This document shows positions 1 through 64,000 of a DNA stretch of 64,000 nucleotides, piece by piece. How positions within the stretch are numbered: position 1 is the first letter of the stretch; each line of letters opens with the position of its first letter. The stretch is from Eledone cirrhosa (Eukaryota): assembly GCA_964016885.1 (NCBI GenBank), contig OZ024744.1:123876001-123940000 (forward strand), in the 5' to 3' direction. Position numbers and translations under genes: made by a program. Under the pieces are notes generated by a model that made no database searches, had not been told where the DNA came from, and saw nothing but the letters and a program-made list of their open reading frames with translations.

Positions 1-3000
1 ACATAAACAGTATCTTTCATTAGAAATATGGTAATGAAAGGGTTAATGACATAAACAGTATCTTTCATTTGAAATTTGGTAATGAAAGGGTTAATGACAT
101 AGTGTTTTTCATTAGAAATATGGTAATGAAAAGGTTAATGACATAGACAGTGTCTTTCATTAGAAATATGGTAATGCAAGGGTTAATGACATAGACAGTG
201 TCTTTCATTAGAAATATGTTAATGAAAGGGTTAATGACATAGACAGTGTCTTTTATTAGATATATGGTAATGAAAGGGTTAATGACATAAACAGTATCTT
301 TCATTTGAAATATTATAATGAAAGTGTTAATGACGTAGACAGTGTCTTTCATTAGAAATGTGGTAATGAAAGGGTTAATGACATAAACAGTGTCTTTCAT
401 TAGAAATATGGTAATGAAAGGATTAATGACATGGACAGTGTCTTTTATTAACTCTATGGTAATGAAAGTGTTAATGAAATAGACAGTGTCTTTCATTAGA
501 TATATGGTAATGAAAGGCTTAATGACATAGTGTCTTTCATTAGAAATATAGTAATGAAAGGGTTAATGACATCAACAGTGTCTTTCATTAGAAATATGGT
601 AATGAAAGGGTTAATGACATAGTGTTTTTCATTAGAAATATAGTAATGAAAGGGTTAATGACATAGATAGTGTCTTTCATTTGAAACTTGGTAATGAAAG
701 TGTTAATGACATAGACAGTGTCTTTCATTAGAAATATGGTAATGAAAGGGTTAATGACATAGTATCATTCATTAGAAATATGGTAATGAAAGGGTGAATG
801 ACAGTGCTTTTCATTAGAAATATGGTAATGAAAGTGTTAATGAAATAGACAGTGTCTTTCATTAGATATATGGTAATGAAAGGGTTAATGACATAGTGTC
901 TTTCATTAGAAATATAGTAATGAAAGGGTTCATGACATAGACAGTGTCTTTCCTTAGATATATGGTAATGAAAGGGTTAATGACATAGAGAGTGTCTTTC
1001 ATTAGAAATATGGTAATGAAAGGGTTAATGACATAGACAATGTTTTTCATTTCATATATGGTAATGAAAGGGTTAATGGCATAGACACTGTCTTTCGTTA
1101 GAAATTTGGTAACAAAAGGGTTAATGACATAGACAGTGTCTTTCATTAGAAATATGGTAAAGAAAGGGTTAATGACATAGACAGTGTCTTTCCTTAGATA
1201 TATGGTAATGAAAGGGTTAATGACATAGAGAGTGTCTTTCATTAGAAATATGGTAATGAAAGGGTTAATGACATAGACAGTGACTTTCATTTGAAATATT
1301 ATAATGAAAGTGTTAATGACATAGACAGTGTCTTTCATTAGAAATATGGTAATGCAAGGGTTAATGACATAGACAGTGTCTTTCATTAGAAATATGTTAA
1401 TGAAAGGCTTTATGACATAGACAGTGTCTTTTATTAGATATATGGTAATGAAAGGGTTAATGACATAAACAGTATCTTTCATTTGAAATATTATAATGAA
1501 AGTGTTAATGACATAGACAGTGTCTTTCATTAGAAATGTGGTAATGAAAGGGTTAATGACATAAACAGTGTCTTTCATTAGAAATATGTTAATGAAACGG
1601 TTAATGACATAGACAGTGTCTTTCATTAGGAATATGGTAATGAAAGGATTAATGACATGGACAGTGTCTTTTATTAGCTATATGGTAATGAAAGTGTTAA
1701 TGAAATAGACAGTGTCTTTCATTAGATATATGGTAATGAAAGGCTTAATGACATAGTGTCTTTCATTAGAAATATAGTAATGAAAGGGTTAATGACATCA
1801 ACAGTGTCTTTCATTAGAAATATGGTAATGAAAGGGTTAATGACATAGTGTTTTTCATTAGAAATATAGTAATGAAAGGGTTAATGACATAAATAGTGTC
1901 TTTCATTAGAAATATGGTAATGAAAGGGTTAATGACATAGATAGTGTCTTTCATTTGAAACTTGGTAATGAAAGTGTTAATGACATAGACAGTGTCTTTC
2001 ATTAGAAATATGGTAATGAAAGGGTTAATGACATAGTATCATTCATTAGAAATATGGTAATGAAAGGGTTAATGACAGTGCTTTTCATTAGAAATATGGT
2101 AATGAAAGTGTTAATGAAATAGACAGTGTCTTTCATTAGATATATGGTAATGAAAGGGTTAATGACATAGTGTCTTTCATTAGAAATATAGTAATGAAAG
2201 GGTTCATGACATAGACAGTCTTTCATTAGAAATTTGGTAATGAAAGGGTTAAAGAAATAGATTGTCTTTCATTAGAAATATGATAGTGAAAGGGTTTATG
2301 ACATAGACAATGTTTTTCATTTCATATATGGTAATGAAAGGGTTAATGGCATAGACACTGTCTTTCATTAGAAATATGGTAATGAAAGGGTTAATGACAT
2401 AGACAGTGTCTTTCATTAGAAATATGGTAAAGAAAGGGTTAATGACATAGACAGTGTCTTTCCTTAGATATATGGTAATGAAAGGGTTAATGACATAGAG
2501 AGTGTCTTTCATTAGAAATATGGTAATGAAATGGTTAATGACATAGACAGTGACTTTCATTTGAAATATTATAATGAAAGTGTTAATGACATAGACAGTG
2601 TCTTTCATTAGAAATATGGTAATGCAAGGGTTAATGACATAGACAGTGTCTTTCATTAGAAATATGTTAATGAAAGGCTTAATGACATAGACAGTGTCTT
2701 TTATTAGATATATGGTAATGAAAGGGTTAATGACATAAACAGTATCTTTCATTTGAAATATTATAATGAAAGTGTTAATGACATAGACAGTGTCTTTCAT
2801 TAGAAATGTGGTAATGAAAGGGTTAATGACATAAACAGTGTCTTTCATTAGAAATATGTTAATGAAACTGTTAATGACATAGACAGTGTCTTTCATTAGA
2901 AATATGGTAATGAAAGGATTAATGACATGGACAGTGTCTTTTATTAGCTATATGGTAATGAAAGTGTTAATGAAATAGACAGTGTCTTTCATTAGAAATA

Positions 3001-6000
3001 TGGTAATGAAAGGGTTAATGACATAGATAGTGTCTTTCATTTGAAATTTGGTAATGAAAGTGTTAATGACATAGACAGTGTCTTTCATTAGAAATATGGT
3101 AATGAAAGGGTTAATGACATGGACAGTGTCTTTTATTAGCTATATGGTAATTAAAGTGTTAATGAAATAGACGGTGTCTTTCATTAGATATATGGTAATG
3201 AAAGGGTTAATGACATAGATAGTGTCTTTCATTTGAAATTTGGTAATGAAAGTGTTAATGACATAGACAGTGTCTTTCCTTAGAAATATAGTAATGAAAG
3301 GGTTCATGACATCAACAGCGTCTTTCATTAGAAATATGGTAATGAAAGGGTTAATGACATAGTGTTTTTCATTAGAAATATAGTAATGAAAGGGTTAATG
3401 ACATAAATAGTGTCTTTCATTAGAAATATGGTAATGAAAGGGTTAATGACATAGACAGTGTCTTTCATTAGAAATATGGTAATGAAAGGGTTAATGACAT
3501 AGTATCATTCATTAGAGATATGGTAATGAAAGGGTTAATGACAGTGCTTTTCATTAGAAATATGGTAATGAAAGTGTTAATGAAATAGACAGTGTCTTTC
3601 ATTAGATATATGGTAATGAAAGGGTTAATGACATAGTGTCTTTCATTAGAAATATAGTAATGAAAGGGTTAATGACATAGACACTGTCTTTCATTAGAAA
3701 TTTGGTATATGAAAGGGTTAATGACATAGTGTTTTTCATTAGAATATGGTAATGAAAGGACTAATGACATAGACAGTGTCTTTCATTAGAAATATGATAA
3801 TGAAAGGGTTAATGACATAGACAGTGTCTTTCATTAGAATTTTGGTAATGAAAGGGTTAAAGAAATAGATTGTCTTTCATTAGAAATATGGTAGTGAAAG
3901 GGTTTATGACATATACAATGTTTTTCATTTCATATATGGTAATGAAAGGGTTAATGGCATAGACACTGTCTTTCGTTAGAAATTTGGTAATAAAAGGGTT
4001 AATGACATAGACAGTGTTTTTCATTTGAAATATGGTAGTGAAATGGTTAATGACATAGACAGTGTCTTTCATTAGAAATATGGTAATGAAAGGGTTAATG
4101 ACATAGACAGTGTCTTTCCTTAGATATATGGTAATGAAAGGGTTAATGACATAGACAGTGTCTTTCATTAGAAATATAGTAATGAAAGGTTTAATGACAT
4201 AGACAGTGTCTTTCATTAGAAATATGGTAATGAAAGGGTTAATGACATAGACAGTGACTTTCATTTGAAATATTATAATGAAAGTGTTAATGACATAGAC
4301 AGTGTCTTTCATTAGAAATATGGTAATGAAAGGCTTAATGACATAGACAGTGTCTTTCATTAGAAATATGGTAATGCAAGGGTTAATGACATAGACAGTG
4401 TCTTTCATTAGAAATATGTTAATGAAAGGCTTAATGACACAGACAGTGTCTTTTATTAGATATATGGTAATGAAAGGGTTAATGACATAAACAGTATCTT
4501 TCATTTGAAATATTATAATGAAAGTGTTAATGACATAGACAGTGTCTTTCATTAGAAATGTGGTAATGAAAGGGTTAATGACATAGACAGTGTCTTTCAT
4601 TAGAAATATGGTAATGAAAGGATTAATGACATGGACAGTGTCTTTTATTAGCTATATGGTAATGAAAGTGTTAATGAAATAGACAGTGTCTTTCATTAGA
4701 TATATGGTAATGAAAGGCTTAATGACTTAGTGTCTTTCATTAGAAATATAGTAATGAAAGGGTTAATGACATCAACAGTGTCTTTCATTAGAAATATGGT
4801 AATGAATAGGTTAATGACATAGTGTTTTTCATTAGAAATATAGTAATGAAAGGGTTAATGACATAAATAGTGTCTTTCATTAGAAATATGGTAATGAAAG
4901 GGTTAATGACATAGATAGTGTCTTTCATTTGAAACTTGGTAATGAAAGTGTTAATGACATAGACAGTGTCTTTCATTAGAAATATGGTAATGAAAGGGTT
5001 AATGACATAGTATCATTCATTAGAAATATGGTAATGAAAGGGTTAATGACAGTGCTTTTCATTAGAAATATGGTAATGAAAGTGTTAATGAAATAGAAAG
5101 TGTCTTTCATTAGGTATATGGTAATGAAAGGGTTAATGACATAGTGTCTTTCATTAGAAATATAGTAATGAAAGGGTTCATGACATAGACAGTCTTTCAT
5201 TAGAAATTTGGTAATGAAAGGGTTAAAGAAATAGATTGTCTTTCATTAGAAATATGGTAGTGAAAGGGTTTATGACATAGACAATGTTTTTCATTTCAGA
5301 TATGGTAATGAAAGGGTTAATGGCATAGACACTGTCTTTCGTTAGAAATTTGGTAACAAAAGGGTTAATGACATAGACAGTGTCTTTCATTAGAAATATG
5401 GTAAAAAAAGGGTTAATGACATAGACAGTGTCTTTCCTTAGATATATGGTAATGAAAGGGTTAATGACATAGACAGTGTCTTTTATTAGCTATATGGTAA
5501 TTAAAGTGTTAATGAAATAGGCAGTGTCTTTCATTAGATATATGGTAATGAAAGGGTTAATGACATAGTGTCTTTCATTAGAAATATAGTAATGAAAGGG
5601 TTAATGACATCAACAGCGTCTTTCATTAGAAATATGGTAATGAAAGGGTTAATGACATAGTGTGTTTCATTAGAAATATAGTAATGAAAGGGTTAATGAC
5701 ATAAATAGTGTCTTTCATTAGAAATATGGTAATGAAAGGGTTAATGACATAGACAGTGTCTTTCATTAGAAATATGGTAATGAAAGGGTTAATGACATAG
5801 ATAGTGTCTTTCATTTGAAATTTGGTAATGAAAGTGTTAATGACATAGACAGTGTCTTTCATTAGAAATATGGTAATGAAAGGGTTAATGACATAGTATC
5901 ATTCATTAGCGATATGGTAATGAAAGGGTTAATGACAGTGCTTTTCATTAGAAATAAGGTAATGAAAGTGGTAATGAAATAGACAATGTCTTTCATTAGA

Positions 6001-9000
6001 TATATGGTAATGAAAGGGTTAATGACATAGTGTCTTTCATTAGAAATATAGTAATGAAAGGGTTAATGACATAGACACTGTCTTTCATTAGAAATATGGT
6101 AATGAAAGGGTTAATGACATAGACAGTGTCTTTCATTAGAAATTTGGTAATGAAAGGGTTAAAGAAATAGATTGTCTTTCATTTGAAATATGGTAGTGAA
6201 AGGGTTTATGACATATACAATGTTTTTCATTTCATATATGGTAATGAAAGGGTTAATGGCATAGACACTGTCTTTCGTTAGAAATTTGGTAATAAAAGGG
6301 TTAATGACATAGACAGTGTTTTTCATTTGAAATATGGTAGTGAAAGGGTTAATGACATAGACTGTCTTTCATTAGAAATATGGTAATGAAAGGGTTAATG
6401 ACATAGACAGTGTCTTTCATTAGAAATATGGTAATGAAAGGGTTAATGACATAGACAGTGTCTTTCATTAGATATATGGTAATGAAAGGGTTAATGACAT
6501 AGTGTCTTTCATTAGAAATATAGTAATGAAAGGTTTAATGACATAGACAGTGTCTTTCATTAGAAATATGGTAATGAAAGTGTTAATGACATAGACAGTG
6601 TCTTTTATTAGAAATATGGTAATGGAATGGTTACATTAGAAATATGGTAATGAAAGGGATAATGGCATAGACAGTGTCTTTCATTAGAAATATGGTAATG
6701 AAAGGGTTAATGACATAGACAGTGTCTTTCATTAGAAATATGGTAATGGAAAGATTAAATATGGTAATGGAATGGTTACATTAGAAATATGGTAATGAAA
6801 GGGTTAGTGACATAGACAGTGTCTTTCATTAGAAATATGGGAATGCAAGGGTTAATGACATAGACAGTGTCTTTCATGAGAAATATGGTAATGAAAGGGT
6901 TAATGACATAGACAGTGTCTTTCATTATATATATGGTAATGAAAGGGTTAATGACATAGTGTCTTTCATTAGAAATATAGTAATGAAATGTTTAATGACA
7001 TAGACAGTGTCTTTCATTAGAAATATGGTAATGAAAGGGTTAATGACATAGACAGTGTCTTACATGAGACATATGGTAATGAAAGGGTTAATGACATAGA
7101 CAGTATCTTTCATTAGATATATGGTAATGAAAGGGTTAATGACATAGTGTCTTTCATTAGAAATATAGTAATGAAAGGGTTAATGACATAGTGTTTTTCA
7201 TAGAAATATGGTAATGAAAGGGTTAATGACATAAATAGTGTCTTTCATTAGAAATATGGTAATGAAAGGGTTAATGACATAGACAGTGTCTTTCATTAGA
7301 ATTATGGTAATGAAAGGGTTAATGACATAGATAGTGTCTTTCATTTTAAATATGGTAATGAATGTGTTAATGACATAAACAGTGTTTTTCATTAGAAACA
7401 TGTTAATGAAAGGGTTAATGACATAGACAGTGTCTTTCATTAGAAATATGGGTATTAAAGGGTTAATGACATAGACAGTGTCTTTCATTAGAAATATGGT
7501 AAATGAAAGGGTTAATGACATAGACTGTTTTTCATTAGATATATGGTAATGAAAGGGTTAATGACATAAACAGTATCTTTCATTAGAAATATGGTAATGC
7601 AAGGGTTAATGACATAAACAGTATCTTTCATTTGAAATTTGGTAATGAAAGGGTTAACGACATAGTGTTTTTCTTTAGAAATATGGTAATGAAAAGGTTA
7701 ATGACATAGACAGTGTCTTTCATTAGAAATATGGTAATGCAAGGGTTAATGACATAGACAGTGTCTTTCATTAGAAATATGTTAATGAAAGGCTTAATGA
7801 CATAGACAATGTTTTTCATTAGAAATATGGTAATGAAAGGGTTAATGACATAAACAGTGTCTTTAGTTAGAAATATGGTAATGAAAGGGTTAATGACATA
7901 AACAGTGTCTTTCATTAGAAATATGTTAATGAAAGGATTAATGACATAGATAGTGTCTTTCATGAGAATTATGGTAATGAAAGGGTTAATGACATAGACA
8001 GTGTCTTTTATTAGATATATGGTAATGAAAGGGTTAATGACATAAACAGTATCTTTCATTTGAAATATTATAATGAAAGTGTTAATGACATAGATAGTGT
8101 CTTTCATTAGAAATGTGGTAATGAAAGGGTTAATGACATAAACAGTGTCTTTCATTAGAAATATGTTAAGGAAAGGGTTAATGACATAGACAGTGTCTTT
8201 CATTAGAAATATGATAATGAAAGGGCTAATGACATAGACAGTGTCTTTCATTAGAAATATGATAATGAAAGGGTTAATGACATAGACAGTGTCTTTCATT
8301 AGAAATATGGTAATGAAAGGGTTAATGACATAGACAGTGTCTTTCATTAGAAATTTGGTAATGAAAGGGTTAAAGAAATAGATTGTCTTTCATTAGAAAT
8401 ATGGTAGTGAAAGGGTTTATGACATAGACAATGTTTTTCATTTCATATATGCTAATGAAAGGGTTAATGGCATAGACGCTGTCTTTCGTTAGAAATTTGG
8501 TAATCAAAGGTTTAATGACATAGACAGTGTTTTTCACTTGAAATATGGTAGTGAAAGGGTTAATGACATAGACTGTCTTTCATTAGAAATATGGTAATGA
8601 AAGGGTTAATGACATAGACATTGTCTTTCATTAGAAATATGGTAATGGAATGGTTACATTAGGAATATGGTAATGAAAGGCTTAATGACATAGACAGTGT
8701 TTTTCATTAGAAATATGGTAATGAAAGGGTTAATGACATAAACAGTGTCTTTCATTAGAAATATGTTAATGAAAGGGTTAATGACATAGACAGTGTCTTT
8801 CATGAGAATTATGGTAATGAAAGGGTTAATGACATAGACAGTGTCTTTTATTAGATATATGGTAATGATAGGGTTAATGACATAAACAGTATCTTTCATT
8901 TGAAATATTATAATGAAAGTGTTAATGATATAGACAGTGTCTTTCATTAGAAATGTGGTAATGAAAGGGTTAATGACATAAACAGTGTCTTTCATTAGAT

Positions 9001-12000
9001 ATATGGTAATGAAAGGGTTAATGACATAGTGTCTTTCATTGGAAATATCGTAATGAAAGGGTTAATGACATCAACAGTGTCTTACATTACAAATATGGTA
9101 ATGAAAGGGTTAATGACATAGTGTTTTTCATTAGAAATATAGTAATGAAAGGGTTAATGACATAAATAGTGTCTTCATTAGAAATATGGTAATGAAAGGG
9201 TTAATAACATAGTATCATTCATTAGAAATATGGTAATGAAAGGGTTAATGACAGTGCTTTTCATTAGAAATATGGTAATGAAAGTGTTAATGAAATAGAC
9301 AGTGTCTTTCATTAGATATATGGTAATGAAAGGGTTAATGACATAGTGTCTTTCATTAGAAATATAGTAATATAGTAATGAAAGGGTTAATGACATAGAC
9401 ACTGTCTTTCATTAGAATATGGTAATGAAAGGGCTAATGACATAGACAGTGTCTTTCATTAGAAATATGATAATGAAAGGGTTAATGACATAGACAGTGT
9501 CTTTCATTAAAAATATGGTAATGAAAGGGTTAATGACATAGACAGTGTCTTTCCTTAGATATATGGTAATGAAAGGGTCCATGACATAGACAGTGTCTTT
9601 CATTAGAAATATGGTAATGAAAGGGTTAATGACGTTGACAGTGACTTTCATTAGAAATATGGTAATGAAAGGGTTAATGACATAGACAGTGTCTTTCATT
9701 AGAAATATGGTAATGGAATGGTTACATTAGAAATATGGTAATGAAAGGGTTAATGGCATAGACAGTGTCTTTCATTAGAAATATGGTAATGGAAAGATTA
9801 AATATGGTAATGGAATGGTCACATTAGAAATATGGTAATGAAAGGGTTAGTGACATAGACAGTGTCTTTCATTAGAAATATAGTAATGCAAGGGTTAATG
9901 ATATAGACTGTCTTTCATTATATATATGGTAATGAAAAGGTTAATGACATAGTGTTTTTCATTAGAAATATGGTAATGAAAGGGTTAATGACATGAATAG
10001 TGTCTTTTATTAGAAATATGGTAATGAAAGGGTTAATGACATAGACAGTGTCTTTCATTAGAAATATGGTAATGAAAGGGTTAATGACATAGATAGTGTC
10101 TTTCATTTGAAATATGGTAATGAAAGTGTTAATGACATAAACAGTGTTTTTCATTAGAAATATGTGAATGAAAGGGTTAATGACATAGACAGTGTCTTTC
10201 ATTAGAAATATGGGTATTAAAGGGTTAATGACATAGACAGTGTCTTTCATTAGAAATATGGTAAATGAAAGGGTTAATGACATAGCGTTTTTCATTAGAA
10301 ATATGGTTATGAAAGGGTTAATGACATAGACAGTGTCTTTCATTAGATATATGGTAATGAAAGGGTTAATGACGTAAACAGTATCTTTCACTTGAAATTT
10401 GGTAATTAAAGGGTTAATGACATAGTGTTTTTCATTAGAAATATGGTAATGAAAGGGTTAATGACATAGACAGTGTCTTTCATTAGAAATATGGTAATGG
10501 AAGGGTTAATGACATAAACAGTATCTTTCATTTGAAATTTGGTAATGAAAGGGTTAATGACATAGTGTTTTTCATTAGAAATATGGTAATGAAAAGGTTA
10601 ATGACATAGACAGTGTCTTTCATTAGAAATATGGTAATGCAAGGGTTAATGACATAGACAGTGTCTTTCATTAGAAATATGTTAATGAAAGGCTTAATGA
10701 CATAGACAGTGTTTTTCATTAGAAATATGGTAATGAAAGGGTTAATGACATAAACAGTGTCTTTTATTAGATATATGGTAATGAAAGGGTTAATGACATA
10801 AACAGTATCTTTCATTTGAAATATTATAATGAAAGTGTTAATGACATAGATAGTGTCTTTCATTAGAAATGTGGTAATGAAAGGGTTAATGACATAAACA
10901 GTGTCTTTCATTAGAAATATGTTAATGAAAGGGTTAATGACATAGACAGTGTCTTTCATTAGAAATATGATAATGAAAGGGCTAATGACATAGACAGTGT
11001 CTTTCATTAGAAATATGATAATGAAAGGGTTAATGACATAGACAGTGTCTTTCATTAGAAATATGGTAATGAAAGGGTTAATGACATAGACAGTGTCTTT
11101 CATTAGAAATTTGGTAATGAAAGGGTTAAAGAAATAGATTGTCTTTCATTAGAAATATGGTAGTGAAAGGGTTTATGACATAGACAATGTTTTTCATTTC
11201 ATATATGCTAATGAAAGGGTTAATGGCATAGACACTGTCTTTCGTTAGAAATTTGGTAATCAAAGGTTTAATGACATAGACAGTGTTTTTCACTTGAAAT
11301 ATGGTAGTGAAAGGGTTAATGACTTAGACTGTCTTTCATTAGAAATATGGTAATGAAAGGGTTAATGACATAAACAGTGTCTTTCATTACAAATATGTTA
11401 ATGAAAGGGTTAATGACATAGACAGTGTCTTTCATGAGAATTATGGTAATGAAAGGGTTAACGACATAGACAGTGTCTTTTATTAGATATATTGTAATGA
11501 TAGGGTTAATGACATAAACAGTATCTTTCATTTGAAATATTATAATGAAAGTGTTAATGACATAGACAGTGTCTTTCATTAGAAATGTGGTAATGAAAGG
11601 GTTAATGACATAAACAGTGTCTTTCATTAGAAATATGTTAATGAAAGGGTTAATGACATAGACAGTGTCTTTCATTAGAAATATGGTAATGAAAGGATTA
11701 ATGACATAGACAGTGTCTTTTATTAGCTATATGGTAATGAAAGTGTTAATGAAATAGACAGTGTCTTTCATTAGATATATGGTAATGAAAGGGTTAATGA
11801 CATAGTGTCTTTCATTAGAAATATAGTAATGAAAGGGTTAATGACATCAACAGTGTCTTTCATTACAAATATGGTAATGAAAGGGTTAATGACATAGTGT
11901 TTTTCATTAGAAATATAGTAATGAAAGGGTTAATGACATAAATAGTGTCTTCATTAGAAATATGGTAACGAAAGGGTTAAAGACATAGACAGTGTCTTTC

Positions 12001-13412
12001 ATTAGAAATATGGTAATGAAAGGGTTAATGACATAGATAGTGTCTTTCATTTGAAATTTGGTAATGAAAGTGTTAATGACATAGACAGTGTCTTTTATTA
12101 GAAATATGGTAATGAAAGGGTTAATAACATAGTATCATTCATTAGAAATATGGTAATGAAAGGGTTAATGACGTAGACAGTGACTTTCATTAGAAATATG
12201 GTAATGAAAGGGTTAATGACATTGACAGTGTCTTTCATTAGAAATATGGTAATGGAATGGTTACATTAGAAATATGGTAATGAAAGGGTTAATGACATAG
12301 ACAGTGTCTTTCATTAGAAATATGGTAATGAAAGGGTTAATGACATAGATAGTGTCTTTCATTTGAAATATGGTAATGAAAGTGTTAATGACATAAACAG
12401 TGTTTTTCATTAGAAATATGTTAATGAAAGGGTTAATGACATAGACAGTGTCTTTCATTAGAAATATGGGTATTAAAGGGTTAATGACATAGACAGTGTC
12501 TTTCATTAGAAATATGGTAAATGAAAGGGTTAATGACATAGCGTTTTTCATTAGAAATATGGTAATGAAAGGGTTAATGACATAGACAGTGTCTTTCGTT
12601 AGAAATATGGTAATGAAAGGGTTAATGACATAAACAGTGTCTTTCATTAGAAATATGGTAATGAAAGTGTTAATGACATAAACAGTGTCTTTCATTAGAA
12701 ATATGTTAATGAAAGGGTTAATGACATAGACAGTGTCTTTCATTAGAAATATGGTAATGAAAGGGTTAATGACATAAACAGTGTCTTTCATTAGAAATAT
12801 GGTAATGAAAGTGTTAATGACATAAACAGTGTCTTTCATTAGAAATATGTTAATGAAAGGGTTTATGACATAGACAGTGTCTTTTATTAGATATATGGTA
12901 ATGAAAGGGTTAATGACATAAACAGTATCTTTCATTAGAAATATGGTAATGAAAGGGTTAATGACATAAACAGTATCTTTCACTTGAAATTTGGTAATGA
13001 AAGGGTTAATGACATAGTGTTTTTCATTAGAAATATGGTAATGAAAGGGTTAATCACATAGACAGTGTCTTTCATTAGAAATATGGTAATGCAAGGGTTA
13101 ATGACATAGACAGTGTCTTTCATTAGAAATATGGTAATGTAAGGGTTAATGACATAAACAGTGTCTTTCATTAGAAATATGTTAATGAAAGGGTTAATGA
13201 CATAGACAGTGTCTTTCATTACAAATATGGTAAGGAAAGGGTTAATGACATAGTATCATTCATTAGAAATATGGTAATGAAAGGGTTAATGACAGTGCTT
13301 TTCATTAGAAATATGGTAATGAAAGTGTTAATGAGATAGACAGTGTCTTTCATTAGATATATGCTAATGAAAGGGTTAATGACATAGTGTCTTTCATTAT
13401 CTATATAATAAT

Positions 13413-13532
13413 TGTTTCTACGTTAGGCACAAGGCCAGCAATGACCCAGTGTATTACTGGTACTTTATTTTATCGACCCCGTAAGGATGAAAGGCAAAGT
13501 TAACCTCGGCGGGATTTGAACTCAGAATGGCA
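13413..13532 (-). mobile_element. 5'-truncated tRNA-derived SINE, copy 1 (TSD 13396-13412 / 13533-13549)
   Basis: Minus strand reads ...TTCTGAGTTCAAATCCCGCCGAGGTTAACTTTGCCTTTCATCCTTACGGGGTCGATAAAATAAAGTACCAG..., with a Pol III B-box-like GTTCAAATCC. Flanked by ATTAT(C/A)TATATAATAAT direct repeats. Confidence 0.85.
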
Positions 13533-14413
13533 ATTATATATATAATAATGAAAGGGTTAATGACATAAACAGTGTCTTTCATTAGAAATATGGTAATGAA
13601 AGTGTTAATGACATAGTGTTTTTCATTAGAAATATGGTAATGAAAGGGTTAATGACATAAACAGTGTCTTTCATTAGAAATATGGTAATGAAAGGGTTAA
13701 TGACATAGACAGTGTCTTTCATTAGAAATATGGTAATGCAAGGGTTAATGACTTAGACAGTCTTTCATTAGAAATATGGTAATGAAAAGGTTAATGACAA
13801 AGTGTTTTTCATTAGAATATGGTAATGAAAGGGCTAATGATATAAACAGTGTCTTTCGTTAGAAATATGGTAATGAAAGGGTTAATGAAATAGTGTTTTT
13901 CATTAGAAATATGGTAATGAAAGGGTTAATGACATAGACAGTGTCTTTCATTAGAAATATGGTAATGGAATGGTTACATTAGAAATATGGTAATGAAAGG
14001 GTTAATGGCATAGACAGTGTCTTTCATTAGAAATATGGTAATGAAAGGGTTAATGACATAGACAGTGTCTTTCATTAGAAATATGGTAATGGAAAGGTTA
14101 AATATGGTAATGGAATGGTTACATTAGAAATATGGTAATGAAAGGGTTAATGACATACACAGTGTCTTTCATTAGAAATATAGTAATGCAAGGGTTAATG
14201 ACATAGACAGTGTCTTTCATTAGCAATATGGTAATGAAAGGGTCAATGACATAGTGTTTTGCATTAGAAATATGGTAATGAAAGGGTTAATGACAGTGCT
14301 TTTCATTAGAAATATGGTAATGAAAGTGTTAATGAGATAGACAGTGTCTTTCATTAGATATATGCTAATGAAAGGGTTAATGACATAGTGTCTTTCATTA
14401 TCTATATAATAAT

Positions 14414-14533
14414 TGTTTCTACGTTAGGCACAAGGCCAGCAATGACCCAGTGTATTACTGGTACTTTATTTTATCGACCCCGTAAGGATGAAAGGCAAAG
14501 TTAACCTCGGCGGGATTTGAACTCAGAATGGCA
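14414..14533 (-). mobile_element. SINE copy 2 (1,001-bp tandem duplicate of copy 1)
   Basis: Same 120-bp body. Shares the C variant in the left TSD (ATTATCTATATAATAAT) with copy 1. Confidence 0.85.
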
Positions 14534-17500
14534 ATTATATATATAATAATGAAAGGGTTAATGACATAAACAGTGTCTTTCATTAGAAATATGGTAATGG
14601 AAGTGTTAATGACATAGTGTTTTTCATTAGAAATATGGTAATGAAAGGGTTAATGACATAAACAGTGTCTTTCATTAGAAATATGGTAATGAAAGGGTTA
14701 ATGACATAGACAGTGTCTTTCATTAGAAATATGGTAATGCAAGGGTTAATGACTTAGACAGTCTTTCATTAGAAATATGGTAATGAAAAGGTTAATGACA
14801 AAGTGTTTTTCATTAGAATATGGTAATGAAAGGGCTAATGATATAAACAGTGTCTTTCGTTAGAAATATGGTAATGAAAGGGTTAATGAAATAGTGTTTT
14901 TCATTAGAAATATGGTAATGAAAGGGTTAATGACATAGACAGTGTCTTTCATTAGAAATATGGTAATGGAATGGTTACATTAGAAATATGGTAATGAAAG
15001 GGTTAATGGCATAGACAGTGTCTTTCATTAGAAATATGGTAATGAAAGGGTTAATGACATAGACAGTGTCTTTCATTAGAAATATGGTAATGGAAAGGTT
15101 AAATATGGTAATGGAATGGTTACATTAGAAATATGGTAATGAAAGGGTCAATGACATAGTGTTTTGCATTAGAAATATGGTAATGAAAGGGTTAATGACA
15201 TAAACAGTGTCTTTCATTAGAAATATGGTAATTAAAGGGTTAATGACATAGACAGTGTCTTTCATTAGAAATATGGTAATGAAAGGGTTAATGACATAGA
15301 CAGTGTCTTTCATTAGATATATGGGAATGAAAGCGTTAATGACATAGTGTCTTTCATTAGAAATATAGTAATGAAAGGGTTAATGACATAGTATTTTTCA
15401 TTAGAAATATGGTAATGAAAGGGTTAATGAGATAAATAGTGTCTTTCATTAGAAATATGGTAATGGAAGGGTTAATGACATAGACAGTGTCTTTCATTAG
15501 AAATATGGTAATGAAAGGGTTAATGACTTAGATAGTGTCTTTCATTTGAAATATGGTAATGAAAGTGTTAATGACATAGACAGTGTCTTTCATTAGAAAT
15601 ATGGTAATGAAAGGGTTAATGACAGTGCTTTTCATTAGAAATATGGTAATGAAAAGGTTAATGACATAGACAGTGTCTTTCATTAGAAATATGGTAATGA
15701 AAGGGTTAATGACATAGACACTGTCTTTCATTAGAAATATGGTATATGAAAGGGTTAATGACATAGTGTTTTTCATTAGAATATGGTAATGAAAGGGCTA
15801 ATGACATAGACAGTGTCTTTCATTAGAAATATGATAATGAAAGGGTTAATGACATAGACAGTGTCTTTAATTAGAAATATGGTAATGAAAGGGTTAATGA
15901 CATTGACAGTGTCTTTCATTAGAAATATGGTAATGTAAGGGTTAATGACATAGACAGTGTCTTTCATTAGAAATATGGTAATGAAAGGGTTAATGACATA
16001 GACAGTGTCTTTCATTAGAAATATGGTAATGCAAGGGTTAATGACTTAGACAGTCTTTCATTAGAAATATGGTAATGAAAGGGTTAATGGCATAGACACT
16101 GTCTTTCGTTAGAAATTTGGTAATAAAAGGGTTAATGACATAGACAGTGTCTTTCATTAGAAATATGGTAATGAAAGGGTTAATGACATAGTGTTTTTCA
16201 TTAGAAATATGGTAATGAAAGGGTTAATGACATAAACAGTGTCTTTCATTAGAAATATGGTAATGAAAGGGTTAATGACATAGACAGTGTCTTTCATTAG
16301 AAATATGGTAATGCAAGGGTTAATGACTTAGACAGTCTTTCATTAGAAATATGGTAATGAAAAGGTTAATGACAAAGTGTTTTTCATTAGAATATGGTAA
16401 TGAAAGGGTTAATGAAATAGTGTTTTTCATTAGAAATATGGTAATGAAAGGGTTAATGACATAGACAGTGTCTTTCATTAGAAATATGGTAATGGAATGG
16501 TTACATTAGAAATATGGTAATGAAAGGGTTAATGGCATAGACAGTGTCTTTCATTAGAAATATGGTAATGAAAGGGTTAATGACATAGACAGTGTCTTTC
16601 ATTAGAAATATGGTAATGGAAAGGTTAAATATGGTAATGGAATGGTTACATTAGAAATATGGTAATGAAAGGGTTAATGACATAGACAGTGTCTTTCATT
16701 AGAAATATAGTAATGCAAGGGTTAATGACATAGACAGTGTCTTTCATGAGAAATATGGTAATGAAAGGGTTAATGACATAGTGTCTTTCATTAGAAATAT
16801 AGTAATGAAAGGGATAATGACATAAACAGTGTCTTTCATTAGAAATATGGTAATGAAAGGGTCAATGACATAGTGTTTTGCATTAGAAATATGGTAATGA
16901 AAGGGTTAATGACATAAACAGTGTCTTTCATTAGAAATATGGTAATTAAAGGGTTAATGACATAGACAGTGTCTTTCATTAGAAATATGGTAATGAAAGG
17001 GTTAATGACATAGACAGTGTCTTTCATTAGATATATGGGAATGAAAGTGTTAATGACATAGTGTCTTTCATTAGAAATATAGTAATGAAAGGGTTAATGA
17101 CATAGTGTTTTTCATTAGAAATATGGTAATGAAAGGGTTAATGACATAAATAGTGTCTTTCATTAGAAATATGGTAATGAAAGGGTTAATGACATAGATA
17201 GTGTCTTTCATTTGAAATATGGTAATGAAAGTGTTAATGACATAGACAGTGTCTTTCATTAGAAATATGGTAATGAAAGGGTTAATGACAGTGCTTTTCA
17301 TTAGAAATATGGTAATTAAAAGGTTAATGACATAGACAGTGTCTTTCATTAGAAATATGGTAATGAAAGGGTTAATGACATAGACACTGTCTTTCATTAG
17401 AAATATGGTAATGAAAGGGTTAATGACATAGTGTTTTTCATTAGAATATGGTAATGAAAGGGCTAATGACATAGACAGTGTCTTTCATTAGAAATATGAT

Positions 17501-20500
17501 AATGAAAGGGTTAATGACATAGACAGTGTCTTTAATTAGAAATATGGTAATGAAAGGCTTAAAGAAATAGATTGTCTTTCATTAGAAATATGGTAGTGAA
17601 AGGGTTTATGACATAGACAGTGTTTTTCATTTCATATATGGTAATGAAAGGGTTAATGGCATAGACACTGTCTTTCGTTAGAAATTTGGTAATAAAAGGG
17701 TTAATGACATAGACAGTGTCTTTCATTAGAAATATGGTAATGAAAGGGTTAATGACATAGTCAGTGTCTTTCCTTAGATATATGGTAATGAAAGGGTTAA
17801 TGACATAGACAGTGTCTTTCATTAGAAATATGGTAATGGAATGGTTACATTAGAAATATGGTAATGAAAGGGTTAATGGCATAGACAGTTTTCTTTCATT
17901 AGAAATATGGTAATGAAAGGGTTAATGACATAGACAGTGTCTTTCATTAGAAATATGGTAATGGAAAGATTAAATATGGTAATGGAATGGTTACATTAGA
18001 AATATGGTAATGAAAGGGTTAGTGACGTAGAGAGTGTCTTTCATTAGAAATAAGGGTTAATGACATAGACAGTGTTTTTCATGAGAAATAGGGTAATGAA
18101 AGGGTTAATGACATAGACAGTGTCTTTCATTATATATATGGTAATGAAAGGGTTAATGACATAGTGTCTTTCATTAGAAATATAGTAATGAAAGGTTTAA
18201 TGACATAGACAGTGTCTTTCATTAGAAATATGGTAATGAAAGGGTTAATGACATAAACAGTATCTTTCATTAGAAATATGGTAATGAAAGGGTTAATGAC
18301 ATAGTGTTTTTCATTAGATATATGGTAATGAAAGGGTTAATGACATAAATAGTGTCTTTCATTAGAAATATGGTAATGAAAGGGTTAATGACATAGACAG
18401 TGTCTTTCATTAGAAATATGGTAATGGAAAGATTAAATATGGTAATGGAATGGTTACATTAGAAATATGGTAATGAAAGGGTTAGTGACATAGACAGTGT
18501 CTTTCATTAGAAATATGGTAATGCAAGTGTTAATGACATAGTCAGTGTCTTTCATGAGAAATAGGGTAATGAATGGGTTAATGACATAGACAGTGTCTTT
18601 CATTATATATATGGTAATGAATGGGTTAATGACATAGTGTCTTTCATTAGAAATATGGTAATGAAAGGGTTAATGACATAGTGTTTTTCATTAGAAATAT
18701 AGTAATGAAAGGGTTAATGACATAAACAGTGTTTTTCATTAGAAATATGGTAATGAAAGGGTTAATGACATAAATAGTGTCTTTCATTAGAAATATGGTA
18801 ATGAAAGGGTTAATGACATAGACAGTGTCTTTCATTAGAAATATGGTAATGAAAGGGTTAATGACATGAATAGTGTCTTTTATTAGAAATATGGTAATGA
18901 AAGGGTTAATGACATAGACAGTGTCTTTCATTAGAAATATGGTAATGAAAGGGTTAATGACATAGATAGTGTCTTTCATTTGAAATATGGTAATGAAAGT
19001 GTTAATGACATAAACAGTGTTTTTCATTAGAAATACGTGAATGAAAGGGTTAATGACATAGACAGTGTCTTTCATTAGAAATATGGGTATTAAAGGGTTA
19101 ATGACATAGACAGTGTCTTTCATTAGAAATATGGTAATGAAAGGGTTAATGACATAGACAGTGTCTTTCATTAGATATATGGTAATGAAAGGGTTAATGA
19201 CATGAACAGTATCTTTCATTAGAAATATGGTAATGAAAGGGTTAATGACGTAAACAGTATCTTTCACTTGAAATTTGGTAATGAAAGGGTTAATGACATA
19301 GTGTTTTTCATTAGAAATATGGTAATGAAAGGGTTAATGACATAGACAGTGTCTTTCATTAGAAATATGGTAATGGAAGGGTTAATGACATAAACAGTAT
19401 CTTTCATTTGAAATTTGGTAATGAAAGGGTTAATGACATAGTGTTTTTCATTAGAAATATGGTAATGAAAAGGTTAATGACATAGACAGTGTCTTTCATT
19501 AGAAATATGGTAATGCAAGGGTTAATGACATAGACAGTGTCTTTCATTAGAAATATGTTAATGAAAGGCTTAATGACATAGACAGTGTTTTTCATTAGAA
19601 ATATGGTAATGAAAGGATTAATGACATAAACAGTGTCTTTTATTAGATATATGGTAATGAAAGGGTTAATGACATAAACAGTATCTTTCATTTGAAATAT
19701 TATAATGAAAGTGTTAATGACATAGATAGTGTCTTTCATTAGAAATGTGGTAATGAAAGGGTTAATGACATAAACAGTGTCTTTCATTAGAAATATGTTA
19801 ATGAAAGGGTTAATGACATAGACAGTGTCTTTCATTAGAAATATGATAATGAAAGGGCTAATGACATAGACAGTGTCTTTCATTAGAAATATGATAATGA
19901 AAGGGTTTATGACATAGACAGTGTCTTTCATTAGAAATATGGTAATGAAAGGGTTAATGACATAGACAGTGTCTTTCATTAGAAATCTGGTAATGAAAGG
20001 GTTAATGACATCAACAGTGTCTTTCATTACAAATATGTTAATGAAAGGGTTAATGACATAGTGTTTTTCATTAGAAATATAGTAATGAAAGGGTTAATGA
20101 CATAAATAGTGTCTTCATTAGAAATATGGTAACGAAAGGGTTAAAGACATAGACAGTGTCTTTCATTAGAAATATGGTAATGAAAGGGTTAATGACATAG
20201 ATAGTGTCTTTCATTTGAAATTTGGTAATGAAAGTGTTAATGACATAGACCGTGTCTTTTATTAGAAATATGGTAATGAAAGGGTTAATAACATAGTATC
20301 ATTCATTAGAAATATGGTAATGAAAGGGTTAATGACAGTGCTTTTCATTAGAAATATGGTAATGAAAGTGTTAATGAAATAGACAGTGTCTTTCATTAGA
20401 TATATGGTAATGAAAGGGTTAATGACATAGTGTCTTTCATTAGAAATATAGTAATGAAAAGGTTAATGACATAGACACTGTCTTTCATTAGAAATATGGT

Positions 20501-21983
20501 ATATGAAAGGGTTAATGACATAGTGTTTTTCATTAGAATATGGTAATGAAAGGGCTAATGACATAGACAGTGTCTTTCATTAGAAATATGATAATGAAAG
20601 GGTTAATGACATAGACAGTGTCTTTCATTAGAAATATGGTAATGAAAGGGTTAATGACATAGACAGTGTCTTGCCTTAGATATATGGTAATGAAAGGGTC
20701 AATGACATAGACAGTGTCTTTCATTAGAAATATGGTAATGAAAGGGTTAATGACGTAGACAGTGACTTTCATTAGAAATATGGTAATGAAAGGGTTAATG
20801 ACATAGACAGTGTCTTTCATTAGAAATATGGCAATGGAATGGTTACATTAGAAATATGGTAATGAAAGGGTTAATGACATAGACAGTGTCTTTCATTAGA
20901 AATATGGTAATGAAAGGGTTAATGACATAGATAGTGTCTTTCATTTGAAATATGGTAATGAAAGTGTTAATGACATAAACAGTGTTTTTCATTAGAAATA
21001 TGTTAATGAAAGGGTTAATGACATAGACAGTGTCTTTCATTAGAAATATGGGTATTAAAGGGTTAATGACATAGACAGTGTCTTTCATTAGAAATATGGT
21101 AAATGAAAGGGTTAATGACATAGCGTTTTTCATTAGAAATATGGTAATGAAAGGGTTAATGACATCGACAGTGTCTTTCATTAGATATATGGTAATGAAA
21201 GGGTTAATGACATAAACAGTATCTTTCATCAGAAATATGGTAATGAAAGGGTTAATGACGTAAACAGTATCTTTCACTTGAAATTTGGTAATGAAAGGGT
21301 TAATGACATAGTGTTTTTCATTAGAAATATGGTAATGAAAGGGTTAATGACATAGACAGTGTCTTTCATTAGAAATATGGTAATGCAAGGGTTAATGACA
21401 TAGACAGTGTCTTTCATTAGAAATATGGTAATGAAAGGGTTAATGACATAAACAGTGTCTTTCATTAGAAATATGATAATGAAAGTGTTAATGACATAAA
21501 CAGTGTCTTTCATTAGAAATATGTTAATTTAAGGGTTAATGACATAGACAGTGTCTTTTATTAGAAATTTGGTAATGAAAGGGTTAATGACATAAACAGT
21601 ATCTTTCATTTGAAATATTATAATGAAAGTGTTAATGACATAGACAGTATCTTTCATTAGAAATATGGTAATGAAAGAGTTAATGACGTAAACAGTAGCT
21701 TTCACTTGAAATTTGGTAATGAAAGGGTTAATGACATAGTGTTTTTCATTAGAAATATGGTAATGTAAGGGTTAATGACATAAACAGTGTCTTTCATTAG
21801 AAATATGTTAATGAAAGGGTTAATGACATAGACAGTGTCTTTCATTACAAATATGGTAATGAAAGGGTTAATGACATAGACAGTGTCTTTTATTAGATAT
21901 ATGGTAATGAAAGTGTTAATGAGATAGACAGTGTCTTTCATTAGATATATGCTAATGAAAGGGTTAATGACATAGTGTCTTTC

Positions 21984-22000
21984 ATTTTATATATAATAAT
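21984..22000. other. Empty (SINE-free) version of the SINE target site
   Basis: Single ATTTTATATATAATAAT (1 mismatch to the TSD), preceded by the same diagnostic monomers (GAGATAGAC..., ATATATGCTAATG...) that precede all five SINE copies. Confidence 0.85.
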
Positions 22001-23961
22001 GAAAGGGTTAATGACATAAACAGTGTCTTTCATTAGAAATATGGTAATGAAAGGGTTAATGACATAGACAGTGTCTTTCATTAGAAATATGGTAATGCAA
22101 GGGTTAATGACTTAGACAGTCTTTCATTAGAAATATGGTAATGAAAAGGTTAATGACAAAGTGTTTTTCATTAGAATATGGTAATGAAAGGGTTAATGAA
22201 ATAGTGTTTTTCGTTAGAAATATGGTAATGAAAGGGTTAATGACATAGACAGTGTCTTTCATTAGAAATATGGTAATGAAAGGGTTAATGACATAGACAG
22301 TGTCTTTCATTAGAAATATGGTAATGGAATGGTTACATTAGAAATATGGTAATGAAAGGGTTAATGGCATAGACAGTGTCTTTCATTAGAAATATGGTAA
22401 TGAAAGGGTTAATGACATTGACAGTGTCTTTCATTAGAAATATGGTAATGAAAAGATTAAATATGGTAATGGAATGGTCACATTAGAAATATGGTAATGA
22501 AAGGGTTAGTGACATAGACAGTGTCTTTCACTAGAAATATAGTAATGCAAGGGTTAATGATATAGACAGTGTCTTTCATGAGACATATGGTAATGAAAGG
22601 GTTAATGACATAGACAGTGTCTTTCATTATATATATGGTAATGAAAAGGTTAATGACGTAGTGTTTTTCATTAGAAATATGGTAATGAAAGGGTTAATGA
22701 CATGAATAGTGTCTTTCATTAGAAATATGGTAATGAAAGGGTTAATGACATAGACAGTGTCTTTCATTAGAAATATGGTAATGAAAGGGTTAATGACATA
22801 GATAGTGTCTTTCATTTGAAATATGGTAATGAAAGTGTTAATGACATAAACAGTGTTTTTCATTAGAAATATGTTAATGAAAGGGTTAATGACATAGACA
22901 GTGTCTTTCATTAGAAATATGGGTATTAAAGGGTTAATGACATAGACAGTGTCTTTCATTAGAAATATGGTAAATAAAAGGGTTAATGACATAGCGTTTT
23001 TCATTAGAAATATGGTAATGAAAGGGTTAATGACATAGACAGTGTCTTTCATTAGATATATGGTAATGAAAGGGTTAATGACGTAAACCGTATCTTTCAC
23101 TTGAAATTTGGTAATGAAAGGGTTAATGACATAGACAGTGTCTTTCATTAGAAATATGATAATGAAAGGGTTAATGACATAAACAGTGTCTTTCATTAGA
23201 AATATGGTAATGAAAGTGTTAATGACATAAACAGTGTCTTTCATTAGAAATATGTTAATGAAAGGGTTAATGACATAGACAGTGTCTTTCATTAGAAATA
23301 TGGTAATGAAAGGGTTAATGACATAAACAGTGTCTTTCATTAGAAATATGGTAATGAAAGTGTTACTGACATAAACAGTGTCTTTCATTAGAAATATGTT
23401 AATGAAAGGGTTAATGACATAGACAGTGTCTTTTATTAGATATATGGTAATGAAAGGGTTAATGACATAAACAGTATCTTTCATTAGAAATATGGTAATG
23501 AAAGGGTTAATGACGTAAACAGTATCTTTCACTTGAAATTTGGTAATGAAAGGGTTAATGACATAGTGTTTTTCATTAGAAATATGGTAATGAAAGGGTT
23601 AATCACATAGACAGTGTCTTTCATTAGAAATATGGTAATGCAAGGGTTAATGACATAGACAGTGTCTTTCATTAGAAATATGGTAATGTAAGGGTTAATG
23701 ACATAAACAGTGTCTTTCATTAGAAATATGTTAATGAAAGGGTTAATGACATAGACAGTGTCTTTCATTACAAATATGGTAATGAAAGGGTTAATGACAT
23801 AGTATCATTCATTAGAAATATGGTAATGAAAGGGTTAATGACAGTGCTTTTCATTAGAAATATGGTAATGAAAGTGTTAATGAGATAGACAGTGTCTTTC
23901 ATTAGATATATGCTAATGAAAGGGTTAATGACATAGTGTCTTTCATTATATATATAATAAT

Positions 23962-24081
23962 TGTTTCTACGTTAGGCACAAGGCCAGCAATGACCCAGTG
24001 TATTACTGGTACTTTATTTTATCGACCCCGTAAGGATGAAATGCAAAGTTAACCTCGGCGGGATTTGAACTCAGAATGGCA
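23962..24081 (-). mobile_element. SINE copy 3 (TSD 23945-23961 / 24082-24098)
   Basis: Same body with one private substitution (GAAATGCAAAG). Perfect 17-bp TSD ATTATATATATAATAAT. Lies 10,549 bp from copy 1, the same offset as the flanking ORF pair 12980/23529. Confidence 0.85.
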
Positions 24082-27000
24082 ATTATATATATAATAATGA
24101 AAGGGTTAATGACATAAACAGTGTCTTTCATTAGAAATATGGTAATGAAAGGGTTAATGACATAGTGTTTTTCATTAGAAATATGGTAATGAAAGGGTTA
24201 ATGACATAAACAGTGTCTTTCATTAGAAATATGGTAATGAAAGGGTTAATGACATAGACAGTGTCTTTCATTAGAAATATGGTAATGCAAGGGTTAATGA
24301 CTTAGACAGTCTTTCATTAGAAATATGGTAATGAAAAGGTTAATGACAAAGTGTTTTTCATTAGAATATGGTAATGAAAGGGTTAATGAAATAGTGGTTT
24401 TCATTAGAAATATGGTAATGAAAGGGTTAATGACATAGACAGTGTCTTTCATTAGAAATATGGTAATTGAATGGTTACATTAGAAATATGGTAATGAAAG
24501 GGTTAATGGCATAGACAGTGTCTTTCATTAGAAATATGGTAATGAAAGGGTTAATGACATAGACAGTGTCTTTCATTAGAAATATGGTAATGGAAAGGTT
24601 AAATATGGTAATGGAATGGTTACATTAGAAATATGGTAATGAAAGGGTTAATGACATAGACAGTGTCTTTCATTAGAAATATAGTAATGCAAGGGTTAAT
24701 GACATAGACAGTGTCTTTCATGAGAAATATGGTAATGAAAGGGTTAATGACGTAGTGTCTTTCATTAGAAATATAGTAATGAAAGGGATAATGACATAAA
24801 CAGTGTCTTTCATTAGAAATATGGTAATGAAAGGGTCAATGACATAGTGTTTTGCATTAGAAATATGGTAATGAAAGGGTTAATGACATAAACAGTGTCT
24901 TTCATTAGAAATATCGTAATTAAAGGGTTAATGACATAGACAGTGTCTTTCATTAGAAATATGGTAATGAAAGGGTTAATGACATAGACAGTGTCTTTCA
25001 TTAGAAATATGATAATGAAAGGGTTAATGACATAGACAGTGTCTTTAATTAGAAATATGGTAATGAAAGGGTTAATGACATTGACAGTGTCTTTCATTAG
25101 AAATATGGTAATGTAAGGGTTAATGACATAGACAGTGTCTTTCATTAGAAATTTGGTAATGAAAGGGTTAAAGAAATAGATTGTCTTTCATTAGAAATAT
25201 GGTAGTGAAAGGGTTTATGACATAGACAGTGTTTTTCATTTCATATATGGTAATGAAAGGGTTAATGGCATAGACACTGTCTTTCGTTAGAAATTTGGTA
25301 ATAAAAGGGTTAATGACATAGACAGTGTCTTTCATTAGAAATATGGTAATGAAAGGGTTAATGACATAGTGTTTTTCATTAGAAATATGGTAATGAAAGG
25401 GTTAATGACATAAACAGTGTCTTTCATTAGAAATATGGTAATGAAAGGGTTAATGACATAGACAGTGTCTTTCATTAGAAATATGGTAATGCAAGGGTTA
25501 ATGACTTAAACAGTCTTTCATTAGAAATATGGTAATGAAAAGGTTAATGACAAAGTGTTTTTCATTAGAATATGGTAATGAAAGGGTTAATGAAATAGTG
25601 TTTTTCATTAGAAATATGGTAATGAAAGGGTTAATGACATAGACAGTGTCTTTCATTAGAAATATGGTAATGGAATGGTTACATTAGAAATATGGTAATG
25701 AAAGGGTTAATGGCATAGACAGTGTCTTTCATTAGAAATATGGTAATGAAAGGGTTAATGACATAGACAGTGTATTTCATTAGAAATATGGTAATGGAAA
25801 GGTTAAATATGGTAATGGAATGGTTACATTAGAAATATGGTAATGAAAGGGTTAATGACATAGACAGTGTCTTTCATTAGAAATATAGTAATGCAAGGGT
25901 TAATGACATAGACAGTGTCTTTCATGAGAAATATGGTAATGAAAGGGTTAATGACATAGTGTCTTTCATTAGAAATATAGTAATGAAAGGGATAATGACA
26001 TAAACAGTGTCTTTCATTAGAAATATGGTAATGAAAGGGTCAATGACATAGTGTTTTGCATTAGAAATATGGTAATGAAAGGGTTAATGACATAAACAGT
26101 GTCTTTCATTAGAAATATGGTAATTAAAGGGTTAATGACATAGACAGTGTCTTTCATTAGAAATATGGTAATGAACGGGTTAATGACATAGACAGTGTCT
26201 TTCATTAGATATATGGGAATGAAAGGGTTAATGACATAGTGTCTTTCATTAGAAATATAGTAATGAAAGGGTTAATGACATAGTGTTTTTCATTAGAAAT
26301 ATGGTAATGAAAGGGTTAATGACATAAATAGTGTCTTTCATTAGAAATATGGTAATGGAAGGGTTAATGACATAGACAGTGTCTTTCATTAGAAATATGG
26401 TAATGAAAGGGTTAATGACATAGATAGTGTCTTTCATTTGAAATATGGTAATGAAAGTGTTAATGACATAGACAGTGTCTTTCATTAGAAATATGGTAAT
26501 GAAAGGGTTAATGACAGTGCTTTTCATTAGAAATATGGTAATTAAAAGGTTAATGACATAGACAGTATCTTTCATTAGAAATATGGTAATGAAAGGGTTA
26601 ATGACATAGACACTGTCTTTCATTAGAAATATGATATATGAAAGGGTTAATGACATAGTGTTTTTCATTAGAATATGGTAATGAAAGGGCTAATGACATA
26701 GACAGTGTCTTTCATTAGAAATATGATAATGAAAGGGTTAATGACATAGACAGTGTCTTTAATTAGAAATATGGTAATGAAAGGGTTAATGACATTGACA
26801 GTGTCTTTCATTAGAAATATGGTAATGTAAGGGTTAATGACATAGACAGTGTCTTTCATTAGAAATTTGGTAATGAAAGGGTTAAAGAAATAGATTGTCT
26901 TTCATTAGAAATATGGTAGTGAAAGGGTTTATGACATAGACAGTGTTTTTCATTTCATATATGGTAATGAAAGGGTTAATGGCATAGACACTGTCTTTCG

Positions 27001-30000
27001 TTAGAAATTTGGTAATAAAAGGGTTAATGACATAGACAGTGTCTTTCATTAGAAATATGGTAATGAAAGGGTTAATGACATAGACAGTGTCTTTCCTTAG
27101 ATATATGGTAATGAAAGGGTTAATGACATAGACAGTGTCTTTCATTAGAAATATGGTAATGAAAGGGTTAATGACATAGACAGTGTCTTTCATTAGAAAT
27201 ATGGTAATGGAATGGTTACATTAGAAATATGGTAATGAAAGGGTTAATGGCATAGACAGTTTTCTTTCATTAGAAATATGGTAATGAAAGGGTTAATGAC
27301 ATAGACAGTGTCTATCATTAGAAATATGGTAATGGAAAGATTAAATATGGTAATGGAATGGTTACATTAGAAATATGGTAATGAAAGGGTTAGTGACATA
27401 GAGAGTGTCTTTCATTAGAAATAAGGGTTAATGACATAGACAGTGTTTTTCATGAGAAATAGGGTAATGAAAGGGTTAATGACATAGACAGTGTCTTTCA
27501 TTATATATATGGTAATGAAAGGGTTAATGACATAGTGTCTTTCATTAGAAATATAGTAATGAAAGGTTTAATGACATAGACAGTGTCTTTCATTAGAAAT
27601 ATGGTAATGAAAGGGTTAATGACATAAACAGTATCTTTCATTAGAAATATGGTAATGAAAGGGTTAATGACATAGTGTTTTGCATTTGAAATATGGTAAT
27701 GAAAGGGTTAATGACATAAATAGTGTCTTTCATTAGAAATATGGTAATGAAAGGGTTAATGACATAGACAGTGTCTTTCATTAGAAATATGGTAATGGAA
27801 AGATTAAATATGGTAATGGAATGGTTACATTAGAAATATGGTAATGAAAGGGTTAATGACATAGACAGTGTCTTTCATTAGAAATATGGTAATGGAAAGA
27901 TTAAATATGGTAATGGAATGGTTACATTAGAAATATGGTAATGAAAGGGTTAGTGACATAGACAGTGTCTTTCATTAGAAATATGGTAATGCAAGTGTTA
28001 ATGACATAGACAGTGTCTTTCATGAGAAATAGGGTAATGAATGGGTTAATGACATAGACAGTGTCTTTCATTATATATATGGTAATGAAAGGGTTAATGA
28101 CATAGTGTCTTTCATTAGAAATATGGTAATGAAAGGGTTAATGACATAGTGTCTTTCATTAGAAATATAGTAATGAAAGGGTTAATGACATAGTGTTTTT
28201 CATTAGAAATATGGTAATGAAAGGGTTAATGACATAAATAGTGTCTTTCATTAGAAATATGGTAATGGAAGGGTTAATGACATAGACAGTGTCTTTCATT
28301 AGAAATATGGTAATGAAAGGGTTAATGACATAGATGGTGTCTTTCATTTGAAATATGGTAATGAAAGTGTTAATGACATAGACAGTGTCTTTCATTAGAA
28401 ATATGGTAGTGAAAGGGTTAATGACAGTGCTTTTCATTAGAAATATGGTAATTAAAAGGTTAATGACATAGACAGTGTCTTTCATTAGAAATATGGTAAT
28501 GAAAGGGTTAATGACATAGACACTGTCTTTCATTAGAAATATGATATATGAAAGGGTTAATGACATAGTGTTTTTCATTAGAATATGGTAATGAAAGGGC
28601 TAATGATATAGACAGTGTCTTTCATTAGAAATATGATAATGAAAGGGTTAATGACATAGACAGTGTCTTTAATTAGAAATATGGTAATGAAAGGGTTAAT
28701 GACATTGACAGTGTCTTTCATTAGAAATATGGTAATGTAAGGGTTAATGACATAGACAGTGTCTTTCATTAGAAATTTGGTAATGAAAGGGTTAAAGAAA
28801 TAGATTGTCTTTCATTAGAAATATGGTAGTGAAAGGGTTTATGACATAGACAGTGTTTTTCATTTCATATATGGTAATGAAAGGGTTAATGGCATAGACA
28901 CTGTCTTTCGTTAGAAATTTGGTAATAAAAGGGTTAATGACATAGACAGTGTCTTTCATTAGAAATATGGTAATGAAAGGGTTAATGACATAGACAGTGT
29001 CTTTCCTTAGATATATGGTAATGAAAGGGTTAATGACATAGACAGTGTCTTTCATTAGAAATATGGTAATGAAAGGGTTAATGACATAGACAGTGACTTT
29101 CGTTAGAAATATGGTAATGAAAGGGTTAATGACATAGACAGTGTCTTTCATTAGAAATATGGTAATGGAAAGATTAAATATGGTAATGGAATGGTTACAT
29201 TAGAAATATGGTAATGAAAGGGTTAGTGACATAGAGAGTGTCTTTCATTAGAAATAAGGGTTAATGACATAGACAGTGTTTTTCATGAGAAATAGGGTAA
29301 TGAAAGGGTTAATGACATAGACAGTGTCTTTCATTATATATATGGTAATGAAAGGGTTAATGACATAGTGTCTTTCATTAGAAATATAGTAATGAAAGGT
29401 TTAATGACATAGACAGTGTCTTTCATTAGAAATATGGTAATGAAAGGGTTAATGACATAAACAGTATCTTTCATTAGAAATATGGTAATGAAAGGGTTAA
29501 TGACATAGTGTTTTGCATTTGAAATACGGTAATGAAAGGGTTAATGACATAAATAGTGTCTTTCATTAGAAATATGGTAATGAAAGGGTTAATGACATAG
29601 ACAGTGTCTTTCATTAGAAATATGGTAATGGAAAGATTAAATATGGTAATGGAATGGTTACATTAGAAATATGGTAATGAAAGGGTTAATGACATAGACA
29701 GTGTCTTTCATTAGAAATATGGTAATGGAAAGATTAAATATGGTAATGAAATGGTTACATTAGAAATATGGTAATGAAAGTGTTAGTGACATAGACAGTG
29801 TCTTTCATTAGAAATATGGTAATGCAAGTGTTAATGACATAGACAGTGTCTTTCATGAGAAATAGGGTAATGAATGGGTTAATGACATAGACAGTGTCTT
29901 TCATTATATATATGGTAATGAATGGGTTAATGACATAGTGTCTTTCATTAGAAATATGGTAATGAAAGGGTTAATGACATAGTGTTTTTCATTAGAAATA

Positions 30001-33000
30001 TAGTAATGAAAGGGTTAATGACATAAACAGTGTTTTTTATTAGAAATATGGTAATGAAAGGGTTAATGACATAAATAGTGTCTTTCATTAGAAATATGGT
30101 AATGAAAGGGTTAATGACATAGACAGTGTCTTTCATTAGAAATATGGTAATGAAAGGGTTAATGACATAGATAGTGTCTTTCATTTGAAATATGGTAATG
30201 AAAGTGTTAATGACATAAACAATGTTTTTCATTAGAAATATGTTAATGAAAGGGTTAATGACATAGACAGTGTCTTTCATTAGAAATATGGGTATTAAAG
30301 GGTTAATGACATAGACAGTGTTTTTCATTAGAAATATGGTAATGAAAGGGTTAATGACATAGACAGTGTCTTTCATTAGATATATGGTAATGAAAGGGTT
30401 AATGACATAAACAGTATCTTTCATTAGAAATATGGTAATGAAAGGGTTAATGACATAGTATCTTTCATTTGAAATTTGGTAATGAAAGGGTTAATGACAT
30501 AGTGTTTTTCATTAGAAATATGGTAATGAAAGGGTTAATGACATAAACAGTATCTTTCATTTGAAATATTATAATGAAAGTGTTAATGACATAGACAGTG
30601 TCTTTCATTAGAAATGTGGTAATTAAAGGGTTAATGACATAGACAGTGTCTTTCATTAGAAATATGGTAATGAAAGGGTTAATGACATAGACAGTGTCTT
30701 TCATTAGATATATGGGAATGAAAGGGTTAATGACATAGTGTCTTTCATTAGAAATATAGTAATGAAAGGGTTAATGACATAGTGTTTTTCATTAGAAATA
30801 TGGTAATGAAAGGGTTAATGACATAAATAGTGTCTTTCATTAGAAATATGGTAATGGAAGGGTTAATGACATAGACAGTGTCTTTCATAGGAAATATGGT
30901 AATGAAAGGGTTAATGACATAGATAGTGTCTTTCATTTGAAATATGGTAATGAAAGTGTTAATGACATAGACAGTGTCTTTCATTAGAAATATGGTAATG
31001 AAAGGGTTAATGACATAGTATCATTCATTAGAAATATGGTAATGAAAGGGTTAATGACAGTGCTTTTCATTAGAAATATGGTAATTAAAAGGTTAATGAC
31101 ATAGACAGTGTCTTTCATTAGAAATATGGTAATGAAAGTGTTAATGACATAGACACTGTCTTTCATTAGAAATATGGTATATGAAAGGGTTAATGACATA
31201 GTGTTTTTCATTAGAATATGGTAATGAAAGGGCTAATGACATAGACAGTGTCTTTCATTAGAAATATGATAATGAAAGGGTTAATGACATAGACAGTGTC
31301 TTTAATTAGAAATATGGTAATGAAAGGGGTAATGACATTGACAGTGTCTTTCATTAGAAATATGGTAATGTAAGGGTTAATGACATAGACAGTGTCTTTC
31401 ATTAGAAATTTGGTAATGAAAGGGTTAAAGAAATAGATTGTCTTTCATTAGAAATATGGTAGTAAAAGGGTTTATGACATAAACAGTGTTTTTCATTTCA
31501 TATATGGTAATGAAAGGGTTAATGGCATAGACACTGTCTTTCGTTAGAAATTTGGTAATAAAAGGGTTAATGATATAGACAGTGTCTTTCATTAGAAATA
31601 TGGTAATGAAAGGGTTAATGACATAGACAGTGTCTTTCATTAGAAATATGGTAATGGAAAGATTAAATATGGTAATGGAATGGTTACATTAGAAATATGG
31701 TAATGAAAGTGTTAGTGACATAGACAGTGTCTTTCATTAGAAATATGGTAATGCAAGTGTTAATGACATAGACAGTGTCTTTCATGAGAAATAGGGTAAT
31801 GAATGGGTTAATGACATAGACAGTGTCTTTCATTATATATATGGTAATGAATGGGTTAATGACATAGTGTCTTTCATTAGAAATATGGTAATGAAAGGGT
31901 TAATGACATAGTGTTTTTCATTAGAAATATAGTAATGAAAGGGTTAATGACATAAACAGTGTTTTTCATTAGAAATATGGTAATGAAAGGGTTAATGACA
32001 TAAATAGTGTCTTTCATTAGAAATATGGTAATGAAAGGGTTAATGACATAGACAGTGTCTTTCATTAGAAATATGGTAATGAAAGGGTTAATGACATAGA
32101 TAGTGTTTTTCATTTGAAATATGGTAATGAAAGTGTTAATGACATAAACAATGTTTTTCATTAGAAATATGTTAATGAAAGGGTTAATGACATAGACAGT
32201 GTCTTTCATTAGAAATATGGGTATTAAAGGGTTAATGACATAGACAGTGTTTTTCATTAGAAATATGATAATGAAAGGGTTAATGACATAGACAGTGTCT
32301 TTAATTAGAAATATGGTAATGAAAGGGTTAATGACATTGACAGTGTCTTTCATTAGAAATATGGTAATGAAAGGGTTAAAGAAATAGATTGTCTTTCATT
32401 AGAAATATGGTAGTGAAAGGGTTTATGACATCGACAGTGTTTTTCATTTCATATATGGTAATAAAAGGGTTAATGACATAGACAGTGTCTTTCATTAGAA
32501 ATATGGTAATGAAAGGGTTAATGACATAGACAGTGTCTTTCCTTAGATATATGGTAATGAAAGGGTTAATGACATAGACAGTGTCTTTCATTAGAAATAT
32601 GGTAATGAAAGGGTTAATGACATAGACAGTGACTTTCGTTAGAAATATGGTAATGAAAGGGTTAATGACATAGACAGTGTCTTTCATTAGAAATATGGTA
32701 ATGGAATGGTTACATTAGAAATATGGTAATGAAAGGGTTAATGGCATAGACAGTTTTCTTTCATTAGAAATATGGTAATGAAAGGGTTAATGACATAGAC
32801 AGTGTCTTTCATTAGAAATATGGTAATGGAAAGATTAAATATGGTAATGGAATGGTTACATTAGAAATATGGTAATGAAAGGGTTAGTGACATAGAGAGT
32901 GTCTTTCATTAGAAATAAGGGTTAATGACATAGACAGTGTTTTTCATGAGAAATAGGGTAATGAAAGGGTTAATGACATAGACAGTGTCTTTCATTAGAA

Positions 33001-34299
33001 ATATGGTAATGAAAGGGTTAATGACATAGTGTCTTTCATTAGAAATATAGTAATGAAAGGTTTAATGACATAGACAGTGTCTTTCATTAGAAATATGGTA
33101 ATGAAAGGGTTAATGACATAAACAGTATCTTTCATTAGAAATATGGTAATGAAAGGGTTAATGACATAGTGTTTTGCATTTGAAATATGGTAATGAAAGG
33201 GTTAATGACATAAATAGTGTCTTTCATTAGAAATATGGTAATGAAAGGGTTAATGACATAGACAGTGTCTTTCATTAGAAATATGGTAATGGAAAGATTA
33301 AATATGGTAATGGAATGGTTACATTAGAAATATGGTAATGAAAGGGTTAATGACATAGACAGTGTCTTTCATTAGAAATATGGTAATGGAAAGATTAAAT
33401 ATGGTAATGGAATGGTTACATTAGAAATATGGTAATGAAAGGGTTAGTGACATAGACAGTGTCTTTCATTAGAAATATGGTAATGCAAGTGTTAATGACA
33501 TAGACAGTGTCTTTCATGAGAAATAGGGTAATGAATGGGTTAATGACATAGACAGTGTCTTTCATTATATATATGGTAATGAAAGGGTTAATGACATAGT
33601 GTCTTTCATTAGAAATATGGTAATGAAAGGGTTAATGACATAGTGTCTTTCATTAGAAATATAGTAATGAAAGGGTTAATGACATAGTGTTTTTCATTAG
33701 AAATATGGTAATGAAAGGGTTAATGACATAAATAGTGTCTTTCATTAGAAATATGGTAATGGAAGGGTTAATGACATAGACAGTGTCTTTCATTAGAAAT
33801 ATGGTAATGAAAGGGTTAAGGACATAGATGGTGTCTTTCATTTGAAATATGGTAATGAAAGTGTTAATGACATAGACAGTGTCTTTCATTAGAAATATGG
33901 TAATGAAAGGGTTAATGACAGTGCTTTTCATTAGAAATATGGTAATTAAAAGGTTAATGACATAGACAGTGTCTTTCATTAGAAATATGGTAATGAAAGG
34001 GTTAATGACATAGACACTGTCTTTCATTAGAAATATGATATATGAAAGGGTTAATGACATAGTGTTTTTCATTAGAATATGGTAATGAAAGGGCTAATGA
34101 CATAGACAGTGTCTTTCATTAGAAATATGATAATGAAAGGGTTAATGACATAGACAGTGTCTTTAATTAGAAATATGGTAATGAAAGGGTTAATGACATT
34201 GACAGTGTCTTTCATTAGAAATATGGTAATGTAAGGGTTAATGACATAGACAGTGTCTTTCATTAGAAATTTGGTAATGAAAGGGTTAAAGAAATAGAT

Positions 34300-37200
34300 T
34301 GTCTTTCATTAGAAATATGGTAGTGAAAGGGTTTATGACATAGACAGTGTTTTTCATTTCATATATGGTAATGAAAGGGTTAATGGCATAGACACTGTCT
34401 TTCGTTAGAAATTTGGTAATAAAAGGGTTAATGACATAGACAGTGTCTTTCATTAGAAATATGGTAATGAAAGGGTTAATGACATAGACAGTGTCTTTCC
34501 TTAGATATATGGTAATGAAAGGGTTAATGACATAGACAGTGTCTTTCATTAGAAATATGGTAATGAAAGGGTTAATGACATAGACAGTGACTTTCGTTAG
34601 AAATATGGTAATGAAAGGGTTACATTAGAAATATGGTAATGAAAGGGTTAATGGCATAGACAGTTTTCTTTCATTAGAAATATGGTAATGAAAGGGTTAA
34701 TGACATAGACAGTGTCTTTCATTAGAAATATGGTAATGGAAAGATTAAATATGGTAATGGAATGGTTACATTAGAAATATGGTAATGAAAGGGTTAGTGA
34801 CATAGAGAGTGTCTTTCATTAGAAATAAGGGTTAATGACATAGACAGTGTTTTTCATGAGAAATAGGGTAATGAAAGGGTTAATGACATAGACAGTGTCT
34901 TTCATTATATATATGGTAATGAAAGGGTTAATGACATAGTGTCTTTCATTAGAAATATAGTAATGAAAGGTTTAATGACATAGACAGTGTCTTTCATTAG
35001 AAATATGGTAATGAAAGGGTTAATGACATAAACAGTATCTTTCATTAGAAATATGGTAATGAAAGGGTTAATGACATAGTGTTTTGCATTTGAAATATGG
35101 TAATGAAAGGGTTAATGACATAAATAGTGTCTTTCATTAGAAATATGGTAATGAAAGGGTTAATGACATAGACAGTGCCTTTCATTAGAAATATGGTAAT
35201 GGAAAGATTAAATATGGTAATGGAATGGTTACATTAGAAATATGGTAATGAAAGGGTTAATGACATAGACAGTGTCTTTCATTAGAAATATGGTAATGGA
35301 AAGATTAAATATGGTAATGGAATGGTTACATTAGAAATATGGTAATGAAAGTGTTAGTGACATAGACAGTGTCTTTCATTAGAAATATGGTAATGCAAGT
35401 GTTAATTACATAGACAGTGTCTTTCATGAGAAATAGGGTAATGAATGGGTTAATGACATAGACAGTGTCTTTCATTATATATATGGTAATGAATGGGTTA
35501 ATGACATAGTGTCTTTCATTAGAAATATGGTAATGAAAGGGTTAATGACATAGTGTTTTTCATTAGAAATATAGTAATGAAAGGGTTAATGACATAAACA
35601 GTGTTTTTCATTAGAAATATGGTAATGAAAGGGTTAATGACATAAATAGTGTCTTTCATTAGAAATATGGTAATGAAAGGGTTAATGACATAGACAGTGT
35701 CTTTCATTAGAAATATGGTAATGAAAGGGTTAATGACATAGATAGTGTCTTTCATTTGAAATATGGTAATGAAAGTGTTAATGACATAAACAATGTTTTT
35801 CATTAGAAATATGTTAATGAAAGGGTTAATGACATAGACAGTGTCTTTCATTAGAAATATGGGTATTAAAGGGTTAATGACATAGACAGTGTTTTTCATT
35901 AGAAATATGGTAATGAAAGGGTTAATGACATAGACAGTGTCTTTCATTAGATATATGGTAATGAAAGGGTTAATGACATAAACAGTATCTTTCATTAGAA
36001 ATATGGTAATGAAAGGGTTAATGACATAGTATCTTTCATTTGAAATTTGGTAATGAAAGGGTTAATGACATAGTGTTTTTCATTAGAAATATGGTAATGA
36101 AAGGGTTAATGACATAAACAGTATCTTTCATTTGAAATATTATAATGAAAGTGTTAATGACATAGACAGTGTCTTTCATTAGAAATGTGGTAATTAAAGG
36201 GTTAATGACATAGACAGTGTATTTCATTAGAAATATGGTAATGAAAGGGTTAATGACATAGACAGTGTCTTTCATTAGATATATGGGAATGAAAGGGTTA
36301 ATGACATAGTGTCTTTCATTAGAAATATAGTAATGAAAGGGTTAATGACATAGTGTTTTTCATTAGAAATATGGTAATGAAAGGGTTAATGACATAAATA
36401 GTGTCTTTCATTAGAAATATGGTATTGGAAGGGTTAATGACATAGACAGTGTCTTTCATTAGAAATATGGTAATGAAAGGGTTAATGACATAGATAGTGT
36501 CTTTCATTTGAAATATGGTAATGAAAGTGTTAATGACATAGACAGTGTCTTTCATTAGAAATATGGTAATGAAAGGGTTAATGACATAGTATCATTCATT
36601 AGAAATATGGTAATGAAAGGGTTAATGACAGTGCTTTTCATTAGAAATATGGTAATTAAAAGGTTAATGACATAGACAGTGTCTTTCATTAGAAATATGG
36701 TAATGAAAGGGTTAATGACATAGACACTGTCTTTCATTAGAAATATGGTATATGAAAGGGTTAATGACATAGTGTTTTTCATTAGAATACGGTAATGAAA
36801 GGGCTAATGACATAGACAGTGTCTTTCATTAGAAATATGATAATGAAAGGGTTAATGACATAGACAGTGTCTTTAATTAGAAATATGGTAATGAAAGGGG
36901 TAATGACATTGACAGTGTCTTTCATTAGAAATATGGTAATGTAAGGGTTAATGACATAGACAGTGTCTTTCATTAGAAATTTGGTAATGAAAGGGTTAAA
37001 GAAATAGATTGTCTTTCATTAGAAATATGGTAGTAAAAGGGTTTATGACATAAACAGTGTTTTTCATTTCATATATGGTAATGAAAGGGTTAATGGCATA
37101 GACACTGTCTTTCGTTAGAAATTTGGTAATAAAAGGGTTAATGATATAGACAGTGTCTTTCATTAGAAATATGGTAATGAAAGGGTTAATGACATAGACA

Positions 37201-40200
37201 GTGTCTTTCCTTAGATATATGGTAATGAAAGGGTTAATGACATAGACAGTGTCTTTCATTAGAAATATGGTAATGAAAGGGTTAATGACATAGACAGTGA
37301 CTTTCATTAGAAATATGGTAATGAAAGGGTTAATGACATAGACAGTGTCTTTCATTAGAAATATGGTAATGGAATGGTTACATTAGAAATATGGTAATGA
37401 AAGGGTTAATGGCATAGACAGTTTTCTTTCATTAGAAATATGGTAATGAAAGGGTTAATGACATAGACAGTGTCTTTCATTAGAAATATGGTAATGGAAA
37501 GATTAAATATGGTTATGGAATGGTTACATTAGAAATATGGTAATGAAAGGGTTAGTGACATAGCAGTGTCTTTCATTAGAAATATGGTAATGAAAGGGTT
37601 AATGACATAGTGTCTTTCATTAGAAATATGGTAGTGAAAGGGTTTATGACATAGACAGTGTTTTTCATTTCATATATGGTAATGAAAGGGTTAATGGCAT
37701 AGACACTGTCTTTCGTTAGAAATTTGGTAATAAAAGGGTTAATGACATAGACAGTGTCTTTCATTAGAAATATGGTAATGAAAGGGTTAATGACATAGAC
37801 AGTGTCTTTCCTTAGATATATGGTAATGAAAGGGTTAATGACATAGACAGTGTCTTTCATTAGAAATATGGTAATGAAAGGGTTAATGACATAGACAGTG
37901 ACTTTCGTTAGAAATATGGTAATGAAAGGGTTACATTAGAAATATGGTAATGAAAGGGTTAATGGCATAGACAGTTTTCTTTCATTAGAAATATGGTAAT
38001 GAAAGGGTTAATGACATAGACAGTGTCTTTCATTAGAAATATGGTAATGGAAAGATTAAATATGGTAATGGAATGGTTACATTAGAAATATGGTAATGAA
38101 AGGGTTAGTGACATAGAGAGTGTCTTTCATTAGAAATAAGGGTTAATGACATAGACAGTGTTTTTCATGAGAAATAGGGTAATGAAAGGGTTAATGACAT
38201 AGACAGTGTCTTTCATTATATATATGGTAATGAAAGGGTTAATGACATAGTGTCTTTCATTAGAAATATAGTAATGAAAGGTTTAATGACATAGACAGTG
38301 TCTTTCATTAGAAATATGGTAATGAAAGGGTTAATGACATAAACAGTATCTTTCATTAGAAATATGGTAATGAAAGGGTTAATGACATAGTGTTTTGCAT
38401 TTGAAATATGGTAATGAAAGGGTTAATGACATAAATAGTGTCTTTCATTAGAAATATGGTAATGAAAGGGTTAATGACATAGACAGTGCCTTTCATTAGA
38501 AATATGGTAATGGAAAGATTAAATATGGTAATGGAATGGTTACATTAGAAATATGGTAATGAAAGGGTTAATGACATAGACAGTGTCTTTCATTAGAAAT
38601 ATGGTAATGGAAAGATTAAATATGGTAATGGAATGGTTACATTAGAAATATGGTAATGAAAGTGTTAGTGACATAGACAGTGTCTTTCATTAGAAATATG
38701 GTAATGCAAGTGTTAATGACATAGACAGTGTCTTTCATGAGAAATAGGGTAATGAATGGGTTAATGACATAGACAGTGTCTTTCATTATATATATGGTAA
38801 TGAATGGGTTAATGACATAGTGTCTTTCATTAGAAATATGGTAATGAAAGGGTTAATGACATAGTGTTTTTCATTAGAAATATAGTAATGAAAGGGTTAA
38901 TGACATAAACAGTGTTTTTCATTAGAAATATGGTAATGAAAGGGTTAATGACATAAATAGTGTCTTTCATTAGAAATATGGTAATGAAAGGGTTAATGAT
39001 ATAGACAGTGTCTTTCATTAGAAATATGGTAATGAAAGGGTTAATGACATAGATAGTGTCTTTCATTTGAAATATGGTAATGAAAGTGTTAATGACATAA
39101 ACAATGTTTTTCATTAGAAATATGTTAATGAAAGGGTTAATGACATAGACAGTGTCTTTCATTAGAAATATGGGTATTAAAGGGTTAATGACATAGACAG
39201 TGTTTTTCATTAGAAATATGGTAATGAAAGGGTTAATGACATAGACAGTGTCTTTCATTAGATATATGGTAATGAAAGGGTTAATGACATAAACAGTATC
39301 TTTCATTAGAAATATGGTAATGAAAGGGTTAATGACATAGTATCTTTCATTTGAAATTTGGTAATGAAAGGGTTAATGACATAGTGTTTTTCATTAGAAA
39401 TATGGTAATGAAAGGGTTAATGACATAAACAGTATCTTTCATTTGAAATATTATAATGAAAGTGTTAATGACATAGACAGTGTCTTTCATTAGAAATGTG
39501 GTAATTAAAGGGTTAATGACATAGACAGTGTCTTTCATTAGAAATATGGTAATGAAAGGGTTAATGACATAGACAGTGTCTTTCATTAGATATATGGGAA
39601 TGAAAGGGTTAATGACATAGTGTCTTTCATTAGAAATATAGTAATGAAAGGGTTAATGACATAGTGTTTTTCATTAGAAATATGGTAATGAAAGGGTTAA
39701 TGACATAAATAGTGTCTTTCATTAGAAATATGGTAATGGAAGGGTTAATGACATAGACAGTGTCTTTCATTAGAAATATGGTAATGAAAGGGTTAATGAC
39801 ATAGATAGTGTCTTTCATTTGAAATATGGTAATGAAAGTGTTAATGACATAGACAGTGTCTTTCATTAGAAATATGGTAATGAAAGGGTTAATGACATAG
39901 TATCATTCATTAGAAATATGGTAATGAAAGGGTTAATGACAGTGCTTTTCATTAGAAATATGGTAATTAAAAGGTTAATGACATAGACAGTGTCTTTCAT
40001 TAGAAATATGGTAATGAAAGGGTTAATGACATAGACACTGTCTTTCATTAGAAATATGGTATATGAAAGGGTTAATGACATAGTGTTTTTCATTAGAATA
40101 CGGTAATGAAAGGGCTAATGACATAGACAGTGTCTTTCATTAGAAATATGATAATGAAAGGGTTAATGACATAGACAGTGTCTTTAATTAGAAATATGGT

Positions 40201-40940
40201 AATGAAAGGGGTAATGACATTGACAGTGTCTTTCATTAGAAATATGGTAATGTAAGGGTTAATGACATAGACAGTGTCTTTCATTAGAAATTTGGTAATG
40301 AAAGGGTTAAAGAAATAGATTGTCTTTCATTAGAAATACGGTAGTAAAAGGGTTTATGACATAAACAGTGTTTTTCATTTCATATATGGTAATGAAAGGG
40401 TTAATGGCATAGACACTGTCTTTCGTTAGAAATTTGGTAATAAAAGGGTTAATGATATAGACAGTGTCTTTCATTAGAAATATGGTAATGAAAGGGTTAA
40501 TGACATAGACAGTGTCTTTCCTTAGATATATGGTAATGAAAGGGTTAATGACATAGACAGTGTCTTTCATTAGAAATATGGTAATGAAAGGGTTAATGAC
40601 ATAGACAGTGACTTTCATTAGAAATATGGTAATGAAAGGGTTAATGACATAGACAGTGTCTTTCATTAGAAATATGGTAATGGAATGGTTACATTAGAAA
40701 TATGGTAATGAAAGGGTTAATGGCATAGACAGTTTTCTTTCATTAGAAATATGGTAATGAAAGTGTTAATGACATAGACAGTGTCTTTCATTAGAAATAT
40801 GGTAATGGAAAGATTAAATATGGTTATGGAATGGTTACATTAGAAATATGGTAATGAAAGGGTTAGTGACATAGCAGTGTCTTTCATTAGAAATATGGTA
40901 ATGAAAGGGTTAATGACATAGTGTCTTTCATTAGAAATAT
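34300..40940. repeat. Tandem higher-order duplication, period 3,311 bp
   Basis: ORF-track pairs 35519/38830, 36036/39347, 36319/39630, 36555/39866, 36782/40093 and 36996/40307 all differ by 3,311. Rare variants are shared (e.g. AGAATACGG, GGTTATGGAA). Boundaries approximate. Confidence 0.9.
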
Positions 40941-43900
40941 AGTAATGAATGGGTTAATGACATAGACAGTGTCTTTCATTATATATATGGTAATGAAAGG
41001 GTTAATGACATAGTGTCTTTCATTAGAAATATAGTAATGAAAGGTTTAATGACATAGACAGCGTCTTTCATTAGAAATATGGTAATGAAAGGGTTAATGA
41101 CATAAACAGGGTCTTTCATTAGAAATATGGTAATGAAAGGGTTAATGACATAGTGTTTTTCATTAGAAATATGGTAATGAAATGGTTAATGACATAAATA
41201 GTGTCTTTCATTAGAAATATGGTAATGAAAGGGTTAATGACATAGACAGTGTCTCTCATTAGAAATATGGTAATGGTAAGATTAAATATGGTAATGGAAT
41301 GGTTACATTAGAAATATGGTAATGAAAGGGTTAGTGACATAGCAGTGTCTTTCATTAGAAATATGGTAATGCAAGGGTTAATGACATAGACAGTGTCTTT
41401 CATGAGAAATAGGGTAATGAATGGGTTAATGACATAGACAGTGTCTTTCATTATATATATGGTAATGAAAGGGTTAATGACATAGTGTCTTTCATTAGAA
41501 ATATGGTAATGAAAGGGTTAATGACATAGTGTCTTTCATTAGAAATATAGTAATGAAAGGGTTAATGACATAAACAGTGTCTTTCATTAGAAATATGGTA
41601 ATGAAAGGGTTAATGACATAGTGTTTTTCATTAGAAATATGGTAATGAAACGGTTAATGACATAAATAGTGTCTTTCATTAGAAATATGGTTATGAAAGG
41701 GTTAATGACATAGATAGTGTCTTTCATTTGAAATATGGTAATGAAAGTGTTAATGACATAAACAATGTTTTTCATTAGAAATATGTTAATGAAAGGGTTA
41801 ATGACATAGACAGTGTCTTTCATTATATATATGGTAATGAAAGGGTTAATGACATAGTGTCTTTCATTAGAAATATAGTAATGAAAGGTTTAATGACATA
41901 GACAGTGTCTTTCATTAGAAATATGGTAATGAAAGGGTTAATGACATAAACAGTATCTTTCATTAGAAATATGGTAATGAAAGGGTTAATGACATAGTGT
42001 TTTTCATTTGAAATATGGTAATGAAAGGGTTAATGACATAAATAGTGTCTTTCATTAGAAATATGGTAATGAAAGGGTTAATGACATAGACAGTGTCTTT
42101 CATTAGAAATATGGTAATGGAAAGATTAAATATGGTAATGGAATGGTTACATTAGAAATATGGTAATGAAAGGGTTAATGACATAGACAGTGTCTTTCAT
42201 TAGAAATATGGTAATGGAAAGATTAAATATGGTAATGGAATGGTTACATTAGAAATATGGTAATGAAAGGGTTCGTGACATAGACAGTGTCTTTCATTAG
42301 AAATATGGTAATGCAAGTGTTAATGACATAGACAGTGTCTTTCATGAGAAATAGGGTAATGAATGGGTTAATGACATAGACAGTGTCTTTCATTATATAT
42401 ATGGTAATGAATGGGTTAATGACATAGTGTCTTTCATTAGAAATATGGTAATGAAAGGGTTAATGACATAGTGTTTTTCATTAGAAATATAGTAATGAAA
42501 GGGTTAATGACATAAACAGTGTTTTTCATTAGAAATATGGTAATGAAAGGGTTAATGACATAAATAGTGTCTTTCATTAGAAATATGGTAATGAAAGGGT
42601 TAATGACATAGACAGTGTCTTTCATTAGAAATATGGTAATGAAAGGGTTAATGACATAGATAGTGTCTTTCATTTGAAATATGGTAATGAAAGTGTTAAT
42701 GACATAAACAATGTTTTTCATTAGAAATATGTTAATGAAAGGGTTAATGACATAGACAGTGCCTTTCATTAGAAATATGGTAAATGAAAGGGTTAATGAC
42801 ATAGTGTTTTTCATTAGAAATATGGTAATGAAAGGGTTAATGACATAGACAGTGTCTTTCATTAGATATATGGTAATGAAAGGGTTAATGACATAAACAG
42901 TATCTTTCATTAGAAATATGGTAATGAAAGGGTTAATGACATAGTATCTTTCATTTGAAATTTGGTAATGAAAGGGTTAATGACATAGTGTTTTTCATTA
43001 GAAATATGGTAATGAAAGGGTTAATGACATAAACAGTATCTTTCATTTGAAATATTATAATGAAAGTGTTAATGACATAGACAGTGTCTTTTATTAGAAA
43101 TGTGGTAATTAAAGGGTTAATGACATAGACAGTGTCTTTCATTAGAAATATGGTAATGAAAGGGTTAATGACATAGACAGTGTCTTTCATTAGATATATG
43201 GGAATGAAAGGGTTAATGACATAGTGTCTTTCATTAGAAATATAGTAATGAAAGGGTTAATGACATAGTGTTTTTCATTAGAAATATGGTAATGAAAGGG
43301 TTAATGACATAAATAGTGTCTTTCATTAGAAATATGGTAATGGAAGGGTTAATGACATAGACAGTGTCTTTCATGAGAAATATGGTAATGAAAGGGTTAA
43401 TGACATAGATAGTGTCTTTCATTTGAAATATGGTAATGAAAGTGTTAATGACATAGACAGTGTCTTTCATTAGAAATATGGTAATGAAAGGGTTAATGAC
43501 ATAGTATCATTCATTAGAAATATGGTAATGAAAGGGTTAATGACAGTGCTTTTCATTAGAAATATGGTAATTAAAAGGTTAATGACATAGACAGTGTCTT
43601 TCATTAGAAATATGGTAATGAAAGGGTTAATGACATAGACACTGTCTTTCATTAGAAATATGGTATATGAAAGGGTTAATGACATAGTGTTTTTCATTAG
43701 AATATGGTAATGAAAGGGCTAATGACATAGACAGTGTCTTTCATTAGAAATATGATAATGAAAGGGTTAATGACATAGACAGTGTCTTTAATTAGAAATA
43801 TGGTAATGAAAGGGGTAATGACATTGACAGTGTCTTTCATTAGAAATATGGTAATGTAAGGGTTAATGACATAGACAGTGTCTTTCATTAGAAATTTGGT

Positions 43901-45299
43901 AATGAAAGGGTTAAAGAAATAGATTGTCTTTCATTAGAAATATGGTAGTGAAAGGGTTTATGACATAAACAGTGTTTTTCATTTCATATATGGAAATGAA
44001 AGGGTTAATGGTATAGACACTGTCTTTCGTTAGAAATTTGGTAATAAAAGGGTTAATGACATAGACAGTGTCTTTCCTTAGATATATGGTAATGAAAGGG
44101 TTAATGACATAGACAGTGTCTTTCATTAGAAATATGGTAATGAAAGGGTTAATGACATAGACAGTGACTTTCATTAGAAATATGGTAATGAAAGGGTTAA
44201 TGACATAGACAGTGTCTTTCATTAGAAATATGGTAATGGAATGGTTACATTAGAAATATGGTAATGAAAGGGTTAATGGCATAGACAGTTTTCTTTCATT
44301 AGAAATATGGTAATGAAAGGGTTAATGACATAGACAGTGTCTTTCATTAGAAATATGGTAATGGAAAGATTAAATATGGTAATGGAATGGTTACATTAGA
44401 AATATGGTAATGAAAGGGTTAGTGACATAGACAGTGTCTTTCATTAGAAATATGGTAATGCAAGGGTTAATGACATAGACAGTGTCTTTCATGAGAAATA
44501 GGGTAATGAAAGGGTTAATGACATAGACAGTGTCTTTCATTATATATATGGTAATGAAAGGGTTAATGACATAGTGTCTTTCATTAGAAATATAGTAATG
44601 AAAGGTTTAATGACATAGACAGCGTCTTTCATTAGAAATATGGTAATGAAAGGGTTAATGACATAAACAGTGTCTTTCATTAGAAATATGGTAATGAAAG
44701 GGTTAATGACATAGTGTTTTTCATTAGAAATATGGTAATGAAATGGTTAATGACATAAATAGTGTCTTTCATTAGAAATATGGTAATGAAAGGGTTAATG
44801 ACATAGACAGTGTCTTTCATTAGAAATATGGTAATGGTAAGATTAAATATGGTAATGAAATGGTTACATTAGAAATATGGTAATGAAAAGGTTAGTGACA
44901 TAGCAGTGTCTTTCATTAGAAATATGGTAATGCAAGGGTTAATGACATAGACAGTGTCTTTCATGAGAAATAGGGTAATGAATGGGTTAATGACATAGAC
45001 AGTGTCTTTCATTATATATATGGTAATGAAAGGGTTAATGACATAGTGTCTTTCATTAGAAATATGGTAATGAAAGGGTTAATGACATAGTGTCTTTCAT
45101 TAGAAATATAGTAATGAAAGGGTTAATGACATAAACAGTGTCTTTCATTAGAAATATGGTAATGAAAGGGTTAATGACATAGTGTTTTTCATTAGAAATA
45201 TGGTAATGAAAGTGTTAATGAGATAGACAGTGTCTTTCATTAGATATATGCTAATGAAAGGGTTAATGACATAGTGTCTTTCATTATATATATAATAAT

Positions 45300-45419
45300 T
45301 GTTTCTACGTTAGGCACAAGGCCAGCAATGACCCAGTGTATTACTGGTACTTTATTTTATCGACCCCGTAAGGATGAAAGGCAAAGTTAACCTCGGCGGG
45401 ATTTGAACTCAGAATGGCA
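45300..45419 (-). mobile_element. SINE copy 4 (TSD 45283-45299 / 45420-45436)
   Basis: Same 120-bp body and perfect 17-bp TSD. Confidence 0.85.
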
Positions 45420-45896
45420 ATTATATATATAATAATGAAAGGGTTAATGACATAAACAGTGTCTTTCATTAGAAATATGGTAATGAAAGGGTTAATGACA
45501 TAGTGTTTTTCATTAGAAATATGGTAATGCAAGGGTTAATGACATAGACAGTGTCTTTCATGAGAAATAGGGTAATGAATGGGTTAATGACATAGACAGT
45601 GTCTTTCATTATATATATGGTAATGAAAGGGTTAATGACATAGTGTCTTTCATTAGAAATATGGTAATGAAAGGGTTAATGACATAGTGTCTTTCATTAG
45701 AAATATAGTAATGAAAGGGTTAATGACATAAACAGTGTCTTTCATTAGAAATATGGTAATGAAAGGGTTAATGACATAGTGTTTTTCATTAGAAATATGG
45801 TAATGAAAGTGTTAATGAGATAGACAGTGTCTTTCATTAGATATATGCTAATGAAAGGGTTAATGACATAGTGTCTTTCATTATATATATAATAAT

Positions 45897-46016
45897 TGTT
45901 TCTACGTTAGGCACAAGGCCAGCAATGACCCAGTGTATTACTGGTACTTTATTTTATCGACCCCGTAAGGATGAAAGGCAAAGTTAACCTCGGCGGGATT
46001 TGAACTCAGAATGGCA
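45897..46016 (-). mobile_element. SINE copy 5 (597-bp tandem duplicate of copy 4)
   Basis: Same body, TSD 45880-45896 / 46017-46033. Confidence 0.85.
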
Positions 46017-49000
46017 ATTATATATATAATAATGAAAGGGTTAATGACATAAACAGTGTCTTTCATTAGAAATATGGTAATGAAAGGGTTAATGACATAG
46101 TGTTTTTCATTAGAAATATGGTAATGAAAGGGTTAATGACATAAACAGTGTCTTTCATTAGAAATATGGTAATGAAAGGGTTAATGACATAGACAGTGTC
46201 TTTCATTAGAAATATGGTAATGCAAGGGTTAATGACTTAGACAGTCTTTCATTAGAAATATGGTAATGAAAAGGTTAATGACAAAGTGTTTTTCATTAGA
46301 ATATGGTAATGAAAGGGTTAATGAAATAGTGGTTTTCATTAGAAATATGGTAATGAAAGGGTTAATGACATAGACAGTGTCTTTCATTAGAAATATGGTA
46401 ATTGAATGGTTACATTAGAAATATGGTAATGAAAGGGTTAATGGCATAGACAGTGTCTTTCATTAGAAATATGGTAATGAAAGGGTTAATGACATAGACA
46501 GTGTCTTTCATTAGAAATATGGTAATGGAAAGGTTAAATATGGTAATGGAATGGTTACATTAGAAATATGGTAATGAAAGGGTTAATGACATAGACAGTG
46601 TCTTTCATTAGAAATATAGTAATGCAAGGGTTAATGACATAGACAGTGTCTTTCATGAGAAATATGGTAATGAAAGGGTTAATGACGTAGTGTCTTTCAT
46701 TAGAAATATAGTAATGAAAGGGATAATGACATAAACAGTGTCTTTCATTAGAAATATGGTAATGAAAGGGTCAATGACATAGTGTTTTGCATTAGAAATA
46801 TGGTAATGAAAGGGTTAATGACATAAACAGTGTCTTTCATTAGAAATATGGTAATTAAAGGGTTAATGACATAGACAGTGTCTTTCATTAGAAATATGGT
46901 AATGAAAGGGTTAATGACATAGACAGTGTCTTTCATTAGATATATGGGAATGAAAGGGTTAATGACATAGTGTCTTTCATTAGAAATATAGTAATGAAAG
47001 GGTTAATGACATAGTGTTTTTCATTAGAAATATGGTAATGAAAGGGTTAATGACATAAATAGTGTCTTTCATTAGAAATATGGTAATGGAAGGGTTAATG
47101 ACATAGACAGTGTCTTTCATTAGAAATATGGTAATGAAAGGGTTAATGACATAGATAGTGTCTTTCATTTGAAATATGGTAATGAAAGTGTTAATGACAT
47201 AGACAGTGTCTTTCATTAGAAATATGGTAATGAAAGGGTTAATGACAGTGCTTTTCATTAGAAATATGGTAATTAAAAGGTTAATGACATAGACAGTGTC
47301 TTTCATTAGAAATATGGTAATGAAAGGGTTAATGACATAGACACTGTCTTTCATTAGAAATATGATATATGAAAGGGTTAATGACATAGTGTTTTTCATT
47401 AGAATATGGTAATGAAAGGGCTAATGACATAGACAGTGTCTTTCATTAGAAATATGATAATGAAAGGGTTAATGACATAGACAGTGTCTTTAATTAGAAA
47501 TATGGTAATGAAAGGGTTAATGACATTGACAGTGTCTTTCATTAGAAATATGGTAATGTAAGGGTTAATGACATAGACAGTGTCTTTCATTAGAAATATG
47601 GTAATGGAATGGTTACATTAGAAATATGGTAATGAAAGGGTTAATGGCATAGACAGTTTTCTTTCATTAGAAATATGGTAATGAAAGGGTTAATGACATA
47701 GACAGTGTCTTTCATTAGAAATATGGTAATGGAAAGATTAAATATGGTAATGGAATGGTTACATTAGAAATATGGTAATGAAAGGGTTAGTGACATAGAG
47801 AGTGTCTTTCATTAGAAATAAGGGTTAATGACATAGACAGTGTTTTTCATGAGAAATAGGGTAATGAAAGGGTTAATGACATAGACAGTGTCTTTCATTA
47901 TATATATGGTAATGAAAGGGTTAATGACATAGTGTCTTTCATTAGAAATATAGTAATGAAAGGTTTAATGACATAGACAGTGTCTTTCATTAGAAATATG
48001 GTAATGAAAGGGTTAATGACATAAACAGTATCTTTCATTAGAAATATGGTAATGAAAGGGTTAATGACATAGTGTTTTGCATTTGAAATATGGTAATGAA
48101 AGGGTTAATGACATAAATAGTGTCTTTCATTAGAAATATGGTAATGAAAGGGTTAATGACATAGACAGTGTCTTTCATTAGAAATATGGTAATGGAAAGA
48201 TTAAATATGGTAATGGAATGGTTACATTAGAAATATGGTAATGAAAGGGTTAATGACATAGACAGTGTCTTTCATTAGAAATATGGTAATGGAAAGATTA
48301 AATATGGTAATGGAATGGTTACATTAGAAATATGGTAATGAAAGGGTTAGTGACATAGACAGTGTCTTTCATTAGAAATATGGTAATGCAAGTGTTAATG
48401 ACATAGACAGTGTCTTTCATGAGAAATAGGGTAATGAATGGGTTAATGACATAGACAGTGTCTTTCATTATATATATGGTAATGAATGGGTTAATGACAT
48501 AGTGTCTTTCATTAGAAATATGGTAATGAAAGGGTTAATGACATAGTGTTTTTCATTAGAAATATAGTAATGAAAGGGTTAATGACATAAACAGTGTTTT
48601 TCATTAGAAATATGGTAATGAAAGGGTTAATGACATAAATAGTGTCTTTCATTAGAAATATGGTAATGAAAGGGTTAATGACATAGACAGTGTCTTTCAT
48701 TAGAAATATGGTAATGAAAGGGTTAATGACATAGATAGTGTCTTTCATTTGAAATATGGTAATGAAAGTGTTAATGACATAAACAATGTTTTTCATTAGA
48801 AATATGTTAATGAAAGGGTTAATGACATAGACAGTGTCTTTCATTAGAAATATGGGTATTAAAGGGTTAATGACATAGACAGTGTCTTTCATTAGAAATA
48901 TGGTAAATGAAAGGGTTAATGACATAGTGTTTTTCATTAGAAATATGGTAATGAAAGGGTTAATGACATAGACAGTGTCTTTCATTAGATATATGGTAAT

Positions 49001-50999
49001 GAAAGGGTTAATGACATAAACAGTATCTTTCATTAGAAATATGGTAATGAAAGGGTTAATGACATAGTATCTTTCATTTGAAATTTGGTAATGAAAGGGT
49101 TAATGACATAGTGTTTTTCATTAGAAATATGGTAATGAAAGGGTTAATGACATAAACAGTATCTTTCATTTGAAATATTATAATGAAAGTGTTAATGACA
49201 TAGACAGTGTCTTTCATTAGAAATGTGGTAATTAAAGGGTTAATGACATAGACAGTGTCTTTCATTAGATATATGGGAATGAAAGAGTTAATGACATAGT
49301 GTCTTTCATTAGAAATATAGTAATGAAAGGGTTAATGACATAGTGTTTTTCATTAGAAATATGGTAATGAAAGGGTTAATGACATAAATAGTGTCTTTCA
49401 TTAGAAATATGGTAATGGAAGGGTTAATGACATAGACAGTGTCTTTCATTAGAAATATGGTAATGAAAGGGTTAATGACATAGATAGTGTCTTTCATTTG
49501 AAATATGGTAATGAAAGTGTTAATGACATAGACAGTGTCTTTCATTAGAAATATGGTAATGAAAGGGTTAATGACATAGTATCATTCATTAGAAATATGG
49601 TAATGAAAGGGTTAATGACAGTGTTTTTCATTAGAAATATGGTAATTAAAAGGTTAATGACATAGACAGTGTCTTTCATTAGAAATATGGTAATGAAAGG
49701 GTTAATGACATAGTATCATTCATTAGAAATATGGTAATGAAAGGGTTAATGACAGTGTTTTTCATTAGAAATATGGTAATTAAAAGGTTAATGACATAGA
49801 CACTGTCTTTCATTAGAAATATGGTATATGAAAGGGTTAATGACATAGTGTTTTTCATTAGAATATGGTAATGAAAGGGCTAATGACATAGACAGTGTCT
49901 TTCATTAGAAATATGATAATGAAAGGGTTAATGACATAGACAGTGTCTTTAATTAGAAATATGGTAATGAAAGGGGTAATGACATTGACAGTGTCTTTCA
50001 TTAGAAATATGGTAATGTAAGGGTTAATGACATAGACAGTGTCTTTCATTAGAAATTTGGTAATGAAAGGGTTAAAGAAATAGATTGTCTTTCATTAGAA
50101 ATATGGTAGTGAAAGGGTTTATGACATAAACAGCGTTTTTCATTTCATATATGGTAATGAAAGGGTTAATGGCATAGACACTGTCTTTCGTTAGAAATTT
50201 GGTAATAAAAGGGTTAATGACATAGACAGTGTCTTTCATTAGAAATATGGTAATGAAAGGGTTAATGACATAGACAGTGTCTTTCCTTAGATATATGGTA
50301 ATGAAAGGGTTAATGACATAGACAGTGTCTTTCATTAGAAATATGGTAATGAAAGGGTTAATGACATAGACAGTGACTTTCATTAGAAATATGGTAATGA
50401 AAGGGTTAATGACATAGACAGTGTCTTTCATTAGAAATATGGTAATGGAATGGTTACATTAGAAATATGGTAATGAAAGGGTTAATGGCATAGACAGTTT
50501 TCTTTCATTAGAAATATGGTAATGAAAGGGTTAATGACATAGACAGTGTCTTTCATTAGAAATATGGTAATGGAAAGATTAAATATGGTAATGGAATGGT
50601 TACATTAGAAATATGGTAATGAAAGGGTTAGTGACATAGACAGTGTCTTTCATTAGAAATATGGTAATGCAAGGGTTAATGACATAGACAGTGTCTTTCA
50701 TGAGAAATAGGGTAATGAAAGGGTTAATGACATAGACAGTGTCTTTCATTATATATATGGTAATGAAAGGGTTAATGACATAGTGTCTTTCATTAGAAAT
50801 ATAGTAATGAAAGGTTTAATGACATAGACAGCGTCTTTCATTAGAAATATGGTAATGAAAGGGTTAATGACATAAACAGTGTCTTTCATTAGAAATATGG
50901 TAATGAAAGGGTTAATGACATAGTGTTTTTCATTAGAAATATGGTAATGAAATGGTTAATGACATAAATAGTGTCTTTCATTAGAAATATGGTAATGAA

Positions 51000-53900
51000 A
51001 GGGTTAATGACATAGACAGTGTCTTTCATTAGAAATTTGGTAATGAAAGGGTTAAAGAAATAGATTGTCTTTCATTAGAAATATGGTAGTGAAAGGGTTT
51101 ATGACATAAACAGTGTTTTTCATTTCATATATGGTAATGAAAGGGTTAATGGCATAGACACTGTCTTTCGTTAGAAATTTGGTAATAAAAGGGTTAATGA
51201 CATAGACAGTGTCTTTCATTAGAAATATGGTAATGAAAGGGTTAATGACATAGACAGTGTCTTTCCTTAGATATATGGTAATGAAAGGGTTAATGACATA
51301 GACAGTGTCTTTCATTAGAAATATGGTAATGAAAGGGTTAATGACATAGACAGTGACTTTCATTAGAAATATGGTAATGAAAGGGTTAATGACATAGACA
51401 GTGTCTTTCATTAGAAATATGGTAATGGAATGGTTACATTAGAAATATGGTAATGAAAGGGTTAATGGCATAGACAGTTTTCTTTCATTAGAAATATGGT
51501 AATGAAAGGGTTAATGACATAGACAGTGTCTTTCATTAGAAATATGGTAATGGAAAGATTAAATATGGTAATGGAATGGTTACATTAGAAATATGGTAAT
51601 GAAAGGGTTAGTGACATAGACAGTGTCTTTCATTAGAAATAGGGTAATGAAAGGGTTAATGACATAGACAGTGTCTTTCATTATATATATGGTAATGAAA
51701 GGGTTAATGACATAGTGTCTTTCATTAGAAATATAGTAATGAAAGGTTTAATGACATAGACAGCGTCTTTCATTAGAAATATGGTAATGAAAGGGTTAAT
51801 GACATAAACAGTGTCTTTCATTAGAAATATGGTAATGAAAGGGTTAATGACATAGTGTTTTTCATTAGAAATATGGTAATGAAATGGTTAATGACATAAA
51901 TAGTGTCTTTCATTAGAAATATGGTAATGAAAGGGTTAATGACATAGACAGTGTCTTTCATTAGAAATATGGTAATGGTAAGATTAAATATGGTAATGGA
52001 ATGGTTACATTAGAAATATGGTAATGAAAGGGTTAGTGACATAGCAGTGCCTTTCATTAGAAATATGGTAATGCAAGGGTTAATGACATAGACAGTGTCT
52101 TTCATGAGAAATAGGGTAATGAAAGGGTTAATGACATAGACAGTGTCTTTCATGAGAAATAGGGTAATGAATGGGTTAATGACATAGACAGTGTCTTTCA
52201 TTATATATATGGTAATGAAAGGGTTAATGACATAGTGTCTTTCATTAGAAATATGGTAATGAAAGGGTTAATGACATAGTGTCTTTCATTAGAAATATAG
52301 TAATGAAAGGGTTAATGACATAAACAGTGTCTTTCATTAGAAATATGGTAATGAAAGGGTTAATGACATAGTGTTTTTCATTAGAAATATGGTAATGAAA
52401 CGGTTAATGACATAAATAGTGTCTTTCATTAGAAATATGGTAATGAAAGGGTTAATGACATAGACAGTGTCTTTCATTAGAAATATGGTAATGAAAGGGT
52501 TAATGACATAGATAGTGTCTTTCATTTGAAATATGGTAATGAAAGTGTTAATGACATAAACAATGTTTTTCATTAGAAATATGTTAATGAAAGGGTTAAT
52601 GACATAGACAGTGTCTTTCATTAGAAATATGGGTATTAAAGGGTTAATGACATAGACAGTGTCTTTCATTAGAAATATGGTAAATGAAAGGGTTAATGAC
52701 ATAGTGTTTTTGATTAGAAATATGGTAATGAAAGGGTTAATGACATAGACAGTGTCTTTCATTAGATATATGGTAATGAAAGGGTTAATGACATAAACAG
52801 TATCTTTTATTAGAAATATGGTAATGAAAGGGTTAATGACATAAACAGTATCTTTCATTTGAAATTTGGTAATGAAAGGGTTAATGACATAGTGTTTTTC
52901 ATTAGAAATATGGTAATGAAAGGGTTAATGACATAAACAGTGTCTTTCATTAGAAATATGTTAATGAAAGGGTTAATGACATAGACAGTGTCTTTCATTA
53001 GAAATTTGGTAATGAAAGGGTTAATGACATAGACAGTGTCTTTTATTAGATATATGGTAATGAAAGTGTTAATGAAATAGACAGTGTCTTTCATTAGAAA
53101 TATGGTAATGCAAGGGTTAATGACTTAGACAGTCTTTCATTAGAAATATGGTAATGAAAAGGTTAATGACAAAGTGTTTTTCATTAGAATATGGTAATAA
53201 AAGGTCTAATGATATAAACAGTGTCTTTCGTTAGAAATATGGTAATTAAAGGGTTAATGAAATAGTGTTTTTCATTAGAAATATGGTAATGAAAGGGTTA
53301 ATGACATAGACAGTGTCTTTCATTAGAAATATGGTAATGGAATGATTACATTAGAAATATGGTAATGAAAGGGTTAATGGCATAGACAGTGTCTTTCATT
53401 AGAAATATGGTAATGAAAGGGTTAATGACATAGACAGTGACTTTCATTAGAAATATGGTGATGAAAGGGTCAATGGCACAGACACTGTCTTTCGTTAGAA
53501 ATTTGGTAATAAAAGGGTTAATGACATAGACAGTGTTTTTCATTTGAAATATGGTAATGAAAGGGTTAATGACATAGACTGTCTTTCATTAGAAATATGG
53601 TAATGAAAGGGTTAATGACATAGACAGTGTCTTTCTTTAGAAATATGGTAATGAAAGGGTTAATGACATAAACAGTATCTTTCATTAGAAATATGGTAAT
53701 GAAAGGGTTAATGACATAGTATCTTTCATTTGAAATTTGGTAATGAAAGGGTTAATGACATAGTGTTTTTCATTAGAAATATGGTAATGAAAGGGTTAAT
53801 GACATAAACAGTATCTTTCATTTGAAATATTATAATGAAAGTGTTAATGACATAGACAGTGTCTTTCATTAGAAATGTGGTAATTAAAGGGTTAATGACA

Positions 53901-56900
53901 TAGACAGTGTCTTTCATTTGAAATATGGTAATGAAAGTGTTAATGACATAGACAGTGTCTTTCATTAGAAATATGGTAATGAAAGGGTTAATGACATAGT
54001 ATCATTCATTAGAAATATGGTAATGAAAGGGTTAATGACAGTGTTTTTCATTAGAAATATGGTAATTAAAAGGTTAATGACATAGACAGTGTCTTTCATT
54101 AGAAATATGGTAATGAAAGGGTTAATGACATAGACACTGTCTTTCATTAGAAATATGGTATATGAAAGGGTTAATGACATAGTGTTTTTCATTAGAATAT
54201 GGTAATGAAAGGGCTAATGACATAGACAGTGTCTTTCATTAGAAATATGATAATGAAAGGGTTAATGACATAGACAGTGTCTTTAATTAGAAATATGGTA
54301 ATGAAAGGGGTAATGACATTGACAGTGTCTTTCATTAGAAATATGGTAATGTAAGGGTTAATGACATAGACAGTGTCTTTCATTAGAAATTTGGTAATGA
54401 AAGGGTTAAAGAAATAGATTGTCTTTCATTAGAAATATGGTAGTGAAAGGGTTTATGACATAAACAGTGTTTTTCATTTCATATATGGTAATGAAAGGGT
54501 TAATGGCATAGACACTGTCTTTCGTTAGAAATTTGGTAATAAAAGGGTTAATGACATAGACAGTGTCTTTCATTAGAAATATGGTAATGAAAGGGTTAAT
54601 GACATAGACAGTGTCTTTCCTTAGATATATGCTAATGAAAGGGTTAATGACATAGACAGTGTCTTTCATTAGAAATATGGTAATGAAAGGGTTAATGACA
54701 TAGACAGTGACTTTCATTAGAAATATGGTAATGAAAGGGTTAATGACATAGACAGTGTCTTTCATTAGAAATATGGTAATGGAATGGTTACATTAGAAAT
54801 ATGGTAATGAAAGGGTTAATGGCATAGACAGTTTTCTTTCATTAGAAATATGGTAATGAAAGGGTTAATGACATAGACAGTGTCTTTCATTAGAAATATG
54901 GTAATGGAAAGATTAAATATGGTAATGGAATGGTTACATTAGAAATATGGTAATGAAAGGGTTAGTGACATAGACAGTGTCTTTCATTAGAAATATGGTA
55001 ATGCAAGGGTTAATGACATAGACAGTGTCTTTCATGAGAAATAGGGTAATGAAAGGGTTAATGACATAGTGTCTTTCATTAGAAATATAGTAATGAAAGG
55101 TTTAATGACATAGACAGCGTCTTTCATTAGAAATATGGTAATGAAAGGGTTAATGACGTAAACAGTGTCTTTCATTAGAAATATGGTAATGAAAGGGTTA
55201 ATGACATAGTGTTTTTCATTAGAAATATGGTAATGAAATGGTTAATGACATAAATAGTGTCTTTCATTAGAAATATGGTAATGAAAGGGTTAATGACATT
55301 GACAGTGTCTTTCATTAGAAATATGGTAATGGTAAGATTAAATATGGTAATGGAATGGTTACATTAGAAATATGGTAATGAAAGGGTTAGTGACATAGCA
55401 GTGCCTTTCATTAGAAATATGGTAATGCAAGGGTTAATGACATAGACAGTGTCTTTCATGAGAAATAGGGTAATGAAAGGGTTAATGACATAGACAGTGT
55501 CTTTCATGAGAAATAGGGTAATGAATGGGTTAATGACATAGACAGTGTCTTTCATTATATATATGGTAATGAAAGGGTTAATGACATAGTGTCTTTCATT
55601 AGAAATATGGTAATGAAAGGGTTAATGACATAGTGTCTTTCATTAGAAATATAGTAATGAAAGGGTTAATGACATAAACAGTGTCTTTCATTAGAAATAT
55701 GGTAATGAAAGGGTTAATGACATAGTGTTTTTCATTAGAAATATGGTAATGAAACGGTTAATGACATAAATAGTGTCTTTCATTAGAAATATGGTAATGA
55801 AAGGGTTAATGACATAGACAGTGTCTTTCATTAGAAATATGGTAATGAAAGGGTTAATGACATAGATAGTGTCTTTCATTTGAAATATGGTAATGAAAGT
55901 GTTAATGACATAAACAATGTTTTTCATTAGAAATATGTTAATGAAAGGGTTAATGACATAGACAGTGTCTTTCATTAGAAATATGGGTATTAAAGGGTTA
56001 ATGACATAGACAGTGTCTTTCATTAGAAATATGGTAAATGAAAGGGTTAATGACATAGTGTTTTTGATTAGAAATATGGTAATGAAAGGGTTAATGACAT
56101 AGACAGTGTCTTTCATTAGATATATGGTAATGAAAGGGTTAATGACATAAACAGTATCTTTTATTAGAAATATGGTAATGAAAGGGTTAATGACATAAAC
56201 AGTATCTTTCATTTGAAATTTGGTAATGAAAGGGTTAATGACATAGTGTTTTTCATTAGAAATATGGTAATGAAAGGGTTAATGACATAAACAGTGTCTT
56301 TCATTAGAAATATGTTAATGAAAGGGTTAATGACATAGACAGTGTCTTTCATTAGAAATTTGGTAATGAAAGGGTTAATGACATAGACAGTGTCTTTTAT
56401 TAGATATATGGTAATGAAAGTGTTAATGAAATAGACAGTGTCTTTCATTAGAAATATGGTAATGCAAGGGTTAATGACTTAGACAGTCTTTCATTAGAAA
56501 TATGGTAATGAAAAGGTTAATGACAAAGTGTTTTTCATTAGAATATGGTAATGAAAGGTCTAATGATATAAACAGTGTCTTTCGTTAGAAATATGGTAAT
56601 TAAAGGGTTAATGAAATAGTGTTTTTCATTAGAAATATGGTAATGAAAGGGTTAATGACATAGACAGTGTCTTTCATTAGAAATATGGTAATGGAATGAT
56701 TACATTAGAAATATGGTAATGAAAGGGTTAATGGCATAGACAGTGTCTTTCATTAGAAATATGGTAATGAAAGGGTTAATGACATAGACAGTGACTTTCA
56801 TTAGAAATATGGTGATGAAAGGGTTAATGGCACAGACACTGTCTTTCGTTAGAAATTTGGTAATAAAAGGGTTAATGACATAGACAGTGTTTTTCATTTG

Positions 56901-57024
56901 AAATATGGTAATGAAAGGGTTAATGACATAGACTGTCTTTCATTAGAAATATGGTAATGAAAGGGTTAATGACATAGACAGTGTCTTTCTTTAGAAATAT
57001 GGTAATGAAAGGGTTAATGACATA
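51000..57024. repeat. Higher-order duplication, offset 3,354 bp (~51.0-53.7 kb matches ~54.35-57.0 kb)
   Basis: ORF-track pairs 51052/54406, 52010/55364, 52337/55691, 52855/56209 and 53346/56700 all differ by 3,354. A further 733-bp duplication (56700/57433) ends the array. Confidence 0.9.
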
Positions 57025-57924
57025 GACTGTCTTTCATTAGAAATATGGTAATGAAAGGGTTAATGACATAGACAGTGTCTTTCATTAGAAATTTGGTAAT
57101 GAAAGGGTTAATGACATAGACAGTGTCTTCTATTAGATATATGGTAATGAAAGTGTTAATGAAATAGACAGTGTCTTTCATTAGAAATATGGTAATGCAA
57201 GGGTTAATGACTTAGACAGTCTTTCATTAGAAATATGGTAATGAAAAGGTTAATGACAAAGTGTTTTTCATTAGAATATGGTAATGAAAGGTCTAATGAT
57301 ATAAACAGTGTCTTTCGTTAGAAATATGGTAATTAAAGGGTTAATGAAATAGTGTTTTTCATTAGAAATATGGTAATGAAAGGGTTAATGACATAGACAG
57401 TGTCTTTCATTAGAAATATGGTAATGGAATGATTACATTAGAAATATGGTAATGAAAGGGTTAATGGCATAGACAGTGTCTTTCATTAGAAATATGGTAA
57501 TGAAAGGGTTAATGACATAGACAGTGACTTTCATTAGAAATATGGTGATGAAAGGGTTAATGGCACAGACACTGTCTTTCGTTAGAAATTTGGTAATAAA
57601 AGGGTTAATGACATAGACAGTGTTTTTCATTTGAAATATGGTAATGAAAGGGTTAATGACATAGACTGTCTTTCATTAGAAATATGGTAATGAAAGGGTT
57701 AATGACATAGACAGTGTCTTTCTTTAGAAATATGGTAATGAAAGGGTTAATGACATAGACTGTCTTTCATTAGAAATATGGTAATGAAAGGGTTAATGAC
57801 ATAGACAGTGTCTTTCATTAGAAATATGGTAGTGAAAGGGGATAAGCATGAAAAGGTTTTATATTTCCCGAAGTAATATACATAATTTTAGTCTGCTTAC
57901 ATTGAAGTATATGTAATTAATATG

Positions 57925-57947
57925 TGGGTATGGTATGGTGTGGTGTG
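57925..57947. repeat. Short degenerate (TGGTA/TGGTG)n pentamer tract directly upstream of the 5' LTR
   Basis: TGGGTATGGTATGGTGTGGTGTG. Confidence 0.6.
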
Positions 57948-57948
57948 C

Positions 57949-58198
57949 TGTGGCCGGAGGCTGGTGAGTGCTCGACCGGAAGAGTGTTTGACCAGAAGGG
58001 CGCTTGACCGGAAGGGTGCTCGACCAGAAGGGCCAGCAGGTCTGCCTCTCTCTAGGGTGGTCAGCAAAGCTGGTGGGCGTTAGTTTGGGAGCTCCCAGTT
58101 AACGAGTTGGATTGTATGTACTTGGGAGAGGAGAAACCAGCCTTTGGATTAGCGGTGCCAGCAATAAGCGGTACGTGAAGTAGCTTTTTCTAACCACA
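57949..58198 (+). repeat. 5' LTR (250 bp)
   Basis: TGTGG...CCACA inverted termini. Aligns to 61801-62031 with about 16 substitutions and one 19-bp indel (58161-58179). Confidence 0.95.
57968..58031 (+). repeat. 4 x 16-bp tandem subrepeat in the LTR (also 61820-61883)
   Basis: GTGCTCGACCGGAAGA / GTGTTTGACCAGAAGG / GCGCTTGACCGGAAGG / GTGCTCGACCAGAAGG. Confidence 0.9.
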
Positions 58199-58210
58199 AG
58201 CTATTTCGGC
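58199..58210 (+). promoter_or_regulatory. Putative non-canonical primer-binding site, complementary to nt 1-12 of tRNA-Phe
   Basis: AGCTATTTCGGC abuts the LTR terminal CA. Its reverse complement GCCGAAATAGCT is the 5' end of metazoan cytosolic tRNA-Phe(GAA) as I recall it. No TGG-type PBS within a few nt of the LTR. Confidence 0.6.
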
Positions 58211-58315
58211 ACTGGAAGACGATAAAAAAAAAGAACTTTCTCGAAAACGAAGCTACTGGAGAACAGAGAGGAGTCTGTTGTTTTTTTATTACTTACTGCA
58301 GGACAAAATTAGGAT

Positions 58316-59080
58316 ATGGCTACTAGATTACGAATGAGCGGAGAAGCGATTAGAGATTTTACCGGTGAAGATGATGTTGTTGCCTGGTTGTGAAAAGATC
58401 GGCTGGTCGCAAGCTTACAGAAGATAGAAGATGTGGCTGTCCTCATGGCACTGTACCTCGAAGGGGATGCATTGGCACTCTTGCTAGAGATGGATGAACA
58501 CAGCCAAAGGGATGCGCAAAAGATGGAGAGGCATATGATGGAAGCGTTTGCGGAAGGACCCTTAGTCGCTTTTGCTAAGCTGGCAAGGATTAGATGGAAC
58601 GGTGAACTCGTTGACATTTTTGCAGCGGAAATACGGCGATTGGCCACGTTGGCTGGATATCAGGTGGAATGCGAACGCACGGTGCGGTTGGCGTTCATAA
58701 ATGGATTTCCAAACGACATAGCGGTGAAACTGCAGCAAGTCCTGGGTTACAAGGAAATGGAGATGTGTTCACTGGTGGAACAAGCCCATAACATAGCAGA
58801 AGATGCCAAGAAGAGAGTCACGGCGATAGCAATGACAGAGGCCCAATGCAGCCGGCAGCGAAATGGTGAAAGGGAGGCAACCACGGCATACGGTCGCCCG
58901 TGAACGTTTAGATGTCGTTGTTTGAGGTGCAAGGGCCCGAACATGGCGACAGACTGTAGAGAGTCAAGGCCAGACAAAATATGCTACTGGTATAAGCGAC
59001 CAGGCCACATAGCTACTAGCTGTGACCAGGGAAACGATCCAAGGGGAACTACTGCTTCGGTAGCTGCCCCTTACGAGTAG
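58316..59080 (+). pseudogene. gag: gag (disrupted by in-frame TGA at 58391 and 58901)
   Basis: One frame from ATG 58316 (MATRLRMSGEAIRDFTGEDDVVAWL*...LYLEGDALAL...) to TAG 59078-59080. Two degenerate zinc knuckles: CLRCKGPNMATDC (58919-58957) and CYWYKRPGHIATSC (58982-59023). Confidence 0.88.
59029..59072 (+). promoter_or_regulatory. -1 programmed ribosomal frameshift signal (gag to pol)
   Basis: Slippery heptamer G_GGA_AAC (59029-59035) in gag phase, 5-nt spacer, then stem-loop AAGGGG..CTAC/GTAG..CCCCTT (59041-59072). The -1 frame runs into the protease. Confidence 0.8.
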
Positions 59081-59538
59081 AGGCGCTGCCCATGGTGAAA
59101 GTCTTCGTGACGAGAAAGCCACAGCGAGCCCTCGTGGATACGGGCTGTACGATGACACTGGTAACCGCGGGGGTAGCGCAGAGGTGGAGAGGGAAGAGCA
59201 GCGTAAGGGCAGTCAACGGTAGGAAAATTGAATGCCGAGGTCGCAGCGAGATGTAGATGGCGGTACGTGGAAAGAAAATAAGGCTTTCTGCCATCGTAGT
59301 CGACAACGTGGTGGATGGGATCGGCGTAGTTATGGGCATGGACGCAATTGGCCGTCTAGGAGGCATCACAGTGAACAACGTCGGTGTGTCGTTTGGCGGC
59401 GCCGCATCGGTATGCGCTGTGAGTACGCGACAGGAGAACCAGAAGGCCCACGAGGAGAAATACCCCGCTTACACTGTGCAGGACAAAGACTTCAAGGCCG
59501 TGTTCGATGGGCAACGTTGGGTTGTTGAGTGGTACTGA
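59029..59538 (+). pseudogene. pol: pol: aspartic protease region (stop at 59254)
   Basis: RALVDTGC (catalytic D codon at 59137) and downstream IGVVMGMD in the same frame. Confidence 0.88.
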
Positions 59539-60440
59539 AGGGAGAACCACCAACACTGAAGACCAAAGTTGGCTGCTATCAACACACATTGAAGGGAAAC
59601 ATTAGGAGCGAGTTCGAGCGAGAGGTAGAGAGATGGATTGAGGAGGGCATACTGCTTCCCTGGAAAGAGGAGGTGAAGTGTGGAGCATTGCCGTTAATGG
59701 CGGTGGCGCAACCCATGAAGAATAAGGTGAGACCGGTACTGGACTTTCGGGAGCTGAACAAGCACGTGTCATGCCACACGAGTGGCGAGGTCACGGATGT
59801 CTGTGGGGAAACCCTGCGTGAGTGGAGATGCATGACGGGGGCCTCTGCAATCGTCAATCTAAAGTCGGCATACTTGCAATTACATAGATGAGAAGCTCTG
59901 GCAGTATCAGCTGGTCAGGTATAAGGGCCGGACATATTGCCTGACCAGGCTCGATTTCAGGCTGAGCTCTGCACCGAAGATCATAGCGGCGGTCCTCAAG
60001 ACTATTCTGGGAAAGGCCGACAAGATGAAGAGGGCCACTAACTCCTAGTGGACGAGTCTGTGGTGTCGGCGGCGGAGGTTACGAGCCATTTACAGGGGTA
60101 TGGACTGGCTGTGAAGCCGTCAGAAGCGTTGGAGGGAGGAGCCGCGCTGGGACTTAGGCTACGGCGAGACAGGACGGGCGTGTTAGTATTCCAGAGGGGA
60201 AATGAAGTTCCAGAACTGAGCCCAAGTATGAGTAGGCGGGAGCTTTTCTCGGTGTGTGGAAAGTTTGTGGGTCACTACCCGGTTGCTGGGTGGCTCCAGA
60301 CGGCATGCAGCTATGTCAAGAGACGAGCGGGAGGGGTGACTTGGAGTGACAGAGTGGGAGAGAGGACGGTGGCCATGATGCAGGAGATTGTGGGGAGGGT
60401 GAAGGCCGACGACCCAGTGCGGGGACGCTGGTATGTTCCC
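59529..60440 (+). pseudogene. pol: pol: reverse transcriptase (frameshifted, YxDD lost)
   Basis: KVRPVLDFRELN, IVNLKSAYLQL, then in a shifted frame YKGRTYCLTRLDFRLSSAP. The expected YxDD at ~60045 is absent. Thumb-like SRRELFSVCGK follows. Confidence 0.9.
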
Positions 60441-60860
60441 AAATCGCAGAGCGGGACTGTATGGTTCGATGTCAGCAGCATAGCGCTGGGTGTCACGTTG
60501 GAGATAGGAGGTGTTGAGGTCAAGGATGCAGCCTGGCTTAGGAAGAAGGACGATTGCAACCACATCAATGTGGCCAAACTGGACGCGGTGTTGAGAGGGG
60601 TGAACCTCGCCCTGAGGTGGGGATTGCGCACCATCGAGATTCACACCGACTCGGCTACTGTATTCGGATGGGTGACATCAGTGCTCACCAGTGAGAAGAG
60701 AGAGCGAATGAGAGGGGCGGCGGATATGCTGATAAAGCGCCGCCTGGGAACTTTAGGAGAGTTGGCCACCGAGTTCGACCTGAGGCTGAGCGTAGTTTTC
60801 GTGCCCTCAGAGAAAAATAGGGCGGACGTTTTAACCGGGATGAAGAAAGCCTGGATGGAA
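60441..60860 (+). pseudogene. pol: pol: RNase H
   Basis: VWFDVSSIALG, HINVAKLDAV (E to K), IHTDS and VPSEKNRAD give the D-E-D-D catalytic pattern in ORF 60048-61163. Boundaries approximate. Confidence 0.85.
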
Positions 60861-60899
60861 GCGCTGGAGGATGTAGAAGAGGAGATAGCTGCCGTCTGT

Positions 60900-61783
60900 C
60901 AGCTGACCGAGTCGGATCTGAAAGGGTTGTATGACATGCACCACATGGGAGTGGATAGGACTCTGTTCCTAGTCAGGAGAATCGACTCGGACGTTAGCAG
61001 ACACAGTGTTCAAAGAGTGGTTAGAGGTTGTGTCCGATGTCAGTCCATTGATCCCGCCCCGGGTGTGCACGAAACGGGAAGCCTCCTGGTGGATCACGAC
61101 AAGGAACATACCTCTCAATGGTCGACTGTGGACCGGGACGGATGGCGAAATGGAGGGAGATGAAGACTGGAATGGCCGAGGAAATCACGCGGACATTGAG
61201 AGAGGTGTTCTTGGAGCGGGGCCCTGTGGACGAACTGCTGATGGACAACAGCGCAGCGTTCCGCTCGGAGGCGCTGAGGGAGATGGTCGATGGATGGAAG
61301 GTGGGCCGTTTCTTCAGAGCAGCGTACAGGCCGAGCGGAAATGGAATCGTGGAGGGCACCACCGGACGATCAAAGCAATGGCGGAGCGGGGCCATATCTC
61401 ACCAATGGAGGCAGTGTTCTGGTACAATATGTCCCCTCGGGTTGGACAGGTCGAGGATACGGTGCCACCACAACGGCCAGTGGAGAGAGAATGAATTTGT
61501 GCAGGCGGGCGAAGAAGTCTGGGTTAAGCCCCCAGATGCACGTTGCACATCTCAATGGGGAAGGGGAACGGTGACGGCCGTAAATTCCTAGAACAATGTG
61601 TCCGTGGATGGACTACCACGTCATGTCCTGGATGTCCGTAGAATCACTGTGTCAACGGACTCCGAGGAAGAGGAAACCCAAAGTGCCGCCCCAACACTGC
61701 GGAGATCGCAAAGAAGTAGCAAACCACCAACCTGGACAGCAGACATTCATATGCAGCAGGACGAGGGGGAAATTGATCCTTGA
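60900..61783 (+). pseudogene. pol: pol: DDE integrase (internal deletion, frameshifts, stop at 61589)
   Basis: HHMGVDRT...CVRC zinc finger, YLSMVDCG, LLMDNS, YRPSGNGIVE / HHRTIKAM, FWYNMSP, and C-terminal GEEVWVKPP...WGRGTV...VDGLPRHVLDVR. Confidence 0.88.
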
Positions 61784-61787
61784 GATC

Positions 61788-61799
61788 AGGGGGGGGGGG
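61788..61799 (+). promoter_or_regulatory. Polypurine tract
   Basis: A followed by G11, ending 1 nt before the 3' LTR. Confidence 0.9.
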
Positions 61800-61800
61800 C

Positions 61801-62031
61801 AGTGGCCGGAGGCTGGGGAGTGCTCGACCGGAAGAGTGTTTGACGGGAAGGGCGCTTGACTGGAAGGGTGCTCGACCGGAAGGGCCAGCAGGTCTGCCTC
61901 TCTCTAGGGTGGTCAGCGAAGGTGGTGGACGTCAGTTTGGGAGCTCCCGGTTAACGAGTTGGTTTGTAAGCACGTGGGAGAGGAGAAACCAGCCATTGGA
62001 TTAGCGGTGCCAGTAGCTTTTTCTAACCACA
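61801..62031 (+). repeat. 3' LTR (231 bp)
   Basis: AGTGG (terminal T mutated to A)...CCACA, a direct repeat of 57949-58198. Confidence 0.95.
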
Positions 62032-62547
62032 AAATTCTTTGAAAAGGTTTAATTGACGAACAAATGTCCTGTACCACATTGATCCGCATTAACAAGACTT
62101 TTTAAAAGTACAAAACAGCATTATTACTGCATCACTAAAGATAGTAAAGATACTATAAATATTTGAAATAACAAACCTGTTTTTAGATATTTTCTGCTAA
62201 ATCATTACAGGATGTTAAGAGATAAATACAATATCTTTGTTTATATTTCAGGGAATATGGGTGCGACAAGGAGCAATAGGTTTTATTACTGCTGTGGCTC
62301 ATGTATTGAAAGTTGCAGATGTTCATTGCAACTTAATACCTCGAGTGAGAATGTTCCTAAAACAAAGTGTCCTTCATATTGACCAAAAAGTAAGTTATTT
62401 TCACACATTCTCTACCGTTGAAACCTACCCCTCTCCCCCCGCCCCCTCTCTCTCTAGTAATAATAATAAATGTGAAGACTAAAATCCAAAGAGGGCTCGA
62501 TAAGGATAAATATATATCAAATATATAAGAACCGTAGAGCAAATATT

Positions 62548-62663
62548 TATTAAAATAACAGATTAAAGTTTAAGCAAAGAATCGCTGCTTTCACCCTTAA
62601 CGGGATCTTCTGATCTCGTTAAGGGTGAAAGCAGCGATTCTTTGCTTAAACTTTAATCTGTTA

Positions 62664-62671
<8 letters not shown>
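62548..62671. repeat. Near-perfect inverted repeat: 60-bp arms, 4-nt loop
   Basis: 62548-62607 is the reverse complement of 62612-62671 with one G/T mismatch (62603/62616). Loop TTCT. Confidence 0.95.

Positions 62672-62713
<42 letters not shown>
62669..62713. repeat. (AT)n microsatellite, ~22 units
   Basis: Direct reading. It begins at the end of the hairpin's right arm. Confidence 0.97.
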
Positions 62714-62716
<3 letters not shown>

Positions 62717-62739
62717 GTAGGTTTCAATGTGTTTATTGC

Positions 62740-63545
62740 TTACATGATAAGTGGTTGGTGATAGAAAGCTTACCAAACAAAGGGTCAGGAAGACCCTTCA
62801 GTTGTGTCAAAGACATGACAGCCTCTCTAGTCTTGGTGATCTACATGATAAACCTACCCAGTACACTCTGTAAAGTGGTTGGTGATATGGCATCCACCTG
62901 TAGAAATCTTGTGAAACAAAAGGTTAGGAGGACCCTTCAGTTTGTGTCAAGGACCTGACATCCTCACCAGTGCACTTGGTACAATGTGAGATCATAAATA
63001 AATGATATGACAGATCCCTGGTTTGTCTGGGAGATCAGTAGCCACCACTTCAGTACTGACTTGGTCTATGTAGACCTGTCTAACCCTTGCTGGGAATATA
63101 GGTGATATGACAGATCCCTGGTTTGTCTGGGAGATCAGTACCCACCACTTCAGTACTGACTTGGTCTATGTAGATCTGTCTAACTCTTGCTAGACAGATC
63201 TAAGTGGATGTAAACATGACAATGATAGGAAGGTGATCCAGCCATTGAAAGCTTGCCAAAAGAAGTTTTGGAAGGACCCAGAGTTGTGCCAAAGGTACAA
63301 CATACTAACTATTGCTGGTGATCTACATGATAAATGCTCCCAATACATGTTATAAGAGTTTGGTGATAGGAAGGGTAACCAGCCATAGAAAACTTGCCAA
63401 ACAAAGGGTTGGCAGGACTCTTCTATGTCAAATGTTAGTGATCTTCACAATATCACACTTAGTACACACTGTAAAGTAGTTGGTGATATGAAGGGCTCCA
63501 GCCATAGAAAACTTGCCAAACAAAGGGTTGGAAGGTCTCTTTAAC
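62740..63545 (+). repeat. Degenerate tandem units of ~120-140 bp (about 5) containing a SINE-core-like motif
   Basis: Recurring GTTGGTGATAGGAAGGG..CCAGCCATAGAAAACTTGCCAAACAAAGGGTTGG and GGTGATCTACATGATAAA blocks at ~62755, 62880, 63225, 63360 and 63480. Confidence 0.7.
63003..63191. repeat. Direct duplication, period 100 bp (89 bp aligned, 3 mismatches)
   Basis: TGATATGACAGATCCCTGGTTTGTCTGGGAGATCAGTA... starts at 63003 and again at 63103. Confidence 0.92.
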
Positions 63546-63696
63546 AATGTTAGCACTGGTGCCATGCTAAAATGTATTTGGTAGAACACAGGGTTGTTTG
63601 TAAGTGAGCCCATCTGCAGGAACAGTAGCCCTTCTTGGATACTGGCTCAGTTGGTGAAGTTCCCCATCCAAACGTTGCTAGCAGGGAAAATGAACA

Positions 63697-64000
63697 TTAA
63701 CTTTTTAGAGTTCAAACCGCCCGAAATTATTTCCCCTTCATTTGTTCAAACCGCCCAAAAACACCCACACTAAAAAATCATTCTAAAAATAAACAAACCA
63801 TCATCAAAATCTCGTCGATTCGAGACTGCTGCGAGATTAGGTCTTTACTGCGAAAATTAACACTTAATATAGTGAAACAAGTTAAAACAACAAGTATTTT
63901 TTTAACTTTGAAAGTAGAATAGATTTTTTTTTGTATCAACATGGCTTATGAAAGTAGCGATATCGACTTGGGAGGTTTTACACACGACGACATTCAGAAT
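63697..64000 (+). mobile_element. Possible left end of a piggyBac-like DNA transposon (runs off the window)
   Basis: TTAA (63697-63700) then CTTTTTAGAG. Subterminal 13-bp direct repeat GTTCAAACCGCCC (63710, 63744). ATG in AACATGG context at 63941 opens an acidic frame MAYESSDIDLGGFTHDDIQN. Confidence 0.4.

Follow-up and report, generated by a model that had tools for sequence, protein, structure and literature searches.

A primer-binding site complementary to a tRNA 5' end in a lineage of compact animal LTR retrotransposons

Introduction

Which RNA primes reverse transcription in an LTR retrotransposon whose primer-binding site (PBS) matches the start of a tRNA and not its 3'-CCA end? The question is raised by a decayed element in the window, i.e. 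the whole 64,000-nt stretch of Eledone cirrhosa DNA analysed here, for which a first-pass annotation had proposed that minus-strand synthesis may be primed either by a 12-nt fragment from the 5' end of tRNA-Phe or from an internal 2'-OH of the intact tRNA. Three types of LTR primer are listed in PMC6317226, namely the 3' end of a whole tRNA, a self-primer, and a half tRNA produced by a cut in the anticodon stem, while PMC10886601 describes anticodon-loop primers of additional tRNAs.

Results

The element and its boundaries

Nine tenths of the window (1-57830) are taken up by a 48-bp satellite array, and one decayed LTR element begins about 90 nt past its end, with the following features.

57923..58198, + strand: 5' LTR (TGT...ACA), 276 nt, its start set by paired copies of the same family
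58175..58185, + strand: U5 stretch that may form a 10-bp hairpin with the PBS, G-U pairs included
58199..58210, + strand: PBS, exact complement of nt 1-12 of host tRNA-Phe(GAA), with zero gap to the LTR
58316..59080, + strand: gag with zinc knuckles, interrupted by premature stops (from translation and tblastn of gag-pol relatives)
59030..61783, + strand: pol in the -1 frame, with protease, RT, DUF7047 (thumb region), RNase H and integrase
61782..61800, + strand: polypurine tract (PPT), directly before the 3' LTR remnant
61801..62031, + strand: 3' LTR remnant ending in ...CCACA, which lacks ~25 nt at its start and 19 nt internally

The 5' LTR is placed at 57923-58198 because the LTRs of paired copies elsewhere in the host genome begin with TGTGGG, and the LTR end is set directly after ...ACA by LTR pairs and 5-bp duplications in other copies, which agrees with the boundary that had originally been drawn. 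CTAACCACA closes both LTRs of the window copy (at 58198 and at 62031), which are 93% identical over 233 aligned nt. The copy has no matching target-site duplication of its own, and its pol carries several stops and frameshifts, with the RNase H motifs partly mutated. Among 29 copies tested, 20 are flanked by duplications of 5 bp (three of these being repeats of one insertion), one by a duplication of 4 bp and eight by none. Gag, protease, RT, RNase H and DDE integrase were identified by Pfam, and intact relatives exist; the hallmarks of an LTR retrotransposon are thus all present, i.e. direct TG..CA LTRs, a PPT before the 3' LTR, a duplication of 4-6 bp and the full enzyme set.

Several families in the host genome have a splice-donor-like GGTAAGT in U5, which is mutated in the window copy (58165-58185). 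The fold-back of U5 onto the PBS is confined to the main families of this host, and neither the U5 hairpin nor the GGTAAG motif is lineage-wide (4/46). Just past the element, at 62543-62676, lies a 65-nt inverted repeat (97% complementary, 4-nt spacer).

The 12-mer and its host tRNA partner

AGCTATTTCGGC occurs once in the window, at 58199-58210, and adjoins the terminal CA of the 5' LTR. The more degenerate ACAAGCTATNNNGGC likewise occurs once, which 0/100 shuffles reach, and has 625 matches in the host genome against 76 for the control. The 25-nt start of tRNA-Phe has 210 matches in the 3.0-Gb host genome (control 0), and ARAGORN and Rfam identify these as tRNA-Phe(GAA), the first 12 nt of which are exactly complementary to the site. 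Pairing ends at nt 12, where tRNA nt 13-15 would require CTG and the LTR has ACA, and the duplex energy is almost unchanged by extension past this point. The gapless position after the LTR, the 12/12 match and its stop at the LTR edge had all been claimed in the first-pass annotation, and all three hold up. The 12-mer is real and lies far beyond chance.

Host tRNA-Lys(UUU) and tRNA-Thr(CGU) also start with GCC-NNN-ATAGCT, a circumstance that the first-pass annotation had not considered. The first 100 listed matches to ACAAGCTATNNNGGC comprise 85 with TTC in the middle (the Phe form), six with TTT (the form expected from CpG decay) and nine others, with no form fitting the Lys or Thr tRNAs among them, and the partner in this host is therefore tRNA-Phe. 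Since a GCC-NNN-AUAGCU start is common to other tRNAs (Lys, Thr), it is for this host that the isotype is established. The host tRNA-Lys(UUU) genes (L356-L382) contain an intron of ~19 nt, and a tandem array of ~1.26-kb units with tRNA-Phe and tRNA-Asn genes (L034-L040, G000:C4 from 117.37 Mb) runs to at least 97 copies.

Conservation within the host genome

The 30 closest host copies carry the 12-mer either exactly (21) or with one transition (9), mostly at CpG. A pattern that avoids the main family hits 194 further places, and among 30 of these several families with unrelated flanks retain the 12-mer. In a motif-blind test, the first 40 of 150 scored DUF7047 matches were taken as anchors and the LTR end was defined by the LTR pair alone. 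A clean ...ACA end was obtained at 28 of these 40 loci, and all 28 carry the 12-mer (22 exactly, six with one mismatch). The remaining 12 comprise four without a pair, three without CA at the alignment end, and five with a mis-set boundary, which stems from nested repeats, deletions or a mutated end.

Conservation across other hosts

Protein-anchored scans gave 81 loci, of which 39 have at least 860 nt between the contig start and the protease site, some of these 39 being near-copies. AGCTAT-NNN-GGC is exact in 34 of the 39 other-host loci that span the region, beside unrelated flanks; two more have one mismatch, another two, which represent the same decayed insertion, have two mismatches, and one has a truncated junction. 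The top 6-mers found de novo, with no prior, spell the motif together with the preceding ACA, and matches are strongly biased to the plus strand (58 against 1 on the minus strand; 1.4 in shuffles). LTR pairs at three loci (L093, L102 and L110) place the boundary after ACA in other hosts too. The expectation that the 12-mer would stay fixed at the LTR edge while its flanks diverge is thus borne out in distant families.

A set of 48 non-redundant sites (42 other-host loci and six from this host) shows middle triplets TTC (18), CTA (12), CGC (10), CCC (2), CAC (2) and four singletons. Information amounts to 1.85-2.0 bits at +1..+6 and +10..+12 and to 0.6-1.05 at +7..+9, and at +13 it is down to 0.3, compared with 2.0 bits at +12; the high values are partly due to construction, the sites having been picked by motif, a bias that accounts for neither the drop at +13 nor the free middle. 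The freely varying +7..+9 face acceptor-stem nt 6-4 of the tRNA, the mature tRNA 5' end coincides with the edge at +12, and +1..+5 face the A-box that is common to many tRNAs.

On a quick tree of 45 of the 52 loci (seven rows were left out for short matches) the middle triplet changes at least 10 times, compared to 24.5 when shuffled, i.e. the forms are clustered. Four of five assemblies with several loci have a single form and one has both CAC and CGC. With this mixed-form assembly and the clustering on the tree, descent explains part of the pattern. The CTA form coincides with how one tRNA-Phe gene begins; this gene has the eukaryote-type features G20 and G37 and lies on a contig of the viral collection that is not known to stem from the same host as the CTA elements. 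The CGC, CCC, CAC and TCC forms were matched solely to phage or bacterial tRNAs of mixed isotype, and for the CCG form no tRNA match was found. Given these non-host or missing matches, covariation with the host is shown in one host and suggested for one variant. A survey of tRNA-Phe in viral contigs yielded 65 loci with 42 distinct genes, one of which matches a PBS form; 80 of at least 120 further viral-contig loci are phage or bacterial tRNAs of mixed isotype. A search for the host tRNA in three bacterial bins with element contigs gave background matches only, with 0 tRNA genes in 30 loci.

Some loci stand apart. At L146:372-383 the PBS has a C facing tRNA nt 4, a form that corresponds to the start of many animal tRNA-Lys(UUU), and the LTR there ends in AAA; a primer switch is possible. 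A contig from a bacterial bin (L149-L151) contains tandem units of decayed elements and tRNA-Ser(UGA) genes and is evidently eukaryotic DNA, L145-L148 being similar contaminants. The contig at L108 has no LTR and opens (1-30) with a sequence resembling an integrase end that is joined midway into the PBS, through misassembly or deletion. Two PBS sites ~4 kb apart are found at L088, L090 and L105, being either tandem copies with a common LTR or collapsed repeats.

Other primer sites

A conventional PBS would begin with TGG next to the LTR, and the first-pass annotation had seen none. This is the case in young paired copies as well, and no TGG-type PBS occurs at any of the 28 pair-defined host LTR ends, nor a TGG within 5 nt of the LTR end at any of the 48 sites. 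The element nowhere contains more than a 7-nt fragment of a canonical 3'-CCA PBS for tRNA-Phe. A TGG at +15 in the family of the window copy was considered as a PBS and rejected, as it diverges between subfamilies. No second tRNA-pairing site near the PBS is common to the 18 TTC families; one 7-mer near the PBS is found in 6 of 12 related CTA families, likely by descent.

Proteins and lineage placement

The pol relatives carry PF23088 (DUF7047) in elements of about 4 kb. Relatives whose source is named come from Argonauta, Aplysia, Petrolisthes, Trinorchestia, Macrobrachium, Amphibalanus, Trichuris, Trichinella and Nymphon, so that molluscs, crustaceans and nematodes are among the hosts, and a profile search at E<=1e-30 recovered 1329 representatives, a number that also counts fragments and remoter relatives. 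The PBS is a mark of these compact LTR retrotransposons as a lineage and no peculiarity of a single copy. Protease, RT (Y[IVML]DD), RNase H (D-E-D-D) and integrase retain their catalytic residues in 45-46 of 46 relatives. A sister group (P0332, P0334, P0335, P0341, P0347), with the sponge Sycon among its named members, also carries DUF7047 but differs in its integrase and in having a single, longer gag-pol. By the main alignment, no relatives were found in viral contigs, and none for this sponge-type group either.

The domain order is PR-RT-RH-IN with a single RNase H, the spacing from YxDD to the first RNase H aspartate being 144 aa, with neither a tether domain nor a second RNase H. A model of RT-RH (residues 130-608) matches the tether-less RT-RH of CaMV with Z 21.4 (rmsd 4.8, 414 aligned). 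In the fold search with RT, the CaMV, MMLV, foamy and Ty3 enzymes are tied (Ty3 Z 20.4), and the lineage RT, 12-19% identical to solved RTs, has a viral-type fold; Ty3 RT is absent from its 51 PDB sequence hits at E<=10, and a search of the ESM Atlas returned mixed RT families.

RNase H is matched by RVT_3 in 38/38 relatives, by PF17917 in 1/38 (E 0.01) and by PF17919 in 0/38, while ordinary Gypsy elements of the same genome score E 1e-26 to 1e-31 on the Gypsy-type RNase H profile. Folded alone (pLDDT 91), the domain comes closest to RNase H1 of Halobacterium (Z 17.3, rmsd 2.1, 122 aligned), followed by Sulfolobus (Z 14.9) and LC11 (Z 14.8), so that archaeal-type RNases H1 outscore retroviral, caulimoviral and Ty3 domains, with Ty3 at Z 8.9 over 87 residues. 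Because Z-scores favour short single-domain targets, and only 87 residues of the Ty3 chain were aligned, the modelled resemblance to archaeal-type RNase H1 over the Gypsy profile is a lead only and no sign of activity. Sulfolobus RNase HI reportedly cleaves double-stranded RNA. With the RNase H profile, nothing significant was found among PDB sequences.

Discussion

Comparison with known systems

In canonical 3'-CCA priming (retroviruses, Ty1, Ty3, BEL/Pao) the PBS likewise adjoins the 5' LTR and the PPT the 3' LTR, with TG..CA ends and 5-bp duplications; the present lineage, however, binds the opposite strand of the acceptor stem and has no TGG. Half-tRNA priming, known from Drosophila copia, Ty5, Osser, Bryco, Bianca and fungal Helenus/Copia, shares with it a tRNA truncated at the 3' side and the lack of a TGG (PMC6317226, PMC10886601). 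There, however, the PBS faces the anticodon stem-loop, whereas the present site lies opposite nt 1-12 of an elongator tRNA and the primer would be only 12 nt long; those elements are moreover Copia, with integrase before RT, in contrast to PR-RT-RH-IN. The closest analogy, which goes beyond the earlier reading of the locus (as does the use of the site as a lineage marker), is the RNase H cut of Tf1, where the element's own RNA has its initial 11 bases paired to the PBS, and RNase H cleaves between bases 11 and 12 (PMC7175516). Tf1/sushi elements (Schizosaccharomyces pombe) thus resemble the lineage in placing a 5'-terminal RNA on the PBS (11 nt in Tf1, 12 nt here). Their complement lies in their own RNA and LTR, whereas here it lies in trans on a host tRNA and the LTR has none; and the edge cut known from Tf1 RNase H is a putative one in the lineage, whose catalytic residues are intact in relatives. 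No chromodomain was found in the four pols scanned.

With respect to classification, domain order and the tether-less RT-RH spacing are those of Ty3/Gypsy (Metaviridae), but the Gypsy-type RNase H profile does not match, and membership of Gypsy is doubtful. Pao-specific Pfam domains (PF05380 and kin), as in BEL/Pao, are absent from four pols at E<=0.05, and a search of the host genome for a BEL outgroup gave one weak broken hit. Retroviridae, Lokiretroviruses and Odin have a tether and a second RNase H, unlike the lineage with its 144-aa spacing. Troyka/Kuafuorterviruses are an overlooked LTR lineage, mainly of aquatic invertebrates, that also has PR-RT-RH-IN and no tether (PMC12440569, PMC11673190). 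Assignment to them was rejected, as they have CG..CG ends, 3-bp duplications, xADD and a length of 5-6 kb, compared to TGT..ACA, 5 bp, YIDD and ~4 kb here (same sources); the words PBS, tRNA and primer do not occur in the text of PMC12440569 that was searched. The lineage fits none of the superfamilies tested, and it would work like Tf1 priming and like truncated-tRNA priming while being a member of neither, nor of Troyka. Priming from a 5'-terminal tRNA site, which the first-pass annotation did not know to have been described, was not found in the literature searched (which excluded Repbase Reports, Dfam and most subscription journals) either.

How the primer might be made

From the sequence evidence, it is very probable that a piece of the tRNA 5' end primes minus-strand DNA synthesis. 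In the particle, the PBS would invade the acceptor stem and D-stem and pair with tRNA nt 1-12, for which the computed energies are favourable (about -19 to -21 kcal/mol for the PBS:tRNA duplex versus ~9 kcal/mol to open nt 1-12, for unmodified RNA). A cut of the RNA between U12 and C13, where the duplex ends, would follow, in analogy to the cut between bases 11 and 12 of Tf1's own RNA, and RT would extend the new 3'-OH into U5. Synthesis of plus-strand strong-stop DNA would subsequently terminate at the 5' end of the primer, and this would account for a conservation edge exactly at tRNA nt 1. This last step need not hold, as Ty1 and Ty3 inherit their PBS and do not copy it from the primer (PMC7472051). 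A 2-nt spacer separates the G-tract from the 3' LTR, so that a primer ending at nt 10 or 11 is possible as well.

That the element's own RNase H releases the 12-nt primer is, by analogy with Tf1, the leading proposal, at about even odds. The alternative that a host nuclease makes the primer, be it as a finished 12-mer or by way of a longer 5' fragment or half from which an unpaired 3' tail is trimmed off up to the duplex edge, is unlikely but to be taken seriously, as all the PBS evidence fits it equally well, 5' tRNA fragments and halves are common (PMC7472051) and half-tRNA priming is known in Copia lineages (PMC6317226, PMC10886601). Against it, described 5' tRNA fragments measure 16-35 nt (PMC7515703), and the constancy of length and register from phylum to phylum suggests a ruler encoded by the element. 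Of the two modes first suggested, a 12-nt fragment is the best reading of the sequence, while priming of branched RNA-DNA from the internal 2'-OH at U12 of an intact tRNA, as in retrons, has gained no support and seems quite improbable. It would require no cut and agrees with the sharp edge at nt 12, but the lineage RT has a viral-type fold and nothing points to branching. In retrons, branching involves a G and a clade of RTs dedicated to it.

It is also conceivable that the 12-mer binds a tRNA or protein for packaging, translation or integration, with priming achieved otherwise, and an ATG within 20 nt after the PBS in 38 of the 48 sites would suit a role in translation. Such a role is nevertheless improbable, since the 12-mer sits at LTR+1, the obligatory position of a PBS, with edges that coincide with the mature tRNA 5' end, and there is no other PBS candidate. 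Self-priming by element RNA, of the Tf1 type or through a U5 hairpin, with the tRNA match being incidental, draws on the U5 of the window family, which can pair with the PBS over 10 bp, G-U pairs included. It is largely refuted by the upstream 200-400 nt of 43 families, where the self-complement of the PBS does not exceed the shuffled level (mean longest Watson-Crick run 5.4 versus 5.5) and a run of 10 occurs in none, while the identical 12-mer stands beside unrelated LTRs, and it is therefore very hard to credit. A different small RNA with a 3' end of this sequence would also do without a cut, but the variable positions coincide with tRNA acceptor-stem nt 4-6, we know of no small RNA with such a 3' end, and this origin is exceedingly improbable.

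The priming by a tRNA 5'-end piece may then be extended to a complete scheme, in which an undescribed animal LTR lineage at the level of a superfamily uses a fourth mode of priming, the tRNA-Phe 5' end being captured, the duplex cut by an archaeal-type RNase H and a 12-nt primer freed. This scheme as a whole is put forward tentatively, its probability falling somewhat short of even.

Implications

PBS finders that look for complements of the 3'-CCA end would miss the lineage. If the proposed priming is true, a 5'-terminal 12-nt tRNA primer would be a fourth type of LTR primer, kept across several animal phyla, and very short 5' tRNA fragments would gain a defined job. The lineage would, in that case, escape the silencing by 3' tRNA fragments (3'-tRFs) that is aimed at ordinary primer sites, and the self-priming of Tf1 and priming by tRNA would be bridged, as two faces of one chemistry.
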